Shown here: one piece after another, positions 1-64,000 of the stretch
How positions within the stretch are numbered: the stretch's first letter is position 1
How the letters are laid out: each line of letters begins with the position of its first letter
DNA from: Candidatus Multivoradales bacterium
Lineage (GTDB): Bacteria > Acidobacteriota > Thermoanaerobaculia > Multivoradales > JAHEKO01
Direction of reading: 5' to 3'
DNA: 64,000 bases
NCBI GenBank assembly: GCA_965248055.1
Contig: CBDFIJ010000004.1
Location: forward strand, 1,184,001-1,248,000
The notes under the pieces: model-generated
What the model was told of the DNA's origin: nothing
The model's input: the letters and a program-made list of their open reading frames with translations, nothing else
Database searches by the model: none
Made by a program: the position numbers and the translations under genes

Positions 1-2
1 TC

Positions 3-233
3 GTGATCGGCTGTTTGGTGGGGGCGCTGCACCGTTGGCTTCCCGGCAATCGACCGAGTTGGTCGACAGCACTCGCTGGAGGTGCATTAGGAGCACTTCT
101 CGGGGGTCTGCTGGCAACCGTCCTGGGAATCGGTGGACTGGCAGTTTTCGATCCCCGTAGCGCGATCGTCGCCTTTCTTGCCGCGCTGATCATTCTTAAC
201 GGCCAGCGATTTTTTCTGGCCCGACGTCGATGA
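3..233 (+). CDS. GlsB/YeaQ/YmgE-like (transglycosylase-associated) small membrane protein, probably 5'-truncated by the window edge
   Basis: Gly-rich hydrophobic pattern GALGALLGGLLA...SAIVAFLAALIIL; stop overlaps next start (ATGA at 230-233). Confidence 0.6.
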   Translation: MIGCLVGALHRWLPGNRPSWSTALAGGALGALLGGLLATVLGIGGLAVFDPRSAIVAFLAALIILNGQRFFLARRR

Positions 234-3200
234 AGTTGCCGCTGGCATTGACTCGACCCAGTTTGATCGTCGGAATCACGCTGTTGCCGACACTGGTCAC
301 GGCCTTCGCTGGTATCGGTTGCCGGAGCGAGACAGATCCCACCGAGTCAGCCATTCTCGCCCGCTCGGGCTACGCACAGTTGGAGAACGAAGAGCCTGCA
401 GCCGCTGCAGAAACATTCGCCGAGTTGGTCGAACTCTTGCCTGCGGACCCTCTACCTCACGGTAATTTGGCACTCAGCTTGTTGCGCTCGGAACGTCCCG
501 AAGAAGCACTGGCGGCGATTCAAGTCGGTCTCAAACGATTTCCCGAGCACCCCAAATTGCTGGCGATTCTGGCCACGGTTCAACAATGGCTGGGCGAGTC
601 GGACGCCGCCCTGGCAGCATCAGCCCAAGCGGCAAACCTTGCGCCAGAGAGCCCGGAGATTCAATTCTCGCTGTATCGCATAGCCGATCAATTGAGCGCC
701 GAGCCCCAGCGCTCTCAGGCGCTCGATCGATTGGTGCAACTGCGACCCGAGAATCTGGTGGTGCTTCTCAGTCTGGGAAAGACCGCGCTCGCCCAAGCGG
801 ACGGCTCGGGAGACGCTCGCGCCCAAGCAACCCGCGCCTATCTGAGGACACGAGAACTCGCCTGGGACAACCCCGACGCGACAACCGTCTTGGAACGCCT
901 ACTCCAAGCACTGAGCGACAACGACCTAGACGCGGCCCGAACCCCATCGATCCAACTGGAAAACCTGCTCAAAATCACTCCTGCCTATAGACAGAGTCTG
1001 CGCGAACTCGACACCGGCATCCAGGGCATCCCGATTCGCAATCTGGACCTTGCCACCGATCCTTTGCCGGCTGCCCCTCCTCTAGCTCTTTCTTTCGATA
1101 CCCAACCGCTGCTTAGCGATCCTCAGTCTGGGGTCGCTGCGAGTTTTTTTTCAGGTGATACCCCCGATTGGGTCGCGCTCTCGCCGACCGGAGACCTCGC
1201 AACCATCCAAAACGAAGCCACACGCGCAGGAGAGAGTGGAAGTGGAGCTACGCTGTCTTTGGTCGACGTCAACAACGACGGCTTTGCCGACGCGATCGTT
1301 TCAGGATCGACGGGAGTTCAGATTTCCCTAGGAGATGGGAAAGGGCAGTTCGACGAGTGGTCCGCCTTCGGAATCGAAGTTGAGCAAGGTTCTGAAGTGG
1401 CGGCAATCGACTTCGACATTGAGGGAGATCTCGACTTGGCGGTAGCGACTGCCAGCGGAGTCCGGCTGTTTCAGAACACACTGACCGGACCTCTGGCTGA
1501 GATTACCGAGCATTCCAAGGGACTCGATGACGGGGTACCGGTGGGACGACTGCTTTCTGTGGATCTCGACAGCGACGGTGACCTTGACCTGGTTGGTTCT
1601 CAGCCGGGGAGAGTCGTTTGGTGGTCCAATCTGCGACAAGGTGAATTCCGTCTTGAGATCATCGCCCCCTTGGAGGCGACCGCGTTGGCAGTGGGAGACC
1701 TCGATAACGACCATCAATTCGAGCTGGTTGTTGCCGGTCCGGACACCATCGAAATCTTCAGCCACAGCGATCAGGGCTTCTTCTCGTCAGCGACAATGCC
1801 GGCTTCTGGGATTCGCGATCTGGCGATCGGCGATCTCGACGCGGACGGTCGATTTGACCTAGTGGCAGCCGGAGCAAATGGCGTCCAGTTGTGGCAAAAC
1901 ACCGACTCCGACTTTCTCGCTCCGATGTCCATATTCAGTGACCCCGCTTCAGCGCTGCTCTTGGTTGACGACGACCGCGACTGCGACCTCGACATCTTGG
2001 TCGCCGGAAAAACCGGTCTCAACCGCTTGGAGACCCAGACCGAGACCCAGTACCACTGCCTGCGCGTGCGATTGCGTGGACTCACCGAAGGCAGTTCCAA
2101 GAACAATGTGCTGGGCCTCGGCACCTTGGTCGAAGTTTCGGTCGGCGACCGTACCCTGACCGCAGAAGCCGCCGCTGAGGAAACCTTCTTCGGTCTGGGG
2201 GAAGGCTCGACGGCCGATTTGCTGCGTGTGGTTTGGACCAACGGGGTGCCGCAAAACCGGTTTCAACTCGCTGCGGATGCCACCGTAGTAGAAGAACAGT
2301 TGCTCAAAGGAAGTTGCCCATTTCTTTACGCTTGGGATGGCAGCCAATTCAGCTTCGTCACCGACCTGTTGTGGGGATCACCGATGGGATTACCTGTTGC
2401 GCCCGGCATGTGGGCGGAGGCCGATCCCAGCGAACTGGTTCACATTCCAGGAGCGGTGCCGGTGGATGGCACGCTCGACCTGCGCATCACCGAAGAGCTT
2501 TGGGAAGCAGCGTTCTTCGACCACCTGCGGTTATGGGTGGTCGAAGTCGAAGACGATCTTGAAGTAACCACCAGCCTCAAGATTCTGCCCGGCCAATCGA
2601 CCCCAGAGCTAGTACACGCCACCCGTCAAGTACGACCAGTGGTCGCCGCGACCGACGCCCAAGGAAGAGACGTTACGGCACAGCTCAGGAGCCGCGATCA
2701 GGTCTACGCCGACGGCTGGACCAAGAGCCCCTATCAAGGTGTGCCGGCCGAGCCGTGGACGATGGAGTTCGATCTTGGCGAACTTGGTGTCGAGGCGACC
2801 TCCGCTCCGTCGATTCGTTTACTCCTCGACGGTTGGATCTTCCCCTCGGACGCTAGCCTGAATCTGGCGGTCGGCCAACGCACCGATCTCAGCGTTCACG
2901 GACCGCGCCTGGAAATCCTCCATCAAGGTCAGTGGCAGCTTTTGGTTGACCAGGTTGGCTTCCCCGCAGGCAAGACCAAAACCATGGTGGTCGATCTACC
3001 TCCGCTGCCAGCGGGCGCTCACCGCCTACGCTTAGTCGCGGCCCAGTGGCTGTCTTTCGACCGGATCGCTTGGAGCAGCCAAACCGCCGACGACGAGGTG
3101 AAAGTCGTTCGACGCGCAACTCCCAATTCAGCCCAGCTTCGTTCGCGGGGCTTCTCGCGTTTGGTACGCCAAGCCCCCAACGCACCTCATACCTATGACT

Positions 3201-3571
3201 ATCAAGTGGTCGAGTCCCGCGCCCCCTGGATCCCGTTCCCCGGGCGCTACACCTCTTACGGCGAGGTCTCCGAACTATTGGAGCACGCCGACGACCAATC
3301 CGTGATCCTCGCTGCCGGTGACGAAATGAGAGTTCTGTTCGATCTCACCGACCTACCAGAGCCCGCCCACGGTTATCGCTACCAATACTTCCTCGAAAGC
3401 CACGGCTGGGACAAAGACGCCGATCGCAACACCTATCAAGCAGCCCAGGTGGAACCGCTACCCTTCCGCGCAATGTCCGGCTACCCCTTCGCGCCTGGAG
3501 AAGAATTCCCCGACACTGCTGAGATGCGGGACTATCGGAAGCGCTGGCTGACGCGCGAGCTCGCGCGTTGA
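230..3571 (+). CDS. TPR + FG-GAP repeat + ASPIC/UnbV domain (CRTAC1-like) exported protein, possible lipoprotein
   Basis: N-terminal TPR-like helices, multiple DxDxDGDLD FG-GAP motifs, UnbV-type FGLG...LRVVWTNG segment, C-terminal GSCPFLYAWDG domain; possible lipobox GIGC. Confidence 0.85.
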   Translation: MKLPLALTRPSLIVGITLLPTLVTAFAGIGCRSETDPTESAILARSGYAQLENEEPAAAAETFAELVELLPADPLPHGNLALSLLRSERPEEALAAIQVGLKRFPEHPKLLAILATVQQWLGESDAALAASAQAANLAPESPEIQFSLYRIADQLSAEPQRSQALDRLVQLRPENLVVLLSLGKTALAQADGSGDARAQATRAYLRTRELAWDNPDATTVLERLLQALSDNDLDAARTPSIQLENLLKITPAYRQSLRELDTGIQGIPIRNLDLATDPLPAAPPLALSFDTQPLLSDPQSGVAASFFSGDTPDWVALSPTGDLATIQNEATRAGESGSGATLSLVDVNNDGFADAIVSGSTGVQISLGDGKGQFDEWSAFGIEVEQGSEVAAIDFDIEGDLDLAVATASGVRLFQNTLTGPLAEITEHSKGLDDGVPVGRLLSVDLDSDGDLDLVGSQPGRVVWWSNLRQGEFRLEIIAPLEATALAVGDLDNDHQFELVVAGPDTIEIFSHSDQGFFSSATMPASGIRDLAIGDLDADGRFDLVAAGANGVQLWQNTDSDFLAPMSIFSDPASALLLVDDDRDCDLDILVAGKTGLNRLETQTETQYHCLRVRLRGLTEGSSKNNVLGLGTLVEVSVGDRTLTAEAAAEETFFGLGEGSTADLLRVVWTNGVPQNRFQLAADATVVEEQLLKGSCPFLYAWDGSQFSFVTDLLWGSPMGLPVAPGMWAEADPSELVHIPGAVPVDGTLDLRITEELWEAAFFDHLRLWVVEVEDDLEVTTSLKILPGQSTPELVHATRQVRPVVAATDAQGRDVTAQLRSRDQVYADGWTKSPYQGVPAEPWTMEFDLGELGVEATSAPSIRLLLDGWIFPSDASLNLAVGQRTDLSVHGPRLEILHQGQWQLLVDQVGFPAGKTKTMVVDLPPLPAGAHRLRLVAAQWLSFDRIAWSSQTADDEVKVVRRATPNSAQLRSRGFSRLVRQAPNAPHTYDYQVVESRAPWIPFPGRYTSYGEVSELLEHADDQSVILAAGDEMRVLFDLTDLPEPAHGYRYQYFLESHGWDKDADRNTYQAAQVEPLPFRAMSGYPFAPGEEFPDTAEMRDYRKRWLTRELAR

Positions 3572-3939
3572 TCTCGGTCACATAGTCAAACCCACATCGT
3601 CTCCGACCCGATGAGCTTCTTGTTGCGTCCACCCTCTTGAGAGTCCACGTTGTGGCTTCTCTCTCAGGGGAAGGGCTTGCCCCCTCCCGCTGCCTTTTCT
3701 TCGTTGAACACGATGCCTCGAAATCGCCACACTGTTGGGCACGAGCATTGCAATAGATAGTTTCCGCCTCAACTACCTCCTTCTGGGGCAGGGGTGGTCG
3801 GCCCGCCAGCTGGCCACCCCAAGCTTTTTTCTGCCAACCAACAGAGCCCCGAAGATTCGAGCGGAATCAAGCCGTTGTGACCTAGACTGCGTATTCAGCA
3901 GCGGTCTGCCCAAGCTTGGGTAACACTTTGGAGGTCACT

Positions 3940-4620
3940 ATGTCGGCTAAGTTCCACCGAAGTCTGTTTCAGTTCTTGAAGGAGCTAGAAGCCAACAACA
4001 ATCGGGACTGGTTTAACCAGAACAAATCCAGATATGAAGATGTGTTGGTGGATCCATCGCTCTCTTTCATCTCAGCGTTTGGTCCCCAGCTGAAGAAAAT
4101 CAGCCCGCACTTTGACGCCATTCCCAAGAAAACCGGTGGCTCACTATTTCGCATCTATCGCGATACCCGATTCGGTAAAGACAAGACCCCGTACAAGACC
4201 CACGTTGGCATCCACTTCCGGCACAAGCGAGCCAAGGACGCCCACGCACCTGGGTTCTATCTTCATCTTCATCCAACCGGGAGTTTCATCGGTGCCGGGA
4301 TCTGGCGTCCAGATGGGCCGTCTTTGAGAAAGATTCGAGAGGCAATCGACGCTGACCCTACAGGGTGGCGTCGCGCCACCGGCAAGCGATTCCACGAGTC
4401 TCTTAGTTTGGCGGGCGACTCGCTGGTCCGGCCACCCAAGGGGTACGACCCCGACCATCCGTTGATCGACGACCTCAAGCGCAAGGATTTCATCGCCACC
4501 CGCAATATTCCCCAAAAGATGGTCTTAGCCGATGATTTGGTCAGCCAGTTCGCCGCCCAATGTCGAGAAGCCAAAAATTTGGTCAAGTTTCTGTGTGGTG
4601 CTTTGGACGTCGAGTTCTAG
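3940..4620 (+). CDS. DUF2461 / TIGR02453 family protein
   Basis: NNNRDWF...FRIYRDTRFGKDKTPYKT and PKGYDPDHP motifs; GGAGG upstream of ATG 3940. Confidence 0.9.
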   Translation: MSAKFHRSLFQFLKELEANNNRDWFNQNKSRYEDVLVDPSLSFISAFGPQLKKISPHFDAIPKKTGGSLFRIYRDTRFGKDKTPYKTHVGIHFRHKRAKDAHAPGFYLHLHPTGSFIGAGIWRPDGPSLRKIREAIDADPTGWRRATGKRFHESLSLAGDSLVRPPKGYDPDHPLIDDLKRKDFIATRNIPQKMVLADDLVSQFAAQCREAKNLVKFLCGALDVEF

Positions 4621-4656
4621 GGATACGAAGACGGACAGAGCGGCTTAAGCCGCGGA

Positions 4657-4994
4657 AGATCCCGGCTCCCCTCCCTCTCCACCGCCGGGATGACGAGGTG
4701 TTTGAGCTGCCTCCGCCGAGATCACGAAGAACGAAGAACTTCCGACCCCGACCAAGTCATTCCCGTAGGGCAGGGGTTTGGTGGTCGGGAATCTTTCTGA
4801 TCTAGGTAACAGATCCCGGCCCCCCTCCCTCCCCACCGCCGGGATGACGAGTTGGCGTCAAGATAACCATCCCTACATCATCCCGCCAACCTCTAGGCAT
4901 CCTGAGTGAGGGTGAAGCCCGAATCGAAGGATCTCGATGGTGGGGAGGTTGAGATCCTTCGACTCCGCTGCAATGCAGCTCCGCTCAGGATGAC
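4657..4994. repeat. Cluster of REP-like imperfect palindromes (GTCATCC...GGATCT family)
   Basis: AGATCCCGGC...CCGGGATGAC at 4657 and 4811, inverted GTCATTCCCG...CGGGAATCT at 4756, and CATCCTGAG...GAAGGATCTC / GAGATCCTTCG...CTCAGGATGAC pair; lies between convergent genes. Confidence 0.8.
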
Positions 4995-5009
4995 CGAGAA
5001 AGGAATCGC

Positions 5010-7079
<2,070 letters not shown>

Positions 7080-7081
7080 TC

Positions 7082-8272
7082 ATGTCACTCAAACCAGAAC
7101 AGCTCCCGGCAATCCAAGAAGCCCTCCAACAGCAGGACCTGGATGGCTGGTTCCTCTCCTGCTTTCAGCACAATGACCCCGTCAGCCTCGACCTGTTGGG
7201 GCTAGCTGACAAAGACCTGGTGTCCCGTCGCTGTTATTACTTGATCCCGGCGCACAGTGAGCCCAGACGGTTGTGTCATGGCCTGGAGCCAGCAATGTTG
7301 GATCAGATGCCTGGATCGATCCATTTCTACACCACCTGGCGTCAGCACGAAGACGCCCTGACCGAGTTGCTTTCCGGAATGAAGCGAGTTGCCGCGCACT
7401 ACAGCCCGGAGAACCAAATCCCGACCATCTCCCGCCTCGACGCCGGCACCGCCGAGTTTCTGACCAACCGAGGCATCGAGTTGGTGTCCGCCGCCGACTT
7501 GGCACAACAATTTGTCGCGGTGTGGAGCATGGAGCAGTTACAGAGCCATCGCCGCGCAGCCACGCATCTGCACCAAATCGTGTTGTTGGCCTTCGATCAG
7601 ATCTCCCAAGCTCTCCGTAGCGAGCAGGCAATCGATGAGTACGCGGTGCAGAGATTTATTCTCGACCAATTCGCCAATCGAGGCCTAATTAACGAGGCCG
7701 ACCCCATCGTTGGCGTCAATCGTCACGCCGCCGATCCCCACTACCAACCCGGCCCAGATCACAGCTCTCCGATCACCCCCGGAGACTTTGTCTTGATCGA
7801 TCTTTGGGCCAAGGAAGCAGCGCCGGGATCAATCTATGGTGACATCACCTGGTGCGGCGTCGCTGCGGCCACGCCCACCGACCGCCACCAAGAAATCTTC
7901 ACCATCGTGCGCGATGCGCGCGACGCAGGAGCGGCACTGGTTCAGTCCCGCTACCCGCATACCCCGGTCGCCGGCTATGAAGTTGATGACGCAACCAGAA
8001 AGGTCATCGACAACGCTGGATACGGTGACTACTTCATCCACCGCACCGGTCACTCAATCGGCGTCACCGACCACGGCCCGGGAGCCAACATCGACAACTT
8101 TGAAACCCACGACACCCGGCTGCTGTTGCCGATGACCGGCTTCTCTATCGAGCCCGGAATCTACCTACCCGAAGAATTCGGCGTGCGCTTGGAAATCGGC
8201 ATTGCCTTGACGCCAGAGGGGGCGGAGATCACCGGGGGTGAACCACAGCGGGAATTGATCCGGCTAGTTTGA
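7082..8272 (+). CDS. M24 family (Xaa-Pro) aminopeptidase
   Basis: DLWAK...GDITW, HRTGHSIG, FSIEPGIY, GVRLE metal-ligand motifs. Confidence 0.92.
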   Translation: MSLKPEQLPAIQEALQQQDLDGWFLSCFQHNDPVSLDLLGLADKDLVSRRCYYLIPAHSEPRRLCHGLEPAMLDQMPGSIHFYTTWRQHEDALTELLSGMKRVAAHYSPENQIPTISRLDAGTAEFLTNRGIELVSAADLAQQFVAVWSMEQLQSHRRAATHLHQIVLLAFDQISQALRSEQAIDEYAVQRFILDQFANRGLINEADPIVGVNRHAADPHYQPGPDHSSPITPGDFVLIDLWAKEAAPGSIYGDITWCGVAAATPTDRHQEIFTIVRDARDAGAALVQSRYPHTPVAGYEVDDATRKVIDNAGYGDYFIHRTGHSIGVTDHGPGANIDNFETHDTRLLLPMTGFSIEPGIYLPEEFGVRLEIGIALTPEGAEITGGEPQRELIRLV

Positions 8273-8419
8273 CGGGATGCTTGATCGGCGAGAACCCTTA
8301 CTACCAGGCCGATCGCATGCAAAATCACGCCTAGAGCTGAAGGCTCATGCGACGAAACTGGCGAGTGCGCCACCCTGTAGTGCTACTGCCAGCTTCGACC
8401 TGCAGAAAGGACTGTCGAG

Positions 8420-10828
8420 CTAGCTTTTGACCTTTGCCTCCAGTAACAACCGCCGGAATTCCGGCTCATCACGGAGGTTCGCCAAGTCAGAGTCATTCTC
8501 GGCATGGTGGATACCGTCGTAACCTGAGGCGAGAGCCCGTTTCAGCCAGTTGAGGGCTTGGTCGCTCTCTCCCAACATCGCGTAACCGCAGGCAATATTG
8601 TAAGCAGAGGTTCCCGGCCGGTATCCAAGATCGTGAGCCTTCTTAAATGATATAATCGCGTCCGCGAATTGTCGGGAATGGTGCTGACTCCACGCGAGGT
8701 TATTCCAACCACGACCGCTTTCCGGCTGGCGAGCGACCCAATCACTGTAGTACTCCACCGCGGGCGCCCACATTTCAGGTGAGTATTCGAGGTTATCGTT
8801 CTTCTCTTTCTTGTGATTCTCCCTCCACCGTCGCTGGCGAAAGCGATCGAGGTCGAGAGCATCAGCTAGCTCGGCAATCGGCTGAAAAGCAGGAGAACCC
8901 CGGAGGTTCGCGAGATCGGGATCCTGCCGCATGTGCTGAGGATTACTGAAGCCAGTCTCGACCGCTTGTCGGAGCGTGCTTGCCGCTTGGCTGATGTCCC
9001 CAGCCAGCGAGTAGGTGCAAGCCAGATTGTAGAGCGCAGAATCGCTATCTTCGCCCGAGGTGCGTGCGGCCTGGGTGAGCGCGTACTCAGCATCATCGAG
9101 AAGCCGTAGGCTCAAGAGATCAGAACCGACTTCGTACCAAGCGTCGCCGTCCGAAGAACTGTTCTCTCGCAGAACCTCGAAGTTCTCCACCGTACTTCTC
9201 AGCCGATAGTCCTTGAGCGGCCGCCGATGCTTGTCGCTCTCTAAGAAGTTCTCATCGACCAGCTTCTGAAATCGGTTGTCACTGCGAATAGGGTCGAAAT
9301 CACTGTCATGGGCAAGATGACGAGGATCATCCCAACCGGAGTCCAACGACCGTCGAAGTAGCTCTAGAGCAAGATCAGTATTGCCCGCCAACGAAGCACT
9401 GCAAGCCCCGTTGTAGTAGGAGGCCGTTGGCCGGTAGCCCGCTTCTGCAGATCCTCGATAGGCCTGGGCTGCCTCGGCAAACCGATTGTCTTCGTAGAAT
9501 TCCTGGCCTTGCTGGTATCCCTCATCAGAGGATTTGTAGGCTTGGTGACCGGCTTTCTCGCCGAGCCGTTTCTTCTGTTGGCGACGCTGGCTCTCTGTTT
9601 GCCGCGTGGGCGCCTTGCGGCCTCCAGGTGTGCTCGGAAGCGCTGAGTCGAGTCCGCCGAATACCAAACTGGCTCCGCCAAAGAAACTCGGCTCAAAGGA
9701 TCGATCCACCTCAGCTTGAGACGGCGTCGACAATTGAACTCCAGCAAAAGATGCAACCAGCACCACACTGACGACAGCCAAGAGGGCTATTGCAACGCGC
9801 CGAACCGGCGAGCGACGTTGGTTGGAGTCGAGGATGGCGACGAGACGAGACTTTAGATTTGATGGATTAAGCATAGCGAGAGACACCTCCGGTGATTCGT
9901 AGGGGTGGAACCCCTGGGCAAGAGTCAGCAGTTCTTTGGCGTAAGCAGAAGGTGCCTCGCCTGCGAGTAGCACGGTGTTGTCAGCAGCCCTCTCCGCTTC
10001 GCGGCGGGCCCAAAAATGAAGCCCCCAAACAAGGGGATGAAACCAGAAAACAACTGTCGCCAAGTGACCGACAAGAGTAGTCCAACCATCCCTGCGATGA
10101 AGGTGCGCGACCTCGTGCAACAGCACTCGGCGCAGCCGCGTCTCAGACCACGACCCACGATCAACCGGGAGCAAGACAAATTCATTGCCAAAGGTAGAAG
10201 CAAGAGGAATCGAAATCCTCTCGCTCTCCCTTAAACCGGGACGTTTGCGGTAACCGACCTGACGGCAAGCGCACTCAAGTACGCTCTGGGGCCGCGATTC
10301 AAGGATCTCCCGGCTGGTCCGGTACAGCGTGTGGAGCGCACCAAATTTGCGCCCTAGACGGACAAGAAGCAGCGCACTGACAACCACCCATGAAACCAGA
10401 ATGATCGTGCCAAGGGGCGCATCCCACCGCACTGAGCCGCGGCCTTCCGGCGATGAGCGAACTGCGGAGCCGGGCTCTGTCCCCACTTCGAGGCTCTTCG
10501 TCGGCACAACTCGATCGCGGTGCTTCGCAGCTCCACTAGTCGCAACAGTCGCCTTCGCCAAAGTCGGCCTGGCGGTGGAACTAAGGACAGCTCTGGCGCT
10601 GGAATTCGTTTTCGGAGGGAGCAGATTTGGACCATCAAACGATGGAACCCACAAGGTCAACAGCGGCAGAACCAAAACGCCAGCCAGCGTCAGGGCCAAC
10701 ACTAAATGCCTCTGTGCTGCGGAACATCGCCGTAACAAAGACCATAAGAGAAAAGGGCAACAACACCAGACAGTAACCTTCAGGAGAAGCACTGTGATGT
10801 CGAAAGGAAAGTCAGTGAAAGACATCAA
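8420..10828 (-). CDS. BlaR1/MecR1-like M56 metallopeptidase with C-terminal TPR-type repeats
   Basis: LLHEVAHLHRRD, FWFHPLVW, EAERAADN M56 motifs; three YNxAC...D(S/P)D(F/L)xx(I/L)R repeats; overlaps blaI-like gene (ATGA). Confidence 0.92.
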   Translation of the reverse strand: MMSFTDFPFDITVLLLKVTVWCCCPFLLWSLLRRCSAAQRHLVLALTLAGVLVLPLLTLWVPSFDGPNLLPPKTNSSARAVLSSTARPTLAKATVATSGAAKHRDRVVPTKSLEVGTEPGSAVRSSPEGRGSVRWDAPLGTIILVSWVVVSALLLVRLGRKFGALHTLYRTSREILESRPQSVLECACRQVGYRKRPGLRESERISIPLASTFGNEFVLLPVDRGSWSETRLRRVLLHEVAHLHRRDGWTTLVGHLATVVFWFHPLVWGLHFWARREAERAADNTVLLAGEAPSAYAKELLTLAQGFHPYESPEVSLAMLNPSNLKSRLVAILDSNQRRSPVRRVAIALLAVVSVVLVASFAGVQLSTPSQAEVDRSFEPSFFGGASLVFGGLDSALPSTPGGRKAPTRQTESQRRQQKKRLGEKAGHQAYKSSDEGYQQGQEFYEDNRFAEAAQAYRGSAEAGYRPTASYYNGACSASLAGNTDLALELLRRSLDSGWDDPRHLAHDSDFDPIRSDNRFQKLVDENFLESDKHRRPLKDYRLRSTVENFEVLRENSSSDGDAWYEVGSDLLSLRLLDDAEYALTQAARTSGEDSDSALYNLACTYSLAGDISQAASTLRQAVETGFSNPQHMRQDPDLANLRGSPAFQPIAELADALDLDRFRQRRWRENHKKEKNDNLEYSPEMWAPAVEYYSDWVARQPESGRGWNNLAWSQHHSRQFADAIISFKKAHDLGYRPGTSAYNIACGYAMLGESDQALNWLKRALASGYDGIHHAENDSDLANLRDEPEFRRLLLEAKVKS

Positions 10829-11211
10829 CGACCCTCTTTCCTTGCCCTCTCGATCAGCCCGGTGATTTCGTCAAGCTCCTCACGGGTCAGATCATCGGCG
10901 TTATCTCGGATAAGCGAACTGACGATCTGCGCCGGAGAAGCGTCGAAGAACGTCTTCAGAAGATGGTCCAGCGCTTTGGCGCGGGCTCGCCTTGGTTCGA
11001 CGGTTGGCTGATAAGTGTAGCGGTTCCCGTCAAATTCATGGGTCAAATGACCCTTCGACTCAAGAATTGACAGGGTACTGCGAACGGCGGAATAGCTGGG
11101 AGGATCCGGTAATTCCGCAAGCACCTCCGAAACGGTGGCCACTCCTTTGCGATAGATAATGTCCATAACCTCCCGCTCTCGGCGGCTGTACGGTTTATTG
11201 TCGTTCGCCAT
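10825..11211 (-). CDS. BlaI/MecI/CopY family transcriptional repressor
   Basis: SRREREVMDIIY...SYSAVRSTLSILESKGHL winged helix; directly upstream of the M56 gene. Confidence 0.95.
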   Translation of the reverse strand: MANDNKPYSRREREVMDIIYRKGVATVSEVLAELPDPPSYSAVRSTLSILESKGHLTHEFDGNRYTYQPTVEPRRARAKALDHLLKTFFDASPAQIVSSLIRDNADDLTREELDEITGLIERARKEGR

Positions 11212-11243
11212 TGGCAGGAGCTCGTAGCGTAGTCACGCGGAAG

Positions 11244-11297
11244 TGCTGATATTTCAGCATCTGTAGAAAAAATAGCACTCCCTTGGGCCACAGTCAA
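11244..11297 (-). promoter_or_regulatory. Putative sigma70 promoter and tandem operator for the blaI-like/M56 operon
   Basis: Minus strand TTGACT (11297-11292), 17 bp spacer, TGcTATTTT extended -10; palindrome TGCTGA-N4-TCAGCA (11244-11259) and a degenerate copy (11262-11277) overlapping the -10. Confidence 0.65.
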
Positions 11298-11417
11298 GAG
11301 ATGACTCGCATTCCGATCTCCCTCTGCCCACATTCATCATGGGTTGCCATGCAGCCTTCATTCGTTAAGAGGCCTTGAGCGTCATCGACTCACGATTGAC
11401 GAGTCTCTGCACCCTGA

Positions 11418-12239
11418 CTAGTTGCGCCACCTGGCACCGACTAGGAGCCACAGCCGCATGAGAATGCCTAGTCCAACCGTATCTTTGGAAGTTCCGCGAT
11501 CGAGTCGTTGATTTGCATCGTAGATGTAGCCAACGAACCTACTCCATGGCTTACTGACTGGCACCAGGTCGACAACTGCAGCGGGTCGAGCAGCCTTCCC
11601 AAATCTCCAATCCTCAGCCCTGGCCAGGACTAGCGACAATGCATGCGCCAGACCGTTCGTCAGCCGCTGCTCCCCGGTTTCTGAATCAACTACCTCGGCC
11701 ATTGCCCTAGCGATCGAATCCATCCTCGCCCGGTCAAGGCTGGACCTGATCGCCACGGCGCGCACCCGATCAAAGAACCCATCCCAGGCCTCGCGGTTCC
11801 AAGGCTTTCGCTCCTCTTCACTAGCAATTAGCAGGTAGGCCGGCTGTCCGCGGGGGTTGCGGTCTAGAGCTTCTTCCAGCTCGAACTGCAGGCGATTGAG
11901 CGCTGCCATGCGTTCGCCTTCGACTCCAGGCTGGAGTGCAAAGTCGATGCAGGTCCGGGTCAGGGTTAGGGCCGCTTGCAAGCGTCGCCGGGGTGCCGCG
12001 CCCACCAGCAGCAAAGCCGGAGCGAAGTCCCCCAGCCAAGCTCGGGTGACCTCGGCGCATAATCGCTCTGCTTGCTCCAGTGATAGATCATCTTCGGGCG
12101 CCTCGATGTGGTCGGCGAGACGCGCGTGACGACTCCCCAGCAAGCCACGATCACCCTCCCTCGGCGGTCGGTCGTCACACACGTCCGGTCCGGGGTGGCT
12201 GGCTAGTTTCCTGGCCCCTTTGAGTAGATTTTCGCGCAT
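11418..12239 (-). CDS. Degenerate squalene/phytoene synthase (HpnC-like) fold protein
   Basis: SLEQAERLCAEVTRAW..DF...RTCIDFALQ...ERMAALNRLQFELEEAL...P pattern parallels the HpnC N-terminal half, but the DDxxD motif is absent. Confidence 0.5.
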   Translation of the reverse strand: MRENLLKGARKLASHPGPDVCDDRPPREGDRGLLGSRHARLADHIEAPEDDLSLEQAERLCAEVTRAWLGDFAPALLLVGAAPRRRLQAALTLTRTCIDFALQPGVEGERMAALNRLQFELEEALDRNPRGQPAYLLIASEEERKPWNREAWDGFFDRVRAVAIRSSLDRARMDSIARAMAEVVDSETGEQRLTNGLAHALSLVLARAEDWRFGKAARPAAVVDLVPVSKPWSRFVGYIYDANQRLDRGTSKDTVGLGILMRLWLLVGARWRN

Positions 12240-12676
12240 GGTCGAGCGATTCTCCCACGGCCCGTGACTGTTTCCCCGCCATTCTGACCCGGCACGCTGC
12301 ACGAAACTTCATTCACGCTGGCAAGAGCTCTGGCGGGAATTTCGTTTCGCTTCTAGCGAGTCTGAAGTCGATGCTCGGCGACTTCAATACATTGCTTGTT
12401 TTTGCCGAGCGACTCGATCTTGAGAGCAGGCGAGGAGTCTCAGGAGGCGTTGAGTTGACTCTCCACCGGAGGGTCGCAGGATAGGTCCCGGCTCCCTTGC
12501 CCGGCTCCCGCCGGCTCGAGACGGGCACGCGCACCGCGGCGCCAATCCCCAGCTATCAGGCCACTTCATTTGTCGAGGACTCCCTTTGCCAACCACGACC
12601 TTGATAGGGTGGGGAAGGAGTCGGAGTGGCAGCACTACCGGCCAATCACCAGCCAAAAGAAAAAGGAAACTGCACC

Positions 12677-13588
12677 GTGTCGAGTACCAACGATTCTCGC
12701 GGATCTCTCTTACTCTGGGGAGTCATTCCCCTTGCTTTGCTCGGGCTGCTCCTAGCCTGGATTGTCACAACCAACCCGCTCGCCAATTTAGCTGGAACTG
12801 AAACGGGCGCAGGTGCCCGTCTGACACCGGCTTTTCTCTGGGGGTTTGGACTCATCGGTCTCTACGTCGGCGTCTTGCCGGTGATGCTGGGTTTGGTGTG
12901 GCGACCCTTCCTAATGCGCCTGGGACGCGCCGGACGCGACTTCGTGCTCGCACTGACGATTGGACTTCTGATCTACCTGGGCATAGACACCGTCGAGGAT
13001 GGGATCGAGACCATGGAAGAAGCGTTGTCCATGGTGACGACTCTGGGATTGTTCTTTGGCCTCGCGATTGCCGCCTATTTTGCCGTCGAAGCGTTCTCGC
13101 GCTGGGTGGCGCGACGCAGCGGCGGCGGAGCCGATTGGACCACAGCAATGCTGATCGCCCTGGGGATTGGACTGCACAACTTCGGCGAAGGTCTGGCGAT
13201 TGGCGCCGCCTACGCACTCGGCGAAATGGCCTTGGGAGCGATCCTGGTGGTGGGCTTTACCCTGCACAACACCACCGAAGGGCTGGCGATTGTCGCACCA
13301 CTTTCCAAAGAAACCGAAGTCGGAATCGGCAAACTGTTGCTCCTGGGATTGATCGCCGGAGGACCCACCATCCTCGGAGCCTGGCTCGGCGGCATGGTGG
13401 TCTCGCCAGTAACCGGCGGCATCGCCTTGGCACTGGGCGCCGGCGCCATCGCCCAAGTGGTGATCCAACTCCTTGGCTCGGTGTCGAAAGATCGTTCGTT
13501 GAAGAGCTTTCTGTCTTCGCCTGCAGTGATCGTCGGATTGGTCGTCGGCGCCGCGCTGATGTTCGTCACCGGAAAAATCGCCGGTTAA
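12677..13588 (+). CDS. ZIP (ZupT/GufA) family divalent metal transporter
   Basis: GIGLHNFGEGLAIG and GFTLHNTTEG motifs; AAGGA upstream of GTG 12677. Confidence 0.92.
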   Translation: MSSTNDSRGSLLLWGVIPLALLGLLLAWIVTTNPLANLAGTETGAGARLTPAFLWGFGLIGLYVGVLPVMLGLVWRPFLMRLGRAGRDFVLALTIGLLIYLGIDTVEDGIETMEEALSMVTTLGLFFGLAIAAYFAVEAFSRWVARRSGGGADWTTAMLIALGIGLHNFGEGLAIGAAYALGEMALGAILVVGFTLHNTTEGLAIVAPLSKETEVGIGKLLLLGLIAGGPTILGAWLGGMVVSPVTGGIALALGAGAIAQVVIQLLGSVSKDRSLKSFLSSPAVIVGLVVGAALMFVTGKIAG

Positions 13589-13627
13589 AGTAGCAAGCTA
13601 GTCGCCACCAAGCCATTATCTAGAGCC

Positions 13628-13972
13628 GGAGAGGTACCTCCCCCTCCCCTACAAAAGAGCTGGCGCAGACCCAACGTCTGCCGGTTGGCAGAGTCGATTC
13701 TCGACCCATCACAGATTGAGATCCTTCGACTGCGCTGCTACGCAGCTTCGCTCAGGATGACAACTGGAAGGCCTTGACGTAAGAGTGGGAGGGGGAAACT
13801 CCGCCCCCACAAGAGCAAAGGCCGTTCCGCGATCCTTGTCCTCGTAGGGCAGGCCTTTATGGCCTCCCGCTCTTGCCGATCCCTCTCCCCCGCCGGGATG
13901 ACGAAGTGCTGATATGCCACCGCCATTACCAACTTCATCCCCGAAGGGTGGGGGTTTGGTGGTCGGGGATCT
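13628..13972. repeat. Mixed REP-like cluster (GTCATCC...GGATCT and GTAG-type hairpins)
   Basis: GAGATCCTTCG...CTCAGGATGAC (13718-13761), CCGGGATGAC (~13893), TCATCCCCG...CGGGGATCT (~13935-13972), plus GTAGGG-type hairpins at 13628, 13787, 13844. Confidence 0.75.
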
Positions 13973-13995
13973 ATCACCGTCGAGATGGCGATCGG

Positions 13996-14706
13996 TTAGG
14001 CCTCGAATACCTCTCCAGGCTGCAAGGTCACGACCTCACAGTTCATTTCTCGCGCCACAACTTGCCGGGTGAATTCTTCAGGAGTCCCGGTAAGCAGTGG
14101 GAAGGTGCCCCAGTGAATCGGTACGACCTGACCAACCCCGAGCAAACGGCAAGCCTTGGCCGCCTGAACCGGATCCATGGTGAAGACGTCGCCGATCGGC
14201 AGGAATGCCAATTGGGGTCGATACAGCTCACGAATCAACTGCATGTCTGAAAATAGTGCCGTGTCCCCGGCGTGGTAGAAGTCAATGCCGTCTGGGTTAC
14301 GGATTGCGTAGCCCATCGCTGGGCCACCGTGAATAAAATGGCCACCGTCCAAAACACCAGAAGAATGAACCGCCTGGGTCATCGAGACCTTGAGGCCCAG
14401 CACCTCCAGTGTGCCCCCCAAGTTGCCGTGCATGCAATTCTCCACTCCCTGCTTCTCCAACCAATGGCTGAGTTCCAACGAAGCGACAACCACCGACGGT
14501 CGGTATTTCTTGGCGATCGCCACCGCATCATCGATGTGGTCGAAATGTCCATGAGTGATCAGCATCGCGTCGACCTTTTCGATTGCGCGCAACTTCTCGG
14601 GACAAGCGGGGTTGTTGTCCACCCAGGGATCGATCAACAGCGAGCGTCCGTCCGCTAATTCAACGCCGATCGTCGCGTGGCCGTAATAGGTAAATTTGGT
14701 TGTCAA
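13996..14706 (-). CDS. Metallo-beta-lactamase fold metal-dependent hydrolase (UPF0173-like)
   Basis: THGHFDH, AVHSS, YHAGDT, LPIGD, PIHWGTF motifs. Confidence 0.93.
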   Translation of the reverse strand: MTTKFTYYGHATIGVELADGRSLLIDPWVDNNPACPEKLRAIEKVDAMLITHGHFDHIDDAVAIAKKYRPSVVVASLELSHWLEKQGVENCMHGNLGGTLEVLGLKVSMTQAVHSSGVLDGGHFIHGGPAMGYAIRNPDGIDFYHAGDTALFSDMQLIRELYRPQLAFLPIGDVFTMDPVQAAKACRLLGVGQVVPIHWGTFPLLTGTPEEFTRQVVAREMNCEVVTLQPGEVFEA

Positions 14707-14876
14707 CTTTTCTCCTTATTGTTGTGATCAAAAGCCTAGCGTGAATCGACAGGAAGTTGAACTCGGCGTCGGTGAAACTTACCGACGCGTCGATGCGTAG
14801 TGAAATCCGAGCAAAGACATGAGGAAAAGCACCATGAACCCCACCAGAAGGTGCGCTTTTCTGTTACTCTTTTTCC

Positions 14877-15374
14877 ATGCGACGGGCCCTCTCCCATCGA
14901 CCCCGTAGCCGGAAGCTAAATCCCATCGTTTGGGGTCTTGTTCGTCTTTCGGCTTTGGTGTTAGTGGGATTCCACGTCCTGCTTCTTGGACGTCGTATCG
15001 CCGATCTGACCATCGCCGACCCTTGGGTTATTGTTCGCTGGTTGGCCACCGTTGCGCTGTTGTTCGTTGGTTGGCGCTATGTACGAAAAGGCGGCTCTCT
15101 GGTCGCCGGCCGCGGCGCACTGGCGTTTTGGATCGCGGTATTCCTGCTGCACGCGTTTGCCCTTCAGCCAGCGCCGGTACCTTTGGCAGAAAGCACGGTC
15201 AACGTTTGGAGTGTAGGGCTACTGCTGGTGCTTTCCTGGGTGGTTCTCAACGCCCTGCAGACTTCAGTCGAAGCACGTAGATACCATCAAACGGAAGACT
15301 TCTTCCTGCTGTTTCATACCGATCAGCTAATCCATTACTCGGGTCGTCCGCCTCCGATCTCCTTCTCCGCATAG
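14877..15374 (+). CDS. Membrane leader protein with C-terminal RPPP putative ribosome-arrest motif
   Basis: About four hydrophobic segments, ends HYSGRPPPISFSA; TGtTACTCT -10 box six nt before the ATG; upstream of a TonB-dependent receptor ORF. Confidence 0.75.
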   Translation: MRRALSHRPRSRKLNPIVWGLVRLSALVLVGFHVLLLGRRIADLTIADPWVIVRWLATVALLFVGWRYVRKGGSLVAGRGALAFWIAVFLLHAFALQPAPVPLAESTVNVWSVGLLLVLSWVVLNALQTSVEARRYHQTEDFFLLFHTDQLIHYSGRPPPISFSA

Positions 15375-15453
15375 ACGCGGAACCCCCACCCCAATCAGAC
15401 GAAGGTGTCACCCTCGCGGTGACTGACCGAACGATACTCTTTGGAAGGAGATC
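15356..15453 (+). promoter_or_regulatory. Anti-SD / SD pairing (putative translational attenuator)
   Basis: GATCTCCTTC (15356-15365) is the exact reverse complement of GAAGGAGATC (15444-15453), which contains the SD of ATG 15457; inner hairpin GTCACC/GGTGAC at 15407-15423. Confidence 0.7.
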
Positions 15454-15456
15454 AAC

Positions 15457-18400
15457 ATGCAGGGCACAACGCCTGCTCTCGACAACGTTTCCCAGTCCTC
15501 AATGCAGTCCCCACTGTTGGAAGCAGTGATGCATCTACCGATTCTCACTACGGTTGTTGCGACCGTATTTTGTCTGGTGTTGTTTCGCCGCTATCGCCAG
15601 CGCGGTGGCCTCCACTTGCTGTGGTGGGCGATCGGCATGGCCACCTACGGCCTTGGTACCCTGACCGAGTCGGCGACCACCCTGTTTGGCTGGAACTCCG
15701 ACGTCTTCAAGCTCTGGTATGTCTTCGGCGCCTTTCTCGGTGGCTATCCACTGGCACAAGGAAGCCTTTACTTGCTGGCTAGGAAACGCCGATTGGCCCA
15801 TCTGTCCGCCATCGTCTGCACCACCGCCATCATCATCGGCGCCATCGCCGTGGCGCTATCCCCTGTCACATTTCCAGGAGTTGACGCACGGCTGTCTGGA
15901 TCCGCTCTGAACTGGCAATGGATTCGCGCTATGACCCCATTTATCAATATCTACTCGGCAATCGTCCTCATTGGAGGTGCTCTGGTGTCCGCTTTTCGTT
16001 TTCGTACCACTCCCGACTTGCGCGGCCGTTACCTCGGCAACATCTTGATCGCTATCGGCGCTTTACTGCCCGGGATCGGCGGCACCATGACTCGCATGGG
16101 TCATGTAGAAGTGCTCTACGTAACCGAGCTGTTGGGTCTGTTGTTTATCTTTGCCGGCTATCGCAAATGCGTCGCCGCACCTCAGCCCGCGACCGAACCC
16201 AAGTCGGCGATAGCGTCAGTTACCGCTGTGCTACTTCTACTGATGAGTCTCGCGAGTCCGCAACTGCTGAGTGCGCAAACTAACGATACGGCTCCTCAAG
16301 GAGAAGGAACTCAGGAAACCGTCGACCAGGACCCTAGGTCGGATAGCGGCGACAACGTCTATTACGGAACCGTGACGGTGACCGCGACCGGCAACGAGTC
16401 CGATACCCATCAGGTCGCTCAACCGGTCACCGTGCTCAAAGATATCGACCTGCGGCTGGCCAACAACGCCGCCGACCTGCTGCGCTGGGAACCCGGAGTC
16501 GATGTTGACGGAGTGGGGGCAGTGCAGGTGCGTCCGGTCATTCGTGGCTTGCGCGGCCTGCGCGTGCTGTTCTTGGAGGACGGCCTGCGGATGAACAACT
16601 CGCGTCGCCAAACTGATTTCGGCGAGATCAGTGGTTTGGTGCCCAATGAGTTGGTCGACCGAATCGAAGTGGTGCGCGGCGCGGCTTCAGTGCTGTACGG
16701 TACCGACGCCATTGGTGGCGTAGTCAACATGATCACCCACCGGCCCAGTGTTGGCTCCGGCTGGGCCGGCAATCTAAGGGTTACCGGTGGCAGCGTCGAC
16801 GACTCGACCAAGGTCACTGCGAGCTTAGCGAAACGAAGCGAGCAGTCATCTTGGTCTAGCACCTTTGGCGTGCGTGATGTTTCGGACTACGAGGCGCCCG
16901 CCGGAACCTTTGGCGATATCAAACTGTTGGAAGACACCTCGGTGCTCGACACCGGGGTCGAGGACAACTTCTTCAAAACCATCTACTCCAGAGACTTGAA
17001 CAGCTCCCACAGCTTGATCCTTTCAGCGCGCGGCTACTCGGGAGAAAACAGCGGATTCGGCTTGGTCGAGCCGTCGCTTTTGGGAGACGACAGCTTTCGC
17101 ATTCGCATCCTCTATCCGGAGCAAGATTTTCAAAAGTTCGTCGCCACCCACCTAGGAACAGATCTCGGTTGGGCCGACACGCTGGAAACCAAGCTCTATA
17201 GCCAAAGCAACGAGCGCATCCTGGTCAACGACATCGGCATCAATATCGGGCCGATCTTTCCCGGCGCTCCCAACTCCTCTGTCGACGCGGACACCGTAAA
17301 CAACACCGATATGGATACCTGGGGCGTCCGCTCTGAAGCCGCCAAAGCAGCGGCCGGAGGGCTCTGGACCTACGGCGTCGAAGCATTCTTCGATGATTCC
17401 TTTAACACCGATTCGTCTGTGACTACGACCACCATTCGTGTCCCCTTTCCGCCTTTCGCGTTTGTCAGCCAAAGCACCGACAACATCGCCAATGCCCCCA
17501 ACGCCACTAACTCTTCAATCGGTGCTTTCGCCCAGTACGAGCGATTGATCGGGGACCGCGCCCATGTCAGTCTTGGCACTCGCTATCAGCAGGTCACGAC
17601 CCAAGCAGAACCGACACCAGATCTGGATGTCACCGGACTGGACTTCGACGATTCCCGTTGGGTCGGCGCTGCGACCCTGCGCTATCAGCTCCAGGACAAC
17701 CTGCAATTGGTCGGTTCGCTGGGAAGTTCCTTCCGCATGCCGAGCATCATCGAGCGCCTGTTCAACGGCCCGACCCCCGAAGGAGCTGGCTTTCAACTTC
17801 TAAACCCAAACCTCAAGTCGGAAACCGGTATCAACTACGACATCGGTCTCAAGTATCGGGGTCGGCGCACCTTTGCCGAGGTCACCTATTTCGAGAATCG
17901 CCTGTCCGACGGTATCTCCCAGCACTTCCTCAGCCCAGCCGACGTTGACGCCTTAGCGCAAGACTTGAAAACCGAAATTGCGCTACTGGGACCCAACGTA
18001 TTTGTGGTTCAGCAACGCAATATTGAAGAACTGACCTACACTGGGTTCGAGCTGGCGGGTGGAATCAACCTGGAAAGTGGAGTGACAGTGGGTGGCAACT
18101 TCTCGCTGCTCGACGCCGATCGCACCGACTCCGCCAACCCACCGACCGGCGAAAGCTACGGCAACAAGACCAACCTGTTCCTCCGCTACGCCCCAGCCAG
18201 CAAGCCGTACTATCTAGAATGGCGTATCCGTCACTCGCCGGAAGATGACTTCCCGCTGGCACCCAACCAAGCCCTGCCCCCAGCAGGCCTCAGACTGCCG
18301 TCTTTGACTGTGCAACAACTGGCCGCCGGTTGGACCTTCAGCGGTGAAGGTCGTCTCGGTCATCAACTCAACCTAGTGGTCGACAACCTGAGCGACGATC

Positions 18401-18483
18401 TCTATTCCGAGTCCTCCAACGCCTCCTTCTTCCGACCACAGCCAGGGAGAGGGGCGCGGGTGAGTTATGGGCTGAGGTTCTAA
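15457..18483 (+). CDS. Fusion: 7-TM membrane domain + internal signal peptide + TonB-dependent receptor
   Basis: Residues ~25-235 have seven hydrophobic helices; 249-273 signal-like, ending LSA|Q; then TVTVTAT TonB-box-like, plug (IRGLRG...RIEVVRGAASVLYGTDAIGGVVNMIT), FRMP/NPNL motifs, C-terminal YGLRF. Confidence 0.88.
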   Translation: MQGTTPALDNVSQSSMQSPLLEAVMHLPILTTVVATVFCLVLFRRYRQRGGLHLLWWAIGMATYGLGTLTESATTLFGWNSDVFKLWYVFGAFLGGYPLAQGSLYLLARKRRLAHLSAIVCTTAIIIGAIAVALSPVTFPGVDARLSGSALNWQWIRAMTPFINIYSAIVLIGGALVSAFRFRTTPDLRGRYLGNILIAIGALLPGIGGTMTRMGHVEVLYVTELLGLLFIFAGYRKCVAAPQPATEPKSAIASVTAVLLLLMSLASPQLLSAQTNDTAPQGEGTQETVDQDPRSDSGDNVYYGTVTVTATGNESDTHQVAQPVTVLKDIDLRLANNAADLLRWEPGVDVDGVGAVQVRPVIRGLRGLRVLFLEDGLRMNNSRRQTDFGEISGLVPNELVDRIEVVRGAASVLYGTDAIGGVVNMITHRPSVGSGWAGNLRVTGGSVDDSTKVTASLAKRSEQSSWSSTFGVRDVSDYEAPAGTFGDIKLLEDTSVLDTGVEDNFFKTIYSRDLNSSHSLILSARGYSGENSGFGLVEPSLLGDDSFRIRILYPEQDFQKFVATHLGTDLGWADTLETKLYSQSNERILVNDIGINIGPIFPGAPNSSVDADTVNNTDMDTWGVRSEAAKAAAGGLWTYGVEAFFDDSFNTDSSVTTTTIRVPFPPFAFVSQSTDNIANAPNATNSSIGAFAQYERLIGDRAHVSLGTRYQQVTTQAEPTPDLDVTGLDFDDSRWVGAATLRYQLQDNLQLVGSLGSSFRMPSIIERLFNGPTPEGAGFQLLNPNLKSETGINYDIGLKYRGRRTFAEVTYFENRLSDGISQHFLSPADVDALAQDLKTEIALLGPNVFVVQQRNIEELTYTGFELAGGINLESGVTVGGNFSLLDADRTDSANPPTGESYGNKTNLFLRYAPASKPYYLEWRIRHSPEDDFPLAPNQALPPAGLRLPSLTVQQLAAGWTFSGEGRLGHQLNLVVDNLSDDLYSESSNASFFRPQPGRGARVSYGLRF

Positions 18484-18494
18484 GACGAATCGAT

Positions 18495-18540
18495 GGCGGG
18501 CTGCTTGTCAACTTAGCCTAAACAGGCGAGCGGCCCGCCG
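18495..18540. terminator. GC-rich hairpin between convergent genes
   Basis: GGCGGGCTGCTTG...CGAGCGGCCCGCC inverted repeat; no clear U-tract. Confidence 0.4.
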
Positions 18541-18563
18541 TCGACCGCTCCCAAACTTCGAGC

Positions 18564-19178
18564 TCATTGAACTTTCTGCGCCGAGTCTAGAACCTGGGTT
18601 TGGTCGAGATAGCAATCTGGGTCGTCAGGGGTTTTTTCGCAAAATTCAGCCACCGCCTGGGACAAGTCAGATGACGCAATACGCTCTTTGTCTTTGAAGA
18701 CAGACAGCTTTGCAACCTCGCGGTTGAACGGGAGAATGATTGTCGTCTCGGCACTCTCCTCTATATCAACGAAGTCGCGATCTTCTTCGTCACTCCAAAC
18801 CAATGTCCAACGAGGGTCCCAAAGTGGAATCGAAACGAGGCTAACTCCCTGAACGTCTACTAGTTGTGCCGTGAGCATGGCGGGGTTCCCAATGTGATTG
18901 GGCGCCTCCCCGTAAAGAACCCTCGGGTTCGTGAGCGTTACAAGACCCTCGGCGGCTACGCGCATGTCAACGACCACCACTTTGGCAAAAGCCGTGGACG
19001 CAACCGCACTGGGGTCTTTGGGGCCAACACTCAAAGTGCCGCCATCAATCTGCTGCACAATTGCCGACTCCTGCGGCTGCTGCGCCACGATCCTGCTCTG
19101 ATCACCCTCCTCAGTATCAGAGCAGCCCAAAAGCACCAGCATGGGAATCCAAAGCCCGAATCGATTACACGCTTTCAT
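18564..19178 (-). CDS. Hypothetical lipoprotein
   Basis: MKACNRFGLWIPMLVLLG-C lipobox; GGAGAGG upstream of ATG 19178. Confidence 0.7.
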   Translation of the reverse strand: MKACNRFGLWIPMLVLLGCSDTEEGDQSRIVAQQPQESAIVQQIDGGTLSVGPKDPSAVASTAFAKVVVVDMRVAAEGLVTLTNPRVLYGEAPNHIGNPAMLTAQLVDVQGVSLVSIPLWDPRWTLVWSDEEDRDFVDIEESAETTIILPFNREVAKLSVFKDKERIASSDLSQAVAEFCEKTPDDPDCYLDQTQVLDSAQKVQ

Positions 19179-19225
19179 TGTTCTAACACCTCTCCAGTTT
19201 GCTGAACATCTGCTATACCTACTCG

Positions 19226-21250
19226 TCACGGTAGGGCGTCTATGACCGCCTGAATCCTGCGCTCGTCGGCAGCGCGCGGCACACGATTGTCAACCATGCG
19301 GTCGTTTTCGACATCTGCTGCCCCCGGCGCTGGCGCGTGATCAAGGCGAAAGAACTGACTCCCGCTACTGACACGCGTTGACGTAAACCCCAAGCACGAA
19401 CTGCGAAGACCACCGAGCGCGTCAGCCTGGCAAGCAGTCTGTGCTGCTGAACTACCAGCAGCTTGGGGACCATACAGATTCGGGTTGGTGCCGGTCTGAA
19501 AGTAGCCGCCATCGCAACAATATTCGTCCGCCAATCCGAACGGGCTGTGCCCGGTCTCATGCCGCACGGTATTTGTCGCCCCTGGTTCAGTACTGAAAAT
19601 ACCTCCACTGGCACAGTCACGCAAATTATCTGTGTGCAGCAACACTCCACTGTCCGAAAACGTGTAGTCGGTACTCCAGTTCGAAGGCGCAGTATGGCAG
19701 GGCGACCCGGCGGTAAAGCCATGCGCATCGCCTCGGTCCTGCGCGATCCAGAAGTTGAACCGCCCCTGATTACGCAGAAACAACTCATCTGACAAGAATG
19801 CCGTCTGGACCACGTCATGCACGTCGTCCGTGAAAGCCGTCACATTGGCGCTGCTGTAGTTGTCACTGTCAGGGATGAAAACTAAGTCCATTGCTTCGGC
19901 GGTTGCGCGGTGCCGCAACACCGGCACTGCCCGGCCGCGTGCAGGCGGTCCAATGATCGAACTACGGCTACCGGTGGTGGCGGATACACCTCGTTCTTCT
20001 GCATTGCACTGGTAACTAAAAGTCCCGTTGCTCGAAGCGTGAAGACGGATTTCGCAAGTCGTCGCATCGGTGCAGCTCTGAACATTGCCAGTACCACCCG
20101 CCGGCTGACGTAGCTCAATACGGTCGGCAACGACCGGGCGCATATTCGCATCGAGGGCATCAGCGGTGAATGTCACCGTGTCACCAGCTTGCGGCCAAAT
20201 CGGCGAATGCAGGCAACGCACGTAGAGGCGCGGACGATTATGGATCCGAATGCGCACCTGCATACGAGCCCTATCACTTTGATTGCCACTCACATCAATG
20301 CGTGAGCCTACATCGAGGATGTCGCCACACCTCCCAGTTGCCTCTCCAGTGATGTTGCAGGTGCTCGGATTCAGATCAAGTTGCAGTACCCGCCCAGCTC
20401 CTGGTTGCACGTCGACTGTGTCGTCGGGATTAAGAAAGCCGTCAGAATCCATGATTCGAATGTCGATCGGAATTGTTCTGCGACTCAGGTTCACCCAACG
20501 AGTAAAACGCCAGTAAGCAGCGACATCATCTTGGTTGCCAAACTGTGTGCTTTCGCCGCGCGACTCGTTGGATTGCTCGGTACCGTCGATACCGATTCGT
20601 CCATAAAAGTCAGCTGACGATCCACACCACCAAAAGGTGTCATCGACGCACTCGAGCGTGGTCAGCCGTTCGACCACGACCTCGACTTCACCGAGTCGTG
20701 CTGGGGTGACGTCAATTCGAAACCGTATTCTCGCTCGGTCGTCGCTCGTACCGCTCGACGTCAAAGTCGCTCCACACGCACCAGAGGCCCCGCCGCTTAT
20801 CGTGCAGCCGCCCAAATTCACACTCAGGTCCAGGTTCCTTCCACTACCGGAAGTGATGTCAACGTGGTCATCCCCGAACCGCAGCCCTCCGTCGGAATCC
20901 CATATTTCAATGCGGACGTTGATGTTGCTGGAAGACACCGCGCGTCGGAATGTCCAGTTCGGTGAAATATCCGCGCTATCGTCAATCGAACCACTCGAAA
21001 AAGACACACCGTCGATAACAACCTTCGAGTAGAAGTCCCCGGCCGAACCACACCACCACAGAGTTTCGTCAACACACTCGAGCTCTTCGACACGTTGAAT
21101 GGTCACTGTGACTTCGTCGTCGGCTGCCGCCATGGACGGAAAAGCTAACCCCCACAGGACAAGTGCCGTCCAAGCACGGTACCAAAGAACTCTTCTCAAG
21201 GCGCAAGACGGAAGTGGTTCTTTGCTCACTGCTTCATCCCTCAAAATCAA
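19226..21250 (-). CDS. Secreted M64-like zinc metallopeptidase with two N-terminal repeated beta (C2-like) domains
   Basis: Signal peptide ending AAA|D; duplicated LECVD(E/D)T(L/F)WWCGSxxDFY..IDG domain; MDLVFIPD and HETGHSPFGLADEY; exact start uncertain. Confidence 0.75.
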   Translation of the reverse strand: MILRDEAVSKEPLPSCALRRVLWYRAWTALVLWGLAFPSMAAADDEVTVTIQRVEELECVDETLWWCGSAGDFYSKVVIDGVSFSSGSIDDSADISPNWTFRRAVSSSNINVRIEIWDSDGGLRFGDDHVDITSGSGRNLDLSVNLGGCTISGGASGACGATLTSSGTSDDRARIRFRIDVTPARLGEVEVVVERLTTLECVDDTFWWCGSSADFYGRIGIDGTEQSNESRGESTQFGNQDDVAAYWRFTRWVNLSRRTIPIDIRIMDSDGFLNPDDTVDVQPGAGRVLQLDLNPSTCNITGEATGRCGDILDVGSRIDVSGNQSDRARMQVRIRIHNRPRLYVRCLHSPIWPQAGDTVTFTADALDANMRPVVADRIELRQPAGGTGNVQSCTDATTCEIRLHASSNGTFSYQCNAEERGVSATTGSRSSIIGPPARGRAVPVLRHRATAEAMDLVFIPDSDNYSSANVTAFTDDVHDVVQTAFLSDELFLRNQGRFNFWIAQDRGDAHGFTAGSPCHTAPSNWSTDYTFSDSGVLLHTDNLRDCASGGIFSTEPGATNTVRHETGHSPFGLADEYCCDGGYFQTGTNPNLYGPQAAGSSAAQTACQADALGGLRSSCLGFTSTRVSSGSQFFRLDHAPAPGAADVENDRMVDNRVPRAADERRIQAVIDALP

Positions 21251-21606
21251 CGCGGCTCACACTAACGGTGAACGAGCCACCGTGTTCCTGCACCGCCACT
21301 AGTTTGCTTATCCAATACCGGCGAGCCAGTAATCGTTCGGTCAAGACTGTCCGGTCAAATGACATCAATTGGTTCAGATCCGAAACCCAGCGGAAGGTTT
21401 AGTCGCACATCGTCAACGTCGACGATCTTCAGGAGGCCGAGATGCGACGAACGGTTCTACTGAGTGGCCCGCTTATGATCAAGGCTCAAACGTCAGACTA
21501 GCGGTGAGCCACCATGGTGACTGTGCTTTCAAACGAAATGAAGTGTCCGGTCAACACTTTCTAGGTCGCGCCTCGCGGAATGACCACGACATGCAGCAAT
21601 GGCCCG

Positions 21607-22722
21607 TCACGACACGATCTGGGGGTCCGCGAGCCGATAGCTGGTACTCCTACCACCGCCGGAGTTCTTCGCCAAGATTCCCCGCTCCAACAACTCTCTA
21701 ATATCGCGGAGCGCGGAGTCGGTCGAACACTTGGCGAGCTTGGCGTATTTCGACGTCGTGAGATGACCCTCGAAATCGTCGAGCATTCGGTTGATGATGC
21801 TTCGTTGGCGCTGGTTGACCGGGTTGCGATTGATCTGTTGCCAAAGTTTCGCTTTGTGGAGCACTGAGCCCAGCGCCTTTTCTGCGTTTTCAATCGCGCG
21901 ATCGAGGCACCGCAGAAACCAGGCGATCCAAGCCGTAATGTCGAGGCTGCCGCGCTGCGCCGATTCGAGCTGGAAATAGTATTCCTTGCGCTGTTCGGCG
22001 ATCGCGGACGACATACTGTAGAAGCGATCTTTTGTACCATCCGCTTGCGACAGCGCCATCTCGGCAATCGCCCGAGCGATACGTCCGTTGCCATCCTCAA
22101 AGGGATGGATAGTTACGAACCAAAAGTGTCCAACGGCAGCCTTGAGCACTGGATCGATGGTTGATCGCCCCGCAAACCACTCGAGAAAGTGTTTCATCTC
22201 ACTTTCAAGGCGCTCCGCATCCGGTGCTTGAAAATGCACCATCTCCTTGCCAACCGACCCGGAGACCACCTGCATCGGACCCGTTTCTCCGGTGCGCCAG
22301 GCACCAACCGCTACGCGATGCATACCGCTGTGTCCGGCTGGGAAAAGTGTCGCGTTCCAAGCGAACAAACGCTCCGCCGTAAGCGGTTTATCGAAATCAC
22401 GGGTCGCATCGATCGTCAGATCAACGACACCATCGACTTCCCGCCGGGACTCGACCAAACCTGCAACATTCAGCCCCAACTGGCGAGCGATCGACGAACG
22501 AACCTCATCGGAGTTCAGGTTCTCCCCCTCGATCGCCGAAGAAGTGACGACCTCTTCGGTAAGCGCAATCAGGATCGCTTCTTCCTGCAGATCAAATCCC
22601 AGAGCCTCCATCTTTCCCAGGTGCTTTCCTTGCCTATGACGCACCGCCGCCAAGGCTCCAGAGAGCGCTTCGCTATCCCATATCAGCTGCGGCCATTGAG
22701 GCCGTTGGTGGATGTAGGACAT
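21607..22722 (-). CDS. Fic family protein with N-terminal DUF4172 and C-terminal winged HTH
   Basis: YIHQRPQWP start, SSAIEGE, HPFEDGNGRIAR, KCSTDSALRDI...GGRSTSY. Confidence 0.95.
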   Translation of the reverse strand: MSYIHQRPQWPQLIWDSEALSGALAAVRHRQGKHLGKMEALGFDLQEEAILIALTEEVVTSSAIEGENLNSDEVRSSIARQLGLNVAGLVESRREVDGVVDLTIDATRDFDKPLTAERLFAWNATLFPAGHSGMHRVAVGAWRTGETGPMQVVSGSVGKEMVHFQAPDAERLESEMKHFLEWFAGRSTIDPVLKAAVGHFWFVTIHPFEDGNGRIARAIAEMALSQADGTKDRFYSMSSAIAEQRKEYYFQLESAQRGSLDITAWIAWFLRCLDRAIENAEKALGSVLHKAKLWQQINRNPVNQRQRSIINRMLDDFEGHLTTSKYAKLAKCSTDSALRDIRELLERGILAKNSGGGRSTSYRLADPQIVS

Positions 22723-22820
22723 ATTCGCGGCACCTGGTGCGGTGATTTTATCTTCAGACGCCCATCTTGCGCGACATTCACCGCAACGAAAACAGTGAAT
22801 ACTCTACATCCTCACCGCAA
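22723..22820 (-). promoter_or_regulatory. Repeated imperfect palindromes upstream of the Fic gene (putative autoregulatory operators)
   Basis: ATTCGCGGCA-N5-TGCGGTGATT (22723-22747), ATTCACCGCA-N5-ACAGTGAAT-like (22776-22800), half-site TCACCGCA (~22812); TAAAAT on minus strand at 22750-22745. Confidence 0.55.
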
Positions 22821-22906
22821 AGTGGGCGCCGGGCCTCGCCTCGGAAGAGATGATAAACCCACCAAAAACCAACGTCAGTTGTATTCGCTTTCCAACCTTC
22901 CTTCCG

Positions 22907-24073
22907 TCACTTCGGTTTACCGTTGTGCTGATCGTCTTGTAACTCAGGCCGGGTTGCATTTTCATCTGAATCAGCGATGCCACCCGACACTCCACGTCTC
23001 AAGAAAAGTGCCTTCAGTTCCGGTACGAGAGTTGCTCCGACCCCATCCTGCATGCCCCGAAAATCGTCGTGGTAGTTGTCCTCGTCGGCTCTCGGCACCC
23101 TCAAGTCCACCCGATGACCGTCTCCTGCCGGTACTAGTGGGACTCGCTCCTCAGATCCGTCAGTTTCGACTCCACCATTGGCTATGACGTCGTACAGCGG
23201 TCGATTCAAGTCCATCTGTACCTTGCCTTCCCCCCATTGCAACCGAGTAGGTATATTTGTTAGCAGCGTCGGAAACAGCAATGAGGCCAGAGCCGACGGG
23301 CGAGGGAAAAAACTTGTTGCGCCAGCCCACAAGACTCCGCACACGTATCCCTCGGCATTTACTACCGGGCCACCGCTAAACCCGGGGCCAACGTCGCTGT
23401 CAAATGAGAAGCAAGGACCTTCCGCGAATCCCTTGGCGAATCGTTGAGTGAATATCTCCCGGACCTGCCCCTCCACAATGTTCAACCGCTGCTCATATCT
23501 CTCGCTCCATTCACCCGACTCCAGCTCTGCCAGCGTAAGACCGCCGGGTGGCGCCTTGATCCCCGGATATCCAACGCAGCTCACCATCGAGCCAACGCGA
23601 GGGGGATCGAAAGTGATCGGAAGATTGAGAATCGGTAGCGGTTCTTGTCCTATGTGCCAAACTGGCGAGCAAAAAGCAATGTCCGTCGGGGAAGCACCGG
23701 TGCTCCGATCAAAAGGCCACAGAGCGGCTCGTCGTCGCCGAGGCACCGCGTCATAGGTGTGCAACACGGCTAGCCCAGCAACCCTCAGATTCAAGTTATC
23801 TATTGGATGCACACCACCCCGATGCCTTTCTCCGCCCGGCTCCTTCTTAAGAACTTCATCGAGATTATGCGTTGCCGTCACGATATGGCCGTATCGAGTC
23901 ACGAAAAACGCTGTACCAATGGGTTCAAACCGATCCGATCTGGTTGCGAAAAGCGGTAGGACGCCCGCGTTGATCGGGTGACCCCACGGTGGTAGTTCCA
24001 GACAACCCTGATCGTTACGGCGCGCGCTTGACAGCACATTCACCAATATCTCCGCGCGCATCAGTTCGCCCAT
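22907..24073 (-). CDS. Trypsin-like (S1) serine protease, no signal peptide
   Basis: GTAFFV, VTATHN (His), TDIAF (Asp), GFSGGPV (Ser). Confidence 0.85.
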   Translation of the reverse strand: MGELMRAEILVNVLSSARRNDQGCLELPPWGHPINAGVLPLFATRSDRFEPIGTAFFVTRYGHIVTATHNLDEVLKKEPGGERHRGGVHPIDNLNLRVAGLAVLHTYDAVPRRRRAALWPFDRSTGASPTDIAFCSPVWHIGQEPLPILNLPITFDPPRVGSMVSCVGYPGIKAPPGGLTLAELESGEWSERYEQRLNIVEGQVREIFTQRFAKGFAEGPCFSFDSDVGPGFSGGPVVNAEGYVCGVLWAGATSFFPRPSALASLLFPTLLTNIPTRLQWGEGKVQMDLNRPLYDVIANGGVETDGSEERVPLVPAGDGHRVDLRVPRADEDNYHDDFRGMQDGVGATLVPELKALFLRRGVSGGIADSDENATRPELQDDQHNGKPK

Positions 24074-24150
24074 GTCCTCAAGAACGACATGTTCAAGGCC
24101 TTCACAGCACTCGCTACTCGCGGCATCTGTCAGCTACGCTACCGGACACA

Positions 24151-24857
24151 ATGACTCAGTGCGAGCTATCTTGCACCTATTGTGGTGCTCCGAACCCGGC
24201 AGGGAGAGACCATATCCCCCCAAAGAATCTATTCAGCAAGCCACGACCTTCCAATTTGATAACTGTGCCCTGTTGCCGAACATGCAACCAACAAGCCTCG
24301 AAGGACGACGAATACTTCCGGCTCGCCGTTGTGCCCCGCGAAGATGTCTATGATCACCCCGGCGCCTCGAAGGTCTGGCAAGCTGCTATGAGGTCGCTGC
24401 AGAAACCAACAAAGCAGGTTTCTCCAAAGCTTTCATGCAAACCGTGAAAGAGGTGAATCTATATTCACCAACTGGTATCTATTGCGGCCAAGGTAGCACA
24501 TACGAAGTTGATATCCTTCGTCTTGATGCAGTAGTTCGACGAACAGTCAAAGGGCTTTTCTACCATCACCAGCAATATCGACTCCCGGACAGCTATGAGA
24601 CCGACTGCTGGCTACTCGAACAAGTCGATCCTAACGCTACGGATGTGATGGCTAATGTCGAATCCATCGTCGGAGCCTTGGTGAATAACACGCCAATCGT
24701 AATTGGCAACAATACCTTCGCCTACACATACTGTCTTATTAACGAACTGTCACACTCAAGCGCTTGGATACTGAACTTCTACGGACGGGTTGCGTGGCTC
24801 GGGATAACTACACCAATCGACCGTTACTCCGATCTACCCGACAGAAAGGGCAGGTGA
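24151..24857 (+). pseudogene. HNH-type endonuclease gene split by a -1 frameshift near 24410-24435
   Basis: CTYC...RDHIPPK...VPCCRTCN..SKDDEYF in the frame ending at 24447; the -1 frame continues KAGFSKAFMQ... to 24857. Confidence 0.7.
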
Positions 24858-25801
24858 TCCAAGTCGAGATTCCCGCCGGAGAGGATGACCCCGACTCGTT
24901 GGAGGTCCTTCGGCAGAAGCCCTTCCAACACCGCCGCGACCGCGACCGCGGCGGAGGGCTCGATCAGTTGTTTGGTACGTTCCCAGATGACCCGCATCGC
25001 GGCGACAATTTGTTCTTCAGTGACGGTGAAGATTTGCACTTTCTCGCGCTGGAGAATTTCAAAGTTGATTTCGCCCAGGCCGCTGCGCAGGCCATCGGCG
25101 ATGGTGTTGGGGTTGTCTTCGGGCAGGAGCTGGCCTGAAGCCAAAGATCTGGCCGCGTCGTCTGCACCCAGAGGTTCGGCGCCGAAGACCTGACAGTTGG
25201 GCAGCAAACCACGAGCAGCGATGGTGGTTCCAGAGATCAGCCCCCCGCCGCCGACCGGGGCGACGATGGCGTCCAACTCGCCTACCTGTAGCTCAGCAAC
25301 CTGCTCGATCAATTCCAGTGCAGCCGTGCCTTGACCGGCGACGATGTCGGGATGGTCATAAGGGGGTATGAAGACACCCCCAGTCTCGGCGAGCACTTGC
25401 TCAGATACCGCACGGCGGGAAGCCTCATTGGGTTCACAAAGAACGATTCGTCCACCGTAGCCCTCGACCGCTTTGAGTTTGACCGCGGATGAGCTCGCCG
25501 GCATCACCAGGTGAGCTTGGGCACCGATAGAAGCGGCTGCGATCGCCACCGCTTGGGCGTGGTTGCCGGAACTGTGGGCAACGATGTGTTGGGGCCAAGG
25601 CTTGGGCAGCCGCGCGACAAAATGGCTGGCGCCGCGAATTTTAAAAGCGCCACCCCGTTGCAGGTGCTCGGCTTTGAGAAACAACCGACAACCGCACATC
25701 TCATCGAGTGATCGGCTGGTGAGTACCGGTGTGCGGTGGACCACACCAGCAATCAGCTCGGCTGCCTCTTGAACCATTGGGAAATCTACAGTTGTGGTCA
25801 T
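24824..25801 (-). CDS. PLP-dependent threonine/serine dehydratase / serine racemase family
   Basis: LKAEHLQRGGAFKIRGA, SSGNHAQ, PVGGGGLISG, IEPS, SGGN. Confidence 0.93.
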   Translation of the reverse strand: MTTTVDFPMVQEAAELIAGVVHRTPVLTSRSLDEMCGCRLFLKAEHLQRGGAFKIRGASHFVARLPKPWPQHIVAHSSGNHAQAVAIAAASIGAQAHLVMPASSSAVKLKAVEGYGGRIVLCEPNEASRRAVSEQVLAETGGVFIPPYDHPDIVAGQGTAALELIEQVAELQVGELDAIVAPVGGGGLISGTTIAARGLLPNCQVFGAEPLGADDAARSLASGQLLPEDNPNTIADGLRSGLGEINFEILQREKVQIFTVTEEQIVAAMRVIWERTKQLIEPSAAVAVAAVLEGLLPKDLQRVGVILSGGNLDLDHLPFLSGRSE

Positions 25802-25857
25802 CGCCTGATCCTTTGCCTACTCTGAACATGATGGAATGGTGCCTGCATGGCTTTGCA

Positions 25858-28386
25858 ATGATGCACCAATCGATTCACATCCCGAAGTATCTTCTTGTTT
25901 TGGCTTTGGCCGTCGCTTGCGGTAGTCCACAAACATCGACTCGGAATGATCCGCCATCTGCTGACACCGGGCCCACCGACGCTCTGACGGATCTTCAAGG
26001 GCAAGACACTCGAGGGTCGGCCAATCAGAGTCCTGCCGCCCAAGGCCGACCGCCGGTAGCAACCGCCGCGACCCTGGAATCCCTAGGAGAAGGGTTCATC
26101 ACTTGGGAGTCGAACCGCTCCGGCAACTGGCGACTCTGGACACAAACGCTTGCGGCCAAGAGTCCGGTACAACTCTCGCCCGACGAAAAGGCGAAAGTTC
26201 ACTGTTGTGGCCATATTTCCCCGGACGGAAGTCAGGTCGCTTACCTGAGCCTCTCGGCTCCCAAGCACAAGTATCCAGACGGCGACACTAGCGGCGAACT
26301 TCGCCTGATCCATCCAGATGGAACCAACCAGCGGGTGATCGGCCCGGCCCGGATCTATGGCGAAAACCGAGCCGCGGTGTGGCGCAACGACCATCAATTG
26401 ATCTACATCGACGATCGCGGTCGCACCCAGCAGTTGAACCTCGATACTGGCGAAAAAAAGCAACTACTGGAGCACGCCGCCGAAGCCCATGGTTGGCTGG
26501 TCAACGCGACTCTTACCGCGGCAACTGCCGGAAGCCCGACCTTCTCCAATCTTCAGGGCAACGTGATTCAGCGCTCCGAGGAGCTGCCAGGATGTCAGCC
26601 CTATTTCTCCCACGACGGTGCCTGGGGGTTTTGGACCGGTGGTGCCGGCGGACCGATTTATGGTCTACGCTTGGACGGCCGCAGCCGCAAGCCGATCCTA
26701 CTCAAGGACGACCCGCGCTTACCGAAAGAGTGGCGCTATCTCTACTTTCCGATGATCTCGCGAGACGGCGCGTTTTTGACTTGGGGTGCTTCACGAGGTC
26801 GCCACGACCACTACAAGGCGGATTACGAGGTCTTCGTGGCGGAAATCGACCCGACCTCCTTGGACGTCATCGGCGATCCGATACGGGTCACCAACAACCC
26901 GGCCACCGATCGCTACGCCGATATCTTTGTCGCTACACGAGAGTTGGGGACCTTCCGCGGTGAAGCACCGCTGATTGTGGACTGGAAAGCTCCGGAATCT
27001 GGCGCGTGGTCGTGGAGTTCGAGCGACGGGATCATGGCTGCGGATACTTCCGCGTGGCAGCATACGTATGAAGAACCCGGCACCTACACTGTCACCGCAA
27101 AACTCGGCCAACGAGAGCCACTGCAGGGGCGCGTGGTCGTCCGGCCAGCAGCTCCTCCTGCGCTACTGGCAACCTCCATTCTTGGCAACCAACAGGTGCG
27201 CTTGGAGTTCGATGAGCCAGTGAGCACCGACTCATTCGGCATCGAAGGAGGGGCAGCGGTTGAATCCATCGAGGGACGAACGGTAGTCGTAAGTCTCAGT
27301 TCTCCGCTGGATGGATTCTTGGAACTGCGCCTCGCCGGAGTACGCGACCTCTTGGGCAATGAAAGCGGACCGATCGTCGTAGGACTCGACCCCACACTGT
27401 GGCCAGTTGAATACGAATCGACGGTAGCCATGTGGTCCGGGGTCGATGGCTTCAACGTTTTCCGTGACCCTGGGGTCGGCAATGACGAGGCGCTGGTGGT
27501 GACCCGCAAGGGTCTCGCAGTACCGGCAGCCAGCGGTGGCGTGCACCTCGACGGAGGTTGGCTGGAGGTCGACACCGAGCAATCGCATCGGCTAACGGAA
27601 ATCTTGCAGGGCACCCACGAGTTCACTTTCGAACTATTGGTAAATCTTCCCCAAGATGCCTCTGGAGAGCTAGTCACCTGGGGACTTCCGGTTCCCGGCA
27701 ACGCAGACCTCGGCTTGACTCTCGCAAACGGCACCTTGACCAGCTACCTGCGAGGAACTCCCAAGAGTCGACCAGGGATTTCGCCGCAACAGAGCGGACG
27801 CCTAGGCGAGGGGCTGCATCATCTCGCCGCAGTGTTTACCCTCGGTGAATTGACGATCTATTTGGACGGCAACGAGCTTTCCAGCCATGACAACTTCGCT
27901 GACGACCTATTTCACTGGCAAACCCGAGTACTGCGTATCGGCGGTCGCGACAACGCTCCCAATGCTGATCTCGCTGGTGAGCTCAACGGTTTCGCAATAC
28001 ACCGTCGGGCGCTGACTGCGGAAACGGTCGCCGACGTCGCGCGCCGCGCTCTACATGGGATCGCCACACCTGTCTCTCAATGGGATGTGGTCGGCGAACG
28101 CATCGGCAGCACAGCTGTCCCAACACTCGATGAAATCTCTCCCTACCGGGAGGCTCTGGTTACTCGACACTATCGATTGGAGAATCCGCCAACCGGGTTG
28201 TCGAGTGAAGTAGTTGTTGTTGAGTGGGGCATCCTCGACGGCGTCACCCTGCCTGATCCGCAGCGCAATCGCCAACTTGAACTTGAGCGGTTCTCAGACC
28301 AAGCCGCTCTGCAGGGCCTGTTCCTCGCCAATGACTTTAAGGGGGAGGAGTTGTACTACACATCACCTTCCCTGCCATCGCGCTAG
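25858..28386 (+). CDS. Multi-domain lipoprotein (TolB-like propeller, PKD, Ig-like, LamG-like)
   Basis: Lipobox LAVAC; WESNRSG/ISPDG/FSHDG propeller motifs; HTYEEPGTYTVT PKD; HHLAAVF...IYLDG LamG. Confidence 0.75.
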   Translation: MMHQSIHIPKYLLVLALAVACGSPQTSTRNDPPSADTGPTDALTDLQGQDTRGSANQSPAAQGRPPVATAATLESLGEGFITWESNRSGNWRLWTQTLAAKSPVQLSPDEKAKVHCCGHISPDGSQVAYLSLSAPKHKYPDGDTSGELRLIHPDGTNQRVIGPARIYGENRAAVWRNDHQLIYIDDRGRTQQLNLDTGEKKQLLEHAAEAHGWLVNATLTAATAGSPTFSNLQGNVIQRSEELPGCQPYFSHDGAWGFWTGGAGGPIYGLRLDGRSRKPILLKDDPRLPKEWRYLYFPMISRDGAFLTWGASRGRHDHYKADYEVFVAEIDPTSLDVIGDPIRVTNNPATDRYADIFVATRELGTFRGEAPLIVDWKAPESGAWSWSSSDGIMAADTSAWQHTYEEPGTYTVTAKLGQREPLQGRVVVRPAAPPALLATSILGNQQVRLEFDEPVSTDSFGIEGGAAVESIEGRTVVVSLSSPLDGFLELRLAGVRDLLGNESGPIVVGLDPTLWPVEYESTVAMWSGVDGFNVFRDPGVGNDEALVVTRKGLAVPAASGGVHLDGGWLEVDTEQSHRLTEILQGTHEFTFELLVNLPQDASGELVTWGLPVPGNADLGLTLANGTLTSYLRGTPKSRPGISPQQSGRLGEGLHHLAAVFTLGELTIYLDGNELSSHDNFADDLFHWQTRVLRIGGRDNAPNADLAGELNGFAIHRRALTAETVADVARRALHGIATPVSQWDVVGERIGSTAVPTLDEISPYREALVTRHYRLENPPTGLSSEVVVVEWGILDGVTLPDPQRNRQLELERFSDQAALQGLFLANDFKGEELYYTSPSLPSR

Positions 28387-28390
28387 CGCG

Positions 28391-28753
28391 GAGATCCTTG
28401 CCCTGCGTCCAGAAGATCCCCGACCACCAAAACCCCCACCCTACGGGGATGACGGAGTTGGGGCAGTGATCCCACCCGCGGGAATGACGAAGTTGGGGTG
28501 ACCTGCCGCATCGTCATCCCGGAACGGCTCTCTCCTCCGTCATCCAGGCACGACTCTCTCCTCTTGTCATCCCGACGGAGACTTCTCCCCTTCCGTCATC
28601 CCGGCGGGGGTTTGGGGGCTTGGGGGGCCGGGATCTGATCGTCACACTCCTGTCGCGCTGACCTCCCTTCGCTTGAGAGATCCCCGACGACCAAACCTCC
28701 ACCCTATGGGGATGACGGAATTGGGGCACTGACCCCACCCGCGGGAATGACGA
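28391..28753. repeat. Large composite REP-like array
   Basis: ~76 bp direct repeat (28414-28490 and 28678-28753) flanking four GTCATCC units at 28513, 28539, 28566, 28595. Confidence 0.8.
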
Positions 28754-28855
28754 GGTTAGATTAACTAACCTGCGAAGATGACGTTGGTAGGCACCGGCCA
28801 GAGCGATGTTGTTTTCACGCTCATCTATCATTCAGGCTAATCTCAAGAATCCAAG

Positions 28856-30289
28856 ATGGTATTTAGCTCCCACTTCTTCCTCTACTACTTTCTGCCACTG
28901 GCGCTGTTGGCGTACTACGCCGCACCCAAAAAGCTGCGCCACCTGACGCTCACTGCGCTTTCCTATCTGTTCTACGGCTGGGCGAACCCGGCTTTTACCG
29001 TGTTGATGTTGGCGTCGACAGTGATCGACTATTTCTGCGGTCGGGTGTTGGTTGGCAATCAAGAACAACTTGCGGTTGACGAGCCCAGGACCCGCAGGCA
29101 ACGCTTCGCAGTCACCATTTCAGTGGTCGCCAACCTGTCACTGCTGGGATTTTTCAAGTACTTCCACTTCGCGGTCGACTCCTACAACGGACTGGCAACC
29201 ACCGTCGGTTTGCCAGCGGCGGCATTGGATAGCACGCTACGTGTGGTACTGCCGCTGGGCATCAGTTTCTACACCTTCCAATCGATGAGCTACACCATCG
29301 ACCTATACCGCGGCCATGCGCGAGTGTTGCGCAATTTCATCGACTTCGCCTGTTTCGTCTCGATGTTTCCACAGTTGGTGGCGGGGCCGATTCTGCGTTT
29401 CTCCGAAGTCTCCGAACAGCTTCGAGCGCGCAGCCACACGGTCGCCAAGTTCGCCCGCGGTGCCGCAATCATCAGCCTGGGAATGGCCAAGAAGGTTTTG
29501 CTCGCCAACCCCTGCGGACGGATCGCCGACTTCGCCTTCGACGCCGGCTCGGTGGATACCTTGAGCGCTTGGTTGGGCTCGGTGGCTTACGCCTTCCAGA
29601 TCTACTTCGATTTCTCCGGTTACTCGGACATGGCGATCGGGTTGGGGTTGATGCTCGGCTTCACCTTCCCCAAGAACTTTGATTCGCCCTATCACTCTCG
29701 GTCGATCACTGAATTTTGGCGCCGTTGGCACATGTCGCTATCCACCTGGTTGCGCGACTATCTGTACATCCCACTGGGAGGCAATCGCTTCGGTCCCTGG
29801 AAGACCTACCGCAATCTGGGCCTGGTGATGCTACTCGGTGGTCTGTGGCACGGGGCCGCCTGGACCTTCGTTGCCTGGGGTGCCTTTCACGGTTTCTTCC
29901 TTGCTCTTGAACGCTCACGGGGTGGCAACCCCCTGTGGCACCGGCTGCCAGCCCGCCTGCAAACGACTGCCACCTTTGTTCTGGTGTTGTTTTCCTGGGT
30001 GCTCTTTCGCTCGGATTCGATCGGTCGCGCGATCGGTTATCTAGGTCACATGGTTGGTATCGGCGAGACCGAAGCTCAGCACGCTCTGACGCAAACTCTC
30101 ATGTTGCGGCCCTACTATTTGGTGATGCTGGTAATCGCCGGTTTGGTGGTCTGGCTGGGTCACCAGACCACCGATTGGACCCGCAAGTTAACCCCGCTAC
30201 GAGCTGCGGTCGCCGGAATGCTGTTGATCGCGGCTGCGATCACTTTGGAAACACAGGACTACAATCCCTTCATCTATTTCATTTTCTAG
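28856..30289 (+). CDS. MBOAT family O-acyltransferase (AlgI/PatA-like)
   Basis: LPLGISFYTFQSMSY, FPQLVAGPI, QIYFDFSGYSDMAIG, FWRRWHMSLS, GLWHGA, NPFIYF. Confidence 0.95.
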   Translation: MVFSSHFFLYYFLPLALLAYYAAPKKLRHLTLTALSYLFYGWANPAFTVLMLASTVIDYFCGRVLVGNQEQLAVDEPRTRRQRFAVTISVVANLSLLGFFKYFHFAVDSYNGLATTVGLPAAALDSTLRVVLPLGISFYTFQSMSYTIDLYRGHARVLRNFIDFACFVSMFPQLVAGPILRFSEVSEQLRARSHTVAKFARGAAIISLGMAKKVLLANPCGRIADFAFDAGSVDTLSAWLGSVAYAFQIYFDFSGYSDMAIGLGLMLGFTFPKNFDSPYHSRSITEFWRRWHMSLSTWLRDYLYIPLGGNRFGPWKTYRNLGLVMLLGGLWHGAAWTFVAWGAFHGFFLALERSRGGNPLWHRLPARLQTTATFVLVLFSWVLFRSDSIGRAIGYLGHMVGIGETEAQHALTQTLMLRPYYLVMLVIAGLVVWLGHQTTDWTRKLTPLRAAVAGMLLIAAAITLETQDYNPFIYFIF

Positions 30290-30290
30290 T

Positions 30291-31646
30291 ATGAGCCAGC
30301 CAGCCAGCCCACTTACCCCGCCACTGACCCCCAATCCCGGCCATCGCGACATTGGTCAAGGTCTGGTTTCGCAGCGTGTTGCTTGGGCAGGCACTGCGCT
30401 GTTCTTGCTATGGATCGCTTCGCAATCTCTGGTCACTGCGGTAGATGGATCACTGTTGCAATCCCTACAAGCCTGGACACGCTCGGTGAACCGAGCGATC
30501 ACCACCGCCCTTATTCCTTCCAGCCCGGCCAACGGTTCCGCCAACAGTCACCCCAATCGTCAGGTCCACACCGCAGGAGAAACTCTAGAAGAAGACCTAA
30601 CCAACGCCTCTTGGCTGCGTCGCAGCGTGCGCACTTGGGGTCAGTACGCACTCACCCACTGGGCTGGGGTCGGCAACACCCATGTGTATTTGGGCGACAA
30701 GACCGAGCAAGGCCATCGTTGGCTGTTTTTCACCCCCGCCACCGACCACGTTCTCGCTCCCGACTTTCTCGATCCGGGGGCCCAACGGCGCCGGGCCAAA
30801 GCGGCCAGTGCTTGGGACGATTTGCCGCAAACCGATCCTTGGCTGGCACTGAGGGAACTCAAGAGCTTCTTGCTGCAACAAGGTGTTGACTTGGTGGTGG
30901 TCCCGGCCCCGTCCAAGGCGATGCTGGCACCCCAATACTTGATGCCATCTCCTCCAGCTGGACCATTGCTCCACCCAGAGTACGATCAATTCTTGCAAGA
31001 CCTCAACGCGATGGGAGTCACGGTGGTCGACCCAGTTGTTGTTCTCGATCAAATCGATCCTGATGTTCCTCGGTTCCTGACGCAAGACTCTCATTGGACG
31101 CCTGAGACAATGGATAGAGTGGCTCAGGCAACCGCCGATCAGGTCGGCCAACACCTTGGCGAAAGTGCCCCAACCCAGAACTATCGTCGCCGGACTTTGA
31201 GCGTTTCCCATGGCGGAGATCTGGTCGAAATCCTGGCACTGCCGCAGTCAAGATCGTTGCCCGAACAATCAGTGGCCATTCGCCCGGTGTTCGCCGGCAA
31301 CCGCCCATGGCGACCCGATCCCCAGGCTCCCGTGCTGCTGCTGGGCGACAGTTTCTCCAACATCTACTCGCAAGAGTCCTTGGGTTGGGGAACCGGTGCC
31401 GGTTTCGCCGAGCAACTCTCGTACTACCTACACCGACCCGTCGACAAGATTGTGGTCAATGCCGGCGGTGCCCATGGATCACGCGAAGCTTGGGCACGCG
31501 ACTTAGCCAGCGGAGACCGCTCGTTGGAGCATCTGGAGGTCGTGGTCTACGAGTTCGCGGCGCGCGAGTTGTCGTGGGGGGATTGGCAGATGGTTCGGTT
31601 TGCCCCTCTTGAGCAGAGCAACGACCAGCCTAGACAAGGCCCTTAG
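30291..31646 (+). CDS. AlgJ/AlgX family SGNH-like O-acetyltransferase
   Basis: N-terminal TM, VVPAPSK, DSHWTP, LLGDSFS; follows the MBOAT gene. Confidence 0.88.
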   Translation: MSQPASPLTPPLTPNPGHRDIGQGLVSQRVAWAGTALFLLWIASQSLVTAVDGSLLQSLQAWTRSVNRAITTALIPSSPANGSANSHPNRQVHTAGETLEEDLTNASWLRRSVRTWGQYALTHWAGVGNTHVYLGDKTEQGHRWLFFTPATDHVLAPDFLDPGAQRRRAKAASAWDDLPQTDPWLALRELKSFLLQQGVDLVVVPAPSKAMLAPQYLMPSPPAGPLLHPEYDQFLQDLNAMGVTVVDPVVVLDQIDPDVPRFLTQDSHWTPETMDRVAQATADQVGQHLGESAPTQNYRRRTLSVSHGGDLVEILALPQSRSLPEQSVAIRPVFAGNRPWRPDPQAPVLLLGDSFSNIYSQESLGWGTGAGFAEQLSYYLHRPVDKIVVNAGGAHGSREAWARDLASGDRSLEHLEVVVYEFAARELSWGDWQMVRFAPLEQSNDQPRQGP

Positions 31647-31661
31647 CAAGGCCAAGTTGCC

Positions 31662-31791
31662 AAGATCCTCACCCCACTCCCTCCCACCCGCCGGGATGAT
31701 GGATTGGAATGGCCTACCCGAGGAGCCACGAGGTTGGAATGACCTATCCACGCTGTCTTCCCGGCGGGGTAGGGGCGGGGGGCCGGGATCT
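31662..31791. repeat. REP-like pair
   Basis: AGATCC...CCGGGATGA and GTCTTCCCGG...CCGGGATCT between convergent genes. Confidence 0.65.
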
Positions 31792-31798
31792 ATCAGTT

Positions 31799-32686
31799 CT
31801 ATTCAGGCGAGCTGGCTGGTAACGCCCTTGCCCAAGTGCGCGACCATTCCTGAAGCTCAGCTTTCAACCGCTTATTCTTGTTGGTGATCGGCTCCATCGA
31901 GATCACACCGCCGTCTTTGGCTGCAGCGCGCAGGATCTTTTTAGTTGCCAGTTTGCCCGCTGCGGTGCGTACTAACTTTGCCGCCCGGTAGAACTCGGCC
32001 TCCAAGCCCACCCACTCTTCGATCAGCATGCCTTCTTCGCCGTCATCGGGATTCGACAGGCGTCCCAGATCAGCGAACAAGCGCTCCACTTCCCTGACTC
32101 GCTGTGGCTCGCGCATAGCCAATACGTCCCAGGCGGCCAGATGAACCGCCAAGCGCATGGTCAATGGCGTGTTTGAACTCCAACCAGCTTGGCGCAACAT
32201 CACCGCCGTCGCTTCCAACTGAAGAAACAAATCCGACACCGCCAACGCGTCGGCACCTTCCGGCGCACCGACCAAGGGGTATCCAGGAAGCCGTTTCGCC
32301 GGTCTACCCAGAAGTCGACGCCAAAAAGAGGCTAACTCGATGTCGCCCTCAGCCGCGATCGCCAACGAGTCACCTGTCACTTGACCAGGCACACCGTAGT
32401 AAGGGCCGGCGTTGGCTTCGCCCCAATCGGCCCGGGTCAACACGTAAACCGTCATGCCGTACGGGTGTTTGGTCCACTTGGTCAGGGTAGCGGCCAGAGC
32501 CTCCAACCGCTGTTGCACGTGGGCTGCGCGGTCGAGAGTACCTGCCGAATACATCACATGAACCGTATCTCCCGGGAGCCTGAAGAGTCTGACATCGGCA
32601 GAGGCCCCTGCCGGTAACAAAGCACGGCTCAAGAGCACAGCCACCAGCAGACCCCATTTTCGGCTAGCCGTTGATCTATCCACCAT
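31799..32686 (-). CDS. Hypothetical exported protein
   Basis: Signal peptide ending ASA|D; TATGAT-N6-ATG at 32686; fills the gap between neighbouring genes. Confidence 0.65.
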   Translation of the reverse strand: MVDRSTASRKWGLLVAVLLSRALLPAGASADVRLFRLPGDTVHVMYSAGTLDRAAHVQQRLEALAATLTKWTKHPYGMTVYVLTRADWGEANAGPYYGVPGQVTGDSLAIAAEGDIELASFWRRLLGRPAKRLPGYPLVGAPEGADALAVSDLFLQLEATAVMLRQAGWSSNTPLTMRLAVHLAAWDVLAMREPQRVREVERLFADLGRLSNPDDGEEGMLIEEWVGLEAEFYRAAKLVRTAAGKLATKKILRAAAKDGGVISMEPITNKNKRLKAELQEWSRTWARALPASSPE

Positions 32687-32879
32687 GGTCGGATCATACG
32701 GCACCACCCTCAGCTATTCTTGTAGCTCTTGCAGGGGAGGGGCTTGTCCCTCTCCCGTGATCCCCCACCTCGGACGCCAACCAGCGTCTCCTCGACTCAC
32801 CTGACTGCCGATGCGCCTTGCTTTAGACTGTGGAATACGTGCCCATGCGGGGCCCGGCAACTACGCGGAGAAATCTATC

Positions 32880-33752
32880 TTGGACATCAACACCATTGCC
32901 GTTCTAGGCGCAGGCACCATGGGACGGGGTATTGCCCACGTCGCAGCCCAGGGCGGATACCGAACCTACCTTTTTGACACCCAAGCACTTGCCTTGGAGC
33001 AAGCGACCATTTCGATTCACCGCAACCTGGATAAGGGTGTCTCCTTGGGTAAACTCGAGGAAACGGTCGCCCAAGACGCCAAGCAAAACCTCAATACTTC
33101 CTCCGATCTGGCGATGGCAGTCGGTGACGCCGATTTGGTCATCGAAGCGATCCCCGAGTCGATGGAACTCAAGCTCCAGGTTTTCGCTCAGGTGGTTGAG
33201 GCGGCACCCAAGCACGCACTTCTAGCCTCCAACACCTCTGCCCTTTCAGTCACTGAAATGGCAGCCGGAACCGACCGACCGGAACGCTTTGCCGGCATGC
33301 ATTTTTTCAACCCAGTGCACCTGATGCGCCTGGTCGAGCTGGTCAGCGGGCTGCAGACCTCAAAGGAAACCCTAGACGTCATGGCCAAAGTATCAAGGCG
33401 CATGGGCAAGAAAGTGGTGCGGGTCAACGAGTCCCCCGGCTTCATCACCTCACGCATCAACGTGTTGATCGGCAACGAAGCCTTCCGCATGCTGGAACAG
33501 GGCGTCGCGTCGCCAGAAGACATCGACACCGCCTTGAAACTCGGCCTCAACCACCCGATGGGTCCGTTTGAGATGGTCGACCTCGTCGGCCTCGACGTGC
33601 GCCTGTCGATTTTGAAATTCCTGCACCAGACCCTGGGCGACACCTACCGCCCGACCCCGCTGATGGAGCGTTACGTCAAAGCTGGGAGACTGGGCCGCAA
33701 GACCGGACAGGGCGTCTACACCTACGACGAAGGCGGCAAACGAATTGACTAG
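32880..33752 (+). CDS. 3-hydroxyacyl-CoA (3-hydroxybutyryl-CoA) dehydrogenase
   Basis: GAGTMGRGIA, IEAIPE, SNTS, GMHFFNP, PMGPF, GRKTGQG; GGAG upstream of TTG 32880. Confidence 0.95.
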   Translation: MDINTIAVLGAGTMGRGIAHVAAQGGYRTYLFDTQALALEQATISIHRNLDKGVSLGKLEETVAQDAKQNLNTSSDLAMAVGDADLVIEAIPESMELKLQVFAQVVEAAPKHALLASNTSALSVTEMAAGTDRPERFAGMHFFNPVHLMRLVELVSGLQTSKETLDVMAKVSRRMGKKVVRVNESPGFITSRINVLIGNEAFRMLEQGVASPEDIDTALKLGLNHPMGPFEMVDLVGLDVRLSILKFLHQTLGDTYRPTPLMERYVKAGRLGRKTGQGVYTYDEGGKRID

Positions 33753-35053
33753 CTTGCTGAACTGAGATCCCGCACCGCTCGCTCCATCGACTCCACAGTG
33801 CGTTCGATGTCATCCTGGTGCATCGAACAGAAGGCGATACGCAAAAAGCGTGGGGCGATCGAGACCACGCCGACCGACTCGACGTCCAATAGGTGAAGGC
33901 GCACTTGCTCGGAGGTGAGCCCGAGCTGTTCAGGAATCTCGACCAGAGCGAAGCAACCGGCGTTGCATGCCAGTGGGCGCAAGACGGCACGATCCAAACC
34001 ATCCAAAACGGGGCGCAGGCGTCGATAGCGCTCCGAGAGGGTGACTCGAATTTTCTCGATGTCGGCGGCGACATCGGCAGACTGAAGAACCTGGAGCAGG
34101 ATCTCTTGCGCGATCGCCACCGGGGAACCCAACAATGCCCGAGACAGACACTTGAGCTTGCTCTCCAAGATCGCCGCGACCTCGCTATCGGGCTCATAGC
34201 CAAAAGTGATGAATCCAACGCGACCGCCGAACAAACCAAATTCTTTGGTGCCGCCGTCGACTTTGATCGGAATCAGGTTGGGATGGTTGGCGGCGACGGC
34301 GTCCCAGAACAACGACTTGGGATCACAGTCGTCTTGATAAACCAGTCCAGCGTAGGCGTCATCAAAAATCGCCACCAAAGGTCGACGATTGGCCGCCTGC
34401 AACAGGCTGTCGAGAAACGCTTGGCGCTCGTCGTGGTTGGGAAAGTAGCCCCCCGGGTTGGAGGGGAAATTGACAATGGTGACCGCCGGTTGGTCGCCCG
34501 GAAGTTGATCCAGCGCGGTCTGCCAGGCGGACGGATCGAAGCCGCCATCAGTGTTGTAGGCCGATCCACCGCTTAGGATCGCCCCTCGTCGCAACCCAAA
34601 CATCTGCCGGTAGTTACCCCAAAACGGCGTCGGCACGACCAGCGGAGTCCCTGCTTCCGAGAAAACGTCGGCCAGCAGACTCAGGCTGTGGCTCAAGCCC
34701 ACCGTGACCATCGGCAGGGTTGATGGCAGGTCTTCAGCGACGAATCGACGTTGCCAGGCGCGCCAAGAGTCGCGTAGCTCAGCGTTGCCTTGAATCGGTG
34801 AGTAGAGGAGCGCCCGATCTTTCTTTTCTACGCCTTTGAGCGCTGCCTCAACCGCGGGCAAGGCCAGCGCGTGACCCCGTCCGTCGGTGATTTGGCCAAT
34901 GGTGGCGTTGATGTCTTTGCCGCGCGCTTGGGCCGCTTGTTCGGGAATATCAGGAGGAAAGGTGGCAGCTAGTCCGAGGCTAGACATCGAACGGGCCAGC
35001 GCCGGGTGATTGTTAAGGAAAAACTCAGCTTGACCGGTGGCGTCGCTAATCAC
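33749..35053 (-). CDS. Class I/II PLP-dependent aminotransferase
   Basis: NFPSNPGG, DDAY, DGGTKEFGLFGGRVG. Confidence 0.9.
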   Translation of the reverse strand: MISDATGQAEFFLNNHPALARSMSSLGLAATFPPDIPEQAAQARGKDINATIGQITDGRGHALALPAVEAALKGVEKKDRALLYSPIQGNAELRDSWRAWQRRFVAEDLPSTLPMVTVGLSHSLSLLADVFSEAGTPLVVPTPFWGNYRQMFGLRRGAILSGGSAYNTDGGFDPSAWQTALDQLPGDQPAVTIVNFPSNPGGYFPNHDERQAFLDSLLQAANRRPLVAIFDDAYAGLVYQDDCDPKSLFWDAVAANHPNLIPIKVDGGTKEFGLFGGRVGFITFGYEPDSEVAAILESKLKCLSRALLGSPVAIAQEILLQVLQSADVAADIEKIRVTLSERYRRLRPVLDGLDRAVLRPLACNAGCFALVEIPEQLGLTSEQVRLHLLDVESVGVVSIAPRFLRIAFCSMHQDDIERTVESMERAVRDLSSAS

Positions 35054-35101
35054 CTTGGAAGACTCCTGATGAAATGGATTTCTGTGTGGCGGTGGCGGTG
35101 G

Positions 35102-35470
35102 TTACCAAACTTGCCAGTCGACCGAGGTTGCAACAGTTGATCGCTGAGCCGGATGCTGAGTTGAGGTGGCAACAGCCTCTCCTTTAGCTGCCTGCAACCC
35201 ACCAATCGCCGACGTCAGTGCGCTCAGGGCATTGGCTCGCAACGAATAGACCCGTTGCCGGCCCTGGGTGGCAACTTCCACCACGCCGCCGCTGAGCAAT
35301 ACCTTGAGATGCCGGGAAATCGCCGGAGCACTGATCTTGAATCCGTCACCGAGCTCGGTCGCCGACAGGGGCCCACTCGCCAGCCGCTCAACGATCTGCC
35401 AACGAACCGTGTCCGCCAGCGCTTTGACTATCGAGACAACGTCGGTGGATTTTGCGCTGGGCTTGCTCAT
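35102..35470 (-). CDS. ArsR/SmtB family transcriptional regulator
   Basis: KALADTVRWQIV...ISAPAISRHLKVL...GRQRVYSL. Confidence 0.9.
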   Translation of the reverse strand: MSKPSAKSTDVVSIVKALADTVRWQIVERLASGPLSATELGDGFKISAPAISRHLKVLLSGGVVEVATQGRQRVYSLRANALSALTSAIGGLQAAKGEAVATSTQHPAQRSTVATSVDWQVW

Positions 35471-35509
35471 ATGAGGTGAGTCTATTGCAGGTCCGATTTC
35501 TGTGCTTCT

Positions 35510-35590
35510 GAAACTGGATTCCTGAACTGGGCTCCTGAAATCGGGCTCACGAAATCGGGCTCACGAAAACTGGCCCAAGAAACTGAATCG
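35510..35590. repeat. Degenerate ~14 bp tandem repeat (about 6 units)
   Basis: GAAACTGGATTCCT, GAACTGGGCTCCT, GAAATCGGGCTCAC x2, GAAAACTGGCCCAA, GAAACTGAATCG. Confidence 0.7.
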
Positions 35591-35644
35591 CCCCGTCGAT
35601 ACTGCCGGCGGCGGGAAGCGGACCAATTTGAAACCTTGGAATTC

Positions 35645-35664
35645 ATTCAAACGTATGTTTAAAT
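35645..35664. promoter_or_regulatory. Putative TetR (PsrA-type) operator
   Basis: ATTCAAAC-GTAT-GTTTAAAT imperfect palindrome about 25 bp upstream of the TetR start; resembles the AAAC-N4-GTTT PsrA box. Confidence 0.65.
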
Positions 35665-35688
35665 CCGCGCCTCGCTCTAGCCATCGAG

Positions 35689-36315
35689 ATGACCAAGACA
35701 ACACTCAGCACCCGCGACCGCATTTTGGACACCGCCGAACAACTGTTCAGCGAACACGGCATCTCTGGGACTTCGCTGAGATCGGTCACCAGCGCTTCCG
35801 AGGTCAACCTCGCGGCGGTCCACTACCACTTTGGCTCCAAAGCGGAACTGGCGCGAGCGGTGGTCGCCCGGCGCATCGAGCCTTTGAATCAAGAGCGCCT
35901 ACAACGCCTGCGGCGGGCACAGGAATCTGGGGTAGCGCAGGTGCGTGAAATCGCCGAGGCCTTTGTACGCCCAGCGATTCACATGGCAATCGATCATCCC
36001 GAGGGGCCGCGATTTGCCCGCATGGTAGCTCGGGCATTGGTTGATCCGCATCCTGATATCCGTGCCGTGCTTTTCGAACAATTCAAGGAAACAGGCCCAG
36101 CGTTTCGTACCGCTCTGGGGCAAGCACTCCCGGCATTGAGTGACGAGGAGCTGAGCTGGCGAATGCAGTTCATGGTTGGTGCTATGGCTCACACCGTCAC
36201 CCGTTGTGCCTCCAACGAACAGCTCCCGATTCAGGTACCGGTGGAAAGTTCCGACGTCGTGGCGGATCGTTTGGTCGGTTTCTTGGTCGCGGGACTCTCC
36301 CAAGAGGAAGCATGA
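35689..36315 (+). CDS. TetR/AcrR family regulator (PsrA-like)
   Basis: RILDTAEQLFSEHG...TSLRSVT..SEVNLAAVHYHFGSK. Confidence 0.93.
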   Translation: MTKTTLSTRDRILDTAEQLFSEHGISGTSLRSVTSASEVNLAAVHYHFGSKAELARAVVARRIEPLNQERLQRLRRAQESGVAQVREIAEAFVRPAIHMAIDHPEGPRFARMVARALVDPHPDIRAVLFEQFKETGPAFRTALGQALPALSDEELSWRMQFMVGAMAHTVTRCASNEQLPIQVPVESSDVVADRLVGFLVAGLSQEEA

Positions 36316-37793
36316 GATACGGCGTCCAGTTAACCGTTACGGTCTTTACGATGGCGCTCGCGGGTTGTTCATCAGTGGCCGTTGTACCCGAGATCGAGCT
36401 GCCCCAGATTCCGCACCAGTGGACCTCTTCGCTGGCGCCGGCGACCGATCAGAACGAGCCGTGGTGGTCGACGCTGTCTGCTCCTGGTCTTGCTGAGGCG
36501 GTCGAAATCGCCCTGGTCAAGAACCCCACTCTGGGGCAACGGCGGGCGCGGTTGGACGCGGCCTTGGCGCAAGCTCGGATCGCTGGCGCCAGCCTGAAGC
36601 CTCAGGTGGGCCTCGGCGTCAATGGTTCTCGCAGACAACAGAACTTTATTGGCCTGCCGATCCCTGGAGCCGATGGCGGTGTTTTGACCTCAACCAGCAC
36701 CACAGTTGGTGTGTCTTTGGATACCGCCTGGGAGATCGACCTTTGGGGCCGCGGTCGAGCCAATCGTGCAGCGGCACGCTCGATGGTCGCGGCGAGCGAA
36801 CTGGAGCTGACCGCAACAGGTCTATCGATCGCCGCCCAGACCGCCAAAGCCTGGACTGCTGTGGCCGAATCCGCAGCGCAATTGGAGCTCTCGCAACAGA
36901 CTGTCAGCAACCGAGTGCGGGCTCGCGAACGGATTGAACGACGATTCGAATTGGGCATCGCCACCGCCTTGCAAGTCCGTTTGGCCCGCAGCGAGGAGCA
37001 GATTGCCAACGCCGATCTGCAGCAAAGCGATCTCAGCCACGACGCGATTCAGCGGCAATTCGAAGTACTGCTACGGCAGTACCCTACCGGGCAAGTCGCC
37101 GCGGGCTCGCTGCCCGATCTGCCAGCTATCTCCAGTGACTCATTGCCCACTGACCTGATCGCCCGACGTCCTGACCTGTTGGCTCTGGAAGCCAGGCTGG
37201 ACGCCGCTGGCTACTCACTGTTGGAGGCCAAGCGTTCCCTCTACCCCCGGCTGTCGCTCAATGGTTCGGTGGGCCGCACCGGCCAAGAAATGGCCGATCT
37301 TTTAGAGAGTGATTTCGATGTTTGGAGTCTGGCGGGAGGGTTGCTGCAACCGTTGTTTCAAGGTGGACGATTGCGCGCTGCGGTAGACCTGTCGCGGGCC
37401 CAACGCGATGAACTAGTAGCGCTCTATGTCCAGACCCTGCTCGATGCCTACCGCGAGGTCGAAACCCGCTTGGCCGCGGAGGACCGCTTAGCTGCGCTAG
37501 AAGATGCGCTCGCTGCCGCCGAGCAAGAAAGCCGTTCTGCGGTTGACTTGGCGGAGCGTGAATACTCCCGCGGAATCAATGACTACCTGGTAGTGCTGCG
37601 AACGCAAACCGATCACCTCAACGCCGCACGACGACGCTTAAGTGTGCGGGCGCAGAGATTGAGCAATCGAATCGACTTGCATCTGGCGCTGGGCGATGGG
37701 CTGGACACCATCCGTGATCGACAACGCTCTCAGATGCCGAGTTCAAGTTCGCAGGGACATTCGCCGAGGGTCTCGAAACAAGAACCCCAATAG
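36312..37793 (+). CDS. RND efflux outer membrane lipoprotein (NodT/TolC family)
   Basis: Lipobox LAGC; WEIDLWGR, RRPDL, QPLFQGGRL, LALGDG; ATGA overlap with tetR. Confidence 0.93.
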   Translation: MRYGVQLTVTVFTMALAGCSSVAVVPEIELPQIPHQWTSSLAPATDQNEPWWSTLSAPGLAEAVEIALVKNPTLGQRRARLDAALAQARIAGASLKPQVGLGVNGSRRQQNFIGLPIPGADGGVLTSTSTTVGVSLDTAWEIDLWGRGRANRAAARSMVAASELELTATGLSIAAQTAKAWTAVAESAAQLELSQQTVSNRVRARERIERRFELGIATALQVRLARSEEQIANADLQQSDLSHDAIQRQFEVLLRQYPTGQVAAGSLPDLPAISSDSLPTDLIARRPDLLALEARLDAAGYSLLEAKRSLYPRLSLNGSVGRTGQEMADLLESDFDVWSLAGGLLQPLFQGGRLRAAVDLSRAQRDELVALYVQTLLDAYREVETRLAAEDRLAALEDALAAAEQESRSAVDLAEREYSRGINDYLVVLRTQTDHLNAARRRLSVRAQRLSNRIDLHLALGDGLDTIRDRQRSQMPSSSSQGHSPRVSKQEPQ

Positions 37794-37815
37794 GAACCCC
37801 AGAAGGACTCGAACG

Positions 37816-38997
37816 ATGCCTGAATCAAAGAAAAAGTGGTTGCTTCCCTTGGTGATCTTGGGCGGCGCGGTTCTCGCCGCCATGGCGATCGTCGCCCTGC
37901 GCCCTGAGCCCGCCACTGCCCAGCGTCCAGAGGTACTACCCATCGTCGAAGTGCTGACGGTGCAACCCACCGATGTGGTATTCGAAGTGTCGGCGCAGGG
38001 GACGGTACAAGCAAGTACCGAAACTACTTTGGTGGCCCAGGTAGCCGGTGAGATTCGCCAGGTCGGCCGGGGACTGGCAGACGGCGCCTTGGTGCGATCG
38101 GGCGACCTGCTGGCGGTGATCGACCCGCGTGACTACCAACTCGCGGTGACCCGATCCGAAGCCCAGTTGGCGCAAGCGCAGCTCGGACTCAACCTAGAGC
38201 AAGCTCGCTCTGAAATCGCGCGCGAGGAGTGGTCGGAACTGGGCAAAGGAGAGGCTTCGCCCTTGGCAGCCCGGGAACCGCAAATCGCCGAAGCCCAAGC
38301 GGCGGTAGCGGCCGCCCAAGCCAACCTACAACAGGCACAGCTCGCACTTTCGCGGACTACGATTCGCGCTCCTTATAACAGTCGAGTGCGCACCAAGCTC
38401 GCCGATCGCGGTCAGTACGTCGGCCCAGGAACGCCGGTGGCGCAACTGGTCAGTACCGATCGTGCCGAGATTCCCTTGGCGGTTGCCCAAGAAGAATTGC
38501 AATTTCTGAACGCGGATTTTGGCACTACCAAAGATCTAAACATCCCGGTTGATCTTACGCTGGACGGTAGCAACCACTGGCAAGCACAAGTGATCCGGGC
38601 GGCGGGAGAAATTGATCCTCGCTCGCGAATGATGACCCTAACCGCACGCATCGAAGATCCTTTGGCGCTGCAGCGTGAAGGAAAAGCTCTGCCCTTGGGA
38701 TCGTTCGTGACCGCGTCGATTCGTGGTCTCCAGATGGAGGGTCTCTTTGTCTTACCCCGCTCCGCGCTACGCGGTCAGAATCGGGTGTTGATTCTGGAGG
38801 ACGGCAGGTTGAATTTTCGCCCGGTTACCATCCTGCGCATTCAACCCGATCAAGTGTTGGTGCGCTCTGGTCTGCAGGCGGGTGATCAAGTTTGTACCTC
38901 GGCAATCGAAGCCCCGGTGGACGGAATGCGAGTGGTGTTGCAAGCGGTCGATAGCGAGAGCCAAGACGTAGAAGCCGAATCAGAGGTCCGGCCGTGA
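37816..38997 (+). CDS. RND efflux membrane fusion protein
   Basis: N-terminal TM, AQVAGEI lipoyl half, coiled coil, IRAPY, GLQAGDQV. Confidence 0.93.
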   Translation: MPESKKKWLLPLVILGGAVLAAMAIVALRPEPATAQRPEVLPIVEVLTVQPTDVVFEVSAQGTVQASTETTLVAQVAGEIRQVGRGLADGALVRSGDLLAVIDPRDYQLAVTRSEAQLAQAQLGLNLEQARSEIAREEWSELGKGEASPLAAREPQIAEAQAAVAAAQANLQQAQLALSRTTIRAPYNSRVRTKLADRGQYVGPGTPVAQLVSTDRAEIPLAVAQEELQFLNADFGTTKDLNIPVDLTLDGSNHWQAQVIRAAGEIDPRSRMMTLTARIEDPLALQREGKALPLGSFVTASIRGLQMEGLFVLPRSALRGQNRVLILEDGRLNFRPVTILRIQPDQVLVRSGLQAGDQVCTSAIEAPVDGMRVVLQAVDSESQDVEAESEVRP

Positions 38998-41900
38998 ACA
39001 AGATCATCGCCTGGTTTGCCACCAATGGCGTTGCCGCCAATTTGGTGATGGTCTTCATTCTGGTGATCGGATTTCTTTCGCTGACCAACCTTACCAACGA
39101 GGTATTCCCCGAGTTTTCAGCCGACCAGGTGGCAATCCGGGTGGTCTACCCGGGCGCAGCCCCGGAAGAAGTCGAAGAAGCGATTGTCCAGCGCATCGAG
39201 GAGCGCATTCAGGACCTGGAGGGGATTGAAGAGATCAATTCCACCGCCTCAGAGAACGTCGGCAACGTGATGGTCAAGATCAAGAGCGGCACTTCGGTGC
39301 AGGAATTGGTCAACGACATCAAATCACGGATCGATGCCATAGATACTTTCCCCGAAGAAGCCGAAGAGCCGGTGATCGAAGAACTGGTGATTCGACGGCA
39401 AGTGATCGACGTCGCAGTCGCTGGCGAGGCAGAAGAAAGCACTCTGCGCAGTATCGCCGAACGGATTCGAGAGGATCTCTTGGCGCTGCCGCAGATTTCT
39501 CAGGTTGACACTGCTGCAGTACGCCCGTTCGAGATCTCGATTGAGATCTCCGAGAAAGCCCTGCGCCGCTATCAACTGAGTTTTGACCAAGTTGCAGCCG
39601 CGGTGCGGCGGGCCTCGTTGGACTTACCCGGAGGCTCAGTTGACACTTCAGGGGGTCAGGTCCTGCTGCGTACCGAGGGCCAAGCCTTGCGCGGCGCGGA
39701 GTTCGAGAGCCTGCCCTTGCTCACCCTGCCCGACGGCACCCGAATTCAATTACAGGACGTGGCGCAGGTGGTCGACGGGTTCGCCGAGACCGACCAATCA
39801 GCACGTTTTGATGGCAAACCCGCGGCTTTGGTGCAGGTCTATCGGGTCGGTGATCAAGATGCGATCGCCATCGCCAATGCGGTCAAGGACTACGTTCCCA
39901 ATGCCAAACGTTGGGTGCCAGACGGAATCGAAATCACCACCTGGCAAGACGACACCAAGATTCTGCGCAGTCGACTGGACGTCTTGTTGCGCAACGGTCG
40001 CACCGGCTTGATCCTGGTGTTTTTGGTTCTGGCGCTGTTTCTCAGGCTACAGCTCGCAGGCTGGGTCGCACTTGGGATTCCGATCTCGTTTATGGGTGCG
40101 ATCGCCATGATGCCGACCCTGGACGTCACCATTAATTTGATCTCGCTGTTCGCCTTCATTGTGGTGTTGGGAATCGTGGTGGACGACGCGATCATCGTCG
40201 GCGAGAATATCTACACCAAACTGCAATCCGGAGATCGCGGACTTCCAGCGGTGATTGCCGGAGCCCAAGAAGTGGCAACCCCAGTGATCTTTGCCGTCCT
40301 CACCACCGTCGCGGCATTCGCTCCGCTTCTCAATATCCCGGGCGCTACCGGAAAAATCATGCGGGTGATTCCGCTAATCGTGATTCCAACCCTGGTGTTC
40401 TCGCTGGTTGAATCGTTGTTGATCCTGCCCAACCATCTGCTCCACGTTTCCTTCGAAGAACCCAAGTCCTGGTTGATCGGTGGTTGGCGCAAAGTTCAGG
40501 TGAAAGTCAGCGCCGCTCTAACCAAGAATATCCAGAACGTTTACAAACCTACCTTGGAGCGAGCGATTCGTTGGCGTTACGTCACCGCAGCGTCGGCGGT
40601 AGCCGGGCTGATCATCACTGGCTCGCTGATCTCGGCTGGGCTGATCCGCTTCACCTTCTTTCCTCCGGTGGAAGCGGACAATGTGGTCTCGCTATTGACC
40701 ATGCCCTTGGGAACGTCACCCAGCACCACCAGTGAAGCGATGCGCGGCATCGAACAGGCGGCGTTGGAACTGGAACGCGAACTGGAGGAACAGTACGACG
40801 AAGAGATCGTCACCCACGTCCTGACCTCGATCGGTGAACAGCCATTCCGGGCAGCGCAGAATCGTGGCACTGGCGACTCGATCACCGTCGACGCGCCGCA
40901 TTTGGCCGAGGTCAATATCGAGTTGACACCCGCCGAGCAGCGGTCGATCACCAGCGGCGAGATCGCCGCCCTATGGCGAGAAAGGTCGGGGCAAATCGCC
41001 GGAGCGGTGGAGTTGTCGTTTGCTTCCTCGCTGTTTAGTACCGGCGACCCGATCGATGTGCGCCTCTCAGGGCCGGAGGTGGAGGGATTGGCGCGGGCCG
41101 CCACCGAACTCAAAGAACACCTAGCCAGCTACGCTGGGGTCCGCGACATCACTGATTCCTTCCGTGCCGGTAAACAAGAACTCCATCTCGACATCACTCC
41201 CGAAGCCGAAGCCGCCGGGCTGACTTTGGCGGACATCGCTCGCCAAACCCGACAAGCGTTCTATGGCGAAGAAGTACAGCGCATTCAGCGAGGGCGAGAC
41301 GAGGTCAAGGTGATGGTGCGACTGCCGGAGGCAGATCGCCAGTCCCTGGGCAACCTGGAAAACCTGCGCTTTCGCAGCCCGAACGGAGTCGAGATCCCCT
41401 TCTCCACCGCGGTCAACGCGGATCTCACCCGAGGTCCGGCGACCATTCAACGTACCGATCGTCAACGGGTAATCCGGGTGTCCTCGGATCTAGATGTGGA
41501 GGTTGGCAACGCCAACCAGATCATCGGCGATCTATCCACCAACTACCTGCCCGGTCTGGCAGACCGCTATCCAGGTCTGCGCTATGCCTACGTCGGGCAA
41601 CAGCAAGAACAGCGCGACACCATCGGCGGCTTGATCCGTGGCTTCAGTCTAGCGTTGATCATCATCTACTCTTTGCTGGCGATTCCCTTCAAGTCCTACA
41701 TCCAGCCGGTGATCGTCATGTGCGCGATCCCCTTCGGCCTGATGGGGGCGGTCTGGGGCCATTTGGTGATGGGTTACGACCTGACCATTCTTTCTGGGTT
41801 TGGAGCCGTGGCTCTCACCGGGGTGGTGGTCAACGACAGCCTGGTGATGGTCGATTTCATCAACCGGGCTCGAAACGCCGGAGCCAGCATCTTCGACGCC

Positions 41901-42215
41901 ATCCGCCAAGCGGGTGTCAAACGCTTCCGACCCATCTTACTGACCTCACTGACCACCTTCGCCGGCCTGACTCCGTTGCTACTCGAGCGCAGCATGCAGG
42001 CGCAATTCTTGATCCCGATGGCCCTGTCCTTGGCGTTCGGCATTCTGTTCGCCACCGCCATTGTGTTGATTCTGGTGCCGACGCTCTACGCGATCTTGGA
42101 GGACCTGCGGGGACGAGAGTTGGGGGTGATCGGTGGCGACCCGGAACCAACCGAAGACGATGACCTAGTTGTCGATCCCGATTGGGACGATTTGGATCCT
42201 GAGCCTGCAACCTAG
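38994..42215 (+). CDS. RND efflux permease (AcrB/AcrD/AcrF family)
   Basis: YPGAAPEEVE, GIVVDDAIIVGEN, GVVVNDSLV, RFRPILLTSLTT. Confidence 0.96.
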   Translation: MNKIIAWFATNGVAANLVMVFILVIGFLSLTNLTNEVFPEFSADQVAIRVVYPGAAPEEVEEAIVQRIEERIQDLEGIEEINSTASENVGNVMVKIKSGTSVQELVNDIKSRIDAIDTFPEEAEEPVIEELVIRRQVIDVAVAGEAEESTLRSIAERIREDLLALPQISQVDTAAVRPFEISIEISEKALRRYQLSFDQVAAAVRRASLDLPGGSVDTSGGQVLLRTEGQALRGAEFESLPLLTLPDGTRIQLQDVAQVVDGFAETDQSARFDGKPAALVQVYRVGDQDAIAIANAVKDYVPNAKRWVPDGIEITTWQDDTKILRSRLDVLLRNGRTGLILVFLVLALFLRLQLAGWVALGIPISFMGAIAMMPTLDVTINLISLFAFIVVLGIVVDDAIIVGENIYTKLQSGDRGLPAVIAGAQEVATPVIFAVLTTVAAFAPLLNIPGATGKIMRVIPLIVIPTLVFSLVESLLILPNHLLHVSFEEPKSWLIGGWRKVQVKVSAALTKNIQNVYKPTLERAIRWRYVTAASAVAGLIITGSLISAGLIRFTFFPPVEADNVVSLLTMPLGTSPSTTSEAMRGIEQAALELERELEEQYDEEIVTHVLTSIGEQPFRAAQNRGTGDSITVDAPHLAEVNIELTPAEQRSITSGEIAALWRERSGQIAGAVELSFASSLFSTGDPIDVRLSGPEVEGLARAATELKEHLASYAGVRDITDSFRAGKQELHLDITPEAEAAGLTLADIARQTRQAFYGEEVQRIQRGRDEVKVMVRLPEADRQSLGNLENLRFRSPNGVEIPFSTAVNADLTRGPATIQRTDRQRVIRVSSDLDVEVGNANQIIGDLSTNYLPGLADRYPGLRYAYVGQQQEQRDTIGGLIRGFSLALIIIYSLLAIPFKSYIQPVIVMCAIPFGLMGAVWGHLVMGYDLTILSGFGAVALTGVVVNDSLVMVDFINRARNAGASIFDAIRQAGVKRFRPILLTSLTTFAGLTPLLLERSMQAQFLIPMALSLAFGILFATAIVLILVPTLYAILEDLRGRELGVIGGDPEPTEDDDLVVDPDWDDLDPEPAT

Positions 42216-42321
42216 CTCGGGAGTTGTTTTGTTTTCGGTGCCTCCTCGACACCTGCCTCCGTCGGTAGGGATTGGCAGATTGTTACTCGGTCCTATCAGC
42301 ACAATCTACCCAGCGATCGGA

Positions 42322-42484
42322 TAGACCCCGGCTCCCCTCCCCGACACCTGTCGGAATGACGAGGGCGACGAAGCCACGCGGAGGCTCCTAGCCGGGATCG
42401 TCAACCCCTGACGCGTGCGTTCTCAACGCTCGAGCAAACAGGTGCCTCTCAGTCATTCCCGCAAAGGTGAGCGGGGCGGGGATC
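42322..42484. repeat. REP-like pair
   Basis: AGACCCCGGC...GGAATGAC and GTCATTCCCG...CGGGGATCT; the latter abuts the stop of the convergent gene. Confidence 0.65.
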
Positions 42485-43068
42485 TACTCGAACTTGGTTA
42501 GGGCCTTATCCACTTCTGCCACTGCCCGCACCGCATTAAGTACTTCGTTCGCCGGTGGGCGCTTGCGGTAATTCTCATCGGAAAACACAGCCCTGACTCT
42601 TTGCTCCTGATCCACCACCACCACGGTCGGATGGGGCACGGTCTTGTCGTGTCGCTCGTTGCGAATACCGTAGCGCTCGAACGTCTCACCGTCCGAGTCG
42701 TGGAGCATCTTGTAGGAGATCCCTTTCTTGTCACGGAAGGAGCGCATGCGCTCTGGGTCGTCAGCGCTGACTGCCCATACCTGAGCGCCGAAGGCGTCAA
42801 ACTGTTTGATCTGTTCTTGCAGCTTCCCGAGCTGCGCTCTGCACCATGGTCACCAAACACCGCGGAAGAAAACCAGCACCACAGGTCCATCGGACACCGC
42901 TGCCGACAGTTTCGCATGATCACCATCGATAGACTCTAGGGAAAAATCAGGGGCTACGTCTCCACTGGCAACGAGTGTGGGCGACTCGGCCCCCTGTGGC
43001 CATGCACTGGTCGTTGCCACAGCCGCCAGAAACAAAAAGGTCGAAACGCGAAACCCTAGCCTTGTCAT
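42484..43068 (-). CDS. Exported peroxiredoxin-like (AhpC/TSA) selenoprotein, UxxC motif, 194 aa with TGA read as Sec
   Basis: ORFs 42850..43068 and 42484..42747 are in frame; read-through gives APDFSL...FFRGVW-U-PWCRAQL...AVSAD...HPTVVVVD; hairpin 14 nt after the TGA. Confidence 0.88.
42819..42835 (-). promoter_or_regulatory. SECIS-like hairpin
   Basis: GCAGCU-CGGGA-AGCUGC on the minus strand, 14 nt 3' of the in-frame UGA (42852-42850). Confidence 0.65.
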
Positions 43069-43185
43069 ACCGCGAGTCTATTCCAAAGACGACTAGACCG
43101 TCGACGGCGGAGAATTCCAACCCGCAGCCTTAAAGTCGCTTCCCTCCCTATTTTCTTTCATCAGGTTTTCTTTCATCACGGTATT

Positions 43186-43270
43186 GACAAATAAACTTGA
43201 CATCGGGGGTCCGATGGTGGGACACTTCGTTTTGTCAAGTTAATTTAACTTATAGACAAAGACATACGAC
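43186..43270 (+). promoter_or_regulatory. Three degenerate 16 bp GTCAA-N6-TTGAC boxes (putative XRE operators)
   Basis: GACAAATAAACTTGAC (43186), GTCAAGTTAATTTAAC (43234), GACAAAGACATACGAC (43255) in AT-rich DNA with TTGACA hexamers. Confidence 0.5.
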
Positions 43271-43307
43271 ATGAATAATCTCATCCTCCTACCTTCTGGG
43301 GTCTTCA

Positions 43308-44240
43308 ATGCCAGATAGCGTCATCGAAGTTTCCAACCTGCGCAAAGCGTACGGTTCCACACTTGCGGTTAACGATGTTTCGTTCACCGTACAAGAGGGT
43401 GAGATCTTCGGACTGATCGGCCCCAACGGTGCCGGCAAGACCACCACCATGGAGTGCGTCGAAGGTATTAGGTCCAAAGACGCGGGAACGATCTCGGTGT
43501 TCGGACTGGATCCCATCAAGGACGAACGACGGCTGCAGAGTCGTATCGGCGTTCAACTCCAGCAGGCACAACTGCAAAAGCGCATCAAGGTTTGGGAAGC
43601 CTTGGACTTGTGGTCCTCGCTCTACCCAACAACAACCGTAGACGGCGACGACCTGATGGAGCAACTTGGTCTCAGCGACAAACGCGATGCTTGGTTTATG
43701 ACCCTTTCAGGAGGCCAAAAACAACGTTTGTTTATCGCCTTGGCCTTGATCAACGACCCCGACGTCGTGTTTCTCGATGAATTGACCACCGGCCTCGACC
43801 CCCAAGCACGGCGAACCATCTGGGGACTGGTGCAGGGAATTCGAGAGCGAGGAAAGTCCGTGTTCTTGACCACCCATTTGATGGAAGAGGCAGAGCGGCT
43901 CTGCGACCGGGTGGCGATTATCGAGCACGGCAAAGTCATCGAGATCGACACTCCCAGCGCCCTTGTTCAGCGCCATTGTCCTCAGCGCAGCGTGGTCTTC
44001 TCCAGTCACATGGATAACGCGCAGCAGCAGTTGGCCACCATCCCTGGACTCAAGAGCGTTGACGCTGAGACAACTAACAAGACGCCGCGCTACACCGTGA
44101 CTGGCGATGGTGATGCCTTCGTCAGCGATGCAATTCGATTTATTGCGACCCACGCAAACGACCTCAACGACCTACGCACGGTAACGCCGACTCTGGAAGA
44201 TGTGTTCTTGAAGCTCACCGGACACACCATCCGCGACTAA
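43308..44240 (+). CDS. ABC transporter ATP-binding protein (ABC-2/DrrA-like)
   Basis: GPNGAGKTT, LSGGQ, FLDELTTGLDP, TTH. Confidence 0.96.
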   Translation: MPDSVIEVSNLRKAYGSTLAVNDVSFTVQEGEIFGLIGPNGAGKTTTMECVEGIRSKDAGTISVFGLDPIKDERRLQSRIGVQLQQAQLQKRIKVWEALDLWSSLYPTTTVDGDDLMEQLGLSDKRDAWFMTLSGGQKQRLFIALALINDPDVVFLDELTTGLDPQARRTIWGLVQGIRERGKSVFLTTHLMEEAERLCDRVAIIEHGKVIEIDTPSALVQRHCPQRSVVFSSHMDNAQQQLATIPGLKSVDAETTNKTPRYTVTGDGDAFVSDAIRFIATHANDLNDLRTVTPTLEDVFLKLTGHTIRD

Positions 44241-44248
44241 AGGGAAAA

Positions 44249-44998
44249 ATGATGCTACGCGGCCTCGGAAAACTGACCTGGTTGGAGATCAAGATCTTCT
44301 TGCGGGAACCCATGGGAGTGTTTGGCACCGTGCTGATTCCGGTGGCATTGTTCGTATTACTAACTCGGATGATCGGATCCCGAGCTACTCCCTCGGAAGA
44401 CGCGCTGACTTTCGCTCGCGTTCGACTGCCGGTTCTGGTGATCATGTTCATTCTCTTGGGAGCAGTCACTTCACTGGTAGCGGTGATCTCGATTTACCGC
44501 GAAGGCGGCATCTTGAAACGCCTGAGAGCCACGCCGCTACGCCCCACCACGATTCTGGTCGCTCATGTGATCGTCAAACTGATCTTGAGTCTGGTGACCT
44601 TCGGCCTGTTGGCCTTGGTCGGTCGGAGGGTCTACCTCTTCGACCTCACGGTGCATCCGGTGAGTTTCATGCTGGCGCTACTGCTCTGTCTCGCCAGCAT
44701 CGTCTCAATTGGATTCATCATTGCCAGCGCGGTCCCAACCGCGCGTTTCGCGCAGCCTCTGGCGAGTGCCGTTCTCTATCCAATGCTGGCGCTATCAGGA
44801 TTGTTCGTTCCCATCTCGCGGCTGCCAGATCTGTGGCAAAAGATCGCCCAATCATTGCCCTTGACTCACGCAGCCCAGCTAATGCAGGGAATCTGGACCG
44901 GTGACCCCTGGGGAGCTCATTTCGCCAATGTCATCGCACTGTGTGTCTTTTTTGTCGTCTTTACCGTTATCGCTGCACGTTTCTTTCGATGGGAATAG
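44249..44998 (+). CDS. ABC-2 type permease
   Basis: Six TM segments, REGGILKRLRATP, LSGLFVP, FRWE end. Confidence 0.93.
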   Translation: MMLRGLGKLTWLEIKIFLREPMGVFGTVLIPVALFVLLTRMIGSRATPSEDALTFARVRLPVLVIMFILLGAVTSLVAVISIYREGGILKRLRATPLRPTTILVAHVIVKLILSLVTFGLLALVGRRVYLFDLTVHPVSFMLALLLCLASIVSIGFIIASAVPTARFAQPLASAVLYPMLALSGLFVPISRLPDLWQKIAQSLPLTHAAQLMQGIWTGDPWGAHFANVIALCVFFVVFTVIAARFFRWE

Positions 44999-45037
44999 CC
45001 GGCTTTTGAAAGAGCCCTTTACCAGCCAGGAAATTCC

Positions 45038-45466
45038 ATGACCCAAGAACCCCTTGCCATAGCAAACAATTGCCACACAACCGAGAATAGTCGCCGCAAC
45101 GAGTTGCGTACAGCGCTTTCGACCTTGATATGGGTCGGCTCTTGGCTACTGGTGCTCAAGGCAATCAAGAGCGAGATACTGACCCCCGGGCCGCTGGCCT
45201 ACGCCGCTATTCTCGCCACCATCGCACTGGGCGTCATCACCGTCATTTCGTTCATCCATATGTTGCGAGAAGCCGACGAACTCCAGCGCAAGATCAATCT
45301 TGACGCGCTAGCTTTTTCCGTCGGTGTAGGCGTGGTGGGAGGCCTTACATCGCAGCTCCTGACCGTCGTTGGCCTGGTACCGGAAGATGCCTTCACCTAC
45401 ATCATCACCGCGATGATGGTCAGCTACAGCCTTGGCGTGATCATCGGCCATCGTCGCTACTCATGA
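45038..45466 (+). CDS. Small 4-TM membrane protein
   Basis: DELQRKI motif between TMs; ATGA overlap with the XRE gene. Confidence 0.75.
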   Translation: MTQEPLAIANNCHTTENSRRNELRTALSTLIWVGSWLLVLKAIKSEILTPGPLAYAAILATIALGVITVISFIHMLREADELQRKINLDALAFSVGVGVVGGLTSQLLTVVGLVPEDAFTYIITAMMVSYSLGVIIGHRRYS

Positions 45467-45663
45467 AGAACCGGCTCAAGGTACTGCGCGCCGAACACGA
45501 TTGGACCCAGGCTCATTTAGCCCAAGAACTCAAGGTCTCTCGACAGACGGTCAACGCTATTGAAACCGGCAAATTCGACCCCAGTTTGCCGCTGGCCTTT
45601 CGTATCGCCCGGCTGTTTGACATGGCGATCGAGGAAGTGTTCCAACCGAGACCGCAGGACTAG
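45463..45663 (+). CDS. Cro/XRE family HTH regulator
   Basis: MKNRLKVLRAE..WTQ..LA..L.VSRQTVNAIETGKFDPSLPLAF. Confidence 0.95.
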   Translation: MKNRLKVLRAEHDWTQAHLAQELKVSRQTVNAIETGKFDPSLPLAFRIARLFDMAIEEVFQPRPQD

Positions 45664-45680
45664 CACCTCCGTTGAGCTGG

Positions 45681-47489
45681 CTACTCGCGCCAGTACGCAA
45701 CCTCTTCCAACAGTCGAGTCGCCACGTTCCGCTGGGGTCCGGGTTTGGAATCCACGATCAACGCTTGGAGAGTTTCGACAGCCCGATCCCACTCTTGGCT
45801 TTGATAGGCGACCACCGCCTGGCTGTAGCGCTCAGCGAACTGGTTGTAGGCCTTAACTTTACTTACACTGTCGATCCATTCGGTTGCTTTGGCCCGCAAG
45901 GCATCGCTGGTGGTACGCGCTTGTACTTCGCTGAGAACTCCCAACGCATCGCTTAGGCGGTCCGCTTTCATATGCTCCCGGGCTTCGCGCATCGACAACT
46001 GCAGCAATAGCTCTCGACCCCGCAGAACCAGGCTGGGCGCGGTACCCATCGCAGCCAGTCGAGTCAAATGCTCGCGTACATCAGCGGATTGCCCGCGTTT
46101 GGCTTTCATCAGTAGCAAGTTGTAGAGCAAGTCATCTCGCCCAGGTAGCTGCCGCACAATCTTTTCGCCCACTTCGATCCCCCGATCGGGGACTTTGGTT
46201 TGACCGGCATAGGCGAGCGCCAGCCGTTCCCAGCAGACCACGTTGCCAGGCTCTCGCGAAACACAGCCCTCCAGCTGCGCAACAGCTTCCTTACGCAGCA
46301 GCTCTGATTCAGCGTCTTTTCGGGCTCCAGCGGTCCTGACCAAGGCTTGACCTAGAAGCTGTGCCGCCCGACCGGTGCTCGACTCCAGCGCAACCGCCTT
46401 TCGAGCGGCATCGACCGCGTCGCCCCACCTCTCTTGGCGCACCCGGGTTTCCGCCAAGAGGGTCCAGGCATGAGCGTTCTCTGGATGCTGTTGGGTCACC
46501 GCCTCTATCTGCGCACCAACTCGATCCAGTTGGCTTCCCTCTTGATTAGGCAGGGTAAACAACTGCAACTCCAACAAGCTCAGGTGGGCTTGTTCGGGGG
46601 AGAGATTTCTTGACCTGAGTTGCGGAATTGTCAAATCGGAAACTGGAATCTTAAGATACAGAAATCGATCTCCCTTGATGTGCTCCAAAGCCCTCTTCTC
46701 AAGCTCCAACGGAGAAGTGCCAAACGCGGAGCGAAATGCACGGGAAGGTCGTTCCAGGTCTTCGATCAGGCGCATGTATTCGTTGAGCTGTTGGCCAAAT
46801 TCTTCCTCTTGCAGAATCAAGTAGTGAACCAACGCCCAGCAACGTGCACTGTAGTCGGCGATCTCCACCGCTTGCCTCTCGTTTGCACTCAAGATGATTC
46901 CCAACGGCGGCCCTGAACCGTTCCCCAACTGCCACAAATGACTCTGAATAGGCAGCCCGATCGAGAAGTGCCCTTCGCCCATCTCAAACGAACTGTAGAA
47001 CTCGGCTAGTCCGTAGCGGAACCACAGCGGCAGCCCAGGGAAATGGGTGGTCAAAATCTGATGTACCGCCTGACGATAGACCGCCTTCATTCCTCCTTGG
47101 TTTGCCGCCAAGAATGCTCCGTACGAACCGGATCGGTGAGGAACCAGATAACCCGCAACTCCAGGTCCACCCACCTCGTAAGAAGCGAACCCCTTGTGAC
47201 TGGAGAAGGCAAACAGCGTCACCGGAATCGGATTGCTCAGGTCTCTGGGAGAAAGCTGGTTCGCCGCAGCGACTACCTGCTCAGCCGAGAAAGCAACTTG
47301 CTGCGCTTCGACCCAAGGCAGGTCGGTGTAGATGTGGAAGTTGTCGCTCTCGACCTTGATCCAACCCTCGCCATGAACCGGGATAACCGAGTTCAAGGCG
47401 ACCAATATCGCCAGCGCCTGTGCCCATCGCAGCCAACGATTCCGGCTTGTCTGAGGACCGACTCCGGCCACACTTTCTAATCGCAACAT
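45681..47489 (-). CDS. Exported gluzincin-like (DUF1570/peptidase MA-like) + TPR protein with degenerate metal site
   Basis: WIKVESDNF, VAGY, RQAVH...LPLWFRYGLAEFYS, WALVHYL, C-terminal TPR; GGAGGAG upstream of ATG 47489. Confidence 0.7.
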   Translation of the reverse strand: MLRLESVAGVGPQTSRNRWLRWAQALAILVALNSVIPVHGEGWIKVESDNFHIYTDLPWVEAQQVAFSAEQVVAAANQLSPRDLSNPIPVTLFAFSSHKGFASYEVGGPGVAGYLVPHRSGSYGAFLAANQGGMKAVYRQAVHQILTTHFPGLPLWFRYGLAEFYSSFEMGEGHFSIGLPIQSHLWQLGNGSGPPLGIILSANERQAVEIADYSARCWALVHYLILQEEEFGQQLNEYMRLIEDLERPSRAFRSAFGTSPLELEKRALEHIKGDRFLYLKIPVSDLTIPQLRSRNLSPEQAHLSLLELQLFTLPNQEGSQLDRVGAQIEAVTQQHPENAHAWTLLAETRVRQERWGDAVDAARKAVALESSTGRAAQLLGQALVRTAGARKDAESELLRKEAVAQLEGCVSREPGNVVCWERLALAYAGQTKVPDRGIEVGEKIVRQLPGRDDLLYNLLLMKAKRGQSADVREHLTRLAAMGTAPSLVLRGRELLLQLSMREAREHMKADRLSDALGVLSEVQARTTSDALRAKATEWIDSVSKVKAYNQFAERYSQAVVAYQSQEWDRAVETLQALIVDSKPGPQRNVATRLLEEVAYWRE

Positions 47490-47595
47490 AGGCTCCTCCT
47501 CCACGAGGCTTCTTATCCGAACGCAACGAGTATATGCGGAGAGCAAACGCAACAGAAGGAGATCAGGCCGCGTAGCCGAGTGGTAACGTCCTACC

Positions 47596-48141
47596 ATGCC
47601 ATTTCGATTCGACAGCGCAACCCAGATTCTCGAACGGACGCCAGATGTTCTTGAACGGTTGCTAGCCGACCTCAGCGATGACCCATGGATCTATGGCAAT
47701 GAAGGTCCGGATACTTTCAGTCCCTTCGACGTGGTCGGCCACCTCATCCACGGCGAGAATACTGATTGGATTCCGCGTATGGAGATCATCCTCACCCAGG
47801 GCACTGGGCGGCCCTTCGATCGCTACGACCGCTTTGGCCAGGCGCGTGAAAGTCAGGGCAAGACGATGGCCCAGCTTCTGGACGAATTTCGCACCTTGCG
47901 AATGCTGAACCTAGAACGACTGGCATCCAAGAATTTAGGCTTGGATGAACTTGCGTTGACCGGGATGCACCCTGGCTTGGGCGAGGTCACCCTCCAGCAG
48001 TTGCTTGCAGCCTGGGTGGTCCACGACCTCGGCCATATCGCTCAGATCTCCAGAGTAATGGCCAAGCAACTCATCGAAGCGGTGGGCCCTTGGACCGAGT
48101 ACATGGCCGTCCTTAGGGATCGACCTGTTCCCAACCCCTGA
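47596..48141 (+). CDS. DinB family protein
   Basis: LERTP, VVGHLIHGE, WVVHDLGHIAQI. Confidence 0.9.
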   Translation: MPFRFDSATQILERTPDVLERLLADLSDDPWIYGNEGPDTFSPFDVVGHLIHGENTDWIPRMEIILTQGTGRPFDRYDRFGQARESQGKTMAQLLDEFRTLRMLNLERLASKNLGLDELALTGMHPGLGEVTLQQLLAAWVVHDLGHIAQISRVMAKQLIEAVGPWTEYMAVLRDRPVPNP

Positions 48142-48154
48142 GCACCAACTCGAC

Positions 48155-50383
48155 CTACAGATAACCCAGAGCGCGTAGGCTCTCTTCGGTTTCCTCGTCC
48201 AGTTCGCCAAGCTCTTCACCGGCTTCAATCCGAGTACCGACGTCAATCCAAGACATCAGTCGTTGCCACAACCAGTCGGCTTCCATGAGCGGTTCACCGG
48301 CCAAGTTGACCCTCTCTTCGGGATCGGATTCCAGATCAAAGACGTACTCGGCGTCGAATCCCCGACCGCGACCTTGTCCCATCCCCCAGCGACCACCGCC
48401 ACGGCTTCCCTGCCGAGGCGCATAAACCACTTTGTAGCGCTTGGAACGCGCCATGAAGATGCCACCTTTGACCGAGGCCGCGGCGGCAAAGACAACATCC
48501 TTGTCCGGGGTTTCTGCGCGCCGACGACCGTCCATATAGGGCCACAGAGAATCTCCGGTCACAGGATTGTCGGGCTGACTTCCAGCTATCAACCCGGCTA
48601 GGGTACTCTGCAGATCCACGTTGTCGGTCAGCTCCTCTACGCGCCCTTTGGCCACGGTACCGGGCCACCATGCCACCAAGGGAATTCGCAGCATCTCGTC
48701 ATAGAGGGTGTACCCGTGGAGAACACCGCCTCGCTCAAACAGCTCTTCACCGTGATCCGAAGTCAGAAAAAAGAGCACTTCTTTCTTGTCGTAGCGTTGC
48801 AGCACTTGGTCGATAAAGGTGTCTATATGCGCGTCGTTGTAGGCGACACTGGCGGTGTAGAGACCCTTCAACCGCTCCTTGTCGTCGTTATTAACCTTGA
48901 CTCTGTGGGTCCGAATGCCCTTGAGGTTATCGGTCGAACCACTGATGGTTGATCCGTTCTCAGGAGCAAATTGACTCAAGAACGGCTCAGGTGGATCGTA
49001 GGGGTTGTGGGGGTGCACGGTTTGAATGTGGACAAACGCGCGATCGGTGGTCTCAAGCTGGTCGAGCCAGGCGAGCGTCTCTCGGTGGATCACTTCGGCA
49101 TTGTTGTTGTAACCCGCTGCGCGGCGGCTCTTACTCCCCCGCCACAGCACCTTGCTGGAGTCGGTCTCAAACCCACGCGTCATACCCAACCAGGACGAAA
49201 CGTTGCCGTTGCCAGAGAACAATCCAGTTCTATACCCTGCGTCGTGAAAACGCTCAGCGAGAGTAGGGCCACTGGCTCTGTCCAACTTATGGCCACCCTT
49301 AAGCAGGAACTTCTGGCCAGTCAAGATGCTCTTGGTCGAGGGCACGGTATTGGGAGCCACGCTGAAATGGTTGACGAAGGTGGTCCCTTGGTCCGCCAAT
49401 CGATCGATAGTCGGAGAAACTCCCTCGGGTCCTCCCAAGTGGCCAAGATAGTCGCTACGCAAGGCGTCCATGATGTAGAGAACGATCAACTTCGGCGGTT
49501 CGGGTGCGGCCGGAAGCGGCGGCGGCCCCTCTTTACCAGCGCGGACCGTCAACCCACGCCACTCGGCAGCGGGTCCCGCACCCTGGGCAAAGAATTGAAA
49601 CCGACCAAAGCCCGCTGGAACCGAGCTCGAGAACGAACTCACCCCGTCTACGTCTATTCCCTGTTGCCACTCAAAGATCTTCTTCTGCCCCTCGGAAGTT
49701 TCTAACTGCAACCAGAATCTCTGCCCGGCTTGCGCTCGCGTCGGCGAGCGAAAACTCCCACTCACCTCAGTCTTTTGGTCAAACTGGCGCACCAACTCGG
49801 CCAGGGAATAACCCGACTGCACGAGGTCGCCGGCATCGGTCACTTGGACCTCTCCCTTGTCCTTTCTCTTCAACTCGAGAGATTTGACGACCAGCTCATT
49901 GCCCTCTGGAAGGCGAAGATCCAGGTTCACCCGCCCCAGTTTCTGCTCCTGAGGAATCACCAGTTCCATCTTGCGCTTGAGTGGGATCGACTGCCATGGA
50001 CGCCCGTCAACGCGGTACTCAACAGTGCCGTTCTCGTGGGGTCGGATCGCCGCTTTCAAGGTCAATTTGCGCGACCTCTGCTCGAGGTGAACAATTTGGA
50101 TCCTAGCCTCGCCTCGTGGCTCCAGTTGGGGATCATTGCGCCGCGCGCGATCTCTCCATCCTTTGATGAAGCGATTCCCCTTTTTCGAAGCCGGCAACGA
50201 AATTCCACGGCCCTCGACCAAGATCACCGGCTCGTGCAGCGCATCAATCAGGCGAGTCTTCACCTTAGGGCCACCGCATGCCGCCAGACCCATCAACAGA
50301 ATCGTAAGAACCAAGGGCCCGATGGGCTTGCAAGCTCCCGTTCGGTGAAAAGTGTTTCGCTTCAAATTGAAATTCCCGCGCAT
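48155..50383 (-). CDS. Sulfatase-like (alkaline phosphatase superfamily) lipoprotein
   Basis: Lipobox LAAC; MDALRSD, NTVPSTKSILTG, HPHNPY, TSDHGE, HGYTLY, FDLESDPEERVNL, LRALGYL; start uncertain. Confidence 0.88.
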   Translation of the reverse strand: MRGNFNLKRNTFHRTGACKPIGPLVLTILLMGLAACGGPKVKTRLIDALHEPVILVEGRGISLPASKKGNRFIKGWRDRARRNDPQLEPRGEARIQIVHLEQRSRKLTLKAAIRPHENGTVEYRVDGRPWQSIPLKRKMELVIPQEQKLGRVNLDLRLPEGNELVVKSLELKRKDKGEVQVTDAGDLVQSGYSLAELVRQFDQKTEVSGSFRSPTRAQAGQRFWLQLETSEGQKKIFEWQQGIDVDGVSSFSSSVPAGFGRFQFFAQGAGPAAEWRGLTVRAGKEGPPPLPAAPEPPKLIVLYIMDALRSDYLGHLGGPEGVSPTIDRLADQGTTFVNHFSVAPNTVPSTKSILTGQKFLLKGGHKLDRASGPTLAERFHDAGYRTGLFSGNGNVSSWLGMTRGFETDSSKVLWRGSKSRRAAGYNNNAEVIHRETLAWLDQLETTDRAFVHIQTVHPHNPYDPPEPFLSQFAPENGSTISGSTDNLKGIRTHRVKVNNDDKERLKGLYTASVAYNDAHIDTFIDQVLQRYDKKEVLFFLTSDHGEELFERGGVLHGYTLYDEMLRIPLVAWWPGTVAKGRVEELTDNVDLQSTLAGLIAGSQPDNPVTGDSLWPYMDGRRRAETPDKDVVFAAAASVKGGIFMARSKRYKVVYAPRQGSRGGGRWGMGQGRGRGFDAEYVFDLESDPEERVNLAGEPLMEADWLWQRLMSWIDVGTRIEAGEELGELDEETEESLRALGYL

Positions 50384-50509
50384 GGTCAATAGTGCTCCCT
50401 TGGCGGGGATTCTACAGACCACGGGCGAACTTGGCTGACCCGTCTTCCACCGCTGCCGAACCGACACCCCGGCGAAAATGCCCCCTGCGGTGAGTGCTAA
50501 CCTTCATAG

Positions 50510-51304
50510 GTGCGCCAATACCTCGACCTTGTGCAGCACATCCTCGACCACGGGGTCGACAAAGGAGACCGTACTGGGATCGGGACACGCAGTGTATTTG
50601 GCCATCAGTTGCGGTTTCCGCTGGCGAATGGTTTTCCTCTGCTGACCACCAAGAAGCTGCACACTCGGTCGATTTTTCACGAGCTGTTGTGGTTCCTTTC
50701 CGGGGATTCCAATATCCGCTACTTGAAAGAAAACGGAGTGCGGATCTGGGATGAATGGGCGGATGCCGATGGCAATCTAGGGCCGGTATACGGAGTGCAG
50801 TGGCGATCGTGGCCAACCCCAGACGGTCGCACGGTGGACCAGATCAGCAACGTCCTTGCGGCCATCCGCAACAATCCCGACTCACGACGACACATTGTCA
50901 ACGCTTGGAACGTGGCTGAAGTTGACAGCATGGCTCTGCCGCCGTGCCACACCTTGTTTCAGTTCTACATTGCCCAAGGCAAGCTTTCTTGCCAGCTCTA
51001 CATGCGCAGCGCCGATGTTTTCCTCGGGGTGCCGTTCAACATCGCGTCGTATTCTCTGCTCACACACATGGTCGCCCAGGTGACGAATCTCGAAGTCGGC
51101 GATTTCGTGCTCAGTTTTGGCGATGTCCACCTCTACTCCAATCATTTCGAGCAGGCCCGCAAACAACTCGGCCGCCAGCCAAGGTCTTTGGCCCAATTGG
51201 CACTCAACCCTAAGGTCACGGATCTCTTCGCTTTCACCTTCAAAGACATTCAAGTCCTCAATTACGATCCTCACCCCAGCATTCCCGCCCCCATCGCGGT
51301 CTAG
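50510..51304 (+). CDS. thyA: Thymidylate synthase
   Basis: [44 protein letters not shown]. Confidence 0.98.
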
Positions 51305-51417
51305 CTAACGTCTTCCCGCTCGCTTCGACTCCTTGGCTGAGAGTCGATCACCGTACGCCTGAGCTATGATCAGATCAACAGTGGTCAAACCCCACCGGGG
51401 AGACACAAGGAGGCGTT

Positions 51418-51822
51418 ATGAATTGGTCGAAAGCTTTGATCGCAGGAGTGGTCGGTGGAATTGTGCTTTTCTTCGCGGACTTCGTGATGCACGGCATGAT
51501 CATGGGCAGTACCTACGCTAAATACCCAGCGCTATTCGTTCAAGAAGAAGGCGGTATCCACTGGTTCTTGTTGATCTCCCTGTGCATCGGCATCGCCCTA
51601 GCGATTCTGTTCGCCAAAACCCGGCAGTGCTGGGCTGATGGGGCCAAGGGTGGCGCGACCTTTGGTTTCTGGGTCGGGCTAGTGGTTTTCTTCACTCCCT
51701 TTTACAGCACCCTGGTCATCATCGGCTTCCCCTACTACCTGGCGTGGTGTCAGGGCGGAATCGTGTTGATCGGTATGATGATCGTGGGCGCCGCAATGGG
51801 CATGATCTACAAGCGCGGCTAG
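51418..51822 (+). CDS. 4-TM membrane protein of unknown function
   Basis: Four hydrophobic segments; AAGGAGG RBS. Confidence 0.8.
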   Translation: MNWSKALIAGVVGGIVLFFADFVMHGMIMGSTYAKYPALFVQEEGGIHWFLLISLCIGIALAILFAKTRQCWADGAKGGATFGFWVGLVVFFTPFYSTLVIIGFPYYLAWCQGGIVLIGMMIVGAAMGMIYKRG

Positions 51823-51837
51823 CTCTTCGTCCTTTCC

Positions 51838-51872
51838 TGTGGAGGGTTGGGTGGTCGCTCAATCCTCCGCAA
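51838..51872 (+). terminator. Hairpin downstream of the membrane protein gene
   Basis: TGTGGAGGGTTGGG...CTCAATCCTCCGCA inverted repeat with G-U pairs. Confidence 0.4.
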
Positions 51873-51942
51873 ATGACTTTCTCTTGACCAGATATTCATC
51901 TTGATACTGGTTCAGGGAATTGTTTCGCCAAGTCGCAATCTC

Positions 51943-52458
51943 ATGAAAAAATCCATCATCGTTGCCATCGCCTGGAACGGAGTCATCGGACACGACGGCG
52001 ACTTGCCGTGGCGGCTACCCGCTGATCTCAAGTACTTTAAGAAGACCACCATGGGTCATCACCTGCTGATGGGTCGTAAGACCTACCAATCGATCGGAAA
52101 GCCGCTTCCGGGGCGCAAGATCATTGTCCTATCCACCAGTGGCTTTGATCCCGACCTGCCCGCAGAGACCGAGCCCGAGGCGGTTACAGTCGCCGCTAAC
52201 CTTGAAGACGCCTTCACGTTGGCTTCAGATCGAGGCGAAGAGGAGTTGATGATCGCTGGCGGAGCGAAGATTTATCAACAGGTGATGGATCGAGTGGATC
52301 GGCTCTACGTCACGCGAGTGGACTCGTCGTTTGAGGGAGACGTGTCCTTTGCGTTTATCGACCCAGAAATATGGTCTCTGGCCGACGAGCGTTACCACCT
52401 GCCGGATGATCGAAACGAGTATCCGATGCGCTTTCAGGTGTGGGATCGAGAGGAGTAG
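51943..52458 (+). CDS. folA: Dihydrofolate reductase
   Basis: NGVIG..GDLPWRLPADLKYFK, MGRKTYQSIGKPLPGR, IAGGAKIY. Confidence 0.96.
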   Translation: MKKSIIVAIAWNGVIGHDGDLPWRLPADLKYFKKTTMGHHLLMGRKTYQSIGKPLPGRKIIVLSTSGFDPDLPAETEPEAVTVAANLEDAFTLASDRGEEELMIAGGAKIYQQVMDRVDRLYVTRVDSSFEGDVSFAFIDPEIWSLADERYHLPDDRNEYPMRFQVWDREE

Positions 52459-52475
52459 GCGGGACTGGCCATCCC

Positions 52476-52568
52476 GTCATCCCCGTAGGGCGGAGGCCTT
52501 GGGGGTCGGGGATCTCTGTCATGGGGTACCAGATCCCGGCCCCCCACCCTTTCCACCGCCGGGATGAC
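52476..52568. repeat. REP-like inverted pair (REPIN-like doublet)
   Basis: GTCATCCCCG...CGGGGATCT followed by AGATCCCGGC...CCGGGATGAC. Confidence 0.8.
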
Positions 52569-52639
52569 GCGTAGAGCTACACCGCAAACAACATGTTGGG
52601 GGTTCGCGAAGCGAGGGTACTCGGACTACGGCTACTTGA

Positions 52640-53536
52640 TTACCGATCCTTACGCCGCTTCATCAAATCCCGCAGGCGCGGACGGCGACCTTCTTCCTCT
52701 TCTTCACCGTCCTCGCCTTGCATACCCTCAAGCTCCGCTAGGTCGGGCATCAACTCCACTTGCTGGTAGCCGGCAGGGATCTCAAAGGTCGAGTCGGCGA
52801 CCGACTCCTCACGCAAGACGGTCACTTCGGTGGTTGAAGTTGAAGCTGTGGTTCTTCCTTTCTTGTCGGTCGTGGTCATGTGCATAACCGACTTAAGTGG
52901 CACACCGTCCACCTTGCTGAACTCGGTTTCCATCATCTCGTCGAGACCCTCGATCATTCCACCCATCCGCTTGTCCGGGCGCAACCAAACAGAAAAGGCA
53001 CGGGTGTCAAAACCGCTGGTGGTCCACATTTCCTGATCCATCTCAATGCGCTGCTCCTGCTTCATTCCCATCACCGCCATACGCATGGTGTAGCCCGACT
53101 GGAAACGTAGGTGTTTGGTGCTGTAACCAAGAATCGACTCTCCTGGACTTTCTGAGATCTTCTCACTGTGAACATCAGTGAATTCGATTTTGAACATGCT
53201 TCCCATGCCCTCCATGACCTGGCCAGCCATGTTCATGATCTGTCCGAGGTCGAACTCAGAGTAGGTCTCGTCCTCAGTGTTGACTAGGTACATCAATTCC
53301 CCGGCGTCGCGGGTGACCATGTAGGTTCCAGGACCAAAAAAACCGGTCTCTTTACCTTCAGCAAACTCAATCTTGGTCGAGTCGCCTTCAACCCAGACCG
53401 AGACCGTCATTTGGCCATCGCCGCCCCGTTCATCGTCGGTGGCGGTAACCGCTTCGTAGTAGTGCCCAGCACTTGCCGCACTGGTTGCGAAAAGAAAGGT
53501 GCCCGCCACCACCAACGCTGTCTTTTTCTTAATCAT
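52640..53536 (-). CDS. Exported DUF4412-like protein
   Basis: Signal peptide ending ASA|G; GESILGY, EMWTT, GVPLKS, FEIPAGYQ. Confidence 0.75.
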   Translation of the reverse strand: MIKKKTALVVAGTFLFATSAASAGHYYEAVTATDDERGGDGQMTVSVWVEGDSTKIEFAEGKETGFFGPGTYMVTRDAGELMYLVNTEDETYSEFDLGQIMNMAGQVMEGMGSMFKIEFTDVHSEKISESPGESILGYSTKHLRFQSGYTMRMAVMGMKQEQRIEMDQEMWTTSGFDTRAFSVWLRPDKRMGGMIEGLDEMMETEFSKVDGVPLKSVMHMTTTDKKGRTTASTSTTEVTVLREESVADSTFEIPAGYQQVELMPDLAELEGMQGEDGEEEEEGRRPRLRDLMKRRKDR

Positions 53537-53708
53537 GATTCGTCTCCCCAGGTTGCCAAGCCAGATCGGCTCTGAGTCGTCATCAGTAACAACAGCCAAA
53601 GCGTAACCTCAATATCGTTCCTCGCCAAGCGTCGAGCAACGCGCGCCCCCTGGATACAACGACGCCAGACAGGCGAACTCCCAACTCACTGACGCCACAG
53701 AAGCACGG

Positions 53709-54860
53709 CTACTCCGAGGGAGCGAGGGGAACGGTAATCCACGCCGACTCTCGGCCCGAGGCGGTCGCCTGGTCGCTCGATCCTGGCTCGCTTTCAAAGC
53801 CTTGGTTGCGGTCAGGGCTGAGCTCTCGGTCAAACAGCGAGCCAATTCGATTGCCCGCCAGATCCTCTATCCGGTGATGCACCCGCAAACGGACTTGCCC
53901 TGCCTCGGGCAACTGCCCAAGCAGCAGGTATTCGCCGGATGGAGCTACCTCAACTTGAGCTTCAACCGGTTCTCCCAGCTCTTTTTCGACCCGGACCGAT
54001 CGTTCGACTAGATAGGGGTCTAAGGCTTCGCCAAAATCGACACGTAGCGATTGGTCTCCAAGACTCGTGGTGCTCCAGGTTGCAGGATTAACTTCGGCAC
54101 GATCCGCATCGGTGGCCTGAAAGTGATGCTCGAAGCGTGCCCCTGACGGTGCTTCGACAACCAGGGTGTAGTCGTGACCCGAGGCCAAGGGAGGACCGAG
54201 GGCCCGATTGGGGCCGACCTCTCGTTTGATCCGGCCGGGATGGAAAATCAAGGTCAGCCGCCGTTGCTCGCCATCCCAGAGTCCCTGCGGAATCTCGACA
54301 AACGGAGTGTCGACCCATTTCTCAACGGTGTTGTCGCGCAACCGAATCCAGGTGTGGACATCTTTGGCAAAGACTGGACGCGAAAATTCAAGGTACAAGC
54401 GCAATGCGTTGGCAGGCAATACCGAAACGGACGGCATCACGCGGATCACCCTCAGATACTGGGCCGTGCGCTCACCGTTCCACGGCATTGTTAGAACCTC
54501 AGCATGAACGGCTTCAGCACTCGGCTCTTCGTGGCGGGAACGGAGAATCGCACAATAGTTGCCCTGGGGGTCCAACGGAAACTGCGGCACCATCTGAACT
54601 TCGTCTGTCCCAGTCTCTATTCGGGCCAAGATCGCCGGCGTCGTGGCAACTTGGTCGCAATCTCCAACGTGCAACGACAAAGCCTGTTGGTATTTGATAG
54701 CAGGCTCTTGGTTCGGTCGCCCGACGACCACCACCAATCCATATGCTGGATCCTCTTGCCACCTCAGAGGTTCCGATGGGACTGGCTGTACCAGAAAAAC
54801 TACGCTAGCAACTCCGACCAGAGCCGCAAGCATGCAGTGCTTTGAAAACAAGCGTAGCAA
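53709..54860 (-). CDS. Hypothetical exported protein with Ig-like segments
   Basis: PQFPL, LPANALRLYLEFSRP, LWD..RRLTLIFHPGRIKR, EDLAGN. Confidence 0.7.
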   Translation of the reverse strand: MLRLFSKHCMLAALVGVASVVFLVQPVPSEPLRWQEDPAYGLVVVVGRPNQEPAIKYQQALSLHVGDCDQVATTPAILARIETGTDEVQMVPQFPLDPQGNYCAILRSRHEEPSAEAVHAEVLTMPWNGERTAQYLRVIRVMPSVSVLPANALRLYLEFSRPVFAKDVHTWIRLRDNTVEKWVDTPFVEIPQGLWDGEQRRLTLIFHPGRIKREVGPNRALGPPLASGHDYTLVVEAPSGARFEHHFQATDADRAEVNPATWSTTSLGDQSLRVDFGEALDPYLVERSVRVEKELGEPVEAQVEVAPSGEYLLLGQLPEAGQVRLRVHHRIEDLAGNRIGSLFDRELSPDRNQGFESEPGSSDQATASGRESAWITVPLAPSE

Positions 54861-54883
54861 AGGGACTAAACCTAGCGCAATGA

Positions 54884-56071
54884 CTAAAGGCGACTGGTAT
54901 GCAGGGCTACCAAATCCATGGTGCCAGCGTTGGTGCGCACCAACGCCACCACCGCATCGTCGCTCAGCACGTCCAATTGCTGGACACCGGAACCGGAGCG
55001 AATTTCGTACTCCAGACCTGCGGTGTAGCCTTCGACTCCCTCAGTAATCGAGCCTTCGTAAGTTGCTACCTCAGCCGGATCGACAATCATCAGTGGCAGG
55101 TTGCTGTTGGCGATGAGGATGCGCTCCTGACCATCTTTGCGGTAAACGATCATGTCGAGCGGATAGTTGCCGGAACCGAACTCGGCCAACGTTCGTCCGG
55201 TCACATGGGCGCCATCTTCCAGGTCATCGAGCGAAAAAGTCACGAAGGGAGTACACAAGTAGGCGGCGAGCATCTGGATGGAATCCTCAAATTCGTACGG
55301 GACAAAGGTTCGCACTGGGGAATGCGTTTCGTACTTGCCATGGGCACCGTGAAAAATCTCAAGAGTCGTGGTCTCGGCAGAGTCAGTAAACGGGTAAGGA
55401 ATCTTCCACATCGCCGACGCAAACTCTTCATTCGAAAGCCCGGTGACGTAGACCGAACCATCGTAGTAGGCCATATCGGTGATGGTGTCAGAGCGGGTCG
55501 TGGCGTCTGGCTTCCAGGGATGTGGCTCGTCAGCAATCGGATTGGGCAGATGAACAGCTGTGACTTCCAGTTGACTCAACTCGACCACGCCAATTTCTCC
55601 GGCGGCGTTGACCGTCAGCAGGACTTTGGCGTCACCGAGATCGTTGGGTAGTTGCCATTTGGAAACCCAATTGGGCCGCGAGCGTGAAACGGCGAGATAG
55701 ATCACTTTGTTGGTCGGATGCACCGCCAGATCGTGGACCACAATCTGCTCAGCCGTGGTTCCCAGCCGCGCAGCAACCTGGGTTTCAAAGTTCTGCACCA
55801 CAGTCGTTCGGAACTCCGCAACCTCCCAGACCACTTGATCGCTAGCAGCCAAATCGACCGCGTAAATCGCCCCCGCCTTGCTATCTCCCATCAGCAGCGT
55901 CCCGTCCGGGTGGAAAGCCAGCGTCGAGATCGACTGCGGAGAAAATCCTTCTTCACTCTCTTGGGCAGTCGTCGGAGATAGAGGCAGAGCTATCGAAGCT
56001 GCAACAAACAGCAAAACACAAACGAACAATGATCGCATCATCGGTTGGGACTCCATCGGTTGACGCACCAT
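54884..56071 (-). CDS. Hypothetical exported protein, probable beta-propeller
   Basis: Signal peptide; LAFHPDGTLLMGDS, DLAVHP, GLSNEEF, HGAHGKYETHSP, AAYLCTP, GSGNYPLDM. Confidence 0.75.
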   Translation of the reverse strand: MVRQPMESQPMMRSLFVCVLLFVAASIALPLSPTTAQESEEGFSPQSISTLAFHPDGTLLMGDSKAGAIYAVDLAASDQVVWEVAEFRTTVVQNFETQVAARLGTTAEQIVVHDLAVHPTNKVIYLAVSRSRPNWVSKWQLPNDLGDAKVLLTVNAAGEIGVVELSQLEVTAVHLPNPIADEPHPWKPDATTRSDTITDMAYYDGSVYVTGLSNEEFASAMWKIPYPFTDSAETTTLEIFHGAHGKYETHSPVRTFVPYEFEDSIQMLAAYLCTPFVTFSLDDLEDGAHVTGRTLAEFGSGNYPLDMIVYRKDGQERILIANSNLPLMIVDPAEVATYEGSITEGVEGYTAGLEYEIRSGSGVQQLDVLSDDAVVALVRTNAGTMDLVALHTSRL

Positions 56072-56201
56072 AGTGCTTGGAAATAGTGGACGAGATCGAC
56101 CACCTGCGTTCAGATACGCACAATCACGAACAATGGTTCACCTCTCGCCAGAATCTAGCGCTACACCAACCATTCCTGCCGCGCGAATTAGGACGAAACT
56201 C

Positions 56202-59200
56202 CTAACCGCCGATCTGCTCGATCCAGTCCTCCATGGTGCCCTGCGAGCAACCGAACTTGCGCTGACCATTGCCCAAGTCCAGCGCATCGATAATCTGATC
56301 GCAACTGCAACCGGCGGTGTCCTCGGTGGTGAAGGTCGACGAACCACCCAAGGTATCGAAGACGTTATCGCCGTCGGTCAATGCATAGTGATTGGGCTTG
56401 AGCCCCTGAGTGGGAACCGCTTCCGGATTCTCGGTATCGGGGCAAAGATCGTCGTCATTGCCAACTCCGTCACCGTCATCGTCGAGAAAGCTTTGCAGGT
56501 ACAAGACCAGACCGTCGTGATCCGCAATGCGCAAGTTGGAGCCAAAATCCAAAAGCAGTCCGCCCGGCGCATCGACGTTGCCGCGCGCGTAGGCGACATC
56601 CACCACCCTCGGATGGGTGACTTCAGAGGTCAGCATGTGGTCGATCGCCTGCGAGCTACCTCGAAAGTTAAACGAATAGCGTTGCTCGGCCGGCAAAGAA
56701 AGAATCTCGTTGCGCAGATCCGGGTTGACCGCATCGTAGGTCGCCGCTTCATCTCCCAACGGATCGAGGTTGCCGCTGATCTGGCCAACCACATCAACAT
56801 AGCCATCGGTGAACTCGAAAGCATTGAAATCACCGGTAACGATCAACGGAGTCAGCGAATCATTTGTCTGCCGTAGTTGGATGAATTCGGAGAGATCTCG
56901 CGCCTGCTCGAAGCGCTTCAAGCGCACGCGGGTCGCCTGGGATCCTTCGATGCCACCGAGCGAACGCTGGTGGACCCCGATGACGGTGAAGTCAAAGAAA
57001 GCCCCGTCGCCGATGTAGGTGGCCTCCAAAATCAGTGGTGGACGATCGTTGAGCAGGCTGTTGTCAAAGGTGAAGATGGTGTTTTCCCCGAACTGTGCGA
57101 CATCGGAAACCAAGATCCGGTCGTTGCGGGTTAAGTAGCCAACATCGATCCCTCCGACATCGTTGCCTTCCAGCAGCCACGCGGTGTACACCAAGCCCGG
57201 CTGGTCGCTGGCGATACGCGCGGTCAAGTCGTCCAGGACTGCTAAACCTTCCACCTCTTGAACCACCAGGACATCTGGAGCGTTGAGAACTTCGCGAACC
57301 CAGGTTGAAATCTTGTCGAGACGGCCTTGATACTCCAACGTATCCACCACTTCATCATCGACGAGCGGATCATCGATATCGTCGAAGAAGCGCTGCAAAT
57401 TCTGGGTGGCGATGGTCATTTCGCCTGCCGCCCGGTCTCTGGTGACCAACGGCAATACCGGAGGAGTCCCGAGTGCGTAACTAGTCGGCCACACCTGATA
57501 GTCACCGAACGAGAAACCCAAGGCACCTTCGGCGATTACCGATTGGCCACCAAAGACATCGGTATCGGCCAGTGTCAAACCATCTGGATCAAATTCGAAA
57601 ATCTCTGGATTCCCATCCCATACCGGCAAACCGATTAACCCTGGATACTCAATTCCTGGTTCGCGGAACGCTCGGTTCGGCCCAGCCACCACTGCAACAT
57701 CGCCGAAACGATCGCTGGGAGCGGTGGCGACTCCGTCAAAAATCACCAGCATGCCCTCAAAGCGCTCAAGCTCGGTGTCCGGCTGCGGTTGATTGGGCGA
57801 AGGATCGACAACCACCGGAGTGGGAAGCGCGGCGCCCGAACTGGTCACCACGACATTCACCGCGCCGGACAGCTCGGTGAAGTCGAAGAATTCCTGCACT
57901 GCACCGGTGACATCGACCAGGTCACCAACCGCAACTGCGGGGGCAACACTGGTGAAAACGAAGATTCCGTCCGAGGTGACCGGATCGCCATCTGTGCGGA
58001 CTTCGGGCGTTTGCATAAAGAAACCATCCGGCGCGATTGCGGTCACAACATTCTGCATCGTCGACACCGGGGAATTCGCGACCGGGCTGGCCAGCCCAGA
58101 ACCCTGAATCTCAAAGATCTCGAACGGCAGCGGTGGCCCGAGAACGCAGTTAGTGTCGCTGGAACTATTGGCCTCCCCAGGGGTGACACACTGCAGCGAA
58201 AAATCGGTGCTGTTGTCGTCGGTGTCGTTACCATCGGGCAGGCGAGATAGTCCGAGTAGCTGGGTACCGCTGGAATCAGCCGGAGCCCCGGTTCCTTCGG
58301 CGTAGGGAGCTGCGACTTCACCTTCGTAACTCACAGCGTCCAGGATCAGGCTGCCAAATGCCAGAGCCACCGCATCTGGAGAACCGTTTTGAATCAGGTT
58401 GGTATCCGGCGAAACGTCAAGGTCGCATTCGGGAGTATTCGCTGCATTGGCGCAAACTACGTAGTAGTCGCCAGCAGCAAGTTGGACGTCAGGAAGAGCG
58501 AAAGAGCGATATTCGGCTCCGGTGGAGCCATTTGCCATCACCAACTCGACCCCCAACAGACCCACCGAAGCCGCCGTCGGATTGTAGATCTCGACGAACT
58601 CGGCCGCGTCGGTGCTCGGTTGATCGTAGTCCACTTCGTTGATCACCAACTCGGGCGGACCCGCGCTAGCGCAGCCGGAAGTCGCGCTGCTGTTGGGTAG
58701 TCCGGGAGTTGCACAACGTTGGGAAAAGTCCACATTGTTGACATCGCTATCCACGGAGTCCGGGAAGCGAGAAATACCAGACAAGTCAATACTCGAAAAA
58801 TCTTCCAGGCCAACGCCCGATCCTTCGGTGTAGGGAGCCCCGGTGTCTCCCTCATAGCTGACCGCATCCAAGATCAATCCGCCCGCGACCAATGCGGCTC
58901 CGTCGGGCGCACCGTTTTGGATCAAATTGGTGTTGGGAGAGGCATCCAGGTCGCACAGAGTGACCTGGGCTGCATCGCCGCAGACCACGAAGTAGCCGCC
59001 TGCGGGCAGATTCACCGCGGGTAGCGCGATGGTGTTGTAAACGGTTGCGCCACCGCCAGTACCGTTAACCAGTTCCAGATCGACGCCATCTAGGCTGACA
59101 GCCGAGGTACCAGTGTTGACGATCTCAACGAACTCGGCGGCATCGGTTCCCGCCTGATCGTAGTCGATCTCATTGATCACCAACGTTGGAGGCCCGGTAG

Positions 59201-59807
59201 CCGCACAGGCGGAGTTCGCGGCCACGTTCGCCGTTCCAGGTGTGGCACAGCGTAAAGACAGATCAACATTATTAACATCGGTATCGACGCCATCGGGAAA
59301 GCGCGAGATTCCAACCAGCTCGGTGGTCGATAAATCGGTGAGACCGGCGCCCGACCCTTCGGTGTATCCCCCGCCGGTGTCCCCTTCGTAGCTCACGCTG
59401 TCCACGACCGCTCCTCCGAACAGCAATGCCACAGCGTCTGGAGCACCGTTTTGAATCAGGTTGGTATTCGGAGAAACATCAAGATCGCAATTGTCGGTAT
59501 TCGCTGCATTGGCACAGACGACAAAATAGTCACCGGCGGCAAGTGTCACATTTGGCAAAACAACCGTTTTGTAAACGACCGAACCGCCGCCAGAGCCATT
59601 CACCAATTCAAGGCTGTAGCCATCAAGACTCAGAGAACTCGCATCGATATTCTTGATCTCGATGAACTCCGAAGCGTCGGTACTTGGCTGATCGTAGTCA
59701 ATTTCGTTGATCACCAAGTCCGCAGCCGCCGGAGAGGCGAACGCGGCCAGGACAACAAAAATCAAACTTGAAATCGCTACCCAGGATCGAATGCTACTTC
59801 TAGACAT
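56202..59807 (-). CDS. Extracellular ExeM/NucH-like nuclease: three lamin-tail domains + OB + endonuclease/exonuclease/phosphatase domain
   Basis: Three LVINE(I/V)DYDQ..TDA.EF.EI repeats; IFEIQG, GFFMQ, VQEVE, GDFN, IDHML, ADHD. Confidence 0.9.
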   Translation of the reverse strand: MSRSSIRSWVAISSLIFVVLAAFASPAAADLVINEIDYDQPSTDASEFIEIKNIDASSLSLDGYSLELVNGSGGGSVVYKTVVLPNVTLAAGDYFVVCANAANTDNCDLDVSPNTNLIQNGAPDAVALLFGGAVVDSVSYEGDTGGGYTEGSGAGLTDLSTTELVGISRFPDGVDTDVNNVDLSLRCATPGTANVAANSACAATGPPTLVINEIDYDQAGTDAAEFVEIVNTGTSAVSLDGVDLELVNGTGGGATVYNTIALPAVNLPAGGYFVVCGDAAQVTLCDLDASPNTNLIQNGAPDGAALVAGGLILDAVSYEGDTGAPYTEGSGVGLEDFSSIDLSGISRFPDSVDSDVNNVDFSQRCATPGLPNSSATSGCASAGPPELVINEVDYDQPSTDAAEFVEIYNPTAASVGLLGVELVMANGSTGAEYRSFALPDVQLAAGDYYVVCANAANTPECDLDVSPDTNLIQNGSPDAVALAFGSLILDAVSYEGEVAAPYAEGTGAPADSSGTQLLGLSRLPDGNDTDDNSTDFSLQCVTPGEANSSSDTNCVLGPPLPFEIFEIQGSGLASPVANSPVSTMQNVVTAIAPDGFFMQTPEVRTDGDPVTSDGIFVFTSVAPAVAVGDLVDVTGAVQEFFDFTELSGAVNVVVTSSGAALPTPVVVDPSPNQPQPDTELERFEGMLVIFDGVATAPSDRFGDVAVVAGPNRAFREPGIEYPGLIGLPVWDGNPEIFEFDPDGLTLADTDVFGGQSVIAEGALGFSFGDYQVWPTSYALGTPPVLPLVTRDRAAGEMTIATQNLQRFFDDIDDPLVDDEVVDTLEYQGRLDKISTWVREVLNAPDVLVVQEVEGLAVLDDLTARIASDQPGLVYTAWLLEGNDVGGIDVGYLTRNDRILVSDVAQFGENTIFTFDNSLLNDRPPLILEATYIGDGAFFDFTVIGVHQRSLGGIEGSQATRVRLKRFEQARDLSEFIQLRQTNDSLTPLIVTGDFNAFEFTDGYVDVVGQISGNLDPLGDEAATYDAVNPDLRNEILSLPAEQRYSFNFRGSSQAIDHMLTSEVTHPRVVDVAYARGNVDAPGGLLLDFGSNLRIADHDGLVLYLQSFLDDDGDGVGNDDDLCPDTENPEAVPTQGLKPNHYALTDGDNVFDTLGGSSTFTTEDTAGCSCDQIIDALDLGNGQRKFGCSQGTMEDWIEQIGG

Positions 59808-60082
59808 ATTCCCCTACCTCCTAGTCAGTCCGTGATGGTGCTTCCGCCAGTTGAAGCACGACTATATAGCGAAGACCGAAGATGACGGTGTCACCGACGT
59901 CACAGTTCCCTTAGAGCCACTTCACAGGAATTCTTGCCAGAGTGCCTTTTCGCAGGTGCGCTGGTACTGGGCGCGGCGTTTCGCAACAGACCTGGCCGAA
60001 ACGTACGACGCAAAGACTCCAACAGATCAGGCTTTTGTAACCAGCGGAAGGCCGCGGCAAGCTCGAACGAGCGACCGTTTGA

Positions 60083-61633
60083 CTACGATTCAGACTGCGG
60101 GGGGTTGATCGCCTCAACCTCGGCTCTGGAGCCCTGCACCGCAGTGCGCTGCAGATAGTGGTCGAGACCTCGCAGACCACCGAGCTCTTCTCCACCGCCA
60201 GCGCGTCCTGGGCCACCGTGCATAGCCTGGGGCATCGCGGCACCGGAACCCATCGCAGCAGGGGCTGATGCAGCCGACCCCAAATATACTCTTCCGGTCG
60301 CGTGCCCTACCTCGCCAACCAACGCTCGCTGCCATTCGCCATCGTCAGAGTAGGCGGAGGTAACCAAGGTTCCGCCACCTAGAGCAACGACCTCAGCAGC
60401 CGATTCGGCCGTGCCATCGTAAGTCATCAGCGTCGCTGCCGGACCGAAGACTTCGCGTTGATGAACCACGGTGGCATCACCTGCCGCACCGCAACGCAAC
60501 AACGTCGGGGCAACAAAGAAACCAGCTTCGGGAGCAGAACCTTGGTACACCACTTCGGCGTCCAGGGCTTCGATCCCCTCGAGGGCGTCTGCCTTTTGTC
60601 CGGCGGTGGCTAACGGTCCCATCTTGACGCCATCGTCCGCCGGATCTCCGGTGACGGTGCGCTCCAAGCGGCTAATCAAGTCTTCTTGCACCGTATCCAC
60701 GCGATCCCCCGGGACCACAATGCGTCGGATGGCAGTACATTTTTGACCCGCTTTCTGGGTTATCTCTCGGCTCACCTCGCGGATAAACATCTGGTAGCTG
60801 TCCGAGCCTCGATCGACATCGGGAGCCAAGACCGCCGCATTGAGGCTATCGGCCTCAACGTTGACCCGGGCCGAAGAAGTGGTCAAATTGGGTAAAGTGC
60901 GCAGCTTCTCAGCGGTCGATGCCGAACCGGTGAAAGCGAACACGTCGTCGGCCCCCAGTCGGGCCAACAAGTCCCCAGTCGAACCACAGATGAACTGAAA
61001 GGCACCCTCGGGGAATACTCCGCTTTCCATCAAAATCTCAGCGACCCGCTCCGCCACCAGAGCGGTTGAGGTTGCCGGCTTCGAGATCGCCGGAACTCCG
61101 GCTAAGATTGAACAGGCGAGCTTCTCCAACGGCCCCCAGGCCGGGAAATTAAACGCATTGACGTGAACCGCCACGCCTCGGCGAGGCGTGAGCACGTGAC
61201 TGGCCCAAAATTCCTCGGTCTTGGCCAATTGGGCGCCATCACCGTCACTCAGAACGTTGCCGTCGCCCAGCCGCTTGCCCAGCGATCCGTAGTAGGCCAA
61301 GGCAAAGCCGCCGCCGTCGACATCGAACGAGCCGTCGGAGGGCGTTGTGCCGTTGTTGATCCGAGACAGTTCCAACAGTTCATCGCGGTGTTCACGCAGC
61401 GCCGATGAAGCCGCCTTAAGCATCGCCGCACGACCGGAGAATCCCGCCGCTCGCAAAGCAGGGCCACCGACCGAGCGGGCGTATTTGTAGACCTTGGCGA
61501 AATCGACTCCGGCGCTGGAAACCTCAGCCACCACCTGTTCGGTCGACGGATTGTGAATCGCCACTCCCTCGGAAGGGCGGTACGTTTCTCCGTAGACGAA
61601 GCTCTTCAAGACCGGCACGGATTGCGTCATCAA
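60083..61633 (-). CDS. Aldehyde dehydrogenase, 3,4-dehydroadipyl-CoA semialdehyde dehydrogenase / PaaZ-N type
   Basis: [54 protein letters not shown]; no MaoC domain. Confidence 0.9.
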
Positions 61634-61685
61634 AAACTCCCGTTTGCCCGATTCACTTCGGGCTCCTTCTGCGGCGAACTCGCGG

Positions 61686-62222
61686 CTATAGCCGCAGAGT
61701 CATCTTGGTCATATCGTGGGTGCCGCCTTCCGGATCGGTTCCGTAGTCGGGCGCGGTCTCAGCGTCGAATCCCAGTTCGGTCAAGGTCTCGATCGCGTCG
61801 CGCTCCAGATCAGAGACCAACATGCAGGACAGGTAGCGCAGCCCATTGTGGCGAGCGGTATCGATGAAGTGATTTACCAACAAAGTGCCCAGACCACCGC
61901 CGCGGTACTCCGGGTCGATCAACCACTTGATCCGTCCCACCAGGCGCAGAGGTCCATATTGCCTGCGATGCAAAGTGGCGTCGGCAACAATCTGGGAGCC
62001 AGAGAAAGCAAGCAAAGGGAACGTCTTGCCGTAGTCGATATTGGCCGCCCAGGAGTCAACTAGCGAACGCTGATCGATGCGATCCCAGGCGAAATCCCGT
62101 GTCTGTTCCGGAAGTCGCTGAAAAAACGCAAAGAGTGCATCCGAATCGGCTTCTTCAAAAGGTCGAATTAGAATCTTGCGACCATCACGAAGCACCGCTA
62201 GTTGAGGGTATCGACTGAGCAT
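61686..62222 (-). CDS. GNAT family N-acetyltransferase
   Basis: LRDG.KILIRP, IDPEYRGGGLGTLL, LGF. Confidence 0.85.
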   Translation of the reverse strand: MLSRYPQLAVLRDGRKILIRPFEEADSDALFAFFQRLPEQTRDFAWDRIDQRSLVDSWAANIDYGKTFPLLAFSGSQIVADATLHRRQYGPLRLVGRIKWLIDPEYRGGGLGTLLVNHFIDTARHNGLRYLSCMLVSDLERDAIETLTELGFDAETAPDYGTDPEGGTHDMTKMTLRL

Positions 62223-62321
62223 GTAGTGTCTCCTATGGTGTCCATCCGACGATTCAAACGTCGAGGTTGGAGGCCGAATATATCAGCGTCGAGAGTCAGC
62301 AAGGTGGTCTAATCTGTCGCC

Positions 62322-62654
62322 ATGTCGGCAAACTACGAACGAGTTTTCGAAGTTGTCTCACTGGTGCCAAAAGGCAAGGTAGCTACCTACGGGGATATTG
62401 CCGCGCTCGCGGGTCGACCGGGAGCACCTCGCTGGGCTGGCCAAGCATTAGCCAACCTGGAGGCAGATCGTGATATTCCCTGGTTTCGCGTGATCAACGC
62501 CCAGGGCAAAGTTAGCCTTGACGGCACCCGCGGCGAGATACAACGCCAAATCCTAGCCACCGAGGGAATCCAGTTTTCTGCTAGCGGTCGGGTCAACCTG
62601 AAGCGCTATCGGTGGCGCCCAGAGATCCGAGTTCGTAAGACTCCAGAGTCCTGA
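62322..62654 (+). CDS. Alkyltransferase-like (ATL/MGMT family) DNA-binding protein
   Basis: VPKGKVATYGDIA, PRWAGQAL, PWFRVIN (no catalytic Cys), LATEGI. Confidence 0.9.
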   Translation: MSANYERVFEVVSLVPKGKVATYGDIAALAGRPGAPRWAGQALANLEADRDIPWFRVINAQGKVSLDGTRGEIQRQILATEGIQFSASGRVNLKRYRWRPEIRVRKTPES

Positions 62655-62676
62655 CGCCCGAGGTCTGGATTCCTCA

Positions 62677-62713
62677 CCCACAGCCCACAGCCCACAGCCC
62701 ACAGCCCACAGCC
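62677..62713. repeat. (CCCACAG)x5 heptamer tandem repeat
   Basis: Five perfect copies between convergent genes. Confidence 0.9.
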
Positions 62714-62719
62714 AGAGAG

Positions 62720-63136
62720 TTAACTGCGATGCAAAGAGTCGCGGATTTCGGTCAGCAGAGTGACCTCTTCGCTCGGGCCCTTGTCGACTTCCGCTTCTTC
62801 GGCCTGCCAGCGATTGATGGTGCGCACCATCATAAATACCGCGAAAGCAACCAGAACGAAAGTGATGATGGCGTTGATCAACACCCCGTAGCCGATCACC
62901 ACGGCGCCCGACGCCCGCGCTGCGTCCAGAGTCGAGAGGTCCACTGCGTCGCCTCCTCGAAGTAATAGAAAGCGGTTGGTGAAGTCCGCACCACCGATCA
63001 ACAGGCCCAAAACTGGCATCAACACTTCGTCGACCAAGCCCTTGACGATTGGCGTAAAGGCACCGCCCAGAACAATGCCGATCGCCATATCGAGGACGTT
63101 GCCTCGCATCGCAAACTCTTTGAATTCCTTGAACAT
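62720..63136 (-). CDS. mscL: Large-conductance mechanosensitive channel
   Basis: MFKEFKEFAMRGNVLDMAIG...LLTEIRDSL. Confidence 0.97.
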   Translation of the reverse strand: MFKEFKEFAMRGNVLDMAIGIVLGGAFTPIVKGLVDEVLMPVLGLLIGGADFTNRFLLLRGGDAVDLSTLDAARASGAVVIGYGVLINAIITFVLVAFAVFMMVRTINRWQAEEAEVDKGPSEEVTLLTEIRDSLHRS

Positions 63137-63329
63137 CGTCGCCTCCTTACTTGGCTACCACCCTGCCTACGGTAATCGTCGATTTTGCGATTCACAAGTA
63201 CGCTCAATTAAGTGTTTTGCAATTATGGCAAAAAATATGTGTCACAATCGTAGTTTGAATCAGCCTTAAGGCTGGGGCTTTGGCGTGGGGCCGTAGTTCC
63301 GGTTTTTGGGGCGTAAAGGAGGTAGTGAA

Positions 63330-63578
63330 ATGAGTGGACAAAGTTTGTTGATTTTTCTTGTTATCGGTCTGATTGCGGGTTGGATTGCTGGACAGATCAT
63401 GAAGGGTCGCGGATTCGGCCTAGTTGGCAACTTGGTGGTTGGCGTCATTGGTGCTTTGTTGGGTGGCTGGCTGTCCGGCGTCCTAGGTTTGTCACTGGGC
63501 GGAATGATCGGTGAAATCCTCACCGCAGTTGTCGGTGCACTGGTCCTCTTGTTCCTTGTCGGCTTGGTCAAGAAGTAG
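63330..63578 (+). CDS. GlsB/YeaQ/YmgE family membrane protein
   Basis: IGLIAGWIAG..MKGRGFGLVGNLVVGVIGALLGG; AAGGAGG RBS. Confidence 0.92.
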   Translation: MSGQSLLIFLVIGLIAGWIAGQIMKGRGFGLVGNLVVGVIGALLGGWLSGVLGLSLGGMIGEILTAVVGALVLLFLVGLVKK

Positions 63579-63795
63579 TTACTTCACGACCAGTGACACC
63601 AAAAGCAAGCCCTCCGGCGCCGGCCGGAGCGGCTCAGCTTTTCCGCCCCAGAATTTCCCCCCTTGAACCAGACGCCGCGTTGGCGCGTATTTGCCGCATA
63701 GAAGGAGGCTCGGATCGTTGATCGTCATCGCTCGGGCCGCGGGTAGCAGCCCGCAGTAACCATGACCCCATTCATTGGAACAATAAGGAGAGGTA

Positions 63796-64000
63796 ATGAA
63801 TCTCAGTACAATCGCTCGTTACGTAGTCGGTGCAATATTTCTAATTTTCGGCGCTAATAAGTTTATCGGCTTCATGCCCATGCCGCCGTTTGAAGGTGCT
63901 GCAGGCGAGTACATGGGTGGCCTGGGCGCTGCTCCCTATTTCTTTGGCGTGCTGGGTGCAGTCGAAGTGATCGGCGGTTTGATGCTTCTGGCTGGCAAGT
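63796..64000 (+). CDS. DoxX family membrane protein (3'-truncated, not in ORF track)
   Basis: AAGGAG RBS; MNLSTIARYVVGAIFLIFGANKF...EVIGGLMLLAGK runs off the window end. Confidence 0.8.
   Translation, partial: MNLSTIARYVVGAIFLIFGANKFIGFMPMPPFEGAAGEYMGGLGAAPYFFGVLGAVEVIGGLMLLAGK

What the first reader, a model, noticed from the sequence alone, without database searches (positions are those of the whole stretch)
14877..15460. Membrane-embedded RPPP arrest-peptide leader with a perfectly placed anti-Shine-Dalgarno
Seen: the 165-aa, ~4-TM ORF ends ...HYSG-R-P-P-P-ISFSA* (RPPP codons 15345-15356). The next nucleotides, GATCTCCTTC (15356-15365), are the exact reverse complement of GAAGGAGATC (15444-15453), which holds the SD of the downstream gene, and a nested hairpin lies at 15407-15423. 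Known: RAPP/RAGP-class motifs (SecM, ApdA/ApdP, and the DUF2946 leader CruR upstream of a TonB-dependent transporter) stall ribosomes and thereby control the next gene. Inference: a ribosome stalled at RPPP would cover the anti-SD and switch the receptor on, and release of the stall would switch it off. Unlike CruR, this leader has no CxxC. It is polytopic with His in two TM helices (VGFHVLL, FLLHAFA), so it could be a co-translational heme or metal sensor, or a membrane-insertion monitor.
Basis: partly seen in the sequence, partly recalled or inferred. Interest (0 to 1): 0.88.

Follow-up and report, generated by a model that had tools for sequence, protein, structure and literature searches.

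The report
Ribosome-stalling leader before a TonB receptor
A small four-helix membrane protein ending in a ribosome-stalling Arg-Pro-Pro-Pro motif sits in front of an outer-membrane receptor gene, and probably switches that gene on while the ribosome is stalled; it belongs to a large, unnamed family of such leaders in Acidobacteriota.

Summary
ORF 14877-15374 ends GRPPPISFSA*. GATCTCCTTC (15356-15365) is the exact complement of GAAGGAGATC (15444-15453), which carries the Shine-Dalgarno (SD) of ATG 15457. A match this long arose in 4 of 20,000 shuffles.

The ORF is a real, unannotated gene family: 630 clusters, no Pfam or NCBIfam hit. Of the 149 best representatives, 145 carry R-x-P-P (106 RPPP, 32 RAPP, 6 RGPP, 1 RQPP) 1-14 residues before the stop. 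All Arg and Pro codons are used, so selection acts on the peptide. A, G and P are among the residues published as allowing RAPP-type arrest. H33, W55, W85 and H92 are invariant.

In 36 related genomes the gene is followed, after 82-207 nt, by an orthologous TonB-dependent receptor. In 25 of them a 7-helix membrane domain lies between and is often fused to the receptor.

SD masking by the stall site is strong here but recurs in only 10 of 35 relatives. A C-rich, G-poor tract at the stall site is near-universal (33 of 36), so a CruR-like Rho mechanism also fits.

It works like CruR, CutF and SecM but is not DUF2946. It is a new variant of a known kind. Stalling and the ligand are untested.

The parts
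14877..15374 (+). Leader gene, 165 aa, four predicted helices, ends GRPPPISFSA*
   Evidence: ORF list. Homologs: (630 clusters at E<=1e-3). AF2 mean pLDDT 75.8, helices 16-43, 49-70, 79-95, 110-155. No Pfam or NCBIfam hit.
14922..15161 (+). Conserved sensor-like core, TM1-TM3 (aa 16-95), with invariant H33 (14973-14975), W55 (15039-15041), W85 (15129-15131) and H92 (15150-15152)
   Evidence: Invariant columns in the 38-sequence alignment A2; helices. By the positive-inside rule, both His lie about 5 residues from the periplasmic ends of TM1 and TM3 (inference from the sequence).
15198..15257 (+). TM4, hydrophobic but poorly conserved (aa 108-127); its end lies 32 residues before Arg157
   Evidence: W: TM4 end -> R = 32. 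Family-wide median 32, interquartile range 29-36, n=139.
15345..15356 (+). R-P-P-P codons. Predicted stall has Pro159 (15351-15353) in the P site and Pro160 (15354-15356) in the A site
   Evidence: Sequence. Conservation. The stall register is inferred from toeprints of RAPP peptides reported in PMC12992588.
15344..15403 (+). C-rich, G-poor 60-nt tract (C-G = 0.28) at the stall site; possible Rho-loading (rut-like) region
   Evidence: Only 0.1% of other 60-nt windows of the locus reach this value. The same holds in 33 of 36 loci at the 5% level.
15356..15365 (+). Anti-SD arm GATCTCCTTC, inside the footprint of a ribosome stalled at 15351
   Evidence: 11 pairs including a G-U; duplex -18.3 kcal/mol.
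15372..15374 (+). Leader stop codon TAG, five codons after the motif
15375..15456 (+). 82-nt intergenic region with inner hairpin GTCAC/GTGAC at 15406-15422. No Rfam family and no intrinsic terminator
15444..15453 (+). SD arm GAAGGAGATC (AGGAG core 15446-15450) of the next gene
   Evidence: Probability that the SD zone is unpaired: 0.03 free and 0.41 with the stall footprint held open.
15457..18483 (+). Regulated ORF, 1008 aa. It comprises a 7-helix membrane domain (aa ~19-240), a signal-peptide-like segment (aa 249-274, nt 16201-16278), a Plug (aa 319-422, nt 16411-16722) and a TonB barrel (aa 540-978, nt 17074-18390)
   Evidence: Pfam. NCBIfam best hit TonB-hemin TIGR01785, 205.7 bits, below the 316.85-bit cut-off. 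AF2 of the N-domain, pLDDT 85.5. DNA at the junction shows no stop and no internal SD.

Best explanation
ORF 14877-15374 encodes a regulatory leader protein of a previously unnamed family. It is a four-helix inner-membrane protein (N-in, C-in by the positive-inside rule) whose C-terminal R-[P/A/G]-P-P motif arrests its own ribosome, with Pro159 in the P site and Pro160 in the A site.

In this genome the arrested ribosome covers 15356-15365. This is the strand that otherwise pairs with the SD of ATG 15457. While the stall lasts, the 7TM-domain/TonB-receptor ORF can therefore be initiated. When the stall is released, the ribosome terminates five codons later, the 10-11-bp stem re-forms and the SD is masked.

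Release is most likely driven by a pulling force on the nascent chain. TM4 ends about 32 residues before the stall site, so it has just left the exit tunnel when the ribosome stops. Its insertion, or its packing against TM1-3, would pull on the chain. The invariant His/Trp site in TM1-3 is the likely place where a signal, probably the receptor's substrate, modulates this.

The stalled ribosome may in addition hide a C-rich Rho-loading tract, as in CruR.

Shown: sequence features, conservation, gene order, predicted RNA pairing.
Inferred: stalling itself, the direction of control, force release, the ligand.

My odds: arrest peptide 0.8; it controls the downstream ORF 0.7; SD unmasking is the output in this genome 0.55; a ligand is sensed through the His pair 0.3.
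For: 1. The motif is conserved as a peptide.
- 34 of 36 genomic loci have R[PA]PP in the last 14 residues: 24 RPPP and 10 RAPP. The exceptions are L052 (LPPP) and L027 (RASP).
- 145 of 149 best representatives of 50%-identity clusters have R-x-P-P, with 1-14 residues after it: 106 RPPP, 32 RAPP, 6 RGPP, 1 RQPP.
- All six Arg codons and all four Pro codons occur at these positions.
- Alignment A2 is otherwise only 36% identical per column. R157 is >=90% conserved and P159/P160 are invariant.

2. The allowed residues match experiment.
- Arg is irreplaceable. Ala->Gly is fully permissive, and Ala->Pro partially to nearly fully. RxPP with x = G, A, S or P came out of random-library screens (PMC12992588, section read).
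- RPPP is the strongest XPPP staller (PMC4176338, passages).

3. Context.
- The intergenic region is 82-207 nt in all 36 loci.
- An orthologous TonB receptor (44-74% identity) lies downstream in 34 of 36 loci. The other 2 loci end before it.
- No other neighbour is shared by more than 7 of 36 loci.

4. RNA in this window.
- 10-nt perfect complement, 4 of 20,000 shuffles.
- SD unpaired 0.03 -> 0.41 with the footprint held open; 74-78% of SD pairing goes to the stall zone.
- Own duplex -18.3 kcal/mol against a mean of -8.4 with the other 34 stall zones; none is better.

5. The same relation built from different sequences elsewhere.
- L032 has 12 bp; L023, L035, L037, L049 and L054 also pair. The same-genus L021 has its anti-SD just 5' of the motif.
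- At least 50% of SD pairing goes to the stall zone in 10 of 35 loci, against 1 of 35 and 0 of 35 for two control zones.
- Own-versus-cross permutation p = 0.0014.

6. Spacing. From the end of the last hydrophobic segment to Arg: median 32, interquartile range 29-36, n=139.

7. Precedents.
- CruR (RAPP, TonB receptor, Rho): PMC9426467, sections read.
- CutF (PPP stall melts a stem-loop over the next RBS): preprint 10.1101/2025.02.05.636593, discussion read.
- Four-TM RAPP arrest peptides with conserved His in Streptomyces: PMC12992588.
Against: - No experiment shows stalling in this protein or any relative.
- SD pairing with the stall zone is absent or weak in about two thirds of relatives. 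The accessibility gain exceeds 0.15 in only 6 of 36. In several loci the SD pairs instead with coding sequence further upstream, or with the intergenic region.
- The whole-segment fold is not exceptional (z = -1.82).
- Pro codons are C-rich and SDs G-rich, so some complementarity comes for free. Cross-locus duplexes average -12.5 kcal/mol.
- The loci are related, so the permutation p overstates the evidence.
- In this genome's long frames RPPP is not depleted (15 observed, 14.2 expected), unlike RAPP (5 vs 26.1) and RGPP (5 vs 22.2). RPPP alone may therefore be handled well by EF-P, which the genome encodes.
- The H92-to-Arg spacing varies from 63 to 84, unlike the fixed 45+/-2 spacing in CruR.
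- The ~20 residues before the motif are only weakly conserved: Leu at -3 in 58%, a small residue at -1 in 93%.
- The ligand is unknown. The receptor has no conserved Cys or Met and only one invariant His.
Confidence: 0.6

Rival explanations
1. Same arrest peptide, but the main output is transcriptional, as in CruR. The stalled ribosome hides a C-rich, G-poor Rho-loading tract at the 3' end of the leader, so transcription runs on into the receptor gene. Release of the stall exposes the tract and Rho terminates in the long intergenic region. The SD hairpin of this window would be a secondary, lineage-specific layer.
For: - The best 60-nt C-minus-G window sits at the stall site and is in the top 5% of all windows of its ~8-kb locus in 33 of 36 loci, and in the top 1% in 22 of 36.
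- L027, whose motif has decayed to RASP, is one of the 3 loci outside the top 5% and has by far the weakest tract.
- Long intergenic regions are universal.
- Rho is encoded (711 bits).
- There is no intrinsic terminator in the intergenic region.
- In CruR the rut site was mapped to a C>G bubble (PMC9426467 discussion).
Against: - Pro, Ser, Ala and Leu codons make the tract C-rich for coding reasons alone.
- I took the best of 51 overlapping windows, which inflates the rank.
- No tool here predicts Rho terminators.
- In this window the SD is almost fully masked (0.03 unpaired), which needs an explanation of its own.
Confidence: 0.3
2. The protein is an ordinary small membrane subunit of the uptake system. 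The C-terminal R-x-P-P is a structural or binding motif. The hairpin merely couples translation of the next gene to translation of this one, with no programmed arrest.
For: - At 165 aa with a well-conserved three-helix core, it is larger and more conserved than classical leaders.
- Any ribosome reaching the stop codon five codons after the motif would also open the stem.
- RPPP is not depleted in this proteome.
Against: - The variable position takes A, G or P in 144 of the 145 motif-bearing representatives, which are arrest-permissive residues in published work.
- The motif always lies 1-14 residues from the stop.
- RAPP and RGPP are about 5-fold depleted elsewhere in this genome.
- The C-terminus is cytoplasmic and the tail after the motif is not conserved.
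- Long intergenic regions argue against simple coupling.
Confidence: 0.12
3. The leader monitors membrane-insertion capacity (Sec/YidC), as MifM, SecM and VemP do. TM4 insertion releases the stall, and the receptor operon is raised when insertion is poor.
For: - TM4 ends about 32 residues before the stall site across the family.
- RAPP-type arrests are described as released by pulling force from the localisation machinery (PMC12992588 discussion passages).
Against: - The downstream genes are not Sec or YidC components but a TonB receptor, with or without a 7TM domain.
- An invariant His/Trp set in TM1-3 is not needed for a pure insertion monitor.
Confidence: 0.08
4. Feedback by the product: the 7-helix membrane domain encoded next binds the nascent leader in the membrane and releases the stall.
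For: The two are adjacent in 25 of 36 loci, and both are polytopic inner-membrane proteins.
Against: - 11 of 36 loci have the leader directly before the receptor.
- In 9 of the 10 such genomes tested, no copy of the domain was found anywhere. Seven of those nine are at least 96% complete.
- In Gemmatimonadota-type loci the domain follows the receptor and no leader was found.
Confidence: 0.04

Closest known systems
CruR (Bp2923, DUF2946) of Bordetella pertussis, upstream of the TonB-dependent transporter BfrG
   Same: - First gene before a TonB receptor.
- RAPP-class motif a few residues from the C-terminus.
- Long structured intergenic region.
- C>G tract near the 3' end.
- N-terminal membrane targeting.
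(PMC9426467; arrest shown in vitro in PMC12992588.)
   Different: - No PF11162 match.
- No Cys at all, so no CXXC.
- Four TM helices instead of one signal or TM segment.
- RPPP in about 70% of members.
- Sensor-to-motif spacing 63-84 instead of 45+/-2.
- Here the SD is masked by the stall site, whereas CruR acts through Rho.
CutF (DUF2946) of Rhodobacter capsulatus, upstream of cutO
   Same: A C-terminal PPP stall of a nascent, membrane-targeted chain lets a stem-loop that shields the next gene's ribosome-binding site melt. It senses an extracytoplasmic ligand co-translationally (preprint 10.1101/2025.02.05.636593, abstract and discussion).
   Different: - CutF is secreted, uses CXXXC, and controls a multicopper oxidase.
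- Ligand promotes stalling there. For an uptake receptor the opposite sign is expected here, but this is untested.
SecM-secA, MifM-yidC2, ApdA/ApdP (RAGP/RAPP arrest peptides of the protein-localisation pathways)
   Same: RAPP-like core with an essential Arg; stall with the third residue in the P site and the fourth in the A site; described as released by pulling force. That the stalled ribosome opens a stem over the downstream SD in SecM-secA and MifM-yidC2 is recalled; the CutF discussion only cites SecA as regulated by stalling.
   Different: Their downstream genes are Sec or YidC factors and the sensor is the targeting signal itself. Here the target is a TonB receptor and the leader has a conserved His/Trp membrane core.
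Four-TM RAPP/RGPP arrest peptides of Streptomyces lividans (SLIV_18480, SLIV_33595, SLIV_33605)
   Same: Four predicted TM segments, a C-terminal RAPP/RGPP motif, conserved His in one of them, and metal-related or regulatory downstream genes. Arrest was shown in vitro and in vivo (PMC12992588 section 14).
   Different: Actinobacteria; downstream genes are a metal-related gene (SLIV_18480) and ECF sigma factors (SLIV_33595, SLIV_33605). Homology to this family could not be tested, because I had no sequence and the supplements are closed.

Membership tests
RAPP-like translation arrest peptides (functional class) | R-x-P-P core with x = A or G (P and S partly permissive), Arg and both Pro essential | tested here: met
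   RPPP at aa 157-160. Family: 106 RPPP, 32 RAPP, 6 RGPP and 1 RQPP among 149. P159/P160 invariant and R157 >=90% conserved. Criteria taken from PMC12992588.
RAPP-like translation arrest peptides (functional class) | Motif near the C-terminus of a small secreted or membrane protein, encoded upstream of and on the same strand as the regulated gene | tested here: met
   1-14 residues after the motif. Four predicted helices. Same-strand receptor ORF after 82-207 nt in the 34 of 36 loci that reach it.
RAPP-like translation arrest peptides (functional class) | Motif-dependent accumulation of peptidyl-tRNA, or a toeprint at the motif | not testable with these tools
   Needs in vitro translation or toeprinting. 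No RNA or ribosome-profiling run holds this sequence.
RAPP-like translation arrest peptides (functional class) | Downstream expression depends on the motif | not testable with these tools
   Needs reporter fusions.
DUF2946 / CruR-CutF family (PF11162) | Match to the Pfam model | tested here: not met
   No Pfam family at E<=10 for the leader. A six-frame search of the whole genome with PF11162 gave nothing over the cut-off and no hit at this locus.
DUF2946 / CruR-CutF family (PF11162) | Conserved CXXC (or CXXXC) metal-binding motif | tested here: not met
   The 165-aa protein has no Cys. The family mean is 0.9 Cys per protein and no Cys column is conserved.
DUF2946 / CruR-CutF family (PF11162) | Fixed spacing (~45 residues, +/-1-2) between the sensor motif and RAPP | tested here: not met
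   Invariant His of TM3 to Arg: 63-84 residues, median 77.
SecM/MifM/CutF-type SD unmasking | The SD of the next gene is paired with a strand that lies inside the stalled ribosome's footprint | tested here: met
   For this window. Across the family the result is inconclusive: 10 of 35 loci.
TonB-dependent heme/hemoglobin receptors (TIGR01785) | Score over the curated cut-off; FRAP/NPNL box with the heme-ligand His (the box and the His are recalled knowledge) | tested here: not met
   205.7 bits against a cut-off of 316.85. FRMP759 and NPNL783 are present but no His lies between them. Only one invariant His (H969) in 26 orthologs.

The most novel reading that the evidence does not exclude
A co-translational, membrane-embedded ligand sensor. 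While its C-terminus is still held by the ribosome at RPPP, the nascent leader's TM1-3 bind the receptor's substrate (a metal, a metal chelate or a tetrapyrrole) from the periplasmic leaflet, through the invariant His33/His92 pair flanked by Trp55/Trp85. Ligand-dependent packing of TM4, which has just left the tunnel, pulls the chain out of arrest. This would couple periplasmic substrate level directly to synthesis of the outer-membrane receptor, with no transcription factor. In different lineages the same stall would be read out either by SD unmasking or by Rho.
Probability: 0.3. Interest if true: 0.8.

Novelty: new variant of a known kind. Interest (0 to 1): 0.6.

Why it matters
Arrest peptides that sense something other than the secretion machinery are few. 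CruR and CutF, both DUF2946 and both copper sensors, are the only ones studied upstream of metal-uptake or detoxification genes.

This finding adds a large unannotated family (565 clusters at E<=1e-10) with a different sensor: a polytopic His/Trp core instead of a Cys motif. The family uses RPPP, RAPP and RGPP interchangeably. It sits before an uncharacterised TonB receptor in Acidobacteriota, a phylum with almost no experimentally known gene regulation.

It gives arrest-peptide researchers three things:
- a natural series for comparing EF-P-sensitive (RPPP) and EF-P-resistant (RAPP/RGPP) cores in one context;
- a test case for force release by a late TM helix;
- a natural comparison of two read-outs (SD unmasking and Rho) of one stall.

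It would also help annotation. These genes are now called 'hypothetical' or are missed.

Tried and rejected
**Searches that found nothing**
- Rfam, evalue mode, 14400-15900: no family.
- Terminator and promoter scan: no intrinsic terminator in 15375-15456 and no sigma-70-like promoter.
- Fold searches of the leader model: Foldseek PDB gave nothing at E<=0.001. VIA wide gave a best Z of 7.4, generic helices.
- Fold searches of the 7TM domain: Foldseek gave only weak GPCR-like rows at E~0.01. VIA gave Z 14.5, which is within the range expected for any helical bundle. The Atlas returned only 'hypothetical' clusters.
- Expression: no RNA holder is listed for 14700-16200. Four of the five runs come from one sample and are probably the source assembly.
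- Close relatives for covariation: the search for related loci with A1 in genome contigs found none. In metagenome contigs it found one distant locus, L137. Only one same-genus genome (L021) was available, so no formal covariation test of the stem was possible.

**Ideas rejected or set aside**
- DUF2946 membership: rejected.
- Heme-receptor assignment: not supported.
- Feedback by the 7TM domain: set aside. Complex prediction was therefore not run, and I do not claim that the two proteins bind.
- Conserved neighbours as a clue to the substrate: none is shared by more than 7 of 36 loci. The ones seen are unrelated (radical SAM, Rce1-like, TerC, ABC ATPase).
- An ermC-like four-segment relay in loci without direct pairing (L022, L031; seen by eye): the constrained partition function does not support it (0.45 -> 0.44 for L031).

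**Literature limits**
- Searches found no paper describing this family. 'RAPP motif' plus 'Acidobacteria' gave 0 papers.
- The survey in PMC12992588 extracted RAPP/RGPP ORFs upstream of TonB receptors. Its supplementary lists may contain the RAPP-bearing members of this family. Supplements are closed, so I could not check. The word RPPP does not occur in its main text.

- The look-up of encoding contigs was not called because it is marked closed.

Full report
**1. The observation**

The window holds an ATG-started ORF at 14877-15374 (+), 165 aa, ending ...HYSGRPPPISFSA*.
- The Arg codon is 15345-15347 and the three Pro codons are 15348-15356.
- GATCTCCTTC (15356-15365) is the exact reverse complement of GAAGGAGATC (15444-15453).
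- This is the longest inverted repeat in 14690-15470.
- It carries the AGGAG that lies 6 nt before ATG 15457.

A perfect complement of 10 nt or more between the 30-nt stall zone and the 21-nt SD zone arose in 4 of 20,000 shuffles of both zones, and in 6 of 20,000 when only the stall zone was shuffled. The MFE fold pairs the two arms. The whole-segment energy is not exceptional (z = -1.82).

**2. The ORF is a real gene of an unnamed family**
- Pfam and NCBIfam give nothing (Pfam also at E<=10).
- A word-indexed search found four ~49%-identical proteins, all ending RPPPISLSA.
- A whole-genome search of 61 relatives found a match in 36, including 29 of 36 genomes of the window's own family.
- A profile of 38 members (A2) found 630 cluster representatives at E<=1e-3, 565 at E<=1e-10 and 46 at E<=1e-30 among 1.84 billion proteins.
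- Where sources name them, they are 'hypothetical protein' with no Pfam domain.
- Record titles place the relatives in Acidobacteriota, class Thermoanaerobaculia ('Candidatus Multivoradales'), with more distant members in Vicinamibacteria.
- In an even sample of the phylum, 18 of 401 genomes have a match. The family is therefore confined to certain lineages.

**3. The C-terminal motif**

In 36 loci (the window plus L021-L055), 34 end with R[PA]PP within the last 14 residues: 24 RPPP and 10 RAPP. L052 has LPPP. L027 has RASP followed by a 31-residue tail.

Among the 149 best cluster representatives, 106 have RPPP, 32 RAPP, 6 RGPP, 1 RQPP and 4 have none. Of those four, two have LPPP, one is truncated and one is different. 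The tail after the motif is 1-14 residues long.

In the loci fetched through the neighbouring membrane domain, 43 of 80 carry the leader: 22 RPPP, 18 RAPP, 1 RGPP, 1 RRPP and 1 with none.

All six Arg codons and all four Pro codons occur at the motif, so the constraint is on the peptide. The rest of the protein averages 36% column identity. H33, W55, W85, H92, P159 and P160 are invariant, and R157 is >=90% conserved.

This substitution pattern matches published work.
- In ApcA, ApdA and ApdP, Arg cannot be replaced. Ala->Gly is fully permissive, and Ala->Pro partially to nearly fully. RxPP with x = G, A, S or P was recovered from random libraries (PMC12992588, section 7 read).
- RPPP is the strongest XPPP staller in vitro and in vivo (PMC4176338, passages).

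In this genome's frames of 200 aa or more:

| Motif | Observed | Expected from composition |
|---|---|---|
| RAPP | 5 | 26.1 |
| RGPP | 5 | 22.2 |
| RPPP | 15 | 14.2 |

The RAPP and RGPP depletion agrees with the published avoidance. The RPPP figure is a caveat for RPPP-bearing members such as this one.

**4. Anatomy of the protein**

AlphaFold2 on A2 gives four helices, 16-43, 49-70, 79-95 and 110-155 (mean pLDDT 75.8).

The topology follows from charge:
- The N-terminus and the loop RYVRKGGSLVAGRG are strongly positive.
- So the topology is N-in, C-in.
- H33 and H92 then lie about five residues from the periplasmic ends of TM1 and TM3. This is an inference from the sequence.

TM4 is hydrophobic but not conserved. 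Its end lies 32 residues before Arg157 here, and a median of 32 (interquartile range 29-36, n=139) across the family. That is about the length of the exit tunnel, so TM4 has just emerged when the ribosome reaches the motif. From recalled work on force profiles of SecM-type arrests, this is the spacing at which insertion of a hydrophobic segment pulls hardest.

The spacing from H92 to Arg varies from 63 to 84. The tunnel-proximal residues are weakly patterned: Gly at -8 in 50%, Leu at -3 in 58%, and Pro/Ser/Ala/Cys at -1 in 93%.

**5. What it precedes**

The next ORF (15457-18483, 1008 aa) has three parts:
- a ~240-aa membrane domain with no Pfam or NCBIfam family;
- a signal-peptide-like segment, KSAIASVTAVLLLLMSLASPQLLSAQ;
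- a Plug and a TonB barrel.

The best NCBIfam model for the receptor is TonB-hemin. It scores 205.7 bits against a cut-off of 316.85.

An ortholog of the receptor (44-74% identity) follows the leader in 34 of 36 loci. The other two loci end too early.

The membrane domain lies between them in 25 loci. It is fused in frame to the receptor in 14, separate in 9 (in three of those by a single in-frame stop), and undetermined in 2.

In 11 loci the leader directly precedes the receptor. In 9 of the 10 such genomes tested, the domain was not found anywhere in the genome. The constant partner is therefore the receptor.

No other neighbour is shared by more than 7 of 36 loci.

The substrate is unknown. 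Twenty-six orthologs share no Cys or Met and only one His (H969). The FRMP...NPNL box has no His in it.

**6. The RNA**

The intergenic region is 82-207 nt in all loci.

In this window:
- The SD zone is unpaired with probability 0.03. This rises to 0.41 if the footprint of a ribosome with Pro159 in the P site is held open.
- 78% of the SD zone's pairing goes to the 40-nt stall zone, and none to two control zones upstream.
- The window's own stall-zone/SD-zone duplex is -18.3 kcal/mol. The same SD with the other 34 stall zones averages -8.4, and none is better.

Across the family:
- Own pairs average -13.8 kcal/mol against -12.5 for cross pairs. The permutation p is 0.0014, but the loci are related, so this overstates the evidence.
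- Several loci build the same relation from different sequences. L032 has 12 contiguous pairs. L023, L035, L037, L049 and L054 have extended pairing. In the same-genus L021 the anti-SD GGUUCUCC lies just 5' of the motif.
- At least 50% of SD pairing goes to the stall zone in 10 of 35 loci, against 1 of 35 and 0 of 35 for the control zones.
- The accessibility gain exceeds 0.15 in only 6 of 36 loci.

SD unmasking is therefore well supported here and recurrent, but not universal.

A more general feature is a C-rich, G-poor 60-nt tract at the stall site, here 15344-15403 with C-G = 0.28.
- It ranks in the top 5% of the windows of its locus in 33 of 36 loci, and in the top 1% in 22 of 36.
- L027, with its decayed motif, lacks the tract.
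- The tract is partly a by-product of Pro, Ser and Ala codons. It is nevertheless what a Rho-loading site would look like, as mapped in cruR.
- The genome encodes Rho and EF-P.
- There is no Rfam family and no intrinsic terminator in the region.

**7. Mechanism proposed**

The leader is translated and inserted co-translationally. The ribosome arrests at R-P-P | P and covers 15356-15365, and possibly the C-rich tract as well. The SD at 15446-15450 is then free, and the receptor ORF is translated. A pull on the nascent chain, most plausibly from TM4 inserting or packing against a ligand-occupied TM1-3, releases the arrest. The ribosome terminates at 15372, the stem re-forms, and Rho may load. 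For an uptake receptor the expected sign is 'substrate present -> release -> off', as in CruR.

- Shown: sequence, conservation, gene order and predicted pairing.
- Inferred: stalling, sign of control, force release and ligand.

**8. Comparison with what is known**

The closest system is CruR. It has RAPP three residues from the end, sits before the TonB transporter BfrG, acts through Rho, and senses Cu by CXXC (PMC9426467; abstract, results sections 9-10 and discussion read). Its arrest has since been shown in vitro (PMC12992588).

CutF shows the other read-out: a PPP stall melts a stem-loop over the next RBS (preprint; abstract and discussion).

The leader here fails three DUF2946 criteria: the Pfam model, CXXC and fixed spacing. 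It works like these systems but is not a member of that family.

Four-TM RAPP arrest peptides with conserved His exist in Streptomyces, so polytopic RAPP leaders are a known kind. Their relation to this family could not be tested.

A survey of RAPP/RGPP uORFs noted TonB receptors among downstream genes. It states that almost all such uORF products have a signal sequence. It did not search for RPPP: the word is absent from its main text. Its supplements, which I could not open, may list RAPP-bearing members of this family.

Five literature searches found no description of this family.

**9. Verdict**

This is a real, conserved, unannotated family of probable arrest-peptide leaders: a new variant of a known kind. 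Its interpretation is right in kind. It is over-specific in making SD unmasking the family mechanism, and the sensor is untested.

Noticed in passing
window 15457-18483: A 7-helix inner-membrane domain is fused in frame, through a signal-peptide-like segment (aa 249-274...LLSA|Q), to a TonB-dependent outer-membrane receptor. Among relatives it is fused in 14 loci, separate in 9 (three of them with a single in-frame stop) and undetermined in 2. The domain is very conserved (67% column identity, many invariant polar residues) and has no Pfam or NCBIfam family. It has 288 relatives in genome contigs across Acidobacteriota, Gemmatimonadota, Rhodothermales, Bacteroidota, Verrucomicrobiota and Myxococcota records. 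Its fold resembles a GPCR-like 7TM bundle only weakly.
   Followed up: partly
outside the window: G000:C4:2657652-2658128 (-) = L136:2853-3329 (-): The same genome has a second candidate arrest leader, built like CruR. It has a signal-like N-terminus and a CLFC (CXXC) motif, then 43 residues, then GRAPPVRS*. About 90 nt further on, a TonB receptor ORF follows. Pfam DUF2946 does not match it at E<=10.
   Followed up: partly
whole genome G000 (frames of 200 aa or more): RAPP (5 observed, 26.1 expected) and RGPP (5 vs 22.2) are about five-fold depleted. RPPP is not (15 vs 14.2).
   Followed up: no
window 14766-14788: A perfect 8-nt inverted repeat, GCGTCGGT / ACCGACGC, with a 7-nt spacer lies about 90 nt upstream of the leader's ATG, in the 170-nt gap after a divergent gene. 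It could be an operator or a 5'-UTR hairpin. Conservation was not checked.
   Followed up: no
L027 (G021:C12): The motif has decayed to RASP and the frame runs on for 31 more residues. This is also one of the few loci without the C-rich tract at the stall site. It may be a leader that has lost its function.
   Followed up: no
L043 (G031:C55): Only a remnant of the 7TM domain remains, fused to the receptor. The first helix is joined to the segment around aa 193-239, which suggests an internal deletion.
   Followed up: no
L078, L093, L107, L109, L117, L120-L124, L127, L130-L135 (Gemmatimonadota-type records): The gene order is reversed: the receptor comes first and the 7TM-domain gene follows. 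No member of the leader family was found in these loci. Of the 18 such loci checked, 12 have no RxPP- or PPP-ending frame within 600 nt upstream of the receptor, and the hits in the other six look like chance.
   Followed up: partly
L023, L024, L030, L033, L040, L048: The 7TM-domain gene appears to start at TTG with a GGAG or AGGAG 5-8 nt upstream. This is conserved among several relatives.
   Followed up: no
window 10825-14706 and 18564-21250: Neighbouring genes: a BlaI/CopY-type 'Penicillinase_R' repressor (10825-11211, -), a weak ZIP-like transporter (12626-13588, +), an MBL-fold protein divergent from the leader (13996-14706, -), and a large secreted protein with a weak M64-peptidase match (19226-21250, -). 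None is conserved next to the leader in relatives.
   Followed up: partly

What the first reader, a model, noticed from the sequence alone, without database searches (positions are those of the whole stretch)
15457..18483. Single ORF encoding both a 7-TM inner-membrane protein and an outer-membrane TonB-dependent receptor (putative signal-peptidase-cleaved polyprotein)
Seen: no stop separates seven TM helices (res. ~25-235) from a complete plug+barrel receptor. Basic clusters after TM1 (RRYRQR), TM3 (RKRR), TM5 (RFR...RGR) and TM7 (RK) give an N-out/C-in topology. This is exactly what lets the following segment KSAIASVTAVLLLLMSLASPQLLSA|Q (16201-16275) act as an internal signal peptide. There is no ATG or RBS in front of that segment, which argues against two merged genes. 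Known: TonB-dependent receptors normally start with their own N-terminal signal peptide and must reach the outer membrane. Inference: SPase I cleavage yields two proteins in two membranes at 1:1 stoichiometry, both under the arrest leader. I do not know of a described system with this architecture.
Basis: partly seen in the sequence, partly recalled or inferred. Interest (0 to 1): 0.85.

Follow-up and report, generated by a model that had tools for sequence, protein, structure and literature searches.

The report
Inner-membrane protein fused to outer-membrane receptor
One gene encodes a seven-helix inner-membrane protein joined, through what looks like an internal export signal, to a complete outer-membrane nutrient receptor, so a single precursor is probably cut into two proteins for two different membranes.

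Summary
ORF 15457-18483 (1008 aa) joins a 7-helix membrane domain (res. 1-236, no Pfam or NCBIfam family) to a full TonB-dependent receptor with TonB box, plug, barrel and C-terminal Phe.

It is not an assembly error. Four contig sets reproduce the junction exactly, and 72 of 74 long homologues show the same fusion.

The membrane domain is normally a stand-alone ~240-aa protein (3882 hits). Its gene sits directly beside a heme-type receptor gene in either order. In close relatives the two genes are split, sometimes by a single in-frame stop.

- **Order:** fusions occur only with the membrane domain first (17 unique loci; 0 of 39 in the reverse order). They arose or reverted several times.
- **Linker:** every fused linker keeps signal-peptide features. 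A fusion to the lipoprotein HmuY keeps a lipobox instead.
- **Internal start:** eight of 17 fused loci retain an internal ATG with a Shine-Dalgarno-like motif. The window and its congener have none, so here the receptor can probably be made only from the precursor.

Cleavage by signal peptidase I is the best reading (about 0.65) but remains untested. The upstream ORF ends in a conserved RPPP/RAPP arrest-like motif.

This is a new variant of known kinds. Four literature searches found no description.

The parts
14877..15374 (+). Upstream 165-aa ORF with several hydrophobic segments. Candidate arrest-peptide leader that ends ...SGRPPPISFSA*
   Evidence: ORF. It has no Pfam or NCBIfam family. Homologues lie upstream of the module in 27 locus rows (22 unique). 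26 of the 27 end in R[PA]PP and one in LPPP, 1-7 residues before the stop, while the preceding ~40 residues are poorly conserved.
15345..15356 (+). RPPP codons of the upstream ORF (RxPP arrest-type motif)
   Evidence: Coordinates checked. RxPP (x = G, A, S, P) is reported as arrest-inducing, and RAPP-type upstream ORFs are reported as enriched before TonB-dependent receptor genes, in PMC12992588 (passages read).
15356..15365 (+). GATCTCCTTC, complementary to the Shine-Dalgarno region of the fused ORF (candidate anti-SD)
   Evidence: The minimum-free-energy fold pairs it with 15443-15453. It is the best partner of the SD region among 344 sliding windows. The pairing was not found at this position in the 9 other loci scored.
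15443..15453 (+). Shine-Dalgarno region GGAAGGAGATC of the fused ORF
   Evidence: Sequence. It lies 4 nt before ATG 15457.
15457..16164 (+). 7-TM inner-membrane domain (res. 1-236) of an unnamed family, predicted N-out/C-in
   Evidence: Structure models, loop charges, 3882 stand-alone homologues, and 1535 clusters at 50% identity. There is no solved relative: Foldseek gives 0 hits at E<=1e-3, and the profile search of PDB sequences gives only a chance hit at E 0.093.
16165..16206 (+). Short, predicted cytoplasmic linker KCVAAPQPATEPKS after TM7
   Evidence: Stand-alone homologues end in this region. pLDDT is below 50 from residue 245.
16201..16275 (+). Internal signal-peptide-like segment: K249, hydrophobic core 251-266, then SLA|S or LSA|Q candidate cleavage sites (after A266 or A273)
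   Evidence: The column of A273 is Ala in at least 90% of 66 fused homologues. The model gives a 14-residue low-confidence helix at 251-264.
16276..16368 (+). Acidic, polar, disordered linker that would form the N-terminus of the mature receptor (QTNDT...)
   Evidence: pLDDT 33-48 over residues 256-299. Sequence.
16372..16392 (+). TonB box VTVTATG (res. 306-312)
   Evidence: T309 and A310 are invariant, and T307, V308, T311 and G312 nearly invariant, in 66 fused homologues. The TonB-box consensus is recalled, not taken from a call.
16411..16722 (+). Plug domain (res. 319-422)
   Evidence: PF07715, 71.5 bits. Plug-region matches to Cir, PhuR, ShuA and BtuB chains.
17074..18483 (+). TonB-dependent beta-barrel through the terminal ...YGLRF and the stop codon. 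It contains FRMP...NPNL at 17731-17814.
   Evidence: PF00593, 121.3 bits. Strands with high pLDDT. Motif coordinates.

Best explanation
The ORF is a natural, selectively maintained fusion of two neighbouring genes of one uptake module. The first encodes a 7-TM inner-membrane protein of an unnamed, widespread family. The second encodes its partner, a heme-type TonB-dependent outer-membrane receptor.

Proposed mechanism:
1. The precursor inserts into the inner membrane with the 7-TM domain N-out/C-in.
2. The hydrophobic segment at res. 251-266 then enters as a signal peptide (N-in/C-out) and starts Sec translocation of the receptor half.
3. Signal peptidase I cuts after A273 (LSA|Q) or A266 (SLA|S).
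4. The receptor is released to the periplasm and assembled into the outer membrane. The inner-membrane product keeps the signal segment as an extra eighth helix.

This gene has no internal start, so both proteins would be made 1:1.

The 7-TM protein most likely acts at the inner membrane on whatever the receptor imports, probably heme or a related iron complex. A permease is my first guess; this functional assignment is the weakest step.

Expression of the ORF is plausibly tuned by the upstream RPPP-ending membrane ORF. A ribosome stalled there would uncover the Shine-Dalgarno site.

Shown: the fusion, its conservation, the fold, the charge-based topology, the linker features, and the gene-order and start-codon patterns. 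Inferred: cleavage, stoichiometry, substrate, and regulation by stalling.
For: Real and conserved:
- 72 of 74 homologues of res. 1-250 in the 554-1764 aa length band carry a Plug domain.
- 17 unique genomic loci have the two halves in one open frame.
- In the window's own taxonomic family, 8 genomes show ~1000-aa frames and 8 show split ~240-290-aa frames.
- The junction is identical in four contig sets.

Two functional halves:
- The invariant residues of the stand-alone family (H53, E71, Q101, N164, N195, R213, E218, E224 and others) are kept in the fused proteins.
- The receptor half keeps its TonB box, plug, barrel and terminal Phe.

Partnership:
- The 7-TM gene lies directly next to a homologous receptor gene in 56 of 89 unique loci besides the window, counting fused, N>T and T>N arrangements.
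- It is also found fused to HmuY and to a FecCD permease.

Internal signal peptide:
- 74 of 74 fused linkers hold a hydrophobic 12-mer with mean Kyte-Doolittle hydropathy of at least 1.9, and 72 of 74 have K or R just before it.
- The uncharged run has a median of 14 residues (range 8-22), which is signal-peptide length rather than TM length.
- Ala at the -1 column is at least 90% conserved.
- The linker is low-confidence and is not packed against the bundle.
- The HmuY fusion has a perfect lipobox, LSAC, in the same place.

Origin:
- Split relatives have the receptor's own Shine-Dalgarno site, ATG and signal peptide. In 3 of the 6 examined, one in-frame stop is all that separates the genes.
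- The fused state needs at least 3 changes (10 by parsimony) on the tree, so fused and split forms appear interchangeable.

Order asymmetry:
- 0 of 39 loci in receptor-first order are fused, although 9 are in the same frame with short gaps.

Obligate precursor here:
- No in-frame start codon precedes the hydrophobic core in the window, in its congener L082, or in L092.

Machinery:
- The genome encodes one signal peptidase I and 11 TonB_C matches.
Against: - No protein-level data exist. No RNA run holds the region, so internal transcription or translation starts cannot be excluded experimentally.
- In-frame GTG (V258) and ATG (M263) lie inside the hydrophobic core and could give a short, uncharged signal peptide.
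- 8 of 17 unique fused loci keep an internal ATG with a Shine-Dalgarno-like motif. In those relatives the receptor may still be translated on its own, so the fusion need not be an obligate polyprotein everywhere.
- My signal-peptide test is a crude hydropathy and pattern count, not SignalP. Its automatic cleavage-site pick was too permissive: it fired in 74 of 74 sequences, often inside the core.
- The -3 residue of LSA|Q is Leu, which is tolerated but not optimal (recalled rule).
- The order asymmetry rests on two clades, so the loci are not independent. It can also be explained by the receptor's need for a free C-terminal Phe.
- Function of the 7-TM domain: there is no solved or named relative. 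The receptor scores below the heme-subfamily cut-off (203.9 against 316.85 bits) and has no His between FRMP and NPNL. The existence of a fusion to a FecCD permease suggests the 7-TM protein may be an accessory rather than the permease.
Confidence: 0.65

Rival explanations
1. Two proteins without proteolysis. The receptor is translated separately from an internal start (GTG 258, ATG 263 or a non-canonical codon) or from an internal transcript. Read-through from the 7-TM gene is a tolerated by-product of a lost stop codon.
For: 8 of 17 unique fused loci keep an internal ATG preceded by a Shine-Dalgarno-like motif in the linker, and 31 of 74 fused proteins have a Met before the hydrophobic core. 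In-frame GTG and ATG exist inside the core of the window's segment. Split forms show tight coupling or overlap of the two genes.
Against: In the window, its congener L082 and L092, no in-frame start precedes the core. I see no purine-rich motif in the 20 nt printed before GTG 258 or ATG 263, and a start at either would leave a truncated signal with no charged n-region. 43 of 74 fused proteins have no Met in the linker, yet all keep the signal-like segment. The consensus scan found no sigma-70-like promoter inside the ORF, which is weak evidence because other promoter types are not covered.
Confidence: 0.15
2. Uncleaved fusion. The hydrophobic segment is an eighth TM helix (signal anchor) and the receptor stays tethered to the inner-membrane domain. 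Either one polypeptide bridges both membranes through the ~40-residue disordered linker, or the product is non-functional.
For: The disordered stretch between the hydrophobic run and the TonB-box-like motif is 24-96 residues long, median 39, in the 57 of 74 proteins where the motif was found. That length could extend over part of the periplasm. Cleavage has not been shown.
Against: Small residues are conserved at the -1 column, and the hydrophobic run is signal-peptide-length (median 14). The HmuY fusion carries a lipobox, which only makes sense if it is processed. Fused and split states interchange repeatedly on the tree, which implies the two halves work as separate proteins. I know of no precedent for a barrel assembled while anchored in the inner membrane (recalled).
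Confidence: 0.1
3. Artefact or decaying gene: a sequencing or assembly error, or a recent stop-codon loss with no function.
For: Split relatives differ from fused ones by as little as one in-frame stop. The genome is a metagenome-type assembly in 4 contigs.
Against: Four separate contig sets agree letter for letter, although they come from one sample that may be the source. The same-genus genome G001 has the same fusion at 81% identity. There are 72 fused homologues. Both halves keep their invariant residues.
Confidence: 0.03

Closest known systems
Bradyrhizobium japonicum FbcH, the cytochrome b / cytochrome c1 precursor (Thony-Meyer and colleagues, about 1989-1991). Recalled; the held library returned no paper describing it.
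   Same: One bacterial ORF encodes a polytopic inner-membrane protein followed by an internal signal peptide and an exported partner. The precursor is processed into two proteins of one functional unit.
   Different: In FbcH both products stay at the inner membrane in one complex. Here the second product is a beta-barrel that must cross the periplasm and enter the outer membrane. The first half here belongs to an uncharacterised family.
Split gene pairs of the same module in relatives: 7-TM gene followed by the receptor gene (L003, L006, L007, L013, L014, L018, L094), or receptor followed by 7-TM gene (39 loci)
   Same: The two proteins are homologous and directly adjacent or overlapping. The receptor's N-terminal signal peptide occupies the place of the fused linker.
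   Different: A stop codon, a Shine-Dalgarno site and an ATG separate the two genes. In the window all three are gone.
CruR-BfrG of Bordetella pertussis and other RAPP/RGPP upstream ORFs before TonB-dependent receptor genes (PMC12992588, passages read; Roy et al. 2022 as cited there, not read)
   Same: A small exported or membrane protein encoded just upstream of a TonB-dependent receptor gene ends in an RxPP stalling motif. Stalling controls translation of the downstream gene.
   Different: The upstream ORF here has several hydrophobic segments rather than a signal peptide. Most copies carry RPPP rather than RAPP/RGPP. It has no detectable family, and stalling is untested. The downstream gene is the fusion.
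Two-gene uptake modules of a TonB-dependent receptor plus a small secondary inner-membrane permease, for example PnuT-type 7-TM vitamin transporters or MFS siderophore permeases beside their receptors (recalled)
   Same: An outer-membrane receptor gene sits next to a single inner-membrane protein gene with no ABC transporter. There is 7-TM N-out/C-in topology in the Pnu case.
   Different: No sequence or fold match to Pnu, SWEET or MFS proteins appeared; the top 50 Foldseek hits listed are nearly all G-protein-coupled receptors, at E>=0.014. Transport by this family has never been tested.
Viral polyproteins cut by host signal peptidase at internal signal sequences (flaviviruses, hepatitis C virus). 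Only titles and abstracts seen in the search listing.
   Same: Multi-pass membrane precursors are cut on the lumenal or periplasmic side after internal signal-like helices.
   Different: Those are eukaryotic ER systems with viral genomes. This is a cellular bacterial gene whose products go to two different membranes.

Membership tests
TonB-dependent receptor/transporter | Plug domain (PF07715) | tested here: met
   71.5 bits against a cut-off of 23.9, res. 319-422.
TonB-dependent receptor/transporter | C-terminal beta-barrel (PF00593) | tested here: met
   121.3 bits against a cut-off of 27, res. 540-978. Long strands with pLDDT mostly above 90 run from about 435 to 1007.
TonB-dependent receptor/transporter | TonB box ahead of the plug | tested here: met
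   VTVTATG at 306-312, with T309 and A310 invariant in 66 homologues. The consensus is recalled.
TonB-dependent receptor/transporter | Terminal aromatic residue (beta-signal) | tested here: met
   The protein ends ...SYGLRF. The consensus of 66 homologues ends in RF.
TonB-dependent receptor/transporter | Signal peptide at the N-terminus of the translated protein | tested here: not met
   The signal-like segment lies at res. 249-273, after seven TM helices. This is the anomaly.
Heme/hemoglobin receptor subfamily (TIGR01785) | Score above the curated cut-off | tested here: not met
   It is the best NCBIfam hit but scores 203.9 bits against a cut-off of 316.85.
Heme/hemoglobin receptor subfamily (TIGR01785) | FRAP and NPNL boxes with a His between them (recalled signature) | tested here: inconclusive
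   FRMP...NPNL is present at 759-786, but there is no His between the boxes. F759, R760, P762 and L786 are invariant.
Signal-peptidase-processed bacterial polyprotein (FbcH type) | Single ORF whose upstream membrane part ends on the cytoplasmic side | tested here: met
   There is no stop. The positive-inside count across 121 sequences puts the C-tail inside. This is a prediction only.
Signal-peptidase-processed bacterial polyprotein (FbcH type) | Internal n-h-c signal segment with small residues at -3 and -1 | tested here: met
   K249; core 251-266; SLA|S and LSA|Q. 74 of 74 homologues have the core, and the -1 Ala column is at least 90% conserved. The test was crude, and SignalP was not available.
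Signal-peptidase-processed bacterial polyprotein (FbcH type) | Two mature polypeptides observed | not testable with these tools
   This needs proteomics or tagged expression.
RAPP-like arrest-peptide leader (upstream ORF 14877-15374) | RxPP motif close to the C-terminus of a small secreted or membrane protein upstream of the regulated gene | tested here: met
   RPPP lies 5 residues before the stop. 26 of 27 homologue rows have R[PA]PP. Hydrophobic segments were read from the sequence.
RAPP-like arrest-peptide leader (upstream ORF 14877-15374) | Stalling exposes the downstream ribosome-binding site | tested here: inconclusive
   In the window, a 10-nt anti-SD lies directly after the PPP codons and is the best of 344 windows. 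In the 9 other loci scored, the best partner lay elsewhere. 5 of 22 loci beat 95% of shuffles in a cruder test.
HisKA_7TM (PF16927), considered for the 7-TM domain | Pfam match above the gathering score | tested here: not met
   The window's domain gives no hit at E<=0.01. Two distant family members give sub-threshold hits (20.9 and 18.3 bits against a cut-off of 28.6). The Atlas nearest named cluster scores 0.82, which is chance level. hhalign against the membrane part of the neighbouring kinases gives 35% probability over 45 columns.

The most novel reading that the evidence does not exclude
In this lineage an outer-membrane beta-barrel transporter can be made only as the C-terminal half of a polytopic inner-membrane precursor. 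An internal signal peptide launched after seven TM helices is cut by signal peptidase I. This delivers an outer-membrane receptor and its inner-membrane partner in fixed 1:1 amounts, and the signal peptide is recycled as an eighth helix of the partner. The partner belongs to a large uncharacterised 7-TM family (about 1500 clusters at 50% identity). That family would be the missing inner-membrane step of heme-type, TonB-dependent uptake in Acidobacteriota, Gemmatimonadota and other phyla. The whole unit would be gated by an RPPP ribosome-stalling membrane leader.
Probability: 0.35. Interest if true: 0.8.

Novelty: new variant of a known kind. Interest (0 to 1): 0.62.

Why it matters
Bacterial polyproteins cut at internal signal peptides are very rare; I recall only the cytochrome b/c1 precursor of Bradyrhizobium. 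I found no report of one ORF that supplies both the inner and the outer membrane.

If cleavage is confirmed, three things follow.

1. The Sec and signal-peptidase machinery can launch an outer-membrane barrel from the middle of a polytopic protein. This gives a natural system for studying internal signal peptides.
2. The fusion acts as a Rosetta stone. It ties a large unnamed 7-TM family (3882 stand-alone hits, no Pfam) to TonB-dependent, probably heme, uptake. The inner-membrane step of that pathway is unknown in these phyla.
3. Current annotation hides the feature. Where the sources give these proteins a name (13 of 74), it is a receptor or generic name that does not mention the extra domain.

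Tried and rejected
**Function of the 7-TM domain**
- Foldseek of the model against the PDB gave only generic 7-helix (GPCR) matches. The best was E 0.014 with a TM-score of at most 0.57, and none reached E<=0.001. I rejected this as evidence of kinship.
- A profile search of PDB sequences gave one chance hit.
- The ESM Atlas returned only unnamed clusters.
- A link to HisKA_7TM or to the membrane domain of the neighbouring histidine kinases was not supported.
- Smlt0796/0797 of the Stenotrophomonas hemin operon looked like possible partners. The paper predicts them to be periplasmic and found no homology to known proteins, and I saw no link to this family (PMC9241770; abstract and passages read).

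**Expression**
- No RNA holder was listed for the region. Nothing can be said about transcripts or internal starts from reads.

**Conserved neighbours**
- Naive ORF calling in these GC-rich loci produced long antisense shadow ORFs (cluster 1), which I ignored.
- Apart from the upstream leader ORF, a histidine kinase (23 loci) and a LuxR-type response regulator (22 loci), no further conserved neighbour emerged.

**Anti-SD conservation**
- Two crude tests did not show that the pairing seen in the window is conserved.
- The script stopped with an error after 17 rows, 10 of them scored. I used its partial output and did not repeat it.

**Other scans**
- The promoter and terminator scan gave nothing usable.
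- My automatic cleavage-site picker was too permissive, and I do not rely on its positions.

**Literature**
- Four searches for a described fusion of a receptor with a polytopic domain or an internal signal peptide found none.
- Two searches for the FbcH precedent did not retrieve it, so I cite it from memory.
The supplements of PMC12992588 may list upstream-ORF families that include this leader.

**Tools**

Full report
**1. What is there**

A single open frame runs from ATG 15457 to the stop at 18481-18483 and gives 1008 aa.
- Residues 319-422 are a Plug domain and 540-978 a TonB-dependent beta-barrel.
- The best NCBIfam model is the heme/hemoglobin receptor subfamily, but the score is below its cut-off (203.9 against 316.85 bits).
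- Residues 1-250 match no Pfam or NCBIfam model.
- With 121 homologues, AlphaFold2 folds residues 1-250 into a confident seven-helix bundle (pLDDT 91.1, pTM 0.86).
- A full-length model built with 66 fused homologues shows two well-folded modules. They are joined by a low-confidence stretch (pLDDT below 50 at 245-254 and 256-299) that contains only a 14-residue helix at 251-264.

**2. Not an artefact**

Contigs assembled separately from four runs each cover 15400-16700 with no difference and no gap. The four runs are from one sample, which may be the window's source.

More telling, the architecture recurs.
- 74 proteins of 554-1764 aa match residues 1-250, and 72 of them carry a Plug domain.
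- The same-genus genome has the same ~1000-aa frame at 81% identity.
- In the window's taxonomic family, 8 genomes have ~1000-aa frames and 8 have frames of 241-294 aa.

**3. What the N-terminal half is**

It belongs to a large unnamed family.
- 3882 shorter proteins match it. The best 120 are 228-257 aa long, about 60% identical, and have no Pfam domain.
- A profile search finds 1535 clusters at 50% identity with E<=1e-3.
- Many polar residues are invariant (H53, E71, Q101, N164, N195, R213, E218, E224), both in the stand-alone proteins and in the fused ones.
- Charge counts over 121 members put loops 1, 3 and 5 and the C-tail inside, and the N-tail and loops 2 and 6 outside.
- There is no solved relative. 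Foldseek returns mostly G-protein-coupled receptors at E>=0.014, and the profile search of PDB sequences returns one chance hit.

**4. Genomic partnership**

I classified 98 further loci, of which 8 were duplicates. That leaves 90 unique rows including the window.

| State | Unique rows |
|---|---|
| Fused to a receptor | 17 |
| Fused to an HmuY-family protein | 1 |
| 7-TM gene followed by a separate receptor gene | 7 |
| Receptor gene directly followed by the 7-TM gene | 39 |
| No adjacent receptor, or contig end | 26 |

- Other family members are fused to a FecCD-type ABC permease (P0199).
- Others lie next to HmuY genes (L041, L049, L051).
- In the receptor-first clade, a histidine kinase (HisKA_3) and a LuxR-type response regulator usually lie upstream.
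- In the membrane-domain-first clade, a small hydrophobic ORF lies upstream.

The family is therefore tied to TonB-dependent uptake of an iron complex, probably heme. The basis is the best receptor model, HmuY and FecCD. The receptor lacks a His between its FRMP and NPNL boxes, so the substrate remains uncertain.

**5. The linker**

In all 74 fused proteins, the stretch after TM7 has the same features.
- A hydrophobic 12-mer with mean hydropathy of at least 1.9 is present in every one.
- K or R precedes it in 72 of 74.
- The uncharged run has a median length of 14 residues (range 8-22). It begins a median of 21 residues after TM7.
- A TonB-box-like motif follows a median of 39 residues later, in the 57 of 74 proteins where it was found.
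- The residues after the core read like signal-peptidase sites (VSA|Q, LSA|Q, ASA|Q, VWA|Q and similar; printed).
- The alignment column of A273 is Ala in at least 90% of sequences.

In the window the candidate sites are SLA|S (after A266) and LSA|Q (after A273).

In the HmuY fusion the same position holds a canonical lipobox, LSAC. The separate HmuY-like gene of L051 likewise starts with a hydrophobic leader ending in a Cys (AAAC), a looser match to the lipobox pattern. Each exported partner thus keeps an export signal suited to it. That is hard to explain unless the signal is used.

**6. How the fusion arose and what it implies**

- In the six split loci examined, the receptor has its own Shine-Dalgarno site, ATG and signal peptide.
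- In three of them (L003, L007, L018) the receptor frame opens immediately after the single stop of the 7-TM gene, in the same frame. In two (L006, L013) the genes overlap.
- Among the 17 unique receptor fusions, 8 still carry that ATG with a Shine-Dalgarno-like motif inside the linker (L002, L004, L005, L008, L012, L039, L046, L093).
- Six have only GTG, or ATG without a clear motif.
- Three have no in-frame ATG, GTG or TTG at all before the core: the window, its congener L082, and L092.
- On a tree of the 7-TM domains, the membrane-domain-first and receptor-first arrangements form two supported halves. Within the first half, fused and split states are intermingled. Parsimony requires 10 changes, and well-supported branches alone force at least 3.

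Fusion and fission therefore happen easily and are tolerated, which argues that the fused protein yields the same two working proteins.

None of the 39 receptor-first loci is fused, although 9 are in frame with gaps of 0-42 nt. In that order, no internal signal peptide could rescue the products. This contrast rests on two clades, so it is not a statistical proof.

**7. Mechanism proposed**

1. The 7-TM domain inserts N-out/C-in.
2. The segment at 251-266 inserts as a signal peptide.
3. The receptor half is translocated.
4. Signal peptidase I cuts after A273 or A266. The genome has one such gene.
5. The receptor goes to the outer membrane. The genome has 11 TonB_C matches.
6. The inner-membrane product keeps the signal segment as an eighth helix.

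The window has no start codon ahead of the core, so the two proteins would be made 1:1. Cleavage, stoichiometry and substrate are inferred.

The main rival is internal initiation at GTG 258 or ATG 263 inside the core. I see no Shine-Dalgarno motif in the 20 nt before either, and such a start would give a truncated signal. An uncleaved two-membrane tether and an artefact are less likely (see the rival explanations).

**8. The upstream 'arrest leader'**

ORF 14877-15374 (165 aa, several hydrophobic segments) ends ...GRPPPISFSA.
- Homologues precede the module in 27 rows (22 unique). 26 end in R[PA]PP, 1-7 residues before the stop, after a poorly conserved tail.
- The literature reports RxPP as a stalling motif. 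It also reports RAPP/RGPP upstream ORFs as enriched before TonB-dependent receptor genes, with CruR of Bordetella as a tested case (PMC12992588, passages read).
- In the window, the 10 nt right after the PPP codons (GATCTCCTTC, 15356-15365) are complementary to the Shine-Dalgarno region of the fused ORF (15443-15453). This is the best partner among 344 windows.
- I could not show that the pairing is conserved in relatives.

The leader idea is plausible and of a known kind, but stalling is untested.

**9. Comparison and novelty**

The nearest precedent I know is the FbcH cytochrome b/c1 precursor of Bradyrhizobium (recalled; not retrieved). In that case both products stay at the inner membrane.

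Four full-text searches found no description of a TonB-dependent receptor fused behind a polytopic domain or made from an internal signal peptide. Where the sources name these proteins (13 of 74), the names are receptor-type or generic and do not mention the extra domain.

I rate this a new variant of known kinds: an internal-signal-peptide polyprotein, a receptor paired with an inner-membrane partner, and an RxPP leader. It also exposes an uncharacterised 7-TM family.

Interest is moderate to high. The comparative evidence is coherent, and simple tagged-expression experiments would settle the question.

Noticed in passing
window 14877-15374 (motif 15345-15356; anti-SD 15356-15365; SD 15443-15453): The upstream hydrophobic 165-aa ORF ends in RPPP five residues before its stop. 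26 of 27 homologue rows in related loci end in R[PA]PP. In the window, the 10 nt after the PPP codons are complementary to the Shine-Dalgarno site of the fused ORF. This looks like a RAPP-type arrest leader, a kind already reported before TonB-dependent receptor genes.
   Followed up: partly
P0199 (563 aa): The same 7-TM domain is fused directly, with no signal-like linker, to a FecCD-type ABC permease (250 bits, res. 254-561). This is a second Rosetta-stone link of the family to iron-complex, heme or B12 import.
   Followed up: partly
L069:5071-6840 (= P0069); also L051, L041, L049: The 7-TM domain is fused to an HmuY-family protein through a linker that carries a canonical lipobox (LSAC). 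In other Gemmatimonadota loci an HmuY-like gene lies next to the 7-TM gene. In L051 it overlaps the 3' end of the 7-TM gene in another frame.
   Followed up: partly
L029:1225-2991 and L076:895-1593 as examples; about 22-23 Gemmatimonadota/Vicinamibacteria loci: Upstream of the receptor-then-7-TM gene pair lie a histidine kinase (multi-TM N-terminus with an invariant HHLDYP stretch, HisKA_3, HATPase_c) and a LuxR-type response regulator. This suggests two-component control in the clade that lacks the RxPP leader.
   Followed up: partly
window 12626-13588 (+) and 13996-14706 (-): A 320-aa multi-pass membrane ORF has a weak, sub-threshold ZIP zinc-transporter match (19.8 bits against a cut-off of 35.1). 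A metallo-beta-lactamase-fold gene lies just upstream of the module on the opposite strand.
   Followed up: no
window 18564-19229 (-) and 19226-21250 (-): Two convergent ORFs lie downstream. One is 221 aa with no family. The other is 674 aa with two similar N-terminal repeats (WWCGS... motifs) and a weak, sub-threshold Peptidase_M64 match.
   Followed up: no
P0073 (564 aa): The 7-TM domain has a divergent N-terminus and is followed by about 330 residues with no Pfam domain and no signal-like linker. This is another fusion partner of unknown nature.
   Followed up: no
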